Below, piece by piece: positions 1 through 43,398 of a DNA stretch of 43,398 nucleotides. Under the pieces are notes generated by a model that had not been told where the DNA came from, did not search any database, and saw only the letters and a list, made by a program, of their open reading frames with translations. The stretch comes from a virus. The position numbers and the translations under genes were made by a program. Position 1 is the first letter of the stretch; each line of letters opens with the position of its first letter. The DNA lies in IMG/VR virus record IMGVR_UViG_3300032144_000025, positions 1-43,398 of that record; one strand, written 5' to 3'.

Positions 1-127
1 TCCCTGGCGGCGGGCTGGTGCGGCAGTGCATCCAGCCGGCTGATGGTTACTGCTTTCTGGAGCGGGACTACTCCGGCGTGGAGCTTTGCACGTTCGCCGC
101 CGTCGCCGGGCGGTCCGTGGGCGACTG
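1..127. repeat. Terminal overlap: nt 1-127 are identical to nt 43272-43398. This is a circular-assembly overlap, not a biological terminal repeat.
   Basis: Direct comparison of the first and last lines of the window. The 127 nt lie inside the DNA polymerase reading frame, in the motif A region DYSGVELC. Confidence 0.95.
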
Positions 128-875
128 GTCGATGGCGAACACCATCAATGCCTCGGGCGACCCCGGCTTCATGCACGCCGTGTTGGGCGGCCACCTGCTG
201 GGAATCTCGCCGCAAGAGCTTCTGAAGCGCCGCAAGGCCGGCGACGACCTGGCCGAGAACGCGCGCACCCGCGCGAAGAACGCCAACTTCGGTTTCATCG
301 GGGGGTTGGGCTACCGTAAGTACGTGGATTACGTACGGATGTTGTCCAAGGGGAAAATCATCCTGACCCTGGAGGAGTCGAAGGCTCTGCGCGACGCCTG
401 GGCCGAGGCCGTGCCAGCAGGCCCGGCGTACCTGAAATTCGTCGGGTCGACCGAGCGTTTCGACGGGACGTACGAGGCCTACATAGACGGCGTTGAAATC
501 ACCCGCCGCGGCCTCTGGTACGCCGCGGCCGCGAACTGCCGTTTCCAAGGCCTGGCCGCGGGGATTATGCACGAGGCAGGCTGGCGCCTGGCCAAAGCGC
601 AGTACCTGCCAGGTGGCGCGCTGTACGGCGTGCGGACAGTCTCGTTCGTGCACGACGCTTTCATCCTGGAGGCGCGGGCGGATGATTCACTGCACGACGT
701 CGACGTCGTGTTCGAGCGGATTCTGCGCGAGGCCGCGGCGGAGGTGATGCCTGAAGTCATCACGAAGTCTGAAGGCCACGCGGCCTACTCGCTGGCTAAG
801 AAGGTCGACGGGCAGAAAGTATCCCGCGTCGAGAAAAACGGCCAGCTGGTTCCGTGGACGCCTAAGGCTACGTGA
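1..875 (+). CDS. Family A DNA polymerase, C-terminal part. It continues the ORF 42335..43398 across the circular junction.
   Basis: Frame is open from the window start. Motif A is [10 protein letters not shown], motif B is RTRAKNANFGFIGGLG and motif C is VSFVHDAFILE. Stop TGA at 873-875. The same frame as the 3'-open ORF at the window end once the 43,271-nt offset is applied. Confidence 0.9.
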   Translation, partial: PGGGLVRQCIQPADGYCFLERDYSGVELCTFAAVAGRSVGDWSMANTINASGDPGFMHAVLGGHLLGISPQELLKRRKAGDDLAENARTRAKNANFGFIGGLGYRKYVDYVRMLSKGKIILTLEESKALRDAWAEAVPAGPAYLKFVGSTERFDGTYEAYIDGVEITRRGLWYAAAANCRFQGLAAGIMHEAGWRLAKAQYLPGGALYGVRTVSFVHDAFILEARADDSLHDVDVVFERILREAAAEVMPEVITKSEGHAAYSLAKKVDGQKVSRVEKNGQLVPWTPKAT

Positions 876-913
876 GCTACGTTAAGTGTGCGGTCGAAAA
901 GGAGGCCGCTCGA

Positions 914-1462
914 ATGGACCAAAACCAGAAGAAAGACGCCGGCAAACCCCGTTGGGACCTGTTCCCGTTCGCTGACGTTTCCGTCACCGACCAGGACTAC
1001 CGCGTCCAAGACGTCTTCGACTCGTTGAAGCTCTGGTGGACCGGCCGTCCGTACGGCCTGGAGGTAGCCATCCCGGCCCGCCAGCTGCCGTACCTGGTGC
1101 GCGTGCTCTCGTTCGGCGCGGCGAAGTATTCGCCTCGCGGCTGGGAGGCAGGCATCCCCTTCAGCCGGGTGTTCGCGGCTGCGGCTCGCCACGCCTCGGC
1201 CCACCTCGCCGGCGAGTACCTCGACGAGGAGACCGGCCTGCCGCACGAGTCCCACCTCTGGTGCAACGTGCTGTTCCTGGTCGTCTTCTCCGCGCGCGGC
1301 CGAGAGGACCTGGACGACCGCCCGGAGCCATCGGCCGAGACGACGAAGGCGCTGGACCAAATGAAAGCGCTGATGGCTCAGCTTCAGGGCAAATTTCCCG
1401 TCGCCCGAGGCGAAGGCCTGGGCGACGGCGGCACGGGCGGCGGCGGGAAGGGAGCAAACTGA
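914..1462 (+). CDS. DUF5664-like (dATP/dGTP diphosphohydrolase N-domain-like) nucleotide pyrophosphohydrolase
   Basis: GKPRWDLFPF...VLSFGAAKYSPRGWEAGIPFSRVFAAAARHASAHLAGEYLDEETGLPHESHLWCNVLFL matches the family pattern recalled from memory. ATG 914 is preceded by AGGAGG at an 8-nt spacing. An in-frame GTG at 872 forms a GTGA overlap with the polymerase stop and is an alternative start. Confidence 0.55.
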   Translation: MDQNQKKDAGKPRWDLFPFADVSVTDQDYRVQDVFDSLKLWWTGRPYGLEVAIPARQLPYLVRVLSFGAAKYSPRGWEAGIPFSRVFAAAARHASAHLAGEYLDEETGLPHESHLWCNVLFLVVFSARGREDLDDRPEPSAETTKALDQMKALMAQLQGKFPVARGEGLGDGGTGGGGKGAN

Positions 1463-1465
1463 ACC

Positions 1466-1732
1466 ATGGAATACGTTATTGAAGCTCTCGGGACCGAAAT
1501 CACCTACCGAACCGACGAAGTAGTCGACGTGCGCGTGGTCGACGCGACCACGGTGGTAGTCGACCTGCCGGACGGGTCTACAGACATCTGGCCTGACATG
1601 ACCCGCTGGTTCCTTCGGGACCCCGAGGCCGGCGTGTGCGGCGTCCACCCAGACTACGGCGTGCTCCGGGCGCCCACGGCCGACTGCTCCGCGTGCCGCC
1701 AAGCCTGGGCGGAGAAGGTCGCGCTGCCGTGA
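1466..1732 (+). CDS. Hypothetical protein (88 aa)
   Basis: ATG start, high GC3, and the stop overlaps the next GTG start (GTGA). No recognisable motif. Confidence 0.5.
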   Translation: MEYVIEALGTEITYRTDEVVDVRVVDATTVVVDLPDGSTDIWPDMTRWFLRDPEAGVCGVHPDYGVLRAPTADCSACRQAWAEKVALP

Positions 1733-2346
1733 GCACCCCCACCCACGACGGGAGCCTCCTCGGGGGCTCCCTCCCGGTGTACGCCTACCGCACGCACCGG
1801 GGGCACATGCTCTCGTTCGACGCGCCGGAGACGGCGACCATCGACGTCGAAGACATCGCCCACAACCTAGCCCGCGTGTGTCGCTTCGGCGGCGCGGTGG
1901 ACGAATTCTACTCCGTCGCCAGCCACTGCGTCTACGTGTCGCGGTTCCTGGAGTCGCAAGGGCACTCGGATTACGTGTGCGCAGCCGGGCTGCTGCACGA
2001 CGCGACCGAGGCCTACCTCGGTGACCTGGTCTCTGGGCTGAAGAGCCTCTTTCCGACGTACAAAGCCCTGGAGGACCGCTGGGAAGCACGCATCCAAGAC
2101 CACTTCGACGTGCACTGGTCGGAGGGTCGAGTCAAGCAGGTCGTCAAGGATGCCGACCTGCGCGCGCGCCTCGCCGAGGCCGAAGACCTCTTCAAGGAGT
2201 ACCCCTATCCGCGCGAGCTGCTCTTGGGCGGCGAGGGTAGCCGTCGGCGCGCGCCGGCGACGTGCGTGGCGCTCGCGCCGACGGACGCCGAGTGGGCGTG
2301 GCTGGCGCGCGCTCGCGAGCTGGGGCTGTTTTCGGAGGAGCCATGA
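1729..2346 (+). CDS. HD-domain phosphohydrolase (YfbR/5'-deoxynucleotidase-like)
   Basis: IAHNLARVCRFGG, SVASHCVYVS, GLLHDATEAYLGD (the H...HD...D metal ligands) and KDADLRARLAEAE. GTG 1729 overlaps the upstream stop (GTGA). Confidence 0.7.
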   Translation: MSTPTHDGSLLGGSLPVYAYRTHRGHMLSFDAPETATIDVEDIAHNLARVCRFGGAVDEFYSVASHCVYVSRFLESQGHSDYVCAAGLLHDATEAYLGDLVSGLKSLFPTYKALEDRWEARIQDHFDVHWSEGRVKQVVKDADLRARLAEAEDLFKEYPYPRELLLGGEGSRRRAPATCVALAPTDAEWAWLARARELGLFSEEP

Positions 2347-2813
2347 GGGTTCTGTGCATCGACCCGGGCGAGAAGGCCGGTTTCGCCGCCTCGGATGGCC
2401 GAGGCGGTCTCCTCGTGACGCACGACGCGGCTCTCGTCCCGACCGCTGGTTGGGACGAAGTCGTGCACGAAGCCCAGCACTCCGCGGCCAGCCTCTACCG
2501 AGGCGGCCGGCGGGTGCGGATTTCGCGCAAGTCGCAGCAAACGCTCTCGTTCACAGCGGGCAGGCTGTACGAGAAATTCCCGGCGAGCCGGCGGTACCGC
2601 ATCCTGCCCGACGACTGGCGCGCGCTGCTCTGGCCGGGCTCGCGCCGGCTTCCGAAGAAGGTCGTCCTGGCGCGTCTGGAGACGCTCCTGGGAGACCAGG
2701 TCCCGGCCTCGGTCCCCAAAGCACACCGCCCCGACGTGCTGGAGGCCCGCGGGATTCTGGAAGCGTGGGGCACCCTGACCCAGAAAGAGAAGGAGGCGTA
2801 TCGTGTCGACTGA
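2343..2813 (+). CDS. RuvC-like Holliday junction resolvase
   Basis: N-terminal MRVLCIDPGEKAGFA (catalytic Asp in IDPG) and C-terminal HRPDVLEARGILEAW (D..EA motif). ATGA overlap with the HD gene stop. Confidence 0.55.
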   Translation: MRVLCIDPGEKAGFAASDGRGGLLVTHDAALVPTAGWDEVVHEAQHSAASLYRGGRRVRISRKSQQTLSFTAGRLYEKFPASRRYRILPDDWRALLWPGSRRLPKKVVLARLETLLGDQVPASVPKAHRPDVLEARGILEAWGTLTQKEKEAYRVD

Positions 2814-3033
2814 GTGTGGGGCGCGACCCGTGGACGGCGAAGTCGTGGACGTCGACGAGCTGAAGCGAAACGACCTACTGTTCTCGGCTAGGACGCCCGG
2901 CTTCCGCCCGTCGTGGAATCGCATCATCGCCACCGACGCCGACACGGTAACCTTCGTCAACGGCGCCCGGGTGACGAAGAAATGGCTCGGGTCGACCATT
3001 ACGGTCTTCCGCCCGACGGTGGTGCCGACGTGA
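2803..3033 (+). CDS. Hypothetical protein (76 aa)
   Basis: GTG start, compact spacing between neighbours, and the stop overlaps the next GTG. No motif. Confidence 0.4.
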   Translation: MSTECGARPVDGEVVDVDELKRNDLLFSARTPGFRPSWNRIIATDADTVTFVNGARVTKKWLGSTITVFRPTVVPT

Positions 3034-3749
3034 ACCTCGAACACGCGCCGATTGCCGCCGGGTCGCCCGACCAACAGGCGCGGTTCTGGTCTCACGTGAA
3101 GAAGACAGAAGGCTGTTGGCTTTGGACGGGGTCCCGCCTGAAGGGCGGGACCTGGTATGGCCAAGCAAAGATGCTCCCGTGGCGCGGGCTTGTAGCACAC
3201 CGCGTTTCCTGGGTTCTGCACAACGGGCCTATTGCGCCCGGGATGTTCGTGCTGCACACTTGTGACAATCCGGCATGCGTACGCCCGGACCGCCTCCGCC
3301 TCGGCACACAGTCCGAGAACATGAAAGAATCCTATGCCAAAAACCGCAAGCAGCCGTGGTCGCTCCGCTACACGCAAGATTGCGCTCATCCCAGATATAC
3401 ATGCGCCGAATCACGACAAGCGTGCGTGGCGGCTTGTCGTGAAAGCGCTGACCGCCTGGAAGCCAGACTTGATTATCCAGATGGGAGACCTGATAGACCT
3501 GGCCTCGGTGAGTACGTATGCGAAGCATCCGGCCAAGACCAAGTCGCTTGCGCAGGAAGTGGAGAGCGCTCGCGACATCGTGGACGACATCGCTGGAATT
3601 GGCGCGAAGGAAGTCGTTGTCACACTCGGAAATCACGATTCCAGAGCGTCCTCTTATCTGGTAGCGAACGCCCCAGACTTTCTACCGTTTTTCGATATCG
3701 ACAAAGTCCTGGGCCTACACCGCCCGGGCTGGACGGTGGTGCCTTATAA
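3030..3749 (+). CDS. HNH endonuclease (HNH_3-type, freestanding, homing-endonuclease-like). The conserved domain ends near nt 3350 but the frame stays open to 3749.
   Basis: EGCWLWTG...YGQAK...VAHRVSWVLHNGPIAPGMFVLHTCDNPACVRPDRLRLGTQSENMKES is paralogous to the 41985..42338 product. GTG 3030 gives a GTGA overlap with the upstream stop. There is no in-frame stop until 3747-3749. Confidence 0.65.
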   Translation: MNLEHAPIAAGSPDQQARFWSHVKKTEGCWLWTGSRLKGGTWYGQAKMLPWRGLVAHRVSWVLHNGPIAPGMFVLHTCDNPACVRPDRLRLGTQSENMKESYAKNRKQPWSLRYTQDCAHPRYTCAESRQACVAACRESADRLEARLDYPDGRPDRPGLGEYVCEASGQDQVACAGSGERSRHRGRHRWNWREGSRCHTRKSRFQSVLLSGSERPRLSTVFRYRQSPGPTPPGLDGGAL

Positions 3750-4104
3750 AGAGACCTACGAAATCGGACAGTTGCGTGTGACACACGACGTCGGCCGCGC
3801 CGGCGTACAGGCCGCCCGCCAGTCTGTGGTTGACGTCGGCGATAATATCGTTTTTGGGCACACCCACAGGATGCAAGTGTCGTACCAAGGCACTCAAGCA
3901 GGTAAGCGCCATGTAGGCGCGACGCTCGGCTGGTTGGGGGACAGCGAGCACATCGACTACAGGCACAAGGACATGGTCAAGAGAGACTGGCAGTTGGGCT
4001 TTGGTGTGGCTCACATGACGCCGGACGGCGCATTTTGGCTTCAGGCTATCCCTATCGTCGACTACCGCTGTATCATCGACGGGGTGGTGTATGTGCAGCG
4101 TTAA
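3334..4104 (+). CDS. Calcineurin-like metallophosphoesterase
   Basis: Motifs IPDIHAPNHD, MGDLIDL, LGNHD and GHTH in canonical order. An in-frame TGA at 3322 means ATG 3334 is the first possible start. Confidence 0.8.
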   Translation: MPKTASSRGRSATRKIALIPDIHAPNHDKRAWRLVVKALTAWKPDLIIQMGDLIDLASVSTYAKHPAKTKSLAQEVESARDIVDDIAGIGAKEVVVTLGNHDSRASSYLVANAPDFLPFFDIDKVLGLHRPGWTVVPYKETYEIGQLRVTHDVGRAGVQAARQSVVDVGDNIVFGHTHRMQVSYQGTQAGKRHVGATLGWLGDSEHIDYRHKDMVKRDWQLGFGVAHMTPDGAFWLQAIPIVDYRCIIDGVVYVQR

Positions 4105-5453
4105 CGCCGCCCGCCGCGCCCTCGCCGATTCCGCTGGACGTCAGCCAGCCGCTTGCGAATCTCCTGCTCCGGAGTCAGTGTCGGCTCCCACGAAGTCTGG
4201 AGACTGAAGCCTTGGCCCTGTAGCGCATACTGGAGCGCGTCGGTGCACTCGTCGACGTAGCCCTCTCGATGGTCATCCCGTTCCAGGTTCCAGGGCAGGC
4301 CGCGCCATTCCTCCAGTACCTGGCCGCAAGCCCCAAGCGTTCCCGTCAACGTGCGCGAATCGAGCATGCTCCGAACCTGCTCGATGCGCATCCGACGGGA
4401 GCGCTTGTCTGCGGCTGTAGCAGGCAGGCCGTACTGAGCGGCCAAGGTCTCCATCAACGTCCGTCCGCCGCCGCCGGCTGTGTCGACGAAGATTTCGGAG
4501 ACGTTGTGCTGCACGCGCATCCGCTCGGCGATGGCCGCGATTCGCGGTAGAGTCAGCTCTCGCTCTCGGTACGTTTCGACGATGTGGGCCCCGGGCTGGC
4601 CCTCGCGAGCACGCACCACGCAGAACCCGGCGCCGTCGTCCCACCCGATGTCGAGGCCCAGGGTGGTGTACTGCGTCGGCCGAGGCGTCGGCTCGTAGAA
4701 CTGGTCGAGCGGCGGGATGCGGTAAATCAGCACGCCCTCGTCCCGCACGCGGTGGCCGAGGTACTCGCGTCGGTAGGTCAGGTTCGTCGCGTCGCCCGCG
4801 AACCGCTCGGCCAAGGCCTCGGCCAGCAGCTCCGCGCCGGGCCGCGCGAGGTGCGGGTTGTCCGCCATCGTGTCGGCGAAGTGGGCCCCGCGGGCCTCAC
4901 ATCGCGCCATCATGTCCTCGTAGAACCCGAGGCCGGTGTCGGACGGCGTGCCGGTCAAGGCCAGGTCGCCGTCGGTGTCCGCCAGCGCGGGCTCGATGAC
5001 GTCGCGCACGGCGTACTCCAGCAGTGCGTCCGGAATCTGGCCACACTCGTCGAGCGCCACGCGGTGGATTTTCGGGATGCCGCGGATGTGGTTGACCTGG
5101 CGTCGGTCCTTCAGCCCGACCAGGTAGACGGTGAAGCCGTTCGGGAACGTCCACGCCGCGTCCAGGGTGTTGTAGGTCGCACCCCACTGCAGGGTGCGGT
5201 TCAGGTAGTCCAGCGCGTCCCAAATGATACGGACCGCGTGCTCGGTCGTGAGTGCACCGAAGATAGACGATTGTCCCGGGCGGTGGGCCCATTCTTCCGT
5301 CAGCCAGACGCCCACGGCGAAGGTCTTGCCCGTCCGGCGGCCCGAGCAATTCGTTCGGAACTTAGCGATTTTACTGACGAATCGAATCTGGTGTGGGGCG
5401 AGCAGTCGGCGCGCCGGCGGGATTTTCAGCAGCTTCGTGAGCGGGGCTAGCAC
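4101..5453 (-). CDS. terL: Terminase large subunit
   Basis: Walker A-like CSGRRTGKTFAVG and Walker B-like RVALDECGQI. C-terminal RNase H-like nuclease acidic motifs LGLDIGWDDG and IFVDTAGGG. 450 aa, divergent from the portal gene. GTG start. Confidence 0.85.
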   Translation of the reverse strand: MLAPLTKLLKIPPARRLLAPHQIRFVSKIAKFRTNCSGRRTGKTFAVGVWLTEEWAHRPGQSSIFGALTTEHAVRIIWDALDYLNRTLQWGATYNTLDAAWTFPNGFTVYLVGLKDRRQVNHIRGIPKIHRVALDECGQIPDALLEYAVRDVIEPALADTDGDLALTGTPSDTGLGFYEDMMARCEARGAHFADTMADNPHLARPGAELLAEALAERFAGDATNLTYRREYLGHRVRDEGVLIYRIPPLDQFYEPTPRPTQYTTLGLDIGWDDGAGFCVVRAREGQPGAHIVETYRERELTLPRIAAIAERMRVQHNVSEIFVDTAGGGGRTLMETLAAQYGLPATAADKRSRRMRIEQVRSMLDSRTLTGTLGACGQVLEEWRGLPWNLERDDHREGYVDECTDALQYALQGQGFSLQTSWEPTLTPEQEIRKRLADVQRNRRGRGGRR

Positions 5454-5459
5454 AGAACT

Positions 5460-5488
5460 ATCGTACGGCCGGCTTGACCGGCTGTCCA
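5460..5488 (-). promoter_or_regulatory. Candidate sigma70-type promoter for terL: TGGACA-17-TACGAT, with GTG start 6 nt after the -10 (leaderless)
   Basis: Minus strand reads TGGACA GCCGGTCAAGCCGGCCG TACGAT AGTTCT GTG. Confidence 0.4.
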
Positions 5489-5502
5489 GTTCTGGTTATG
5501 CT
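5474..5502 (+). promoter_or_regulatory. Candidate sigma70-type promoter for the portal operon: TTGACC-17-TATGCT
   Basis: Plus strand reads TTGACC GGCTGTCCAGTTCTGGT TATGCT. It interdigitates with the terL promoter. The -35 sits in the loop of GCCGG-CTTGA-CCGGC. Confidence 0.4.
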
Positions 5503-5511
5503 GTTACCCGT

Positions 5512-5585
5512 GGGAGCCTACGCCACACCTCCGCCGCGCGCGGCCGGCTTCGACGCCGCGCCCTCCCACCCAGGCGTAGGCTCCC
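5512..5585. repeat. Perfect 13-bp inverted repeat GGGAGCCTACGCC / GGCGTAGGCTCCC separated by 48 nt
   Basis: Arms at 5512-5524 and 5573-5585, in the terL-portal divergent intergenic region. This is the predicted 5' leader of the portal transcript. Confidence 0.85.
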
Positions 5586-5597
5586 GCGTCTACTAAG

Positions 5598-7583
5598 ATG
5601 GCGATTTTCTTCGATAAACCATGGTGGGAGCTTCCCGCCGCACAGGCCGCGTCGGCCATCCTGGAAATCGAAACGGAGTACGCCCGGTCGTCTTCGTGGC
5701 GTCGCCAGCTGGCCCGCAGGCTCGCGGGGATGTACCACGGCCGAAACCTCGACACGCCGTTCGCGCGCTCCGACACTTTTTCCTGGTACACCGACCCGAA
5801 CAACCAGTCGGACGTCGACGCAGACCTCGACGAAGTCCGGTTGCTGCGGAACAAGTCGTTCGAGTACACGGAGACGGCGGTCGGCAAAATCGGCGCCGAG
5901 GACGCGCCGCAGCCGGCCCTGATGGTGACGGACGGCGACTGGGAGCTGAAGCGCAAGGTCACCCTCAACACGCGCCTACTGGAGGCCGAGTACGACCAGC
6001 GCCAGGGCCAATATGAAAACCTGCACGCCCTCACCCGCCAGGGCCTGCGCGTGGCGTTCTCGTCGACCGGCTCGGTCGCGGCCAAGATTTACCCATGGCC
6101 GCGCGAGGACCGCGTCGTTGTCGAGCTGCACGACACGCTCGATATGTTCCTCGACGACACCGAGCTGACCTACTCCAACCCGCGCACGTTCGGCGAGGTC
6201 ACGTGGTGGCCGCCGGCCCGGCTGATTCAGAACTACCCGAAGCACGCGGCGGCCATCAAAACCTCCCTGGAGCCGCGCAAGGACCGCGGCGGGCTGGTCT
6301 ACACCGGCGGCCCAGGCGCGCTGACAGAGCTGGTCCCGATATGGGAGGCTTGGGCCATCAAGGTCGGCGACGAGCCCGGTCGTCATATCGCGTGCCTGCG
6401 CAACGGGGCCGTGCTCGTGGACGAAGAGTGGGACGAGCCCGAACCGCCGTTCGCTTTCTTCCACTGCTCGCCGGCGCTGGCCGGTTTCTGGGCCACGGCG
6501 CCAATCGCCGTCGTCTACGACGAAATCATCAAAATCAACGAAATCGTCTCGACGGCTGACTTCGCGCACACGCACACAGCGAAGCAGGTCCACTACGTGC
6601 ACGAGGGCTCGGTCGAAGACCTCGGCGACCTGGAGACCGTCGCGACCGTCAAGGTCGTCCGCACGAAGCTGGCCAACTACGCCCCGACCGTGGCCAACCC
6701 GGCGCCGTTCAACCGAATGGACCTCGACCTGCTGGCCAACCACGAGGCCGCCATTGCGCGGACTCTCGGGATTGATGAGATGCACTCCGGGGCCAAGGCC
6801 GAGCCCGGCCTCCCGTCCGCCGTCGCTCAGCGCGAGGCCGCGAGCCGGTTCGACGACCGGTACGCCAGCATGCACCGCGCTTTCGTCCACTGGGTCGCCG
6901 TCGACATCGGCCGCCACGTGCTGAAGGCGCAGCGCGAGCTGTACGCCAAGAATCGCGCGTTCAAGCGCCACTGGACCGGCGAGCTGTTCGAGAAAAGCAT
7001 CTCGGCCAAGGACATCCTCGACCTGGACTTCGAAGCTCTCCAGGTCCGCGTCAAGCCCATTTCGGAAAAGAAGAACACGCCGGAGGAGCGGGTCCAGTAC
7101 GCGCAGGAGCTGGCCGAACAGGGAGCCATCCCGTTCGAGGCCTACATGGCCGTCCTGGAGCACTACGACACGCCCGGCGAGACGCGCGTCATCAAAACGC
7201 AGCGGCGCTGGGTCGCGTGGCAAATCGACGAGTGGCTCATGACCAACCCGAACGAGCCTGTCAAGTACCAGTCGCCTCGTCCGTGGATGCGCAAGGGCGA
7301 CGCGCTTATCCAGGTCATCGACGCCCTTATGGAGGCCGAGCTGAACGACGCGCCTCCGGAGCGCCTGCAATACTTCCTCGATTTCATTGCAGAACTCACC
7401 CAAATGATGTCCGCCGAAGTCGCCCCGCCGCAGGCCCCGCAGGCCCCGCTCGGCGCGCTGCCGCCCATGCAGGGCGCGGCCGGCATGAACGCAGGAGCCC
7501 AGGGCTTGATGGCCCCCGGGCTCGCGCCCGGCGCCGGCGTCCCCGGCCCAGCCCTACCCCCACCCGCAGGAGCCCTACCGTGA
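5598..7583 (+). CDS. Portal protein
   Basis: 661 aa, divergent neighbour of terL and immediately followed by a scaffold-like gene. Low-complexity A/G/P/M-rich C-terminus as in podovirus portals. The call rests on size and synteny, not a diagnostic motif. Confidence 0.65.
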   Translation: MAIFFDKPWWELPAAQAASAILEIETEYARSSSWRRQLARRLAGMYHGRNLDTPFARSDTFSWYTDPNNQSDVDADLDEVRLLRNKSFEYTETAVGKIGAEDAPQPALMVTDGDWELKRKVTLNTRLLEAEYDQRQGQYENLHALTRQGLRVAFSSTGSVAAKIYPWPREDRVVVELHDTLDMFLDDTELTYSNPRTFGEVTWWPPARLIQNYPKHAAAIKTSLEPRKDRGGLVYTGGPGALTELVPIWEAWAIKVGDEPGRHIACLRNGAVLVDEEWDEPEPPFAFFHCSPALAGFWATAPIAVVYDEIIKINEIVSTADFAHTHTAKQVHYVHEGSVEDLGDLETVATVKVVRTKLANYAPTVANPAPFNRMDLDLLANHEAAIARTLGIDEMHSGAKAEPGLPSAVAQREAASRFDDRYASMHRAFVHWVAVDIGRHVLKAQRELYAKNRAFKRHWTGELFEKSISAKDILDLDFEALQVRVKPISEKKNTPEERVQYAQELAEQGAIPFEAYMAVLEHYDTPGETRVIKTQRRWVAWQIDEWLMTNPNEPVKYQSPRPWMRKGDALIQVIDALMEAELNDAPPERLQYFLDFIAELTQMMSAEVAPPQAPQAPLGALPPMQGAAGMNAGAQGLMAPGLAPGAGVPGPALPPPAGALP

Positions 7584-8572
7584 ACGACGAGAACCCCGAG
7601 ACCAAAACGCCCGCCGCGCCTGAGCGCAGCGACGCCGAAGCCGCCGCAGCCCGCGAAGCCTTTTTCGCGAAGGTGCCCGACCCGCCCGAGAAGGACGTGG
7701 TCGCGGCCCAGTCGGCCGACGGCGACGAGGAGGGCGACGAGGCCCCAAAAGGCCGCGCTGCCCGCGCGGAAGCGGATGCGTCGCCTGCCGCATCTTCAAC
7801 GAAAAAGGAGAAGCCGTCAGACAACGACTCTGCATCCGTGGCTGACCGGGTCGTCGCCGCCCTCAAGGCCGGTGACCTCGACACGCTCGCCGACCTGACC
7901 GACCAGGACCCAGCCGCCTTCGACGAGAAGTCGACGAAGTGGGCCGCGCGGAACCGCAAGGACGCGAAGCGCAAGGAGGAAATCGAGAAGGTCCGCGCCG
8001 ACGCCAAGGCCATAGTCGACCACTACGAACCTATCGACTCCCGGCTCGACGCCTTCCAAAAGACGAGGGATTACGCCATCGTGGCGGAGCTGGTGGAGCT
8101 GCTGACCGGCGAGGACTTCGACTCGGTCGGCATGAAGGTTTTCCGCGCGCGCAAGGGCGTCGACCCGCGCGTCCCGGAGCTGACCAAGAAGCTGCAGGAG
8201 CGCGAGGCCGAGGTGGCCGACCTGCGCACCACGAAGGAGAAGGCGGCCGACCGCGCGCTCCGCGAGGCGCTCCGGGACGACCTGCCGGAAGACCACGTCG
8301 TCCGGAAGCTCCCCGACTGGGAAGACCGGGTCGCGCGGACGTTGCGCGAATCGGTGGACGACACCGGCGAGCCTGCGCTAAGCTTCAAGCAGGCCGCCAA
8401 CCGGGTGGTCCGCAAGGAGCGCGAGGAGTACGAGAAGCGCGCCGCGGTGTTCGGCGAAGCCCCCAAGCCGCCCAAGACCCGCGCCGAGACCCCCGAGCGC
8501 GCTCGGGCCGCCACCGGCGCCGGCCAGCGCAAAATCAGCCGAGACGAGTTTTTCGCGTCGTTCGGGAAGTAA
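7580..8572 (+). CDS. Scaffolding protein (putative)
   Basis: GTG 7580 overlaps the portal stop (GTGA). 330 aa, highly charged (E/K/R/D/A-rich) and helical in character. The position after the portal fits a scaffold. Confidence 0.5.
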   Translation: MNDENPETKTPAAPERSDAEAAAAREAFFAKVPDPPEKDVVAAQSADGDEEGDEAPKGRAARAEADASPAASSTKKEKPSDNDSASVADRVVAALKAGDLDTLADLTDQDPAAFDEKSTKWAARNRKDAKRKEEIEKVRADAKAIVDHYEPIDSRLDAFQKTRDYAIVAELVELLTGEDFDSVGMKVFRARKGVDPRVPELTKKLQEREAEVADLRTTKEKAADRALREALRDDLPEDHVVRKLPDWEDRVARTLRESVDDTGEPALSFKQAANRVVRKEREEYEKRAAVFGEAPKPPKTRAETPERARAATGAGQRKISRDEFFASFGK

Positions 8573-8603
8573 CGCACCCAAAGCCCCCAGAAAGCCCTGC
8601 CCG

Positions 8604-9320
8604 ATGTCCAGAATTTACTGCAAGAACAACCACTTGGTCGTACGCGAGCCCGACGAGGCTCGCGACGCCGCACGCCACGAAAAGGTCTCGTTCCTCGGCG
8701 TGCGCGACGTCTCGGTCCCGCGCGGCCGCGTGGACGCCGCGTCCGGCCTGGTCCTGCTCAACACGGACGAGCTGGTCACCAGCCCGAACTCACACGAGGT
8801 CGTGGTCGTGGCCAGCTCGATGCGCGGCGTCTCGCCCGGCGAGCGCGTCATCGTGTTCCTCGGCGGCGACTCGCAAGGAGAGGTCTCGGCCAACGGTATC
8901 TCCGCTTTCGTGAAGGTCGAAGGAGAGGAGCGCTGGGTCGTCCACCAGGCCTTCGTCTGGGCCAAGGTCAAGGACGGCGAGGTCATCCCGCTCCACCACA
9001 TCGTGCTCACGGAGCGCAACGACGAGGCCTTCAAGCGCCACGCGCTCGGCGCCGGCTCGGTGCTGTTCCCCCCGGAGCAGCAGCTGACCGGCGGGATGCG
9101 CGCCACCGGAGACGACGCGAACGAGCAAATCCTGGCCGCCGTGACGGCGCTGTACGAGACCGTCCAGCGCACCGGCTCGGACGTCAAGGACCTGTCCCGC
9201 GGCGAGACGTTGTGCTTCTCGCCCAGCTTCTCGGCCACTCGCCTGAAGCGCCGGGTCGGGAACGAGACGCGGTACTACCACCTGGTTGACTCGCGGGATG
9301 CCTTCTTCACTGTCGAGTGA
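8604..9320 (+). CDS. Hypothetical protein with two GroES/Cpn10-like half-domains (tentative)
   Basis: Each half shows the Cpn10-like order. Half 1: HLVVREPDE ... HEVVVVASS ... VSPGERVIVF ... ERWVVHQAFVWAKV. Half 2: HHIVLTERNDE ... ALYETVQRTG ... LSRGETLCFS ... RYYHLVDSRDAFFTVE. Confidence 0.3.
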   Translation: MSRIYCKNNHLVVREPDEARDAARHEKVSFLGVRDVSVPRGRVDAASGLVLLNTDELVTSPNSHEVVVVASSMRGVSPGERVIVFLGGDSQGEVSANGISAFVKVEGEERWVVHQAFVWAKVKDGEVIPLHHIVLTERNDEAFKRHALGAGSVLFPPEQQLTGGMRATGDDANEQILAAVTALYETVQRTGSDVKDLSRGETLCFSPSFSATRLKRRVGNETRYYHLVDSRDAFFTVE

Positions 9321-9789
9321 CGTAGAGCCGGCAGGCCCGCGCCTGACCCCGGAACTAGCCCGGAACCTGCTCGGCGGCGCGCAGACCGGGCTTTTCCGCG
9401 GAGCCGTCGCGGAGTCGGTCGGCCTGAACCCCGACGTGCTGGACACCTGGCTCACGATGGGTCTGTCGTCCGGCGCGGTGGAGCCCTACCGCTCGTTCGC
9501 GCTGGCTTACCGCGCGGCCGAGCAGAAGGCGCAATTGCCCTACATCGCAGCCCTCCAGGCCGCCGCAACGGTGGATTGGAAGGCTGCGCTCGCGTGGCTC
9601 GCGGCCCGGTATCCCGAACAATGGGGCGCCAAGGCCACGAAGAACACGCAGGCCGGGGCGCTGCTCCCCTCGGCTGGCGACGAGCAGGCCGACGAGGCCA
9701 TGGTCGACCAGCTGCTAGAGACGATGCCGCCGGCCCTCCAGCGCGCCCTCGCGCGCCGGGGTATCAAGGTCCCGCCGGTCGGCGGTTAA
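9298..9789 (+). CDS. Putative DNA-binding / small terminase-like protein
   Basis: The motif DWKAALAWLAARYPEQWG resembles the W+A..W.LERR.PE.WG signature that I recall from phage small-terminase/HTH proteins. ATG 9298 is used, with TTG 9286 as an alternative. Confidence 0.3.
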   Translation: MPSSLSSDVEPAGPRLTPELARNLLGGAQTGLFRGAVAESVGLNPDVLDTWLTMGLSSGAVEPYRSFALAYRAAEQKAQLPYIAALQAAATVDWKAALAWLAARYPEQWGAKATKNTQAGALLPSAGDEQADEAMVDQLLETMPPALQRALARRGIKVPPVGG

Positions 9790-12700
9790 GCCGTCCGGTA
9801 CGGCGCCGGCGCCTGGACAGCCGCCGCGGTCTGGCTCACGCCGGGCCGCGGCCCGGCTCCCGCCTTCGGGGGGGCTGCCTCCGCGGCCTGCTGGAAGGCC
9901 AGGTTGGCCATCTGGACGGCCGTCGAAGAGAACGCCGGGTCGGCCAGGGCGCCGTCCCCATCGAACAGCCTGGCGTACGTGGTGCGCGCCTGGACGGTCG
10001 GGTGGGGCGTCTCGCGGATGGCCTGGTAGGCCTCGACCCGCACCTCGGCCAGCAGGTCGGGGTACAGCGTCTGGAGGGTCTCCAGCAGCTCGGGCGACAG
10101 GTACCCGACCTGCGCCGCCTCGCGCAGCGCGTCACGAGGGCGGAGGGCCGCCTGTTCGTATCGGGCATACTTGGCCGCAGCCTCGGACGACACCGGCGCG
10201 CCCGAGAGCCCGACGGGCGTCGGTTTGGAGGACTGCGGGAGCTTCTCGCGGAGGAAGGACGCCGCCGCGAACACGCCCTGGGCCGCCTTCGCGAAGGCCT
10301 CTGGCGGGGCTTCAGAGAGCCCTTCAGCCACCCGGTCGACCAGCTCCTGGGGGTTGGCCTGCCAAGCCTGGAACTCCTCCTGGCGCGCCGCGAGCTGCGA
10401 CCGCGAGTAGGCCAGTCGGGCGACCGTCTTCAGCGTCGCCTCCGGCGCCGCCGCAAACAGCGCTCGCGCCACCGACTTGACCAGCCGGCCTCGGCCGGCC
10501 TTCAGCAGCGACGCCGCCGCAGCGAAACCACCCACCGGCGCGGCGGAGGCTGCGGCCGCGTCCGGCTCGGACCCGTCGGCCTGGGCCGCGCCGGTCGCTG
10601 CCGCGCCGACGCCGACCGCCGCCGGGATGGTCAGGTGGCCGTAGTCGCCAAACACGAGCTTGCGGTTGTTCGGTCCCTGCTCGAAAACGAACGTAAACCC
10701 GTCTTTTTCCGGGTCGTAATATTCGGCGACCTTGCGGAACTGCCCACCGGCCGGCAGCACCATCTCGTGCTCCCCGGGGTTGATTCCGTACAGCCCGCCC
10801 GCGCGGTCGACCTTGCGGAAAACGAGGCGGGTGTTCCCGAAATTCGGGTCGGGCTGGTAGCCGGTGCTGGACGGAGCGGACATCACATAGTCGTCACGCG
10901 AGAGCAGCTCAGCGATGGCGCGCTCGTCCAGGTCGATGTAGCGGAACAACGGCCCGTGCTCGGTAGGGTTTTTCACCTCCAGCGCTTTGAGGGCCTCCGG
11001 AAACAGGCGGGCTTTTTCGATTACACCTTGGTCGTCTATCCAGTGCGGGCCTACGCCAGTCTGCTCGACGGTGCGCGCAGTGTGCGACGACCCTATCCAA
11101 TCCTGAACAGCTTCTTTCAGCTCGTCCGGAAGCTCCTCGTAGCGCTTGGCCGTATCCAGCCGGACCTGGTTCAAACCCTCCGGCAGACCGAACGGGTTGG
11201 CGTCTGACGTCAGGCCTTTAACCTTGTTCTGTAGCGGAGTCGACCCGCCGTACACGTCTACGTCCAGCTCGGGTGGAGGTGCCTCCAGCAGCTCCTTCGA
11301 ATCGTCGACCAGGCGGTTGGCGACGTTAGGCTGGTTTTTGAACATAGCGCCGAGCTTGTAGCTCGCGCCCAGCTGGGTGCGCAGGTCTTGCGCGCGGCCC
11401 GTCGTCATCCTTCGATGGAAATCCTCCAGGAGGTCCAGGCGCTTGACCAGCAGGTCACCTAGCTCTGGTGGCGCCGTGGCCGCGATGTTTTCCAGCTGGC
11501 CGCGGTGCTCTAACAGCTGCTTCAGAGAGCCCAGCAGCCGCTCGGGGCCGTCGTAGCCGGCGCGCTTGAGCACCGCGGCGTAATTCGGATTCACCTTTCG
11601 GTCGAAAAACCCTGTGATTTCGGACAAGTCCCCCAAAACCTCGGCCGACTTCTGGTCACCCATCGCGCGGAACATCAGAGACGAGCCGTTGTCGACGCGC
11701 ACAGGCCGACCGTTGCGGAAGATGACGTTGTCGAAGTCCTGGCCCAGAACGTCCCAATTCGCCAGCAGTACGTCCCCCCAGAAACCTCGGGCCAGCTCCT
11801 GGGCCTGGTCGGTGTACAAGTCTTCGGGCTGTAAGCCACGCTCCAGCTCGTCCTCGGGCAGCATCTTGGCCATGTGCAGCGCGCGGCCGTCGGGCATGTC
11901 CTTCACTACGGATTCGACCGCGGCGTCTTCGCCGAGGAAAGTGCGGTACACTTCATTCCCCACGGCCTCGGCTTGAGCCTGGCGAGGGTCGTCGTAGACC
12001 TTGGCGTACCAGTCCTCCCCCCCAGGCGAGCGGAACACTCCTCCTTCGTTCGAGCCTGCCTGCGGCCCGACGCGCTCCCAACCCTCCCCTAGGGCTTCTT
12101 CCACCGTAGCCGGGCCGGCGTCGGCCGGGCGCGGCTCGGGCGCGGCCGACGCCGGCGGAAGCTCCGTCGGCGACGACGCGCGCTCCGCTCGGTCCGCCGC
12201 CAGGGCCAGTTCGTCCTCGACCATCTGGTCCAGGTTCTCCTCCAGGTCGTCCGCGAAGCGCGTGGCCAGCTCGTCGTCCGGCGCGGCCGCGCGGATGGAC
12301 TCCAGCACGCCTCGCGCCTGGGCCTCCAGCTCTGCGCGGAGCGCCTCCAGCTTCGGTGCCTGCGCGCGGTCGAACATTCCCGCCTCGGCCACCGGCTCGG
12401 TCTCCAGCAGTTCGGCCTGGCCTCGGCTGACCTCGCGTTCCCCGACGAAACGAGTGGGGCGCTCGGCCGGCGGGAGTGACCGCGACTCCGGGGCTACAGA
12501 CGGACCCAGCTCGTCCACCCCGGTCGGGCGCGCGGGGGCGTCGGAGAAAATCCCGACGTCCAGCTCCTCCGGACCTTCCGACGGGCCGACGCTGGGGCGC
12601 GCGGTGCCTGGCGGGGCGGAGCCTGGGCCGACGTCGATTTGGCCTTGCGGCTTGATGGCGTACGCGCCGGCCGGGACGCGCGCGTTGTCCAGGCGCGTCG

Positions 12701-14639
12701 GGCCGACGCCCGGCAGCGCCTCCGGGCCGGGCGGCAGGTTCTCGCCCACCTCGCGGAACGGCAGCATTCCGACGCCGGGGGCCGGGGGCGGCACGGACGC
12801 CGGGCCGAACGGGCTACGTGGGGAGGGTGTGGTCAGGTCGTCCAGCAGCGACTGGACGGAGCGGTCGGCGCCGGCCGCGCCGGGCAGCTCGCCCTTCGCC
12901 AGCAGCTTGGCCATCGACTTGGCTTCGCCGGCGCCCCAGCCCAGCCGTTGGGCCGCGCGGAACACCCAGTCGCCGGCCCTAGCACCTCGCAGCGCGCCGA
13001 AGGCGGCCGCGCCGGCAAACGGACCCGCGGCCGCACCGGCCGCCACGCCGCCGGCCACCTCGGCGCCCAGCTCGACGGCCTTCGACCGCTCGCTGGTCCG
13101 ACGGGCCGCCTGCGCGATGTACTCGGCGTTCGCGACGGCTTTCCGCAGCCGGCGGACCCTTTCGAGGGTGTCTCGCGCCGCTTTCGGGGCGTCGGCCTCG
13201 CCGGAGCGCGCGATGGCTTCGACGCCGTCCAGGTAGTCCCGGAACTGCTCGGCCAGGCGCGAACCATCGACATCGTTCACGTTTCGGGAGAAAAACGCCC
13301 GGACCTTGGCCGGGTCGCCCTGGAAAACGTCGAAGCCTCGCTCATTTTTGTACGGCGAGAACATCAGCTTTCCCTTGACCGTCTTCTCGGTCGGGAAATA
13401 CTTCTCGTGGAACGGCGTGTTGTAGGCCGCCTGAGCCTCGGCCGCCGCACGGCCCCACGCATCCTCGCGCAGGAGCGCCTCGCGCGTCTGACGCTCGGCG
13501 GCGTCCACCGCGGCCAGACCGTCGCGCGACAGCCACGCCGCGCCGGGGTTGTTCTCATAGGCCTGGTGTAGGTCCTGCTGGAACTCCTGGAGGGCCTGGC
13601 GGTTTTCGTCCAGCGTCCGCCACAGCCGGCGACCCGTACGGTACGGGTCCTCCAGCTGCGCGATGCGGTCGTCGATTTGCTTCAGCAGCGACCGGGCCGC
13701 GCCCGACGGCGCGTCGCCGACTTCGGCCGACACGGCGTCGCGGAGCTGCTGTAGGCCTGCGTGCGCCTCGATGCGGATGGGTGCTTGCGTCTCGGGTGCG
13801 TCTTCGACCACCTTGGAGATACGCGCGCGCTTGCGGTCCTGGCGCGAGACCTCCTCGAAAGAGACCTGCAGGTCGTCCAGGTCGCGGGCCGCGAGGTCCG
13901 CCAGCTCGTTCTGGTACTGCTCCGCGTGGTGCGCGACACGGAAGTCGTTCAGCCACCCACCCTTCGTGAGGGCGTCGTCGACGTCGTCGGCAATCGCCTC
14001 GCGCTCTGCCTTGGCCAGGAGGTTGCGGGTCCCGCCGACCGCGCGCGAGACAGCCCAGCCGGCGCCTCGGCCGATGGCCTCGCCGGCCAGGCCGGCCACG
14101 GCGGCGTCCGTCCAGCTGAAGTCGTCCGCCGCGAGGCGCGTCTGCTCGGCCTCGGTCTGCGCGCCGCCGAGCGCGGACTGGGCCACGAAGTCCGCCGCGC
14201 GCACGCCCAGCTGGGCCGCGCGGCCGAGCTTCGCAGCCGCGCCGGCCGCCACAGCCGCCTCGCCGAGAGCGCCGCTCGCGACGGCCAGGGGGAGCTGGCC
14301 GGCCACTTCGTAGGCGAAGGCCTCGCCCGGGTGCTCCTCTTGGAAACGCAAACCGCGGGCGCGCGCCTCGGGGGAGTCCAGCCCGGGGAGCAGGCCGAAC
14401 GTCGCCGCGGAATAGAGCTTCTCCTTCGCGGCCTCGGACTCGTAGCCCTCGGGCGCGGTCAACAGGCCCTGGGTGACGGCCTCCTGGTCACCGAGAGCGC
14501 CGATTTCGCCCTGCTGCACGGCCTGGCGACCCGCCTCGTCCACGGGCTGAAAGCCCTGGTCGAGCGCGAGCTGCTGCTGAGAGTCGTCGATGACGACGAC
14601 TTCGCCGGTCTTTGGGTCTCGGACGTAAAGGTCTGCCAT
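9786..14639 (-). CDS. Giant virion/ejection protein (1617 aa) carrying a kinase-like domain and an ADP-ribosyltransferase domain
   Basis: Last gene of the virion operon. Ala/Gly-rich hydrophobic segments resemble those of ejection proteins. Enzymatic cores are listed as separate features below. Confidence 0.8.
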   Translation of the reverse strand: MADLYVRDPKTGEVVVIDDSQQQLALDQGFQPVDEAGRQAVQQGEIGALGDQEAVTQGLLTAPEGYESEAAKEKLYSAATFGLLPGLDSPEARARGLRFQEEHPGEAFAYEVAGQLPLAVASGALGEAAVAAGAAAKLGRAAQLGVRAADFVAQSALGGAQTEAEQTRLAADDFSWTDAAVAGLAGEAIGRGAGWAVSRAVGGTRNLLAKAEREAIADDVDDALTKGGWLNDFRVAHHAEQYQNELADLAARDLDDLQVSFEEVSRQDRKRARISKVVEDAPETQAPIRIEAHAGLQQLRDAVSAEVGDAPSGAARSLLKQIDDRIAQLEDPYRTGRRLWRTLDENRQALQEFQQDLHQAYENNPGAAWLSRDGLAAVDAAERQTREALLREDAWGRAAAEAQAAYNTPFHEKYFPTEKTVKGKLMFSPYKNERGFDVFQGDPAKVRAFFSRNVNDVDGSRLAEQFRDYLDGVEAIARSGEADAPKAARDTLERVRRLRKAVANAEYIAQAARRTSERSKAVELGAEVAGGVAAGAAAGPFAGAAAFGALRGARAGDWVFRAAQRLGWGAGEAKSMAKLLAKGELPGAAGADRSVQSLLDDLTTPSPRSPFGPASVPPPAPGVGMLPFREVGENLPPGPEALPGVGPTRLDNARVPAGAYAIKPQGQIDVGPGSAPPGTARPSVGPSEGPEELDVGIFSDAPARPTGVDELGPSVAPESRSLPPAERPTRFVGEREVSRGQAELLETEPVAEAGMFDRAQAPKLEALRAELEAQARGVLESIRAAAPDDELATRFADDLEENLDQMVEDELALAADRAERASSPTELPPASAAPEPRPADAGPATVEEALGEGWERVGPQAGSNEGGVFRSPGGEDWYAKVYDDPRQAQAEAVGNEVYRTFLGEDAAVESVVKDMPDGRALHMAKMLPEDELERGLQPEDLYTDQAQELARGFWGDVLLANWDVLGQDFDNVIFRNGRPVRVDNGSSLMFRAMGDQKSAEVLGDLSEITGFFDRKVNPNYAAVLKRAGYDGPERLLGSLKQLLEHRGQLENIAATAPPELGDLLVKRLDLLEDFHRRMTTGRAQDLRTQLGASYKLGAMFKNQPNVANRLVDDSKELLEAPPPELDVDVYGGSTPLQNKVKGLTSDANPFGLPEGLNQVRLDTAKRYEELPDELKEAVQDWIGSSHTARTVEQTGVGPHWIDDQGVIEKARLFPEALKALEVKNPTEHGPLFRYIDLDERAIAELLSRDDYVMSAPSSTGYQPDPNFGNTRLVFRKVDRAGGLYGINPGEHEMVLPAGGQFRKVAEYYDPEKDGFTFVFEQGPNNRKLVFGDYGHLTIPAAVGVGAAATGAAQADGSEPDAAAASAAPVGGFAAAASLLKAGRGRLVKSVARALFAAAPEATLKTVARLAYSRSQLAARQEEFQAWQANPQELVDRVAEGLSEAPPEAFAKAAQGVFAAASFLREKLPQSSKPTPVGLSGAPVSSEAAAKYARYEQAALRPRDALREAAQVGYLSPELLETLQTLYPDLLAEVRVEAYQAIRETPHPTVQARTTYARLFDGDGALADPAFSSTAVQMANLAFQQAAEAAPPKAGAGPRPGVSQTAAAVQAPAPYRTA
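10640..11140 (-). other. ADP-ribosyltransferase (R-S-ExE) domain within the giant protein
   Basis: PLFRY (Arg codon at 10941-10943), MSAPSSTG (about 10863-10886) and NPGEHEMVLPAGGQF (E-H-E at 10765-10773). Order and spacing are comparable to SpvB/iota/C3-type toxins and T4 Alt. Confidence 0.65.
11400..12080 (-). other. Protein-kinase-like / PI3K-PI4K-like catalytic core within the giant protein
   Basis: Gly-rich loop GPQAGSNEGGVF, Lys in WYAKVY and Glu in AEAVGNEVY. Catalytic-loop-like ANWDVLGQDFDNVIF and metal-loop-like VRVDNGSSLMF (compare DRHxxN...IDFG). Confidence 0.45.
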
Positions 14640-14642
14640 GGG

Positions 14643-15065
14643 TCAGGGCTGCTTTTTCTGCCAAGCGTCATAGCGCTTGTGCATGTTTCGGCCGTACTGG
14701 GCCTCGTCTGCGGTGTAGTAGCCCGCGGCTTTCAGCGCGCGGTTATAGGCGTCCAGGTCGCCCTGGTCGGCGACGTCCAGGAGGCCCTTGCGGTCCAGAT
14801 ACTCGATGTAGGTCTGTAGACCTTCGTCGAGCGTCTCGTGGGCCAAGAACGGCTCGCGGCGGTCGACGCGCTTTCCGTTCTCCATTTCCCACGTCTTCAG
14901 GGTCTGGTACTTGACCCCTTCGCGGTCGGGCGCTTTCATATTCCCGACGTTGTAGCCGTAGGAGTATTTCCCGTCGGCCGTCTCCAACGCGATTTGCGCG
15001 GCCAAGATGTCCGCCGCCGGGCCGTCGCCCAGCTTCTGCCGCAGCGTGGAGCGGACTTCGTCCAT
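14643..15065 (-). CDS. Virion-associated peptidoglycan hydrolase (FlgJ-type glucosaminidase-like)
   Basis: ILAAQIALETADGKYSYGYNVGNMKAP...YQTLKTWEMENGKRV...FLAHETLDEGLQTYIEYL resembles the glucosaminidase pattern AQA.LESGWG...N.FGIK...T.E...G...F..Y.s. ATG 15065 follows the upstream stop directly. The Arg-rich N-terminal extension in the ORF track (to 15617) is rejected. Confidence 0.55.
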   Translation of the reverse strand: MDEVRSTLRQKLGDGPAADILAAQIALETADGKYSYGYNVGNMKAPDREGVKYQTLKTWEMENGKRVDRREPFLAHETLDEGLQTYIEYLDRKGLLDVADQGDLDAYNRALKAAGYYTADEAQYGRNMHKRYDAWQKKQP

Positions 15066-15067
15066 GT

Positions 15068-16963
15068 TCAGCGGGGTGCGCCGGGCTTCAACTCGCGTAG
15101 CCTTCGATAGGTCCCGCGTAGGGAGCCCGTCGTTGAGGTATCCGGCACCTGCCCCGCGGGGGACGTCGGAGCCGGGGGTAAAGGGCCCGGCGCGGCGCCT
15201 CCCGCACCTTCGGGGCCGGGCGCGGCGCCGGGAGCCGTCTGGCCGGTCCGGCGCTTGATTTGCAGCTGCTCTCCGCCGCGCGCGTCCTGGAGGTTCTGGT
15301 CGGAGCGCGCGTGCTGGCGGAGCAAGTCGAGGTAGCGCCTCGCGTTGCCGCCGGCCACGCCGGTCGCCGTCGTGACGGTTCGTTGCTCGGCCTCCTGGGC
15401 CTTCTGGGCCAGGGCCGCGAGCGTGGTGCTCGACTCGCCGGAGTCCATGATAGCGTTGAAGTTTTTGCCCTCGTTCTCCGAATCGATGGACTTGATGTTC
15501 ACCGTCTGCTTGAACGCGAGCTTGGCCTCTTCGATGAGCTGCTTCGTGTTGACCTGCTCCTTCGCGTTCTGGATACCCAGCCGCGCAGCCACGCCGGCCA
15601 GGCCGAGGGATTCCCACGACGCCGGGGTCTTGGCTTGCAGCACGCCGCCGTTCCGCGCGGCGATGGTCTTCAACGCCTCGTTCACGGCCTTCAGACGCTC
15701 GGCGCCCACGACGACGTCGCCGAGCTTGTCCTCGGTCATGGCCTTGTCGTGGCGCTTGCGGTCGACGCCCAACGACTTCAGCGCAACGTCGAATCGCGTC
15801 TGCGGTCCGGTGCCGGGGGTAGCGCGCTCCTCTTCCTGGACGCGCCGAGAGACCTGCTCGGACACGCGCGAGCCGATGGCGTTCTGCCGCTCGGCGACTT
15901 GCATCGCCTGCTGCGCTTTGTAGGTCTCCAGGCCGGGCGGGGGCTGAAGGCCGGCGCGCTGGGCCTCCAGGTCTATTTTCTTGTTGACGATGCCGGACAG
16001 CTGTGCCCGGATGGTGTCCTCGGTGTTTTTGGCGTCGCCCATCAGGCGCTCGCGCGAGCGATACGTCGAATCGCGCTGGGCCTGCTGGATGCGGACGTAG
16101 CGGTCCTGGGCCTGGTTCAGCGCCTGGACCATCTGGTTCAGCGCTGGGTTTTGGCCCTTCGTGGCGCCCTGGAGGAAGCCCGAGAGCGCGAGCGCGACCC
16201 AGGCGCCGGCCGTGCGGCCCGGCGAGCTGGTCCAGAACTCGTCTTCGTCGAGCGGGGTCTTCTCCATTGCTTGGATGACCCGCTGGTGCTCCGCGCGCTC
16301 CAGCGCGGCCTGGCGCGCCTGGCGCTGCAGCTCGCGCTCTTGCGCGTCGCGTGCGTCCAGCTCGGTGTCGAGGACGTCCGCGCGGCCGCGGTACGCCATC
16401 GTGTCTTTCAGGTGCGCGGCCTGGGCCTCTTCGTCCTGGGCAGACGACAGCCGCGCTGCCATCACGTCCGGGTCGTCGACCGTCCGCGTCTGCGTGACGT
16501 CTTGCGACTCGGTTTGGGAGTACGGCGCGAAGCCGCCGGGCGCGCCCGGGGCCACCACCTCGCCGTAGTCGACCGTGGGCTGGCCGGTGGCCGTGCCGGG
16601 GAGCGCGCCAGGCACCAGCGCCGGCGGAGGCGCGACCGCGGCGGCCTGCTGCTCGGCCGCGAGCTGGTCAGGGGTCAGCGAAGCGTCCAGGCCGGAGCCC
16701 GAGACGTCGAAGCCTACCGGCTCGGCGCCGGGCGGCGGGGCGGGCGGGGCGACCGGAGGCCCGAACGCGGCGCCGGCGGCGTAGTTCGGTCCAGGCGCGG
16801 CTGGCGTCTGCGGTAGGGCCTCGGCCGTACCCTTCGGCAACGTCGACGTGCGTCCGTCCGAGAACGACACTTCGACCCAGCCGGGGTTGGCCGGGTCTTC
16901 GACCATCCCGTCGACGGTGGCGTCGGGCGGCAGGTCGGCATACAGCTCGTCTTCGGGACCCAT
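15068..16963 (-). CDS. Internal virion / ejection protein (putative), coiled-coil rich
   Basis: 631 aa with a Pro/Ala-rich N-terminal third followed by long Q/A/R/E helical stretches. It lies between the fibre-like gene and the PG hydrolase. No enzymatic motif. Confidence 0.4.
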   Translation of the reverse strand: MGPEDELYADLPPDATVDGMVEDPANPGWVEVSFSDGRTSTLPKGTAEALPQTPAAPGPNYAAGAAFGPPVAPPAPPPGAEPVGFDVSGSGLDASLTPDQLAAEQQAAAVAPPPALVPGALPGTATGQPTVDYGEVVAPGAPGGFAPYSQTESQDVTQTRTVDDPDVMAARLSSAQDEEAQAAHLKDTMAYRGRADVLDTELDARDAQERELQRQARQAALERAEHQRVIQAMEKTPLDEDEFWTSSPGRTAGAWVALALSGFLQGATKGQNPALNQMVQALNQAQDRYVRIQQAQRDSTYRSRERLMGDAKNTEDTIRAQLSGIVNKKIDLEAQRAGLQPPPGLETYKAQQAMQVAERQNAIGSRVSEQVSRRVQEEERATPGTGPQTRFDVALKSLGVDRKRHDKAMTEDKLGDVVVGAERLKAVNEALKTIAARNGGVLQAKTPASWESLGLAGVAARLGIQNAKEQVNTKQLIEEAKLAFKQTVNIKSIDSENEGKNFNAIMDSGESSTTLAALAQKAQEAEQRTVTTATGVAGGNARRYLDLLRQHARSDQNLQDARGGEQLQIKRRTGQTAPGAAPGPEGAGGAAPGPLPPAPTSPAGQVPDTSTTGSLRGTYRRLRELKPGAPR

Positions 16964-16968
16964 GTGTG

Positions 16969-17285
16969 TTACTTCTTCCTCGAAATCCGCGCAGCGAGCC
17001 TCTCGACGCGCTGGGCCAGGTGTGTCAGGGCTGCGTGGTCGGCCAGGGCGAGCCGCGCAGAATCAACATACAGCCCGTCCTTGCCGTCCACAACGACCGT
17101 TCGGCCGATTTTCGTCTTGGCCAGGTCTTGGGCCATGGGGCCGAAGTTGTCGCCCGCGCGCTGGCCCGGCGCTTTCGGGTTGCGGTAGCGGTAGTGCGAC
17201 CCAGGGGCCGCGGTCAAATACTCCTTCAGTTCCGACGTCTTGGCCGCGCGGAAGGAGTGCTTTTGCCGCCGGTCCGACGTGACGA
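16969..17285 (-). other. S74 intramolecular chaperone auto-processing domain
   Basis: The SDRRQK codons lie at about 17260-17277. See the parent CDS. Confidence 0.55.
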
Positions 17286-18540
17286 GGCTGGAGGCCAAAC
17301 CGGCACCCATGCCGAGAATCCCCATGAAAAACTCGTCGTCTGACAAATTCTCGCCGGCGGCAATCTGTTCGCGCGCAGCCTTCAGAGCATTGTCAGACTG
17401 GTACATAGCCGTCAAATTGTTGTTGACGTTCTCCCGGTAGCCGACGTCTGTCTTGTACCGCTCCATGTCAATTTGCGAGACCGCGGTGGCCAAGCGACGA
17501 AGCGAGTCTCGCTCCGCCTGGTCCAGCTCGCGCCCGCCGAGATACGCGCGTAGGTTTTGCTCGGCAACCTTCGTCGCCTGGTCGGCCAGGGCAATTTCGT
17601 TCGACGCCAGCTGTTGGGAGACGTCGCCGATGCCTTTCACCGTCTCGATTCGCATTCCGGCAGCCTGGACAGCGTCGCGACGACCTTGCTCGGCTACCTC
17701 TTGCGTGCCGCGCGCCGCCAGCTGCGCTTGGGTACCGGCCGCCTGGCGCTGGGCGCCAGCTATCGCCGCCGCGCCGCCGCGAGCCATCGCGGCCGTGCCG
17801 GCGGCTTGCGACACCGCGCGGTCGGTTGCTTTCTGGAGGAAGGCTTGGTTGCCGAACGGGTCGACGCCGGAGAGCCGCGTCAGCTGGTCGTAGAAATCAG
17901 ACCGGGCCTGCTGTAGCCCGGCGGCCGCCGCGTCGTACTGCGTGCGGTCCAGCGTGGCCATTGGCGGCGGTCCCCCGACCGACGACGGAACGCCGGCGCC
18001 GGGGTCCTGCGTGACCTGCTGTGGTGGGGCTACGCCCGCTTCAGCGGGGGAAGCCGGCAGGCCTCGTGTACTACCAGCTCCGCGCCCAAAACCAGCCGCG
18101 GCCGCCGTTCCTGGCGCATTACCTTGGGCCTCGTCCCACGAGAAGTTGTCACGAACTTCGGGACGAACGCGCGCCGGGTCTGTTGCGGCCACCTGCGCGT
18201 TTTGAAGCTGGCGCAGCTTCAAAGCGTTGTTTGACAACCCGCCCGGGTTATTCGGATTCGGCTGGTCGTTAGGGTCGTACGGTTTCTGAACCGGAGGCGC
18301 TGCGGTCGCGGAGACCGTGACAGCCGGCGCCGGCGGTCGCGCACCAACAGGCGAAGGCGTGCGCGGACCCGGGCCGATGGCGGAGGACGGCTGCGCCGTC
18401 GGACGCTCTGCGCCAAACGTGTCGGTGTTGTTGGTAGGCGTCTGTGGTGCGCCGCCGGCGGCCTCGGCCTCGGCCTGCGTGGCGTACGCACCGCGGCCGT
18501 TGACCTGCCAAACGCCCAGATTTTGATTGTAGGAGACCAT
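16969..18540 (-). CDS. Tail fibre/spike-like protein with C-terminal intramolecular chaperone (Peptidase S74) domain
   Basis: C-terminus LVTSDRRQKHSF...YRYRN...GDNFGPMAQDLAKT...VVVDGKDGLYVDSARLALADHAALTHLAQRVERL matches the S74 auto-cleaving chaperone signature (SDRxxK). Confidence 0.6.
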   Translation of the reverse strand: MVSYNQNLGVWQVNGRGAYATQAEAEAAGGAPQTPTNNTDTFGAERPTAQPSSAIGPGPRTPSPVGARPPAPAVTVSATAAPPVQKPYDPNDQPNPNNPGGLSNNALKLRQLQNAQVAATDPARVRPEVRDNFSWDEAQGNAPGTAAAAGFGRGAGSTRGLPASPAEAGVAPPQQVTQDPGAGVPSSVGGPPPMATLDRTQYDAAAAGLQQARSDFYDQLTRLSGVDPFGNQAFLQKATDRAVSQAAGTAAMARGGAAAIAGAQRQAAGTQAQLAARGTQEVAEQGRRDAVQAAGMRIETVKGIGDVSQQLASNEIALADQATKVAEQNLRAYLGGRELDQAERDSLRRLATAVSQIDMERYKTDVGYRENVNNNLTAMYQSDNALKAAREQIAAGENLSDDEFFMGILGMGAGLASSLVTSDRRQKHSFRAAKTSELKEYLTAAPGSHYRYRNPKAPGQRAGDNFGPMAQDLAKTKIGRTVVVDGKDGLYVDSARLALADHAALTHLAQRVERLAARISRKK

Positions 18541-18546
18541 CTCGTG

Positions 18547-21500
18547 TCAGCGCCTCTTGGCGGAGTCCAGGCGCGTCGGCCCGGACCGTTGGGTGTAGAA
18601 TAGCGAAAAACCGGCCAGCCGGCAACCCTCGGCGGTCGTCGACGATGGCGTCATGGTGAAACGCAGGCGGAATTTGCCGCCGCGCTGGATGGCGGGGTAC
18701 CACTGGCGCTGGAAAGCCTGGCCGGCCGAGAGTCCTGTGACGGTGTGCGCCCCGAGAGACGTCCACGACTTGCCAGAATCGTAAGAAATCTCGCACGTTA
18801 TCGACGCAGCGCTCTGGAATTCACCCAGCAGCTCGACGCCTGCGAAACGCCCCCAGCCCGCCACACCGCCGAAAGCCGCGACGTCCCCGGTCTCGGCGAC
18901 CATCGAGACCGCCGTCGCGCCAGAGGCGTCGTCGCCGTACGCCGCGGCGGCCCGCTCCCACACTTCGCCGTCCGCGTCCACGGCATACATCCTGCCATCG
19001 TGGCCGACCAGCGCCGTGGGCGCGAACGGCAGGGCATCCAGGCTCCACTGTCCGCCGTTCAGGTCGCGAACCACGAGCACGGCGTCGGTTCCGTTGGCCA
19101 CGGCCCAGGCCAACACGTGGTCCGTCACGTCTAGCGCGGCGCCCACGGTTTCGCCTGCGGCGAAGGCGTCCTCCACCGCCCCGCCGACGAAGACCGGGGA
19201 GCCTTGCCCGCGCGGCAGGGCGTAGAGCTTGTCGACGTCGCCAAGAAACCACAACCCGTCGCCGGATTCCACGACAGACCGCCAGTCGTAAATCCCGACC
19301 GACGACGGCAGCCGCGCCGGCGAAGGGAACTCGCCGACGCCGGCCAGGTTCGGCCCGCCAGACGCCGACACGACGTAGAGCTGGTTGGTCGTCGCTGCGA
19401 CTATCGTGTCGTCGAGCGCGGCCAGCGCGGTAAGGTCCCCCTCGATGGAGTCTTGGTACACCAACGCCCCAGGGCCGGAGAGCCCGGGCTGGGTAAACGC
19501 CACCGGCTCGGCCGGCAGCACCAGCTGGGAATATTGCAGCTCCGGGCCAGCGCCGCCCAGCACCAGCCGGTCGCGGACCGCCACGACGTACGCAGACGGC
19601 GACGGCGGGGCTACGTCCAGGGCGCCAGACACCGCGCCGAACTCACCTTCGGTGTACAACCGGCGGTTGTCTACGATGGAGGCGTCGGGCAGGGTGTCGA
19701 CTACCGAGACCTCGTCGTCTGTGGCGCCGACCGCCGCCGTGGCCACCAGGTAGAACAACTCCCCCGGCCCGGCTTCCGTGCGGTATAGCTCGACCTTCGG
19801 CGCGCCAAGCAGTTCGGCGTCCCGTCGAAGCGTCTTGGCCACGTGCACCAGGGCCGTGACGGTGTCGTCCGAACCCGAGATGACGTTCGCCACCGCGTCG
19901 GATACCGGGGAGCGGTGGATTCGCCCTCCGGCGTCGGTCCAGGTCACGACGCAGCGGTACTCGTACGTGCCGTTGGCGATGGTGCCTGAACTGTTTGACT
20001 CCGTGATTGACGCGAAAATCGGCTTCGACAGGCCGTTCTCCACCACTATGCCGTTCGTCACTGTGGCGACGGTGCCGCCGGCCAAATGCAGCACGCCGCC
20101 CAGCACGGCGCCTGGCCGACGCGCGGTCGAGTACACGGCGAGGGACGCAACAGCGGCCTGGCGCGTGACCAGAGTCGAACCCGACGTCGAAGCCGCTTTT
20201 CGCGTCGTGTTGCTGGTGTCAGAAAGCCGCATGTACGCGGTCAAGGACTGGCCGGCGAGATTCTGGCACGGCGCGTACGGCGCCGATACCCCAGCCGCGG
20301 CGAAGCCAGTACCGGTAGAGAACGCCAAGCAGGCCCACGGCTGGTCGACGTCGACCAGGAGCACATCGTTCAGCGCGGTCAGCGCCGTGTTGGCGCGCGC
20401 CACGACCACGGCAGCGGAATTCTCGGCGAACAGAAAACCACCCACCAGCGAAGAAGAGTCGTGGTCGGTTCGAACGTTCGACGAGTGTGTGGTGGCTATT
20501 TTGTTTACCACGCACGTCCGCGACCCGCTCAGGCCAGACGCCACGAAAATGCTGGACGAGCATCCTACAGCGAATTGGCCTGCCGTCACAGCCACGCCCG
20601 CGTTCACCGCCGTGGGCCCTGCTGACGTCGTGAACGACCCAGACGCTCCGAAGGTCAGCAGTTGAAGCTCCGACGAGCCGTTGTCGTACACGACGTGCAC
20701 GTTCGTGTCGTCGGACGCGATGGCGCAGCGCGTGGCGGCGGAGGCCGCGACAGTCTTCGTGGTTCCAGTTTGCAAACCGGCCGACGTGAACTGCGCGTAT
20801 TTCACCTCGCCGGCCTCGACGTACGCGACATGCACGCCGACCGGGGTGTTCGTGTCTTTGATGGCCGTGGCCGCGTCGAAGTCGGTGATGGTCGCGGTGA
20901 CCAACGTGGTCAGGGACGTGACGCCCAACGCGGCGGGGTCTATCTTGCGCAGACGCAAAACTGTACCGGTGTTCTCCAACAGGCCGAACGTCGTGCCGAA
21001 CGACACCAGCTTGCGCGGCGCGGAGTCGGCCGACGCGGAAAAAGAGTCGTAGAAAACGGTCTCGTCTGTGGCGACCCGGAAGACGCGAAGAACGCTGGTC
21101 GCAGAAGTCTGCTGCACTACGGCGCCCCACACGCCATCCGCCGTCACGCCGCACGAAACACGGCGCACGTCGGCCGGCAAGTCAGGCACGTTTCCGCGCA
21201 CGCGAATGTTCGTGGCCGGTGACACAGGCATCCCTCGGCGCTGGGTCCAAGGCACGGTGGAGGTCTGCTCGGTAAACACGGCCACCGACAGCGGCGCGGT
21301 GTTCGAAATAGACCGGACCAGACCGACCAAAGAAGGACCGACGGAGTACAGGTCTTGGAAGGAGTAGTCACCGCCGATGAGCGTCCCGTCGTCCGCGATT
21401 ACCGACGTGTCGACAGGGCGCCAGCCCGTGCGCAACGCCAGCTCTCCGGCTTTGTTGAATCGGGCGTTTTTCAACCGCGCCAGCACGCCGTCGGGAAGCA

Positions 21501-21567
21501 GCTTCGGGTCGATGCTCTCGTCCTGGCCCTGGACGAACGGGACGGTGACGGACCGAAGGCGGCTCAC
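18547..21567 (-). CDS. Large tail structural protein (tail tubular B / nozzle-like, tentative)
   Basis: 1006 aa. The N-terminus VPFVQGQDESIDPKLLPDGVLARLKNARFNKAGELALRTGW resembles the N-terminal pattern of podovirus gp12-like proteins. The protein is beta-rich throughout. GTGA overlap with the upstream small gene. Confidence 0.4.
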   Translation of the reverse strand: MSRLRSVTVPFVQGQDESIDPKLLPDGVLARLKNARFNKAGELALRTGWRPVDTSVIADDGTLIGGDYSFQDLYSVGPSLVGLVRSISNTAPLSVAVFTEQTSTVPWTQRRGMPVSPATNIRVRGNVPDLPADVRRVSCGVTADGVWGAVVQQTSATSVLRVFRVATDETVFYDSFSASADSAPRKLVSFGTTFGLLENTGTVLRLRKIDPAALGVTSLTTLVTATITDFDAATAIKDTNTPVGVHVAYVEAGEVKYAQFTSAGLQTGTTKTVAASAATRCAIASDDTNVHVVYDNGSSELQLLTFGASGSFTTSAGPTAVNAGVAVTAGQFAVGCSSSIFVASGLSGSRTCVVNKIATTHSSNVRTDHDSSSLVGGFLFAENSAAVVVARANTALTALNDVLLVDVDQPWACLAFSTGTGFAAAGVSAPYAPCQNLAGQSLTAYMRLSDTSNTTRKAASTSGSTLVTRQAAVASLAVYSTARRPGAVLGGVLHLAGGTVATVTNGIVVENGLSKPIFASITESNSSGTIANGTYEYRCVVTWTDAGGRIHRSPVSDAVANVISGSDDTVTALVHVAKTLRRDAELLGAPKVELYRTEAGPGELFYLVATAAVGATDDEVSVVDTLPDASIVDNRRLYTEGEFGAVSGALDVAPPSPSAYVVAVRDRLVLGGAGPELQYSQLVLPAEPVAFTQPGLSGPGALVYQDSIEGDLTALAALDDTIVAATTNQLYVVSASGGPNLAGVGEFPSPARLPSSVGIYDWRSVVESGDGLWFLGDVDKLYALPRGQGSPVFVGGAVEDAFAAGETVGAALDVTDHVLAWAVANGTDAVLVVRDLNGGQWSLDALPFAPTALVGHDGRMYAVDADGEVWERAAAAYGDDASGATAVSMVAETGDVAAFGGVAGWGRFAGVELLGEFQSAASITCEISYDSGKSWTSLGAHTVTGLSAGQAFQRQWYPAIQRGGKFRLRFTMTPSSTTAEGCRLAGFSLFYTQRSGPTRLDSAKRR

Positions 21568-21761
21568 GGCGTGCCCTCCGCGCGCGCGACAGGCACGCCA
21601 CGCAACTCGGCCTCGATGCGGTCAAGTCGCGCGGCCATCAGGCCTACCTGGACGCGCAGCTCGACGCCGCCGGCAAGAGCCGTCACCAGCGCGGCGACAG
21701 CGGCGATGGTTTTCGCGTCCCACGACGGGGAGGGCGGGGCGGGTTTGGCGCGCGGAGACAC
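21564..21761 (-). CDS. Small membrane-anchored coiled-coil protein (65 aa)
   Basis: Hydrophobic TIAAVAALVTALAGGV followed by an amphipathic helix. GTG start 3 nt after the SPFH stop, and the stop overlaps the next start. Confidence 0.4.
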   Translation of the reverse strand: MSPRAKPAPPSPSWDAKTIAAVAALVTALAGGVELRVQVGLMAARLDRIEAELRGVPVARAEGTP

Positions 21762-21764
21762 GGC

Positions 21765-22292
21765 TCAGTTTTCATCCTTCGTGGCGCCGAACAGGCGGAA
21801 CGACATAGCGGGCGTCACGTCGGTGAATTGGACCTTTTCCACCGCGACACCCCATCGCTTGGCCGCGGTCGTCACGGCCGTCCTGACGCGCCGCAACACG
21901 GCACCGGAGTAGACCGCCTCGGCCGTCGCCTTCGCCACGGCGGAGCCCAGCGCGCCGGCGGCGACGTCCTGCACGTTGTTCGTGGCGTCGAAGACGTTCA
22001 GGACGAACTGCTCCGGGTCCGCTACGTGGTACGACACCATCAGGCGCAGCACCAGGTCGACGCCGTCCTTCGTGCGAAGGGACTGGGCCGGTAGGACGTC
22101 GGCCCACAACCGCATATCGACGTGGGTGGATGTTTCGATGGCGAACGGCCACACGAAATTCAAGCCTGGCTTTAGTTTCCTGACGGGAATGCCGAAACGA
22201 CGCACGAAGCCTGCGTTCTCGGCCTTGCACACGGTCCAGAACTGGAACAGTTCCAGGATGGACGTCAGAAACTCGAAGAGTTTTTCAAACAT
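21765..22292 (-). CDS. SPFH / band-7 (stomatin-prohibitin-like) domain protein
   Basis: Hydrophobic N-terminus MFEKLFEFLTSILELFQFW. Then ENAGFVRRFGIPVRKLKPGLNFVWPFAIETSTHVDMRLW...PAQSLRTKDGVDLVLRLMVSYHVADPEQF, typical of SPFH. ATG 22292 has a GAGGA 8 nt upstream. Confidence 0.7.
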   Translation of the reverse strand: MFEKLFEFLTSILELFQFWTVCKAENAGFVRRFGIPVRKLKPGLNFVWPFAIETSTHVDMRLWADVLPAQSLRTKDGVDLVLRLMVSYHVADPEQFVLNVFDATNNVQDVAAGALGSAVAKATAEAVYSGAVLRRVRTAVTTAAKRWGVAVEKVQFTDVTPAMSFRLFGATKDEN

Positions 22293-22348
22293 GGGCTGGT
22301 TCCTCAAACCTAACACTCGGCCGGCCCGGACGCCAGGTCAGGCGTAAA

Positions 22349-23858
<1,510 letters not shown>

Positions 23859-23869
<11 letters not shown>

Positions 23870-24596
23870 AACGCCTCCCCCGCCGTCGGGGGAGAATAGG
23901 CCCGGCGGACTGGACGCGGGATGCCGACGCTAGCACGCGCGCTTCGGCTTCGGCCTTTTTCTGTACCGCAATAGTATAGGTTTCGCGCTGGTCGTCGTCG
24001 CGCGCGGCCAGGTCGCACACGACGTGCCACACCACCCACGGCACACCACCGGGCAACGCCAGGAAGAGGTCGGCGTCGGCGCTCAGGTCGACCCAGTCCG
24101 GCAGGTACCAGATTTTGTACGCGCCGCCGGTGGCGGCGGGGAACAGGTCCAGGGCGCCGGCCAGGGCGGCGTCGAGGTCGGTGGGGTCCGTCGTCGGCAC
24201 GCGCCGGATGGCGAAGAACCGCGGCGAGCCGCCGCCGCTCGCCCACCGCGGGTTGCGGCGGGCTTGCCAGGTGATGGGCTGGAGTGAGTACCAGTCGTCG
24301 GCGGTCGTCGACGACGCGACGTCCACGCCAACGATTTGGACCGCGCGCGGCGGCCCGGCGGGCCACGGGACCTCGGAGTACTGCTCCCCCGTCACAGCCG
24401 TCCCGGTCAGCGTAGCCGCGGTCGTGGCTTCGATGTAGTAGGGCAGGCCGTTCGCCGTCACCATCGCGCGATAGTCGCGGATGGCGGCGTTCAAACGGCG
24501 CGTCAGGTCGGCGTCGGGGTGACGCGCGACCAGACCTTCGACATCACCCAGGTACCGCACCTCGGCGCGGAGCTGGGCCAAGCTCCGGCTCTCCAC
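23859..24596 (-). CDS. Virion structural protein, possibly head-tail adaptor
   Basis: 245 aa, positioned between the capsid/decoration genes and the fibre gene. The call is from position only. Confidence 0.3.
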
Positions 24597-24599
24597 GGC

Positions 24600-24974
24600 T
24601 CAGGTCCTCAGCAGTTCGACCGGGGCGGGCTCAGAGGGCGCCGGCGCCTGCGGGCCCTCGGCGTCACACGCCCGGAAGTCCTCCGCGGCCTGCAGGATTT
24701 CCTCGGGCGAGACCTCCATACGCAGGAGCACGGCCACGATGTAGTCGAAATCTTGGCGCAGCGCAGCCATCGCGAGGTCTTCGGCGACCGGCGCGGGGAC
24801 TACGGCCTCGAAAGCCTCGACCTGGCACGCGAATTTCGCCGCCGCGGGGCTGTTGGGGTCGGCTACGCCGACGAGGTTGCACCCAGACGACAGTGCGCCG
24901 GCCACAGCAGCCAGAAGAAGGCGCAAAACCTCCTTGAACGCGGGGGACGACACGACTTTCTTGAGGAATTCCAC
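24600..24974 (-). CDS. Putative secreted/lipoprotein (124 aa)
   Basis: N-terminal LRLLLAAVAGALSSGC resembles a signal peptide with a lipobox-like SSGC. GTG start. Confidence 0.3.
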   Translation of the reverse strand: MEFLKKVVSSPAFKEVLRLLLAAVAGALSSGCNLVGVADPNSPAAAKFACQVEAFEAVVPAPVAEDLAMAALRQDFDYIVAVLLRMEVSPEEILQAAEDFRACDAEGPQAPAPSEPAPVELLRT

Positions 24975-24997
24975 GGAAAAAGGCCTTTGGTAGGGCT

Positions 24998-25041
24998 AAA
25001 AAGTGCGCGCGGGCTCCGAAGCCCTGCCGAAACCCGCGCGC
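24998..25041 (-). terminator. Intrinsic terminator after the capsid/decoration gene set
   Basis: Minus strand reads GCGCGCGGG - 19 nt - CCCGCGCGC AC TTTTT. The 9-bp GC stem arms are at 25033-25041 and 25005-25013, and the U-run is at 24998-25002. It lies 8 nt after the stop at 25049. Confidence 0.55.
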
Positions 25042-25048
25042 GATGTGG

Positions 25049-25231
25049 TTACTTGCCGCCGACGGCCGACTTCGGGTACGAAATCGACCCCTTCGAAGAG
25101 GGCGGAGGGGCGCCGGCCGGGATTTTGGGCCCTGGGCCCTTGTCCACAGGGCCTGCCTTCGGGGCCAGACCCTTGATGGCCGACGTGGCGCAGCTGCCTG
25201 CGCCCTTCGTGGAGGCTCCGTAGCCTTTCAC
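25049..25231 (-). CDS. Small Lys/Gly/Pro-rich protein (60 aa)
   Basis: GTG start forms a GTGA overlap with the upstream stop. Followed by a terminator. Confidence 0.35.
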   Translation of the reverse strand: MKGYGASTKGAGSCATSAIKGLAPKAGPVDKGPGPKIPAGAPPPSSKGSISYPKSAVGGK

Positions 25232-25632
25232 GACGCCGCCTTGAGGACGTAAATCATCGCGGTGATGTTGCCCTCCACGTCGACCGCCGACGGCGTCGCT
25301 GCGTCGAACGCCCGCAGCGACAGCACGCCGGTGGCGTAGTTGGTCGTGTCGGAGTCTACAGAGAACTCGACCGCGGCGGGCGTGCCCTGAGAAGGCGCGG
25401 CCACGACGGTCCAGCCGACGGCGCCCGTGCCGCCGGCCGGGAACCCGATTTCGTAGATACCGGCCGCGCCGTTTGCGACGGTGATGCCGCCAGACGACAA
25501 CGCGTTGTTCACTGCCGGCGTCCCCGACGTCACCGTGATGGTGGCGATGAAGACCTCCAGCCGTGAAGGCAGGTTGACGTGGACGTTGGGGAACGGAGCG
25601 CGGTTTGCGGAGAAAGGTGCGTTGTCGGCCAT
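25228..25632 (-). CDS. Beta-rich capsid-associated (decoration-like) protein, paralogue 2
   Basis: Aligns by eye with the upstream 123-aa product: GITVANGAAGIYEIGFPAGGTGAVGWT / GFTVTTGANGIITGTAPKGARGVLWT, FSVDSDTTNYATGVLSL / VQVTDVTTYDPAAGTFAL, and EGNITAMIYVLK / NGDEIWLFFMIE. Confidence 0.45.
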   Translation of the reverse strand: MADNAPFSANRAPFPNVHVNLPSRLEVFIATITVTSGTPAVNNALSSGGITVANGAAGIYEIGFPAGGTGAVGWTVVAAPSQGTPAAVEFSVDSDTTNYATGVLSLRAFDAATPSAVDVEGNITAMIYVLKAAS

Positions 25633-25635
25633 GGG

Positions 25636-26007
25636 TCAGCCACCCTCAATCATGAAGAAGAGCCAGATTTCGTCACCGTTGGCCAGGATGGTCTCGGCGC
25701 CGTCGTTGTGATGCTGCAGCGCGAACGTGCCGGCTGCGGGGTCGTAGGTCGTGACGTCCGTGACCTGGACGCTGGCCGCCGTGGCGGTTTTGCCCTGGGT
25801 CCACAGCACGCCCCGGGCGCCCTTGGGGGCGGTCCCGGTGATGATGCCGTTGGCGCCGGTCGTCACGGTGAAGCCGGAGGCGGACTTCGCCGTGACGATG
25901 GACACCGTCGTGCCGTTGGACGTCAACACCACCGGGAGCACCACGCCGCGCTTGTACGGCGTGTTGACCCCTGGGTAGGGGGCGTTGATGATTGCGTATT
26001 CAGCCAT
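25636..26007 (-). CDS. Beta-rich capsid-associated (decoration-like) protein, paralogue 1
   Basis: Immediately downstream of the major capsid gene. Paralogous to 25228..25632. Confidence 0.45.
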   Translation of the reverse strand: MAEYAIINAPYPGVNTPYKRGVVLPVVLTSNGTTVSIVTAKSASGFTVTTGANGIITGTAPKGARGVLWTQGKTATAASVQVTDVTTYDPAAGTFALQHHNDGAETILANGDEIWLFFMIEGG

Positions 26008-26031
26008 GTCGTGTGTCTCCGGCGGCCGGGC

Positions 26032-27363
26032 TCACACCGCGAAGCGGCAGTGCAGCCAGGGCTCGCGGATGATGAGCTGCGGGAACGCGATGAGCCGGAA
26101 CTCCAGGTCGTTCGACTCCGCCTGGCGCAGCATTTCCAGGCCGTCGGCGTTGGCGACGCCGGGGAGGCCGTCCAGGTGGTGGATTTTGATTTCCGGGAGG
26201 TCCAGGCCGTAGATGAAGCTCGGGTCCTGGTGCGGCTCGGCGATGATTTCGCACATGCCGTTCACGCCCATCACCTGCACCGACTTGCCGCCGGCGGTCA
26301 GCGTCGAACCGATGTCCGTGATGATGCCTTGGGCGTGGAGGGCGCGGACGATTTGGAACCAGACCTCGGACTGCGCGACGAAGGTCAACGGCCGACGACC
26401 GGCGAACCTCGACTGCATGAAGACGCTCGCGAAGCCGATTTTGTGCTCCGGCGGGAGGGCCGAAATCACGCTGGCCGGGACTCGGACGCCCGAGAGCGCG
26501 GAGTCCACCGTGCGGTCGACGGTCGCGAAGGTGTCGTTCGAAGAGAGGTACGACGGGGTAATCCAGTCGCTCAGCGTCTGACACAGCAGCTTGCTGCCCA
26601 GGCCAGAGCCCGGCAGGAGCGGCTTGAACTGGCCGACCGGGAACAGGAAGACGTTGTCGCCCTGCGAGCCCCAGCCCGCCGGAATCTCCGGAGTGGTGGA
26701 ACCGCGCGTGTCCGAAATCGTCACCGTGCCGGCCTCGCGGTCGACCTGGACGACGTAGCCTCGGGCCGCGTTCACGTTCGCGGGCAGGAGGGTGTGGGAC
26801 AGCGACGAGCCGTTGCCGGCCGACGCCACGAGGACCATGCCCTTGTGGTAGTTGGCCACGTCACTCGGGTTGACGAGGGTGAGCGTGCCGTTCGCCGTCG
26901 AGGTCAGGTCGGCCTCGCCGATGGTGTACCCGGAGCCGCCGAGGATGACCTGGGCGAAGCGCTCGCCGAAGGCCTCGCCGTGCTTGTCCGTGGCGTGGGT
27001 CAAGTTGCGCAAGTACGCGCCCTTGTTCGTCTTTCCGGCGACAAGGTCCTTGTACTTGATGGTCAAGGACGTTTCGATTTGGCCGGTGGGGACGAGCCAC
27101 TCACCGTCGTGCGTCGCCGCACCGGGGGCCGTGCCTGCGCCCTGAGAGCCGGACTGGGAGGCGACTTCCTGGGCCGAGGCCAGGTCGCCGGCGATGCCCA
27201 TGCCGCCCGCCAAGGTGAAGAATTCACCGGTATTGGCGCCTTCTACTGCGCTTTTGCGCAGCCTATCCATGAGTGGGGACGCGCGCCCGACCAGTGTGTG
27301 CAAAGGTTGCACATCGACGTAGTAGCTGTGTAGGGCGGCATCCGCCCAAGAACCGAGAGACAT
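26032..27363 (-). CDS. Major capsid protein
   Basis: 443 aa, the first gene of the virion operon, followed by decoration-like genes and a terminator. Composition and size fit a P22/HK97-fold coat protein. No diagnostic motif is visible by eye. Confidence 0.6.
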   Translation of the reverse strand: MSLGSWADAALHSYYVDVQPLHTLVGRASPLMDRLRKSAVEGANTGEFFTLAGGMGIAGDLASAQEVASQSGSQGAGTAPGAATHDGEWLVPTGQIETSLTIKYKDLVAGKTNKGAYLRNLTHATDKHGEAFGERFAQVILGGSGYTIGEADLTSTANGTLTLVNPSDVANYHKGMVLVASAGNGSSLSHTLLPANVNAARGYVVQVDREAGTVTISDTRGSTTPEIPAGWGSQGDNVFLFPVGQFKPLLPGSGLGSKLLCQTLSDWITPSYLSSNDTFATVDRTVDSALSGVRVPASVISALPPEHKIGFASVFMQSRFAGRRPLTFVAQSEVWFQIVRALHAQGIITDIGSTLTAGGKSVQVMGVNGMCEIIAEPHQDPSFIYGLDLPEIKIHHLDGLPGVANADGLEMLRQAESNDLEFRLIAFPQLIIREPWLHCRFAV

Positions 27364-27386
27364 CTTCTAACGACCTACTGTGAGAG

Positions 27387-27406
27387 GAAAAACGAGAGCG
27401 TTTTTC
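27387..27406. promoter_or_regulatory. A/T-rich hairpin GAAAAACG-AGAG-CGTTTTTC in the capsid 5' leader
   Basis: Perfect 8-bp inverted repeat 24-43 nt upstream of the capsid ATG. Confidence 0.3.
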
Positions 27407-27470
27407 GTCAGTTCAGTAGGCCGGCGACGCCATCGGATGGTTTAACGAGGCCCAGTCACCTCGGCGCTAA

Positions 27471-27512
27471 CCCCCGCTCGCTGGGGGTACGCCTCTTTCG
27501 AAGCGTACCCCC
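27471..27512 (-). promoter_or_regulatory. Two mutually exclusive hairpins between the Endo VII gene and the capsid gene
   Basis: GGGGGTACGC (27483-27492) pairs with GCGTACCCCC (27503-27512). CCCCC (27471-27475) pairs with GGGGG (27483-27487). Both structures use the same G5. No U-tract follows on the minus strand. Confidence 0.3.
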
Positions 27513-27517
27513 TCAAT

Positions 27518-28018
27518 TTAAACAGCCGGTTGGCCGATGTCAAGACCTTCTTTGAAACGGTGGTAGGCTGCGGCTTTTTCCAACAGGTCGGCGGAGTCTT
27601 TAAAAGCGCCGGAGGCCAGATTGCAGCTGTTACACAACCAGCCGCGGGGCTCGCCTTCACGAAGGCCTGTATGCCAGTGGTCCAGCTTCAGCGATTCGAC
27701 GCTCTCTGCACAAATTTCGCACGGGCCGCTGCGCCTTTCGGCCGTGGCGTTTTTTATGCCGTGCCTGCGTCGAGAGCGAACCAGGTCATAGTCTTTTGTT
27801 TCCTGCTTCGCCCTTCTTTTTCGTTCATATGTTTTGAAATTATCCTTGTTTTTGCTATAATAAACGCGGCAGTCGTTTCTGTGTTTTTCTCGCCACGGAG
27901 CGTCCGAGTACCGCGCGCGGCGTTTGGCCAAGCGTACCTCGCGCTGCTCCGGGGTCTCAGCCGCGCGGCGCTTCCGCTCGGCCTCGGCCCTTTTTGCGCG
28001 GCGCTCAGCTGGCGTCAC
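27518..28018 (-). CDS. Endonuclease VII-type HNH nuclease (freestanding homing-endonuclease-like), copy 1
   Basis: GPCEICAESVESLKLDHWHTGLREGEPRGWLCNSCNLASGAFKDSADLLEKAAAYH matches the C.IC...LDHDH.TG..RG.LC..CN...G signature. Basic N-terminal region. Its 5' half (about 27780-27900) is conspicuously A/T-rich for this genome. Confidence 0.8.
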   Translation of the reverse strand: MTPAERRAKRAEAERKRRAAETPEQREVRLAKRRARYSDAPWREKHRNDCRVYYSKNKDNFKTYERKRRAKQETKDYDLVRSRRRHGIKNATAERRSGPCEICAESVESLKLDHWHTGLREGEPRGWLCNSCNLASGAFKDSADLLEKAAAYHRFKEGLDIGQPAV

Positions 28019-28259
28019 CCCGGTCCTCCTTCCAGTCCTTGTACACCTCGACGCCCAAACCGGGCGCGAGGGATTCCAGGTGGTTCTGGGCAGCGGCCGC
28101 CATGTCGCACGCCATGGCGTAGGCCTCGGCGTTCATCTCCAAGATGTGGGCCCGGAGGTCCAGCGCTCGGAGGTACTGGACGATGGCGTTGTCCAGGATG
28201 GGGTCTTCGGTCTCGGCGGTGTTTGCGGACTGGCCGTCCGCGGGCGTTGGGTTGGTCAT
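28005..28259 (-). CDS. Hypothetical acidic protein (84 aa)
   Basis: ATG start and good GC3. No motif. Confidence 0.45.
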   Translation of the reverse strand: MTNPTPADGQSANTAETEDPILDNAIVQYLRALDLRAHILEMNAEAYAMACDMAAAAQNHLESLAPGLGVEVYKDWKEDRGDAS

Positions 28260-28265
28260 GGCTCT

Positions 28266-28293
28266 ATGATGGCCACGCCCAATCGAACGTCAA
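28266..28293 (-). promoter_or_regulatory. Candidate promoter TTGACG-16-CATCAT, ATG 6 nt downstream (leaderless)
   Basis: Minus strand reads TTGACG TTCGATTGGGCGTGGC CATCAT AGAGCC ATG. Confidence 0.3.
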
Positions 28294-28297
28294 CCCG

Positions 28298-28621
28298 TCA
28301 CATCTGTCGCGGCATCCAGAAGACGGCCAGCCAGGTCACGTCCGTCGTGGTCTGGACGGTGGCCGGCGACATCCTGAACGTGTACACGCCGGCCGTGGCG
28401 AAGACCAGCGACACGGCCTCGCCGTCGTCGGTGTAGTCGAACTGGTCCCCGGCCTCGGCCTCCAGGACGATTTGGACCGGCCGCCCGCCGGCCTTGGCCG
28501 GGCCCGTCGTGGCCGAGACCGTCTGGCTGGGTGTTCGGTTCAGGTTCAGTTCAGTCGCGAACGACGTGAACAGCTTCGAAACCGAAGGCGGGTAGTGCAG
28601 GTCGGAGAGGGGAGCGGACAT
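28298..28621 (-). CDS. Hypothetical beta-rich protein (107 aa)
   Basis: ATG 28621 lies just downstream of a consensus promoter. The Arg-rich upstream extension in the ORF track (to 28777) is rejected. Confidence 0.45.
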   Translation of the reverse strand: MSAPLSDLHYPPSVSKLFTSFATELNLNRTPSQTVSATTGPAKAGGRPVQIVLEAEAGDQFDYTDDGEAVSLVFATAGVYTFRMSPATVQTTTDVTWLAVFWMPRQM

Positions 28622-28631
28622 CTCGTACCAC

Positions 28632-28660
28632 AGAATAGCAACGGCCCGGCCCGGTGTCAA
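28632..28660 (-). promoter_or_regulatory. Candidate strong sigma70-type promoter TTGACA-17-TATTCT, ATG 10 nt after the -10
   Basis: Minus strand reads TTGACA CCGGGCCGGGCCGTTGC TATTCT GTGGTACGAG ATG. The -35 hexamer is a perfect match to consensus. Confidence 0.5.
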
Positions 28661-28675
28661 CCACCGGGCCGGGCC
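28643..28675 (-). terminator. Perfect 14-bp GC hairpin (loop GTTGA) that carries the -35 of the promoter above. Possible terminator/insulator.
   Basis: GGCCCGGCCCGGTG / CACCGGGCCGGGCC, followed on the minus strand by GTTGCTATTCT. Confidence 0.4.
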
Positions 28676-28688
28676 GCGCGCCGGTCCT

Positions 28689-29228
28689 TCAGACCGGGAG
28701 CTTCGCGAGGATGGCCGCGAGGAGCGAATCCGTCTTGGCCTGACGGCCCTCGGCCTTCGTCTCCGAGAGGTCGACACGGAGCTGCGCGATGGTGTTGGCG
28801 TCGAGCTTCGCGTTCAGCTCCGCGAGGCCTTTCGCCACCTCGGCGAAGCGGTCCGCGTTCCGGACCTCGGCGTCTTTGCCTTGGACGGCCAGGTCGTACT
28901 TGGCCTGGGCGGTCTCGCGCTTGCCGTCCTGGACGTCTCGGTGGACGAACTCCGACCGCAACGCCGCGAACTGCGAGTCCTGGTTGCGCTGGGTGGAGGC
29001 GTCGCCTTGCTGAATCAACGCGGCCTGGTACACGTCGGAGTCGCTGTCGCCGCCGGGCGAGATGTAGGTCGGGTAAGGGGTGGCGACGATGCTGGGGCTG
29101 CCGTTGGAGTCTGCCATGGGTGGGGGGTATGCACTTTCAGGTGCCGACCCGTTAAGATTAAGTTCCCCGGAGTCGTCCAGGGTCGGCGTGGTGGGCGGTC
29201 TCATCGGGGGTCCTGCCAAAGTAACCAC
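28689..29228 (-). CDS. Hypothetical protein, C-terminal coiled coil
   Basis: ORF of 179 codons from GTG 29228. An internal ATG at 29117 (MADSNGSPS...) is an alternative start. Confidence 0.45.
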   Translation of the reverse strand: MVTLAGPPMRPPTTPTLDDSGELNLNGSAPESAYPPPMADSNGSPSIVATPYPTYISPGGDSDSDVYQAALIQQGDASTQRNQDSQFAALRSEFVHRDVQDGKRETAQAKYDLAVQGKDAEVRNADRFAEVAKGLAELNAKLDANTIAQLRVDLSETKAEGRQAKTDSLLAAILAKLPV

Positions 29229-29287
29229 CCCCGGGGGTGACGACGAGAGGAACGGGTGTCCTCATCAAAACCGCCCCGGCCGCGTGG

Positions 29288-29488
29288 TCAGTGTTGCGGG
29301 GCGCCACACCTGCCGCACAGCGACCCGGCCGGAGCGTAGACCAGACCGCCGCAGTTCCAGCACGCCCGCGGGCCGGGCGACGGTTTCTCTGCCCAGGCCT
29401 TAGCCGCTCGGGCCGCGGCGCGGTCGCGTCGGTACTCGAACCAGAGCTGAGCGACGGCCTGGCCGGCCAGGCGCAGCAGCGCGCTCAC
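29288..29488 (-). CDS. Small protein with C-terminal zinc ribbon (CWNCG...CGRCG)
   Basis: GTG 29488 forms a GTGA overlap with the amidase stop. Amphipathic N-terminus SALLRLAGQAVAQLWF. Confidence 0.35.
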   Translation of the reverse strand: MSALLRLAGQAVAQLWFEYRRDRAAARAAKAWAEKPSPGPRACWNCGGLVYAPAGSLCGRCGAPQH

Positions 29489-29931
29489 GACGTGGACTCC
29501 CGCAGCACCCGGGCCAGCTCGGCTCGCACTTCGTCGAGGTCCACCAACCGGCCGGGGCACGTCTTGGCCGTGGGGGCGGCGCGTAGTCGGGCGGGGGCTT
29601 CGCGGTGGCCGCAGACGTCCTCGGCGGAGAACCCGTAGCGTCGACAGACCTCCGCCAGGAGGCGCAGCCCGGTCCGCCACTGCGCCTGGGTCCAGGGTTG
29701 GGAATCCCCGTCGCCCGCGAACACCACTCCGACGGTATCGTTTGCTCCGCTGGTGTGTGCGCCGGCCTCGGCCTCGGCCCGGCCCTGGAAAACGTCGCCG
29801 TCGCGTTGCACGAGCCAGTGGTAGCCGATGTCGCGCCAGCCGTTCACCCGGACGTGGTAGTCGCGGACGGCTTCGACGGTGGCCTCGCCACGGACGGCGA
29901 CGGTGTGTAGGACGATTCCGCGGGGTCTCAT
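29485..29931 (-). CDS. N-acetylmuramoyl-L-alanine amidase (Amidase_2/PGRP, T7-lysozyme-like) endolysin
   Basis: IVLHTVA, GWRDIGYHWLV, GAHTSGANDTVGVVFAGDG and VCGHRE...KTCPG (His/His/Cys zinc ligands). ATG 29931 gives an ATGA overlap with the upstream small gene. Confidence 0.85.
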   Translation of the reverse strand: MRPRGIVLHTVAVRGEATVEAVRDYHVRVNGWRDIGYHWLVQRDGDVFQGRAEAEAGAHTSGANDTVGVVFAGDGDSQPWTQAQWRTGLRLLAEVCRRYGFSAEDVCGHREAPARLRAAPTAKTCPGRLVDLDEVRAELARVLRESTS

Positions 29932-30086
29932 CGGGCCTGCTCTTTCGTTGGAGGCGGGGGCATGGCCGCGACTAAGGCGCCGACGAGGCGCGGGTCGTAC
30001 GCCGCCGGGCCGTAGATTCGTTCCAGGGTCGCGAGGACCAGGGCGGCGGTGGCTTCCGTGACTGGGCGTGGTCGAGGGGAGGTCAC
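29928..30086 (-). CDS. Small hypothetical protein (52 aa)
   Basis: Below the ORF-track size cut-off. My own translation is VTSPRPRPVTEATAALVLATLERIYGPAAYDPRLVGALVAAMPPPPTKEQAR. GTGA overlap upstream and ATGA overlap downstream. Confidence 0.35.
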   Translation of the reverse strand: MTSPRPRPVTEATAALVLATLERIYGPAAYDPRLVGALVAAMPPPPTKEQAR

Positions 30087-30250
30087 GCCGGGCTCCTTTC
30101 GGCCAGGACCAAGGCCAAGGCCTCGTACCAGTCGTCCGCACGGAGGGCGCAGTGGTCGTCACACGGACACCCGGCGACTTCGTCTCGGACGGCCCCGGCG
30201 AAAGTCTCCTCGGCCGTCAGGACCACGAACCCGTCCTCGTCCAGCGTCAC
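30083..30250 (-). CDS. Small hypothetical Cys-containing protein (55 aa)
   Basis: My own translation is VTLDEDGFVVLTAEETFAGAVRDEVAGCPCDDHCALRADDWYEALALVLAERSPA. GTGA overlaps at both ends. Confidence 0.35.
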   Translation of the reverse strand: MTLDEDGFVVLTAEETFAGAVRDEVAGCPCDDHCALRADDWYEALALVLAERSPA

Positions 30251-30528
30251 GACGGCTCGTCCTCGCCTCGGCCGCGGCGCGGCCGGCCGGACTCGTCAAC
30301 CCAGTCGAGGGGGAACGGCTCGGCTCGCGTCCGGACGACGGGGACGACGGCCAGCCGGGTCTCTGGACCCGCGCCGGCCTCGGCCTCTTCCAGCGCGCGC
30401 TCCAACAGCCGGTCGTAGCGGAGCTGCAGCTCCGCGACCCGCCAGGGGTCTGCGGATGACGCACGGGCCCGGGCCAAGGATTCCCGGGCCCGTGCCAATT
30501 CGTCTTGGGTGGTGCGACGGCGGCTCAC
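30247..30528 (-). CDS. Hypothetical protein (93 aa)
   Basis: High GC3 and GTGA overlaps at both ends. Confidence 0.45.
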   Translation of the reverse strand: MSRRRTTQDELARARESLARARASSADPWRVAELQLRYDRLLERALEEAEAGAGPETRLAVVPVVRTRAEPFPLDWVDESGRPRRGRGEDEPS

Positions 30529-30728
30529 GGCGTCGGCTCGGGCGCGGCCGCGGCGAGGCCGGCCACGTCCGCCGCCAGGGCGAAAACGGAACGGCCGACG
30601 AGGCCCAGCCTCGCCGCGGAGACGTAGTCCGCCGACGGCCGCCAGGCTTCAGGGAGCCGGGCGGCGCCAGGGTAGCACCGGGCGACGGTGCGTGGGAGGC
30701 CGGAGGTGTGGGTGCGTAGCTTGGTCAC
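30525..30728 (-). CDS. Hypothetical protein (67 aa)
   Basis: GTGA overlaps at both ends. Confidence 0.4.
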   Translation of the reverse strand: MTKLRTHTSGLPRTVARCYPGAARLPEAWRPSADYVSAARLGLVGRSVFALAADVAGLAAAAPEPTP

Positions 30729-31009
30729 GAGGGGTCTCTTTCGTCTGGGGCCGGCGCCGAGCCGGCGGCGTTCAGGAGTCGGAGCACCTCCTCCGGCTCG
30801 GCCGGAGCCGCGACCAGCCCCAGCCCGACCGGCTCGTCGGCCAGGAACCGTAGCCGGGCCCGTCGGGCCTGGAGCCGGGTCACCCGGGCCGCGAGCCGCG
30901 CCGCGTCGTCCTGGGCCCGGGCCAGCTGGGCCTGCGCGTCGGCCAGGGCCGCCTCGGCCTCGGCCCGGGCCTCGCCTAGGTCACGCACGACTAGGGACAG
31001 GTCAGCCAC
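30725..31009 (-). CDS. Hypothetical coiled-coil protein
   Basis: GTG 31009 gives an 8-nt overlap with the upstream gene. The ORF track start TTG 31030 is an alternative. Ala/Arg/Gln heptad-like sequence. Confidence 0.45.
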   Translation of the reverse strand: MADLSLVVRDLGEARAEAEAALADAQAQLARAQDDAARLAARVTRLQARRARLRFLADEPVGLGLVAAPAEPEEVLRLLNAAGSAPAPDERDPS

Positions 31010-31406
31010 GGGCGCCGGCCTCCGCGTCAAACGTCACGAAGCCGGCCGCAGCCGCCGCGTGGGGGGAGACGCCCGGAGCGCCCGGCGCTCCGGCGCCGGC
31101 CTCGGCCCACGGCGCCAGGAGCGCCCGCGCTTCGTCAGAGGCGAGGCGGGCCACGGCCCCGACCGCGGCGAGGAGCGCCGCCCACCGCGCCCCGACCGCA
31201 CGCAGCCGGGCCTCGCCGGGGGCCTTGGCTTCGAGGGCCACCCACCGCTGCAGCCCGTCCAACAGCCGGGCCTCGGCCGTGGCGTAGGGCAGGCGTTCGC
31301 GGGCGACGAGGAGCGCGTCGGCCAAGGCCCAGACGGCCGGGTCGACGCCTTTGGGGACGGGCCGGCCGGAGCCGACGGTAGGGCGGGTGGGGGCGGGACG
31401 GGACAC
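31002..31406 (-). CDS. Hypothetical protein (134 aa)
   Basis: GTG start 6 nt after a -10-like hexamer. High GC3. Confidence 0.45.
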   Translation of the reverse strand: MSRPAPTRPTVGSGRPVPKGVDPAVWALADALLVARERLPYATAEARLLDGLQRWVALEAKAPGEARLRAVGARWAALLAAVGAVARLASDEARALLAPWAEAGAGAPGAPGVSPHAAAAAGFVTFDAEAGARG

Positions 31407-31412
31407 ACCCGC

Positions 31413-31441
31413 AGTATGCGCCCGGCCGGGCCGGGGCGCAA
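31413..31441 (-). promoter_or_regulatory. Candidate promoter TTGCGC-17-CATACT, GTG 6 nt downstream (leaderless)
   Basis: Minus strand reads TTGCGC CCCGGCCCGGCCGGGCG CATACT GCGGGT GTG. The -35 lies at the apex of a CCGGCCGG...CCGGCCGG hairpin (31422-31456). Confidence 0.3.
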
Positions 31442-31479
31442 GCCCTCGCCGGCCGGAACGGCGACGGCCCCGCGCCGGG

Positions 31480-31501
31480 CCTAGGAGGGGCCTAGGAGGG
31501 G
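31480..31501. repeat. Tandem 11-bp repeat CCTAGGAGGGG x2
   Basis: Counted directly. Each unit contains the palindrome CCTAGG. Confidence 0.85.
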
Positions 31502-31537
31502 CCAGCGGGGGCCGTGGCGGGGTCGGGTCGTCCGGGG

Positions 31538-31765
31538 CTACAAAAGCCCGCGCCAGACGGTCTCAGGGGCCGGCGGGGCCTGGCGACGGCGGGCGTCTCG
31601 CTCACAGTCGGCCAGGGCCTCGTCTAGGGTACTACGGGCCTCGCACGTCGCGTCGTGGTGCATGGTAGCCGGCTCGTTCAGGACGTAGGCCCACCCGCCC
31701 CACCAAGCGCGGCGCTGTGGCAGGAAGTAGCCGACGTGTGTTTTCTGGACTCGGTATTCTCGCAT
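31538..31765 (-). CDS. Hypothetical protein (75 aa)
   Basis: ATG 31765 is preceded by GGAGAC. The ORF-track upstream extension (to 31963) is Arg/Pro-rich and is rejected. Confidence 0.45.
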   Translation of the reverse strand: MREYRVQKTHVGYFLPQRRAWWGGWAYVLNEPATMHHDATCEARSTLDEALADCERDARRRQAPPAPETVWRGLL

Positions 31766-31780
31766 GGTCGGGGTCTCCGG

Positions 31781-31816
31781 CCCGCGCCGTCGAGCGGCGC
31801 GGGGTTTTCTCGTTTT
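31781..31816 (+). terminator. Terminator-like hairpin plus T-tract oriented for the plus (antisense) strand
   Basis: CCCGCGCCG-TCGAG-CGGCGCGGG followed by GTTTTCTCGTTTT on the plus strand. All neighbouring genes are on the minus strand. Confidence 0.3.
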
Positions 31817-31877
31817 GGGTTGGGGGTTTAGGAGGCCCAGCCGGGGCCGGGGCCTCGGCGGGCTACGGCTAGGGCGC

Positions 31878-32180
31878 TCACCAGGCGGCGTCACTCCCGT
31901 AGCGCTCAGCGTCGGGGCCGGCCGCTTCCCACGCGGCGCGGCGGTTCGCATCCGCTCGGTCACGCAGCGCCGTCCACCCGCCCACGCGGGCCAAGGCCTC
32001 GGCCGGCACGTACCACTCGCGGTCGAGAGACCCGTCGTGGCGGTTTGCGAACGAACGCCGGCCGACGGGGAGCCCGAGCTGGGCGGCCGCGTACTCCAGT
32101 TCCGAGTACCAGTTACTCCACCGGTTGTGGGCGTGCATCGAGATGATGGTGTAGGGCGCTTGGGTTTTCCACTTGGTCAC
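31878..32180 (-). CDS. Hypothetical Trp-rich protein (100 aa)
   Basis: GTG start 6 nt after a -10-like hexamer. Confidence 0.5.
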   Translation of the reverse strand: MTKWKTQAPYTIISMHAHNRWSNWYSELEYAAAQLGLPVGRRSFANRHDGSLDREWYVPAEALARVGGWTALRDRADANRRAAWEAAGPDAERYGSDAAW

Positions 32181-32186
32181 CCCACA

Positions 32187-32214
32187 AGCATAGCAAAAGG
32201 CCCGGACGCAGCAA
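32187..32214 (-). promoter_or_regulatory. Candidate promoter TTGCTG-16-TATGCT, GTG 6 nt downstream (leaderless)
   Basis: Minus strand reads TTGCTG CGTCCGGGCCTTTTGC TATGCT TGTGGG GTG. Confidence 0.4.
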
Positions 32215-32225
32215 GCGCCCGGGCC
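32195..32225 (-). terminator. Hairpin GGCCCGG-13 nt-CCGGGCC followed by TTTT. The -35 of the promoter above lies in its loop.
   Basis: Stem arms at 32219-32225 and 32199-32205, U-run at 32195-32198, read on the minus strand. Confidence 0.4.
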
Positions 32226-32304
32226 TCGTCTTAACTCACGCCTCCGGGCGTCAGTCGTCTAGCGCCACCGGTTTTTTCGGGCGAGGCGCGGCGGGGCGCG
32301 GCGC

Positions 32305-32640
32305 TCACCCCCAGACGCAGACGACGTCCGGAGACTTGGTGTACAGCGTCGCCGCCTGGTTTGTAGCGCCGGCGTAGCCGGCCAGCACGTGGCGGAGACG
32401 GTCCTCGGTGCCTTGGACGTACGGGGCCAAGACCAGGCACTCGACCACCGTCGTGGGCTCGGCCTCGCCGGCCCAGCGCCCCACGGCGTCGTAGACCGTC
32501 CCGCCGCCGCCCGGGAACGCCGCCAAGACTTGGTCGCGCCAAGCCTGAAGGGCGTACGGGCGAACGGGCGCGCCGTTTGCGTCGTGGTGCGCGAGAAACA
32601 CGCGGAATAGGACTCGGGTCTCTTCGCGGGGCGTGCTCAC
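32305..32640 (-). CDS. Hypothetical protein, DUF3574-like (tentative)
   Basis: GTG 32640 forms a GTGA overlap. RVLFRVFLAHHDANGAPV...WRDQVLAAFPGGGGTVYDAVGRW...VVECLVL resembles the DUF3574 pattern as I remember it. Confidence 0.3.
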   Translation of the reverse strand: MSTPREETRVLFRVFLAHHDANGAPVRPYALQAWRDQVLAAFPGGGGTVYDAVGRWAGEAEPTTVVECLVLAPYVQGTEDRLRHVLAGYAGATNQAATLYTKSPDVVCVWG

Positions 32641-32807
32641 GAGCCACCTCCGCCAGCCCAGACACCCAGGGACCAGAACGCTTGCGCGACCACGCTCAAC
32701 ACCGTCGCGAACACCATGGTCTGTAGGTACGTCCAGCGGAATTGCGCACCGGCCAAGCCGGCCGCGACTCCAGGCCCTACGCCACACACTAGCAATTGTA
32801 ACAACAC
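32637..32807 (-). CDS. Small two-TM membrane protein (56 aa)
   Basis: GTG 32807 is preceded by AGGAG with a 5-nt spacer. Sequence VLLQLLVCGVGPGVAAGLAGAQFRWTYLQTMVFATVLSVVAQAFWSLGVWAGGGGS. Confidence 0.45.
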   Translation of the reverse strand: MLLQLLVCGVGPGVAAGLAGAQFRWTYLQTMVFATVLSVVAQAFWSLGVWAGGGGS

Positions 32808-32904
32808 GTTTTCTCCTTGTTCGTTTCGTCGCGGCGCCGGGCGGCGCCCAAACCGCCGGGCCCTGGTCGGCCAGGGCCCTGGTACGTTTGGGCGGGGCGG
32901 GGGC

Positions 32905-33315
32905 TCAGCCGCCAAAGCCGTCAGGCGTCGGCCGGGCGTCGGAGGGGTCGACCGACACGAAGCCTGGGAAGGCATCGTCAGCGCGCTGGAAGAACGCGGG
33001 CCGGCCGGTCAGGGCCTCGAGAAGCCGGTCAAGCTGCGTGGTCGGCTTTTCGTACTCCGAGACGACCCGTTTGGCGAACGAGACGCCATACTCGTCGTCC
33101 TCGACTCCCTCACCCACCCACTGGACGACGCCGACGTCGTCGTGGGTGTGGTTCAGGAGGGAGACGACCAAGTGGCCGTCCTCGTCGCGGGTCACGCCGG
33201 CCGAGAAACGCTCCTGGGCGCCGTTGGGAAGCGAGGCGAGGATGCTCCAAGCGCGGCCCGCGTCGGCCGAGGCGGCGGGTGCTTCGCGGGACGAGTCGAA
33301 AGAATGAATGCACAT
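32905..33315 (-). CDS. Hypothetical acidic protein (136 aa), first gene after the structured intergenic region
   Basis: ATG 33315. The ORF-track extension to 33624 runs through the repeat/hairpin region and is rejected. Asp/Glu-rich. Confidence 0.5.
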   Translation of the reverse strand: MCIHSFDSSREAPAASADAGRAWSILASLPNGAQERFSAGVTRDEDGHLVVSLLNHTHDDVGVVQWVGEGVEDDEYGVSFAKRVVSEYEKPTTQLDRLLEALTGRPAFFQRADDAFPGFVSVDPSDARPTPDGFGG

Positions 33316-33363
33316 GGCTGGTTGGTTCCTTGGTTGGGCCCGCCAAGCGCGGCGGGTGAGTAG

Positions 33364-33391
33364 AGAATAGCGCGGGTCGGGAAGCGTGCAA
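33364..33391 (-). promoter_or_regulatory. Candidate promoter TTGCAC-16-TATTCT
   Basis: Minus strand reads TTGCAC GCTTCCCGACCCGCGC TATTCT, about 48 nt upstream of ATG 33315. Confidence 0.3.
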
Positions 33392-33505
33392 GCGGTTCCG
33401 TCACTTTTTTTTCCGGGGCCGGGGCGCCGGGGGCCGAGGGGCCCCGGCCCCCACACCCGCCCGGCGGCGACGAAGTGAAAACGAGAGTCGCCCCGTAGGG
33501 GTAGC

Positions 33506-33582
33506 CCGGACCCAGCACGAAAACCGCTGGGTCCGGTGTCTGGGTCCCGAAAACAGGACCCAGCACGAAAACCGCTGGGTCC
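33506..33582. repeat. Two exact 27-bp dyad-symmetric direct repeats plus a bridging hairpin
   Basis: GGACCCAGCACGAAAACCGCTGGGTCC occurs at 33508-33534 and 33556-33582. Each copy is a 9-bp stem with a 9-nt loop. CTGGGTCC-CGAAAACA-GGACCCAG (33540-33563) bridges them. Confidence 0.85.
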
Positions 33583-33673
33583 CGCGTTGACGACGCCGGA
33601 CCGAGCCAAAAACAAGAGAGCCACACTACGGACCTAGCTGTTTTCATGGTGCGCGTGAATATTCGAGGCTGTT

Positions 33674-35722
33674 TTACTGAGGCAACGCCGTAATTCCACT
33701 GAGGTACAATTCACGTGAGCGTTCGTCCCGATTAATTACGTTTTCCTCCACCAGCCTCGCCACGACCTGTTTCACATCGAACAGACGCTTCCCAAGCTCC
33801 TTGGCCAAGTCGGCCGTGCGGCCGCGCCACCCTGTAGCAAGAAGGGTCACTACTGAGGTGGCGAGTGCCTCGGCCTGCGCGTCGGCCTGCTCCTCTTGGC
33901 TGGCCCCCACGGCGAGCGAGTAGCCTCCGTCCGCGGCCGGCCCTCGGGGTTGAAACACCACCGTCACGGGCTCGTCAAGCGCGCGAGCCGGTGGTTCGTA
34001 CCTGACTTTCCCCAGCTCCAACACCGGCGCCGTACGCGGGCTGAGGTCGGCCTTCTCGTACGTGATGTGTACGCTCACAGCGTCTGTGATGGCGCTCGAC
34101 CCACGAGCCGAAGTCATCCGTTCCGCCCGGTCTTTCTTGGAGTGGTGAATGACCAAAAACACGGCCCCGGTGGCCTGCGAGACGCGCCCCAGGAAGTCGA
34201 GCGGCTCGCGCACGGCTGAGGCGTTCTCGTCCTCCAGGAACGCCGCGCAGCTGGCCAGGAGTGAGTCCACGACCACCAGGGCCCGGCCGGCGCACGCCCG
34301 CACGAAAGCCGCGCGAGCCTCCGGCGACACGTCCCCGAGGCTCCAACGCGGGAAGCTGACCAAGTCGAGGCGGGACTCCGCCGTGAGGCCGAGCCGGCGG
34401 TACCGGCGCAGCGTCAAGTCGGTCCCTTGTTCGTGGTCTACGTGGAGGACTGAGCCGTGACGCACGGGGAACTCGCCGAGCAGCCGCGCGCCCGGCGTCG
34501 CTACGGCCACGGCTAGGTGTTGCACGAAGGTCGTCTTGCCTGAGCCGCCGTAGCCGGTAATCAGCGCCGGAGCTCCCGGCGCTAGGCACAACTCCTCCGA
34601 GAGCCACGCGATAGGTGGCGGGTCCCACGCGGCTATCTCACGAGCCGTCCAAACCCGCGCGCCGAGTAGTTCCGCCGGGCCGTCGCCGTCCGCCACCGCG
34701 GCCCACAACCCGTCCGGGTCGTCCGGCGCCGGGCCGGCCCCCGGGGGCTCGGCCGAGACGGCCCGCAAGACTTCTTCCACGACGTCCTCCGCCCCGGCGA
34801 GCCGCTCGGCCTCGAACGGTTGGCCCAGCTCCTCGGCGAGCGTCGGGAAACCGACTATCCGGTCACCCGCCCGGCGCTTGCGCGCGCCACGCACGGCGTC
34901 GTCTGCGTGTTTGCGGACCTTCGGGTCGGCCTGTCCGAACCAAGCATCCACGTACCCACGCACGTCCTCGTCTGACCACCCCCACTCCGCGAGGCACGCG
35001 CCAAGCGCCCCGGCCAGGCGGTTCGTCCCTTCCGGCCGGCTCAGCCACCGGGTCACTAAGGCATTCGTGCTTTGGCGTGACGGCTTGGTTACGTGTGTGG
35101 GCGGGACCCAGCCGTCGTCACGGGGGGTCGCCGGGCCAGGTTCTTGGAACCAGTCGGCCAGGACCAAGGCCTGGCCTCTCAGAGACTCCTGCCACACCAG
35201 GTCGTCGCCTTGCGTTGGGATGTAGACCGGTTGGCTGATGGCCCGTAGGTGCGCTCCGGCCAGCTCTCGCGGGACAACAGCCCGGCCGACCTCCTCGGCC
35301 GAGTAGTCTCTATCCAGCAACACCCACACACGCCAGCGCGGCGACGTCTCCGTGTGCGAATCGGTCGTGTGTGCGAAATAGGGCCACGCCGCCAGCGCCG
35401 CCCAGTTGGGACCCGTGGGCGAGTCGTCGTAGTCGAGCGCTATCAAGCGTGTCGGCTGCGCCGCGGCGTTGCTGCGAGGACCGGGGACCGGCGCCGCCAC
35501 CCAGTAGCCAGCAGCCCCTTTACTGCGTTGGTCAGTCGCTGCGTCTAGGATGTGCTCCCCGAGCGCGGCGAACGGCAACTCGACTAACTCACCTACAGCG
35601 CGCGGCCGCGTTACAGGCACCTCTGGGTAGTACGTGAACCGAACAACGGGGGTAGACACGCTCGACAACGTAGCACGCTGTGCACATCTTGCCAGGGCTG
35701 TGCCGCGAGACGAAGAAGCCAA
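33674..35722 (-). CDS. Bifunctional AEP primase-polymerase / RecA-fold (DnaB/RepA-like) helicase
   Basis: N-terminal AEP-like LIALDYDDSP and FAHTTDSHTETSPRWRVWVLL. C-terminal Walker A ITGYGGSGKTTF, Walker B ALVVVDSL and VFLVIHHSKKD. The start is uncertain, either TTG 35722 or GTG 35659. Confidence 0.75.
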   Translation of the reverse strand: MASSSRGTALARCAQRATLSSVSTPVVRFTYYPEVPVTRPRAVGELVELPFAALGEHILDAATDQRSKGAAGYWVAAPVPGPRSNAAAQPTRLIALDYDDSPTGPNWAALAAWPYFAHTTDSHTETSPRWRVWVLLDRDYSAEEVGRAVVPRELAGAHLRAISQPVYIPTQGDDLVWQESLRGQALVLADWFQEPGPATPRDDGWVPPTHVTKPSRQSTNALVTRWLSRPEGTNRLAGALGACLAEWGWSDEDVRGYVDAWFGQADPKVRKHADDAVRGARKRRAGDRIVGFPTLAEELGQPFEAERLAGAEDVVEEVLRAVSAEPPGAGPAPDDPDGLWAAVADGDGPAELLGARVWTAREIAAWDPPPIAWLSEELCLAPGAPALITGYGGSGKTTFVQHLAVAVATPGARLLGEFPVRHGSVLHVDHEQGTDLTLRRYRRLGLTAESRLDLVSFPRWSLGDVSPEARAAFVRACAGRALVVVDSLLASCAAFLEDENASAVREPLDFLGRVSQATGAVFLVIHHSKKDRAERMTSARGSSAITDAVSVHITYEKADLSPRTAPVLELGKVRYEPPARALDEPVTVVFQPRGPAADGGYSLAVGASQEEQADAQAEALATSVVTLLATGWRGRTADLAKELGKRLFDVKQVVARLVEENVINRDERSRELYLSGITALPQ

Positions 35723-35732
35723 ACGCGCTTAT

Positions 35733-36134
35733 ATGCGCGAATACCGAAAGAAAAACAAAGAGGCGGGGCGGTTGTACGCCAAGGCTCGTCGCGAGCGTTT
35801 GCGCGAGCGTATCCGCGACGAGTCTCTGGTAAAAATGAGACGACATCGCGGCGTGTTAGCGGCCACGGCCGAACGCCGCGCCGGTGTTTGCCCGGTCTGC
35901 TTGAAGGACGGGCCGCTGGTCCTAGACCACGACCACGCGACCGGCGCCGTGCGTGGTTGGTTGTGCGGGCACTGCAACAGAGCCGTGGGAACGTTGGGCG
36001 ACACGGCCGCTGGGCTGAAAAGAGCGTACGATTATCTTTTGGCTTGCGAGGCGCGCGAGGCGCGCCAAGATGAAGGCAACAACCAACCGACGCCCGACGC
36101 GGCGTCAAACCAGGAGCATTGTGATGTGCGGTGA
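35733..36134 (+). CDS. Endonuclease VII-type HNH nuclease, copy 2
   Basis: GVCPVCLKDGPLVLDHDHATGAVRGWLCGHCNRAVGTLGDTAAGLKRAYDYL. ATG 35733 is used. The ORF track start GTG 35634 would overlap the primase gene. Confidence 0.75.
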   Translation: MREYRKKNKEAGRLYAKARRERLRERIRDESLVKMRRHRGVLAATAERRAGVCPVCLKDGPLVLDHDHATGAVRGWLCGHCNRAVGTLGDTAAGLKRAYDYLLACEAREARQDEGNNQPTPDAASNQEHCDVR

Positions 36135-37140
36135 GACGTTCAGCAGCAAATTCACCCCCGACCAGAAGGCCGCTGCGGCCAAGGCCCACCCGCTCGCGCG
36201 GCCCGGCCGATGGTCCGTCGTCTACTACGCAGGGTCGAACAAGGACGACCCACGACACTTCGACGAGCACGAGCGTGCCTACTTCGACCAGGAGCCCAGC
36301 CCCTACAACGCCACCAGCCCCTACAACCACAACGGCTACGCCACGAAGGCCGAGGCCGAGGCAGCCCTGGGCTACGAGAACGAAGACCACGACGGGTTCG
36401 TCCTCCCTCCGCTGGAAGAGTCCGGTGACCACCGCATCCGCGGCGCGGTCGAGGCCGGGGAGGTTTCGCAGGAGGACCTGCTCGCTTTCGTGGACGCGGT
36501 TCTGAATAACCGCCAGGCGCAATTCGAGCCGCTCCGCGAGCGCTTCGCGGCCGCGTCTCTCGTCTCTCCCCCGCCGGCGCCCCCGGCGCCCAAGCTCACC
36601 CGTGCCGAGGCTGCGCAAGCCCTCGTCTCGGTGCTGGTGCCGGGCGGCGCGGACTCCGCCGAGGCGTGGAACCGCGGCTACGGCTCGGGCCCAGGCAACG
36701 CCGTGACTTTCCACGACTTCTCGGACGAGGACGACCAGCAGGAAGGCGAGCCGGTGTTCGACTCGGACGGCGTCGAGACCGACCAGGTCTACTACGCCTT
36801 CGACCCCCACCACTCGCGCAAGATTCACGCAGCGGTCAAGGCCTACTTCGAGGCTGAGGAAGACGCGCCGGTGGCCCCCGCGGCCGAGCCACGCCTAGGC
36901 CAGGGCCGGCCGAAGAAGCCGCGCCCCGCTGAGGCGCCGTCCGGAGAGGCCGAGGAAGAGCGCTGGGGGTTGTTCGCCACTCCGGGCGACGGTCGTGAGC
37001 CTGGTAGCCTATTCCACGGCTGGGGAACGGTGATTCGCACGCGAGAGCAGGCCGAGAAGGAGCAGCGCAGGCACGGAGGCCGCGTGGCCCGAATCGTCCG
37101 CGGCCCCGGTGGAGACGGCTGGGTCGAGAAAAAGAGCTGA
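36124..37140 (+). CDS. Hypothetical acidic protein with AT-hook-like GRPKKPRPAEA motif
   Basis: ATG 36124 is preceded by AGGAG 8 nt upstream. The motif lies at 36904-36936. Confidence 0.5.
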   Translation: MCGETFSSKFTPDQKAAAAKAHPLARPGRWSVVYYAGSNKDDPRHFDEHERAYFDQEPSPYNATSPYNHNGYATKAEAEAALGYENEDHDGFVLPPLEESGDHRIRGAVEAGEVSQEDLLAFVDAVLNNRQAQFEPLRERFAAASLVSPPPAPPAPKLTRAEAAQALVSVLVPGGADSAEAWNRGYGSGPGNAVTFHDFSDEDDQQEGEPVFDSDGVETDQVYYAFDPHHSRKIHAAVKAYFEAEEDAPVAPAAEPRLGQGRPKKPRPAEAPSGEAEEERWGLFATPGDGREPGSLFHGWGTVIRTREQAEKEQRRHGGRVARIVRGPGGDGWVEKKS

Positions 37141-37163
37141 CACCCACCCCTGCAGCCACCGCA

Positions 37164-37198
37164 GCCCCCGCCCCGCCGGCAAACCGGCGGCCGGGGGC
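37164..37198 (+). terminator. GC-rich hairpin (7+7 bp stem, CAAA loop) without a U-tract
   Basis: GCCCCCG CC CCGCCGG CAAA CCGGCGG C CGGGGGC, 24 nt after the stop at 37140. Confidence 0.3.
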
Positions 37199-37208
37199 TC
37201 GGGGCGTT

Positions 37209-37655
37209 GTGAAACGTCTCGACTATTCTATGTGTACCTGTGAGTTGTGCGGTGGCTCCGTCTCCTTCGAAGAGTCGCCGGACGGCGCCTACGTGTTTTA
37301 TGACGAGGCCGCGGCCGAAGTCACCGCGGCGCTGGAGGCGGCGCAGGCCAGCCATCTGCGCCCGTGCGGCGAGCGTGAAGCGCGCCTGTTGGCAGCCGAA
37401 TCCCGCGCCGAGGCCCTGCAAGCGCGCGTGGCGGAGTTGGAGCGCGAGGTCGAGAGCGCTGACGCGGGACGAGACTCTGCCTTCGACTTGATAGAGCAAA
37501 AGAACAATGAGCTGGACGCTGCGCACGAGGCGCTAGAGATAGCCGAGTCCGAGCTAGCGGACCTGCGCGGGCGGGTGAAGCGGGCGGAAGACGAGCTGGC
37601 CAAGTCGATTCATCCTGCGGCCCGGCGCGCACTGGAGGCCCTCCGTGGCCGCTGA
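37209..37655 (+). CDS. Coiled-coil protein with N-terminal CxxC
   Basis: MCTCELCGG followed by a long E/A/R/L heptad-like region. GTG start. Confidence 0.5.
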   Translation: MKRLDYSMCTCELCGGSVSFEESPDGAYVFYDEAAAEVTAALEAAQASHLRPCGEREARLLAAESRAEALQARVAELEREVESADAGRDSAFDLIEQKNNELDAAHEALEIAESELADLRGRVKRAEDELAKSIHPAARRALEALRGR

Positions 37656-39219
37656 CACGAAGCGCGGGGCGGACTGGTGTGTGGTGGAACTACCACGCGC
37701 CGGCGCCGGCGGGCGGGCGCTGTACTCCGTTTCTCCTAGTCAAATCAAAGACTTCGACTTCTGCGAGCGCAGCTGGTACCTGGCGAGCGTCGCTCGGGCC
37801 CCCGACGACGGGAACGCGGGTGGGCTGTACCTCGCCCAAGGCGACCTGTTCGACGAAGCCGTCCAGCGCCACGCGGCGAAGATGGACCTACACGCCGAGG
37901 ACTTGGTCGCCGCCGTCCGAGCCGACCCGCGGCGCGCACGCCCGAGCGTGCCGGAGGACAAATGGCCTGAGCTAGGCGCGCGCGCGGCTCGGATGCTCCG
38001 CGCTGTGGAGCGGAGCTTGCCCGCGCCAAAGACGGCCAGCATCCAGCGCCGGTACCGCGTGCTCGTGCCTGGGTACGAAGACCGAGGCGGCGTGGTCATC
38101 ACCGGCAAGACCGACTTGCACCAGCGCGGTTTCATCGTTGACACGAAGTCGACGTCCGACCGAGGCCCTGGCCGAGGGAAGGACGCCCAGTCCGAGCCTA
38201 ACGCGCTGACCGACGAGACCACCCCCGGCGGAAACATCAAACCCCTCCGAGACGACGTACAGGCCCGGGTGTACGCCTGGTGTGAATTCCACACCGACCC
38301 TTCGTTGACTGAGGTGAGGTGTCGTTGGGTGTACGCGAGCAAACCGTCCGGCGACGGGCGGCCGGTAGGGTGGCACGTCGAGGCAGTGTTCGAGCGCGCC
38401 GAGACGGACGCTTGGTTTGAGGCCTACGTGCGGCCGCGCCTCGACCGGATGGTCGAACTGCACGAGGCCTCGCTGATTGAGCTGGTGCCTTTCGAGGCGC
38501 GTGCTAATACAGATTCGTGCCTCCGGTGCTTCCGGAGGCTGCAGTGTGCCAACCCATTCGCCGGGGCCCAAGCGCCCTTGCAACCAGGAGCAGTGAGTCT
38601 AATGCCTACAGCAGCCGAAATCCGAGCCCGTCAAGCCGCCCGCGCCTCCGGCGCCGCGCCGGCCCTCCCCGCGCCTGCGGCGGCCCCCACGCTGGAGGAC
38701 CAGCTGCGCGCCTCGCTGAGTCCGGCCGTCACCGGCGTGGGCCTAGCGCCGCAAGGCCTCGACCCGGCCAAGCCAAACGTCGTCGACTTCTCGACGGTGA
38801 ACCGCCCCGTCGGCGTGGTGACGGCTACGCTCATTACCACCACCGGCGTGGACGTGACCGAGTCGCCGGCCGTCGCGCTCCGCGAGGCCATCGCAGCCGA
38901 CGTGCCGGAGGCCGTCGCCGCCGACCCTTTAGACTTTCCGGGCCAGCCCTTCGACCGGCCTGCGGAGTCTGCGGCTGCCCCGTCGTCCTCCGCGACGAGC
39001 GAGGCGCCGCCTGCTGCTTCGTCCGAGCCGCGCCGAGGCCGAGGCCGGCCGCGTAAGCCGCGCCCGGCGGAGGCGTCCGAAGCCGCCGAGCCGGCGCCGT
39101 CGGACCTGGTTGTTCGCCTCGAAGCCATCGCCACCGCCCTGCAGACCGTCGCCGACTCGGCCGACTCGGCCGTCCAGGTCGTCAACGCGGAGCTGCGGAA
39201 GCTAGGGGTGAAGCTGTGA
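37645..39219 (+). CDS. PD-(D/E)XK exonuclease, Cas4/RecB-like, with Fe-S cysteines and a C-terminal AT-hook tail
   Basis: GKTDLHQRGFIVDTKST (D...D.K) and QARVYAW (QxxxY). Cys in DFCERSWY plus CLRCFRRLQC gives the four-Cys pattern of Cas4/AddB. GRGRPRKPRPAEA lies at 39037-39075. Confidence 0.7.
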   Translation: MAADTKRGADWCVVELPRAGAGGRALYSVSPSQIKDFDFCERSWYLASVARAPDDGNAGGLYLAQGDLFDEAVQRHAAKMDLHAEDLVAAVRADPRRARPSVPEDKWPELGARAARMLRAVERSLPAPKTASIQRRYRVLVPGYEDRGGVVITGKTDLHQRGFIVDTKSTSDRGPGRGKDAQSEPNALTDETTPGGNIKPLRDDVQARVYAWCEFHTDPSLTEVRCRWVYASKPSGDGRPVGWHVEAVFERAETDAWFEAYVRPRLDRMVELHEASLIELVPFEARANTDSCLRCFRRLQCANPFAGAQAPLQPGAVSLMPTAAEIRARQAARASGAAPALPAPAAAPTLEDQLRASLSPAVTGVGLAPQGLDPAKPNVVDFSTVNRPVGVVTATLITTTGVDVTESPAVALREAIAADVPEAVAADPLDFPGQPFDRPAESAAAPSSSATSEAPPAASSEPRRGRGRPRKPRPAEASEAAEPAPSDLVVRLEAIATALQTVADSADSAVQVVNAELRKLGVKL

Positions 39220-39602
39220 ACTACCAGACAACCAACGGAAAAGCGTTGGCTCCTTTTCACCAGAAACCAGGCACGCCGGATGACGTAATCGACGCAACAG
39301 GCCTGATTGTCTGGGAAGTCGCCCCACACTCGATGCAGCGGGTCAGCTGGGCGAAGTACCAAGCCGAGCTGGCCCAGGCCGCCGCGAAAGCGGCCAGCTA
39401 CGTCGCGGCGGGCGGTGGCTACGCCGGCCGAGGCTTCGTGACCGTCGACTTCGACGCGCCGCTGGCCGACACCGTCCGTCCGCCGGCGCGCGTCGCCGCC
39501 GAGCCGAAGTGCACGTGCGGGGCGAAAGCCGCCGGCCTCGGCGGACACTCGTCCTGGTGCGACTCGGCTGAGGCTCGCGTGCAGCACGGGGGTGAGTCGT
39601 GA
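39216..39602 (+). CDS. Hypothetical protein (128 aa)
   Basis: GTGA overlap with the upstream stop. Confidence 0.5.
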   Translation: MNYQTTNGKALAPFHQKPGTPDDVIDATGLIVWEVAPHSMQRVSWAKYQAELAQAAAKAASYVAAGGGYAGRGFVTVDFDAPLADTVRPPARVAAEPKCTCGAKAAGLGGHSSWCDSAEARVQHGGES

Positions 39603-39829
39603 GCCGTCCGAGCCGAGCCGCCCGCCGAGCCCGCCTCGACCGGCGAAACGAGTACCAACGAGCGTACCGGCTTCGGCCGGGCCGCCGCGAGGCCGACGCC
39701 CTGGCGTCGCGCAAGTCGTACTGGCTGAGGAGGCGGGCGTCTGGCACGAAGTGGCTGGCGGATTGCGAGTGCGATTTTTGCACCTCCCTCCGATACGGAG
39801 ACTTCCGAGCCGAAGCGGTGAAGCCGTGA
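39599..39829 (+). CDS. Hypothetical basic protein (76 aa)
   Basis: GTGA overlap. Arg-rich N-terminus and CECDFC near the C-terminus. Confidence 0.4.
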   Translation: MSRPSRAARRARLDRRNEYQRAYRLRPGRREADALASRKSYWLRRRASGTKWLADCECDFCTSLRYGDFRAEAVKP

Positions 39830-39981
39830 TTGCGCTCCTCCGCACTATCGTGGGCGTGGTCTGCGTCGCCTGGGCGCTGTTCTGGGGCGCCACGTTCGTC
39901 GCGACGCAGGACCCGCTGCCTTTCGGCCTGGCCCTGGCCTGCGCAGGGCTGGCCTGGTGGCTGCTGGAGGACGGCTCGTGA
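39826..39981 (+). CDS. Small two-TM membrane protein (51 aa)
   Basis: GTG 39826 forms a GTGA overlap. Sequence VIALLRTIVGVVCVAWALFWGATFVATQDPLPFGLALACAGLAWWLLEDGS. Confidence 0.4.
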   Translation: MIALLRTIVGVVCVAWALFWGATFVATQDPLPFGLALACAGLAWWLLEDGS

Positions 39982-41441
39982 GCTTCACACCCCACGCCTG
40001 GCAACTTCAGGCCGCCGAGGACTACCACGGGCCTCTCGGCGGGGTCTTCATCGGCCTAGACCCAGGCGCCGGCAAGACCTACGCGCTCGCCGCCATCGCC
40101 CGCCGAAGCCGGCGTCCCCTCGTGGTGGCGCCGGCTTCGGCCATTCCGCAGACCAGACGGCAATTCGAGTCGTACGGAGTGGCGTGCTACCACGCCAAAA
40201 TAGGTGCCCCGCTGGGCCCCGGCTACGTCGCCTTCGCGTCCTACACCTGGCTGACGCGCGCTGAGCAGGAAGACTTCTTCGAGCGCTTCGCGCCGACGGA
40301 CGTGCTCATGGACGAATTCCACGAGGCGCGCGGGCTGGGTAATTCCGCCCGCAAGCGCGTCGAGCGCTACCTGGTGGCCAACCCCGCCGTGCGCGTGGCG
40401 GTGTCGACGGCGAGCCCCATGAGTGGCCGAGTCCACGACTTCGCGTTCGGGCTGCGCTGGGCCCTCCGGGCTGGCGTGCGCGGGCTCGTGCCGAGCCTGA
40501 CCTCCGGTCTCGACGCGCTCGACGCGCGCCTGGCTTCGTCGGCTGAGGCGCGGGCGGAATTCCGACGGCGCCTGGAGGAGACCCCCGGCGTGTACCTGGA
40601 CGTCGGCGACGTGGGCCGCTACCAGGGCGAGGTGCTCCTCCGAGTTGTCCGTCGTGAGCCGACGCTGGTGCTGCCCGACACGTGGGAAACGCCGTCCGGG
40701 TTTCTGATTGAGTCGGCCGCGCACGCCGCTGAGGTGGAGCGCCAGCTGGCCTGGGGATACTATCACGACGTGTCGCCGCGTCCGTCGGACGCCTACGTCG
40801 AGGCGCGGCGGGCGTGGGGGGCGGTCGTGCGCCGAGTCGTCGGGCAGGGTCTGTGCGACACGGAGTACCAAGTACGGGCGCTGAGGCCTGAGGCGTACGC
40901 TCAGTGGGCCGCCGCCCAGGCGGCTGAGGGCCCGTTGGCCGAGCCTGAGGCGGTGTGGGGTGGTGTGCCGTCGTACGTCGCCGGCGAGAATTACGCCCGA
41001 GACGTGCACGGCCTGCTCGGGCGCCCCGCAGGGCCGGCGCTGGTCTGGGCACACCACCATGCCTTGCAAGAGCAGGTAGCGTACCAGCTCGACGCCCCGC
41101 TGTTCCGCGAACACGCACGCGCGTCCGACGGCACGTACCTAGGCGACTACCGCGGCCCGTCGGCCGTCGCGTCAAACTCGTCCTGCTACCAGTCGCTGAA
41201 CCTTCAGCACTTCTCCCACAGCCTCTTTCTGGAGCCCGAGGCCGACCCAGAGTGGTGGAAGCAGGCCATCGGCCGCACGGCCCGCCAGGGCCAAACTGCG
41301 CCTCGGGTCACGGCCGACCTGGTTGTGTCGTGTCCGGCCGACGAAAGAGCCTTGCGCACGGCCATCGAGCGCGCTAGCTTAGTCTACGAGGCAACGGGCA
41401 AAAGAAACCCGCTGCTGCAATTGAAAGGAAAGGATTGGTAA
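39978..41441 (+). CDS. Superfamily 2 (DEAD/DEAH, SNF2-like) helicase
   Basis: Walker A GLDPGAGKTYAL, motif II VLMDEFHEARG and motif VI QAIGRTARQGQ. GTG 39978 forms a GTGA overlap. Confidence 0.7.
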   Translation: MSFTPHAWQLQAAEDYHGPLGGVFIGLDPGAGKTYALAAIARRSRRPLVVAPASAIPQTRRQFESYGVACYHAKIGAPLGPGYVAFASYTWLTRAEQEDFFERFAPTDVLMDEFHEARGLGNSARKRVERYLVANPAVRVAVSTASPMSGRVHDFAFGLRWALRAGVRGLVPSLTSGLDALDARLASSAEARAEFRRRLEETPGVYLDVGDVGRYQGEVLLRVVRREPTLVLPDTWETPSGFLIESAAHAAEVERQLAWGYYHDVSPRPSDAYVEARRAWGAVVRRVVGQGLCDTEYQVRALRPEAYAQWAAAQAAEGPLAEPEAVWGGVPSYVAGENYARDVHGLLGRPAGPALVWAHHHALQEQVAYQLDAPLFREHARASDGTYLGDYRGPSAVASNSSCYQSLNLQHFSHSLFLEPEADPEWWKQAIGRTARQGQTAPRVTADLVVSCPADERALRTAIERASLVYEATGKRNPLLQLKGKDW

Positions 41442-41981
41442 ATGTCAGACCTCAGCAAAGCACCCGCACAGACCACCGACCGCGACGCGCTGGCCATTCT
41501 CGGCTTCGCGGATTCTCTCGACGGGCGCCAGCTCGTTGCCGAGGGCGCGGGCGACCTGCTCCCCTATGAGGACGAGTTCGAAATCCTCGCCGAGCTGATT
41601 GAGGGTAAAGCCCAGAAGAATCACGATTCCCGTGGTTTCCGCGTCAAGCTCCGCGTCGTCGAGACCAACGCGCCGAACGTCGTCAAGCTGAACCGCGAGT
41701 ACACGTTGTGGTTCTTCGACCAGCACAAGACCCTCCCCAACCAGGTCCTCGCTGAGATGGTGCAGCAACGCATCGTCTTCGCGGCGACCTACGCCGGCTA
41801 CGACGGCGACCCGTTGGAGGAGCTGGCGGACGGCACGCCCAAGTTCAAAGCGGGGCCCACCCTGCTGGAGATGCACAAGGAGGTCGAGCCGCTCGGAATC
41901 AAGATGCGGTTCAAGAACACCTACCTTCGGACCACGCGGAACGGGAAGCGTCTGCACAAGCTCTCGTTCGAGATGGTGTGA
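41442..41981 (+). CDS. Hypothetical protein (179 aa)
   Basis: ATG immediately follows the helicase TAA. No motif. Its position between the helicase and the polymerase would fit an SSB-type accessory protein, but that is not demonstrable. Confidence 0.5.
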   Translation: MSDLSKAPAQTTDRDALAILGFADSLDGRQLVAEGAGDLLPYEDEFEILAELIEGKAQKNHDSRGFRVKLRVVETNAPNVVKLNREYTLWFFDQHKTLPNQVLAEMVQQRIVFAATYAGYDGDPLEELADGTPKFKAGPTLLEMHKEVEPLGIKMRFKNTYLRTTRNGKRLHKLSFEMV

Positions 41982-41984
41982 GTC

Positions 41985-42338
41985 GTGGCGCGCCAACCAA
42001 GAGGGTTGGCCGAGAGTTTTCGGCCCCGGGTGGATTCATCCTCCGGGGCCGATGCTTGTTGGCCTTGGAAAGGGCCCGTCCACCTCGACGGCTACGGCGG
42101 CCTGAAAGTCGGCGGTCGTCGCGGCCGGTCCCTTCGAGCGCACCGCGTCGCATACGAGCTGGAGCACGGCCCCGTTCCGTCCGGACTGTCTGTGTTGCAC
42201 ACTTGCGATAACAGGCTATGCTGTAACCCGCGCCATCTAGTGGCAGGCACGCCGGCCGAGAATACGGCCGACATGGTTTCGAAAGGACGAGGCTGGTGGC
42301 AACAAGGCGCTACGTTGCGGTCGATTCAGAAACGGTGA
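41985..42338 (+). CDS. HNH endonuclease (HNH_3-type), freestanding, directly upstream of the DNA polymerase gene
   Basis: DACWPWKG...DGYGGLKV...[52 protein letters not shown]. Confidence 0.8.
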
Positions 42339-43398
42339 GCTTCTCGCCCGGTGACATGGCGCCGCAGCTGGTCACCATCCAGTGGCAGTACCTCGACGAG
42401 AACCACACGGACGAGACGCGCCACATACTGACGCGCTCGGCCGGCGCCCTGGCTCAGGTGCGGCGGCTTTTGGTCGACCCGGAGACGGTCCTGGTACTCC
42501 ACAACGGCGCATATGACGCTGTGGTATGGTGCCGCGAAGGCTTGACCGAGGAGGTCTTCCGTGCGTACGAAGAGGGCCGAATCCTCTGCACGATGGCTTT
42601 CGAGCGTTTGGGCGAAATCGCGGGCTACTCGACACGAAAGAAGCTCGACCTGGCCACGTGTTGCAAGGCACACGGCGTACCCCCGCCGCCGCTGAAGGAT
42701 GACGGCCTGGCGACCGGCTTCGGTCAGTTCTTCGCCGCGCAAGAAATACCCGAGCCACATCGCGCTTACGCGCTGGACGATTGCGTCGTCGGCAAGCTGT
42801 TCCAGCGCCAGTACCGGCGGTTTCAGGACGTGAAGCTGACGTCACTGCAACGCTTCAGCCGCACGCTGTTCTGGCTGCAGCTGACCTCGGTGTGGGGCCT
42901 GCGGACGAATGCCGACCTGGTCGCGGCGTTCAAGGCCGACGTGGCCGCGCAGCTGGCCGCGCTCCGCCCCGCCGCGCAGGAACTAGGCTACCTGCGCGCC
43001 AACGGGACGCGGAACATGACGGCCATCCGCGAGGCCGTCGAGCTGGCGTACGGCGCGGCCACACCGCGCACGCCGACCGGCAAGGCCCAGACGAGCGGGC
43101 TAGTGCTGGCGGAGTCGGGCGACCCCGGCCTGGAGGCCTTCGCGAAGTACGGCGAGCTGGCCAAAGCCGAGTCCGCCGACGTGCCGATGTTAGAGCGCGG
43201 CTGGTTGCACCCGCGCTACGGCTTCGCTGACACCGGCCGCACGACGTGCTCGAAGCCGAACGTACAGAACTTCCCTGGCGGCGGGCTGGTGCGGCAGTGC
43301 ATCCAGCCGGCTGATGGTTACTGCTTTCTGGAGCGGGACTACTCCGGCGTGGAGCTTTGCACGTTCGCCGCCGTCGCCGGGCGGTCCGTGGGCGACTG
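42335..43398 (+). CDS. Family A DNA polymerase, N-terminal part (3'-5' exonuclease-like domain plus start of the polymerase domain). It continues at nt 128 (equivalent to 43399).
   Basis: Not in the ORF track because it has no stop before the window end. My own translation from GTG 42335 (GTGA overlap; ATG 42356 is an alternative start) shows Exo II-like [12 protein letters not shown], Exo III-like [19 protein letters not shown], and motif A at the overlap. Confidence 0.85.
43272..43398. repeat. Terminal overlap, second copy (identical to nt 1-127)
   Basis: See feature 1..127. Confidence 0.95.

Follow-up and report, generated by a model that had tools for sequence, protein, structure and literature searches.

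A large phage protein with an exchangeable central cassette of predicted kinase-like and ADP-ribosyltransferase folds

Why would a phage end its block of virion genes with a 1617-aa protein that appears to hold two host-modifying enzymes? A sequence-only reading of the window (the whole 43,398-nucleotide stretch of viral DNA analyzed here) had proposed such a protein, with a kinase-like core and an R-S-ExE ADP-ribosyltransferase (ART) core possibly ejected into the host on one polypeptide. GC content at third codon positions of the ORF (0.86, in a genome of 68% GC) is typical of coding sequence. The gene context agreed with that described: the minus-strand virion block ends with this ORF, the next downstream gene converging from the plus strand, and upstream lie a glucosaminidase-like gene (Pfam Glucosaminidase at E 3e-5, short of the curated cut-off; endolysin PHROG at E 2e-10), which is syntenic in relatives, a gene whose 631-aa product had no match in the databases searched, and a tail-fibre gene whose product has a Peptidase_S74 chaperone domain. 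The 43-kb genome looks lytic-type and encodes its own DNA polymerase and helicase. In line with the claim that the phage has no RNA polymerase of its own, just two ORFs in the genome exceed 800 aa, neither matching an RNA-polymerase domain, and genome-wide no such domain was found on any ORF long enough for a T7-type enzyme. The features of the protein, here called the carrier protein, and of its upstream neighbours are:

9786-14639, minus strand: carrier protein ORF, intact, with an ATG start and 1617 codons plus stop
12834-14639, minus strand: N module, aa 1-602, aligning in all 55 homologues at 42-90% identity
12567-12833, minus strand: hypervariable Pro/Ala-rich linker, aa 603-691, 15% Pro
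12135-12566, minus strand: conserved pre-cassette segment, aa 692-835, ending at the left recombination breakpoint
11355-12134, minus strand: predicted protein-kinase-like (KL) domain, aa 836-1095, from AF2 and Foldseek
11181-11354, minus strand: inter-domain linker, aa 1096-1153, with residues 1130-1147 below pLDDT 50 in the ART model
10635-11180, minus strand: predicted R-S-ExE mono-ADP-ribosyltransferase domain, aa 1154-1335, from AF2 and Foldseek
10497-10634, minus strand: post-cassette Ala/Gly-rich hydrophobic stretches, aa 1336-1381, with the right recombination breakpoint inside
9789-10496, minus strand: C module, aa ~1382-1617, aligning in nearly all homologues at 42-95% identity
14643-15065, minus strand: glucosaminidase-like cell-wall hydrolase, 140 aa, upstream neighbour of the carrier gene
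15068-16963, minus strand: gene for the 631-aa protein, upstream neighbour, syntenic in relatives

All kinase-like and ART motifs quoted in the sequence-only reading are present at the places given, as checked by codon position. The KL domain contains a G-loop, GPQAGSNEGGVF (aa 858-869, codon positions likewise checked), K880 in WYAKVY, E891, NWD963...DN971 and R981-V-D983-NG. Its AF2 model (pLDDT 88.3, pTM 0.87) has the secondary-structure elements in the expected order and is bilobal, with a beta-rich N-lobe including helix C and a helical C-lobe, as in the protein-kinase-like (PKL) superfamily. Across 175 homologues the key residues (G-loop 858-869, K880, E891, D956, N961, D963, N971, R981 and D983) are 99-100% conserved, and G862/G866/G867, K880, E891, D963, N971 and D983, at 95-100%, fall on the elements expected of a PKL ATP site. 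The best Foldseek match in the PDB was Helicobacter pylori CtkA (E 8e-6, TM 0.52), followed by CK1, Myt1, AAK1 and APH(3'), and nearly every one of the top 50 is a kinase-fold protein; in BFVD, the matches beyond homologues were viral Ser/Thr and PI3K/PI4K kinases. KL has its bilobal kinase-like fold in common with CtkA and other minimal or atypical kinases at that TM score, but identity is 11-14% and the catalytic-loop spacing differs: KL has NWD-x7-N rather than HRD-x4-N, placing Asp and Asn 8 residues apart instead of 5. No Pfam kinase family (Pkinase, HipA_C, PI3_PI4_kinase, APH and others) matched KL even at E <= 1, neither NCBIfam nor PHROGs has a model for it, and no PDB sequence-profile match was found. 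By its model, then, aa 836-1095 is an atypical protein-kinase-like fold that may transfer phosphate. Kinase folds can also catalyze other reactions, such as AMPylation or glutamylation, so that a kinase activity for KL is not assured.

The ART model (aa 1154-1335, pLDDT 80.4), whose first helix begins at aa 1154, found C3bot1 as its best Foldseek match in the PDB (E 2e-8, TM 0.6), with Tre1, Vis, Certhrax, HopU1 and iota-like toxins among further matches and ARTs filling all of the top 50. R1233 (in PLFRY), S1258 (in SSTG) and E1290-H-E1292 form the Arg / Ser-Thr-Ser / ExE triad, which is invariant at R1233, S1258 and E1290-x-E1292 in 15 family members; among 124 homologues the R is conserved in 98%, the S in 93% and the ExE in 98%. 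Neither Pfam ADPrib_exo_Tox (PF03496) nor Pfam ART (PF01129) matches the window protein directly, but an iterated HMM connects its ART to Pfam-positive ARTs, and hhalign against the Pfam-positive ART of phage Jeremy (E 4e-6) aligned R, STS and ExE. The model thus points to a C3/VIP2-type R-S-ExE ART fold that is likely enzymatically active. An R-S-ExE active site is the configuration that goes with arginine-specific mono-ADP-ribosylation, and the ART is presumably arginine-specific. Both proposed folds therefore held up, each matched by AF2 and Foldseek, with catalytic residues 93-100% conserved among the 175 KL and 124 ART homologues; the profile HMM search suggested alongside them returned no Pfam, NCBIfam or PHROG match for either domain. 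Because KL and ART of the window lie below every threshold of these collections, their assignments rest on predicted structure and profile bridging.

To place these domains within the protein family, we compared 55 full-length homologues, the carrier family, from phage contigs of ~43-45 kb. A BLAST map showed conserved ends and a variable center. DNA identity to relatives is 78-85% in the N module, and in the linker at aa 603-691 similarity is gone even against L018, which is 83-85% identical and carries the same cassette. Relatives 78-86% identical in the flanking DNA lose similarity wholly from aa ~830/842 to ~1351/1360. Against L016/L017, similarity is back at 12563/12564 and gone at 12115/12150 on the left, and returns at 10589/10562 on the right; where the cassette is shared, as in one relative, collinearity extends across all of it and both breakpoints. 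Related phages thus swap the central cassette of the carrier protein by recombination, with sharp DNA breakpoints. The cassettes among the 55 are KL plus ART, ART alone, a second KL type and GNAT-like; five members carry type 2 KL but no ART, eight carry ART but no KL, and in one ART precedes KL. The cassette set may also include a ParB-like motif. Neither this exchange nor the wide distribution of a fixed KL-then-ART pair, described below, was part of the sequence-only reading.

Neither conserved module resembles a known protein: the N module (aa 1-602) has no match in Pfam, PHROGs, NCBIfam or the PDB, and the C module (aa ~1382-1617) no database match, which counts against reading the protein as an ejected carrier. 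Ala/Gly-rich stretches lie at aa 112-136 (nt 14232-14306) and 528-550 (nt 12990-13058) in the N module and at aa 1336-1354 and 1360-1381. They are only moderately hydrophobic (Kyte-Doolittle peak ~1.5), which counts against that same reading. Such stretches had been said to flank both cores. The last two do come directly after ART, and every cassette type finishes in a comparable stretch, but on the N-terminal side of KL the nearest is ~285 residues away, so that the description is only loosely true.

In a wider search, the KL profile found 4,919 representative proteins at E <= 1e-3 (clusters at 50% identity). Among the best 145 of these, an ART lies downstream in 99 and only upstream in 3, and in most of the paired proteins the two domains abut; counting the KL proteins not cut off right after the domain, ~83% (99/119) carry an ART. 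In nine of ten sampled KL proteins, Pfam ADPrib_exo_Tox or ART matches C-terminal to KL, six times above Pfam's curated cut-off. ARTs without KL are common, as in MuF-ART fusions and Alt. Some KL proteins have NUDIX fused directly N-terminal to KL, and phages Jeremy and ST4 have a NUDIX gene two genes downstream of KL-ART. By sequence, KL-then-ART is a widespread pair of fixed order, present in thousands of phage-type proteins. Such proteins are already in GenBank phage genomes, labelled only "ADP-ribosyltransferase" or hypothetical protein. In Pseudomonas phages Jeremy and Dolphis, Aeromonas ST4, Yersinia fHe-Yen8-01 and Escherichia ECML-606-1, the protein has a KL of 31-37% identity with an R-S-ExE ART downstream of it; these phages are ~90 kb, the N-terminal parts of these proteins are unrelated to the carrier, and the pair lies at the C-terminus rather than between conserved modules.

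We infer that this is a large virion carrier protein whose exchangeable KL-ART cassette is delivered on infection, a reading to which we give a probability of roughly 60%. The carrier protein would probably leave the particle together with the DNA; the central effector cassette, held between the conserved N and C modules, would reach the cytoplasm upon infection. There the ART would ADP-ribosylate host proteins at the expense of NAD+, and KL would phosphorylate host proteins with ATP, for cell takeover or the disarming of host defences. Host RNA polymerase, proposed in the sequence-only reading, may be among the targets. The link to the virion comes from the position of the carrier gene, which ends a block holding the tail fibre and cell-wall hydrolase, and from KL proteins elsewhere, which neighbour portal and MuF head proteins or form fusions with them; the ART half is homologous to the MuF-fused VIP2-like ARTs of many phages. 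By analogy, packaging is also supported by the fHe-Yen8-01 KL-ART protein, annotated "phage particle associated protein".

The two domains need not act separately. Their constant order and close spacing point to coupling, not to two effectors working independently, and a single coupled machine, although we hold it only as a tentative alternative, could take two forms: KL might regulate the ART in cis, or the two might make a composite modification, KL phosphorylating either what the ART has ADP-ribosylated or what the ART goes on to modify. A precedent for the first is known from Legionella, where SidJ, an enzyme of kinase fold, controls the ART domain of SidE. Also in favour of coupling are the asymmetric dependence, most KL proteins having an ART and ARTs often lacking KL, and the other KL partners, NUDIX among them, in an NAD/ADP-ribose network; the carrier-family members with type 2 KL alone, ART alone or the reverse order speak against it. 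We think it possible, at rather long odds, that KL-ART is a two-step enzyme of an undescribed kind, either with KL switching on the ART only after delivery or leaving a composite mark in which KL modifies the ADP-ribose or the residue written by the ART, for example as phospho-ADP-ribose. Such a mark would resist removal by host erasers and, if this were true, the carrier's central slot would be a general, recombination-driven delivery site for modules of this sort.

Other readings fare worse. A polymorphic cassette between conserved flanks is the hallmark of polymorphic toxins (PMC5576092; PMC3482391), and the interbacterial toxin Tre1 is among the nearest solved ART structures, so the cassette might work like a MuF polymorphic toxin, against rival bacteria or superinfecting phages, and not in host takeover. 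This is improbable, given an internal rather than C-terminal cassette, the lytic-type 43-kb genome with its DNA polymerase and helicase, and the lack of any candidate immunity gene adjoining the cassette, the convergent next gene being conserved across cassette types. Enzymatic motifs can be embedded in tape-measure proteins, and a long, Ala/Gly-rich, partly hydrophobic protein might be purely structural, a ruler whose domains act on the envelope or are inactive, undelivered relics. We consider this very unlikely: the gene follows the tail fibre at the operon end rather than lying between tail chaperones and distal tail genes, and catalytic residues conserved at 93-100% argue for active enzymes needing cytoplasmic NAD+ and ATP. 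Chance motif resemblance without enzyme domains, which the absence of direct matches to Pfam, PHROGs, NCBIfam or PDB sequences might have allowed, is ruled out, as far as computation can do so, by the high-confidence models, the Foldseek top-50 lists and motifs conserved family-wide.

The delivered carrier has relatives in kind. Polyvalent proteins, described by Iyer, Burroughs, Anand, de Souza and Aravind in 2017 (PMC5512222), occur in phages and conjugative elements. They are large and multidomain, their genes accompany those of the virion, and injection is predicted for them; a single virion-delivered polypeptide bears several host-modifying enzymes, ARTs, kinases and GNATs being listed. 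Their repertoire of ARTs, protein kinases, GNATs and ParB, and their recombinational variability, are similar to the cassette set here, and the carrier protein likewise has two enzyme domains, cassette variation and a virion-block context. Virion-delivered polyvalent effectors are thus already known as a kind, of which the swappable-cassette carrier is a variant; with KL-ART pairs also in GenBank, the earlier suggestion that the combination was undescribed went too far. That work does not describe a carrier in which conserved N and C modules enclose a central cassette, and in its kinase family the C-terminal subdomain is lost and a His...Asp catalytic pair kept (PMC5512222), whereas KL has a helical C-terminal subdomain and NWD...N.

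Among single effectors, Alt is a head protein of ~70 kDa. That of T4 is an R-S-E ART that is packaged in the virion and enters with the DNA (PMC5512222, PMC9503650); it shares the R-S-E ART with the carrier protein and modifies host RNA polymerase, but unlike the carrier it has no swappable cassette, and the T4-type Alt of Acinetobacter phage Ac42 lacks a KL domain. MuF-fused VIP2-like ARTs and MuF polymorphic toxins also pair a head-associated carrier with a variable effector (PMC5576092, PMC9503650), and their ART half is homologous; here, however, the variable part is central, no immunity gene is adjacent, and Phage_Mu_F (PF04233) was not found in the window protein, although some other KL proteins carry MuF. 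In T7 the cell-wall hydrolase is a domain of gp16. As here, the virion block closes with a run of large-protein genes, gp14-gp16, that includes a cell-wall hydrolase activity; homology to gp16 was rejected, as hhalign of the 55-sequence profile gave a probability of 0.2%. Tail tape-measure identity was likewise rejected, since the gene is last in the block, after the tail fibre and cell-wall hydrolase. The T7 kinase gp0.7 is the product of an early gene and no part of the virion.

KL represents a large kinase-fold family (~4,900 clusters at 50% identity) without a Pfam, NCBIfam or PHROG model, and the fixed-order fusion of most of its members to an Arg-type ART in phage particle proteins suggests a common, unstudied tool of early infection. 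The concept of polyvalent proteins would extend to R-S-E ARTs and mid-protein cargo. T7 gp0.7 modifies many host proteins, and recent work shows broad disarming of bacterial defences by a phage kinase (PMC13645617), which makes a virion-delivered kinase-plus-ART module directly relevant. Near-identical phages that differ only in cassette (KL plus ART, ART, type 2 KL or GNAT-like) are a natural experiment, and the role of each module in host range or counter-defence is therefore testable by cassette swaps. One such phage already bears on the idea that a metallophosphoesterase encoded in the window counteracts the kinase, and speaks against it: the same gene keeps the same backbone position in a relative whose GNAT-like cassette is kinase-free.

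The ORF at 9786-14639 is intact, with an ATG start, 1617 codons and a third-position GC of 0.86, a typical coding value in the 68% GC window; all of the motifs quoted in the sequence-only reading were found in it, and their codon positions were verified. The gene closes a minus-strand block, its downstream neighbor lying convergently on the plus strand. Genes called independently on this contig put the following upstream of it: an SPFH/Band7 protein, a 1006-aa protein, a tail fiber with a Peptidase_S74 chaperone domain, a 631-aa protein and a 140-aa glucosaminidase-like protein.

Features of the window:
18-875 (+), DNA polymerase A gene, cut by the window start
872-1462 (+), gene for a 196-aa protein matching Pfam dGTP_diPhyd_N (dATP/dGTP diphosphohydrolase; E 2.5e-21), adjoining the DNA polymerase A gene
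3334-4104, ORF matching Pfam Metallophos
4101-5453 (-), large terminase gene, Terminase_6N/6C
9786-14639 (-), gene for the 1617-aa carrier, with an N module (aa 1-602), a protein-kinase-like domain (KL, aa 836-1095), an ADP-ribosyltransferase domain (ART, aa 1154-1335) and a C module (aa ~1382-1617)
15214-14643, site of the small glucosaminidase-like gene
21765-22316 (-), SPFH/Band7-family gene (Pfam E 3e-21)

Pfam scans of the whole carrier and its parts returned zero matches, even at E <= 1, so that the match to curated ART or kinase profiles proposed as a check in the sequence-only reading was obtained for neither core. PHROGs and NCBIfam scans of the carrier and parts were likewise empty, and searches of PDB sequences, whether by the single protein or by KL, ART and whole-family profiles, gave only spurious matches (e.g., ribosomal protein L9, E 0.001); the N and C modules have no match in NCBIfam, PHROGs or PDB. 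A word-indexed homolog search with isolated KL found nothing, missing even the parent protein. Structure predictions from family alignments were decisive for both cores.

For KL (pLDDT 88.3, pTM 0.87), the elements of the model follow the protein kinase order: strands 1–3 with a Gly-rich loop and Lys, helix C with a Glu, hinge, helix E, catalytic loop, two short strands, the metal-binding Asp and a helical C-terminal subdomain. The top Foldseek match in PDB is the H. pylori kinase CtkA (E 8e-6, TM 0.52), followed by CK1, Myt1, AAK1 and APH(3'), and the best 50 are essentially all kinase-fold proteins. Across 175 KL domains, K880, E891, D956, N961, D963, N971, R981 and D983 are 99–100% conserved. 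Kinase chemistry is most likely, though not the sole possibility, because the catalytic loop (NWD-x7-N) is atypical. The ART region (aa 1130-1345, pLDDT 80.4) retrieved only R-S-E ADP-ribosyltransferases among its best 50 Foldseek matches in PDB, with E values down to 2e-8 and TM about 0.6, including C3bot1/2, Tre1, Vis, Certhrax, HopU1 and iota-like toxins. Its profile can be aligned to the ART of Pseudomonas phage Jeremy, which Pfam does recognize (hhalign E 4e-6), with the R, STS and ExE positions matching, and R1233, S1258, E1290 and E1292 are conserved in 98%, 93%, 98% and 98% of 124 ART domains, respectively. In characterized R-S-E ARTs, an ExE ARTT motif accompanies arginine specificity. 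The kinase-like core claimed from sequence is thus borne out by the fold match and the conserved catalytic residues, and the R-S-ExE ART core by its all-ART matches and conserved triad. This ART half also shares homology with the VIP2-like ARTs fused to MuF in many actinophages, and with Alt-like proteins.

A homolog search recovered 55 full-length carrier relatives of 976–1695 aa, many on ~43–45 kb metagenomic contigs. In a BLAST map of these proteins, aa 1-~600 and aa ~1380-1617 are kept in essentially all, and the center is variable. The carrier is a protein with an exchangeable central cassette, a feature overlooked in the sequence-only reading.

Central cassettes of the 55 carrier relatives:
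KL and ART: 10 members, window included
ART alone: 8 members
ART, protein truncated: 1 member
second KL type alone: 5 members
possible ParB-like segment (by motif only), then second KL type: 1 member
ART then second KL type: 1 member
GNAT-like (Pfam Acetyltransf_10 below threshold; JGI names one member GNAT): 28 members
winged-helix-like only: 1 member

DNA comparisons with the window locate the exchange. The contig with the ParB-like segment and second KL type is 83–89% identical over the adjacent genes and both end modules, and similarity is wholly gone from 12115 to 10589 (aa 842-1351); a GNAT-type contig, at 69–78% identity over the same flanks, has its breaks at 12150 and 10562; a KL-ART relative is collinear across the cassette and both breakpoints. 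The Pro-rich linker at aa 603-691 is hypervariable in all three comparisons. The ParB-like label in P0003, the protein carrying that segment, derives solely from a DGNHR motif, and Pfam gave no confirmation. The end modules contain Ala/Gly-rich stretches of moderate hydrophobicity, and every cassette type finishes with one. T7 gp16 was rejected as a homolog of the carrier, as the end modules show no match to it.

Searched by tblastn against GenBank phages, the carrier gave matches confined to the KL region; the proteins matched are large and belong to unrelated phages: Pseudomonas Jeremy, Dolphis and Touem01, Aeromonas ST4, Yersinia fHe-Yen8-01, Escherichia ECML-606-1, Morganella Mecenats66, Gordonia phages and Actinomycetia DSL-LC01. 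The 1213-aa protein of Jeremy has KL at about aa 640-800 and Pfam ADPrib_exo_Tox at its C-terminal end. A search of 1.84 billion representative proteins with a KL profile produced 4,919 matches at E <= 1e-3 and 3,918 at E <= 1e-10. Among the best 145 KL proteins, an iterated ART profile placed ART downstream of KL in 99 and solely upstream in 3, the two domains abutting in most KL-ART proteins; at least 26 of those lacking ART stop within 100 residues of KL and may be truncated. Independently of that profile, in nine of ten sampled KL proteins, Pfam ADPrib_exo_Tox or ART lies C-terminal to KL (six above Pfam's curated cut-off), and a Pfam model covers KL in none of the ten. The KL-ART pair, fixed in its order, is widespread, which the sequence-only reading had missed.

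KL proteins lacking ART carry NUDIX immediately ahead of KL, or else MuF, an intein or inorganic pyrophosphatase. BFVD contains KL homologs under the name ADP-ribosyltransferase, one joined to a portal of the HK97 type, as well as Gordonia phage proteins; in Gordonia phage Phendrix, a KL protein follows the portal gene. The T4-type Alt protein was considered as a KL carrier and rejected, as it has no KL. Two genes downstream of KL-ART lie a gene annotated "nucleotide phosphatase" in Jeremy (L001 6233-7081), a NUDIX hydrolase gene in ST4 (L003 6247-7002) and, in fHe-Yen8-01 (L004 6218-7036), a gene annotated only as particle associated. Many stand-alone KL-ART proteins start with GPKGGQYWxTSTGLKIYVG-type repeats (aa 1-70 in P0081, a KL-ART protein of the representative set), weakly matching Pfam PBCV_basic_adap, which may be a packaging or adaptor motif.

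We infer that the carrier is a virion or ejected protein, because it ends a block with a tail fiber and cell-wall hydrolase that is syntenic in relatives, because the fHe-Yen8-01 KL-ART protein and its neighbors are annotated "phage particle associated protein", because KL proteins associate with portal and MuF, and because ARTs of this kind are, by published pattern, head-packaged (PMC5512222, PMC9503650). Most likely, the N and C modules would hold the carrier in the particle, perhaps also in an envelope-spanning conduit, and the central cassette would enter the cytoplasm along with the DNA; there, ART would mono-ADP-ribosylate host proteins using NAD+ and KL would transfer phosphate from ATP. 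The two domains might also be coupled, either in regulation or in a two-step modification, and this reading carries real weight given their fixed order, tight spacing and asymmetric dependence (KL seldom occurs without ART, ART often without KL), although the second KL type and ART are each found alone within the carrier family. For the proposed delivery of two activities, host RNA polymerase is a candidate target solely by analogy with T4 Alt and T7 gp0.7. In line with the sequence-only reading, the phage encodes no T7-type RNA polymerase: only two ORFs exceed 800 aa, and neither has such a domain. Its suggestion that the metallophosphoesterase counteracts the kinase is unsupported and was rejected: it is a backbone gene, with a counterpart likewise adjoining the terminase in a relative that carries a GNAT-like cassette, so that no specific link to the kinase is left.

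Polyvalent proteins, predicted to be injected, combine ARTs, kinases, GNATs and ParB (Iyer et al., 2017; PMC5512222). Their ARTs are of the H-Y-D type, Alt/VIP2 R-S-E ARTs being stated to be absent from genuine polyvalent proteins, and their kinases lack a C-terminal subdomain, whereas the window carrier has an R-S-E ART and a KL with a helical C-terminal subdomain. Neither the KL family, the KL-ART pair nor a carrier with central cargo is described there, in a 2022 survey of viral NAD/ADP-ribose systems (PMC9503650) or in the MuF toxin paper (PMC5576092), and a limited literature search found nothing specific on a kinase-ART phage pair, which may be described elsewhere. The earlier claim of uniqueness was therefore overstated, this kind of combination being known (PMC5512222), but within that limited search the KL-ART pair and the central-cargo carrier stand as undescribed. 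Of greater interest here are the cassette exchange and an abundant KL family, linked to ARTs and so far uncatalogued.

The phage lineage is known from metagenomes only, because a scan of GTDB species genome contigs found no carrier relatives and tblastn of the large terminase against about 50,700 GenBank phage records (E 1e-5) found no match; its metagenomic occurrences include seven IMG/VR loci. Because the DNA polymerase A gene is cut at the window start, the contig probably represents a complete, circularly permuted genome of ~43.4 kb. The dGTP_diPhyd_N gene is kept in a relative. Enzymes of the dATP/dGTP diphosphohydrolase type go with modified-base (2-aminoadenine) genomes; the subset of window ORFs scanned showed no PurZ-like gene. 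The SPFH/Band7-family gene, unusual in a structural operon, lies within the virion block and is kept in relatives. At the glucosaminidase-like gene, the window has no DNA similarity to the related loci L016 and L018, elsewhere 81–89% identical, in which the upstream gene extends to the carrier gene; judged from these alignments, this looks like a second variable spot immediately upstream of the carrier. An Endonuclease_7 gene occurs at differing positions in L018 (8728-9105) and the related locus L020 (225-593), in one case immediately following the carrier gene; it resembles a mobile nuclease gene and might favor recombination locally.
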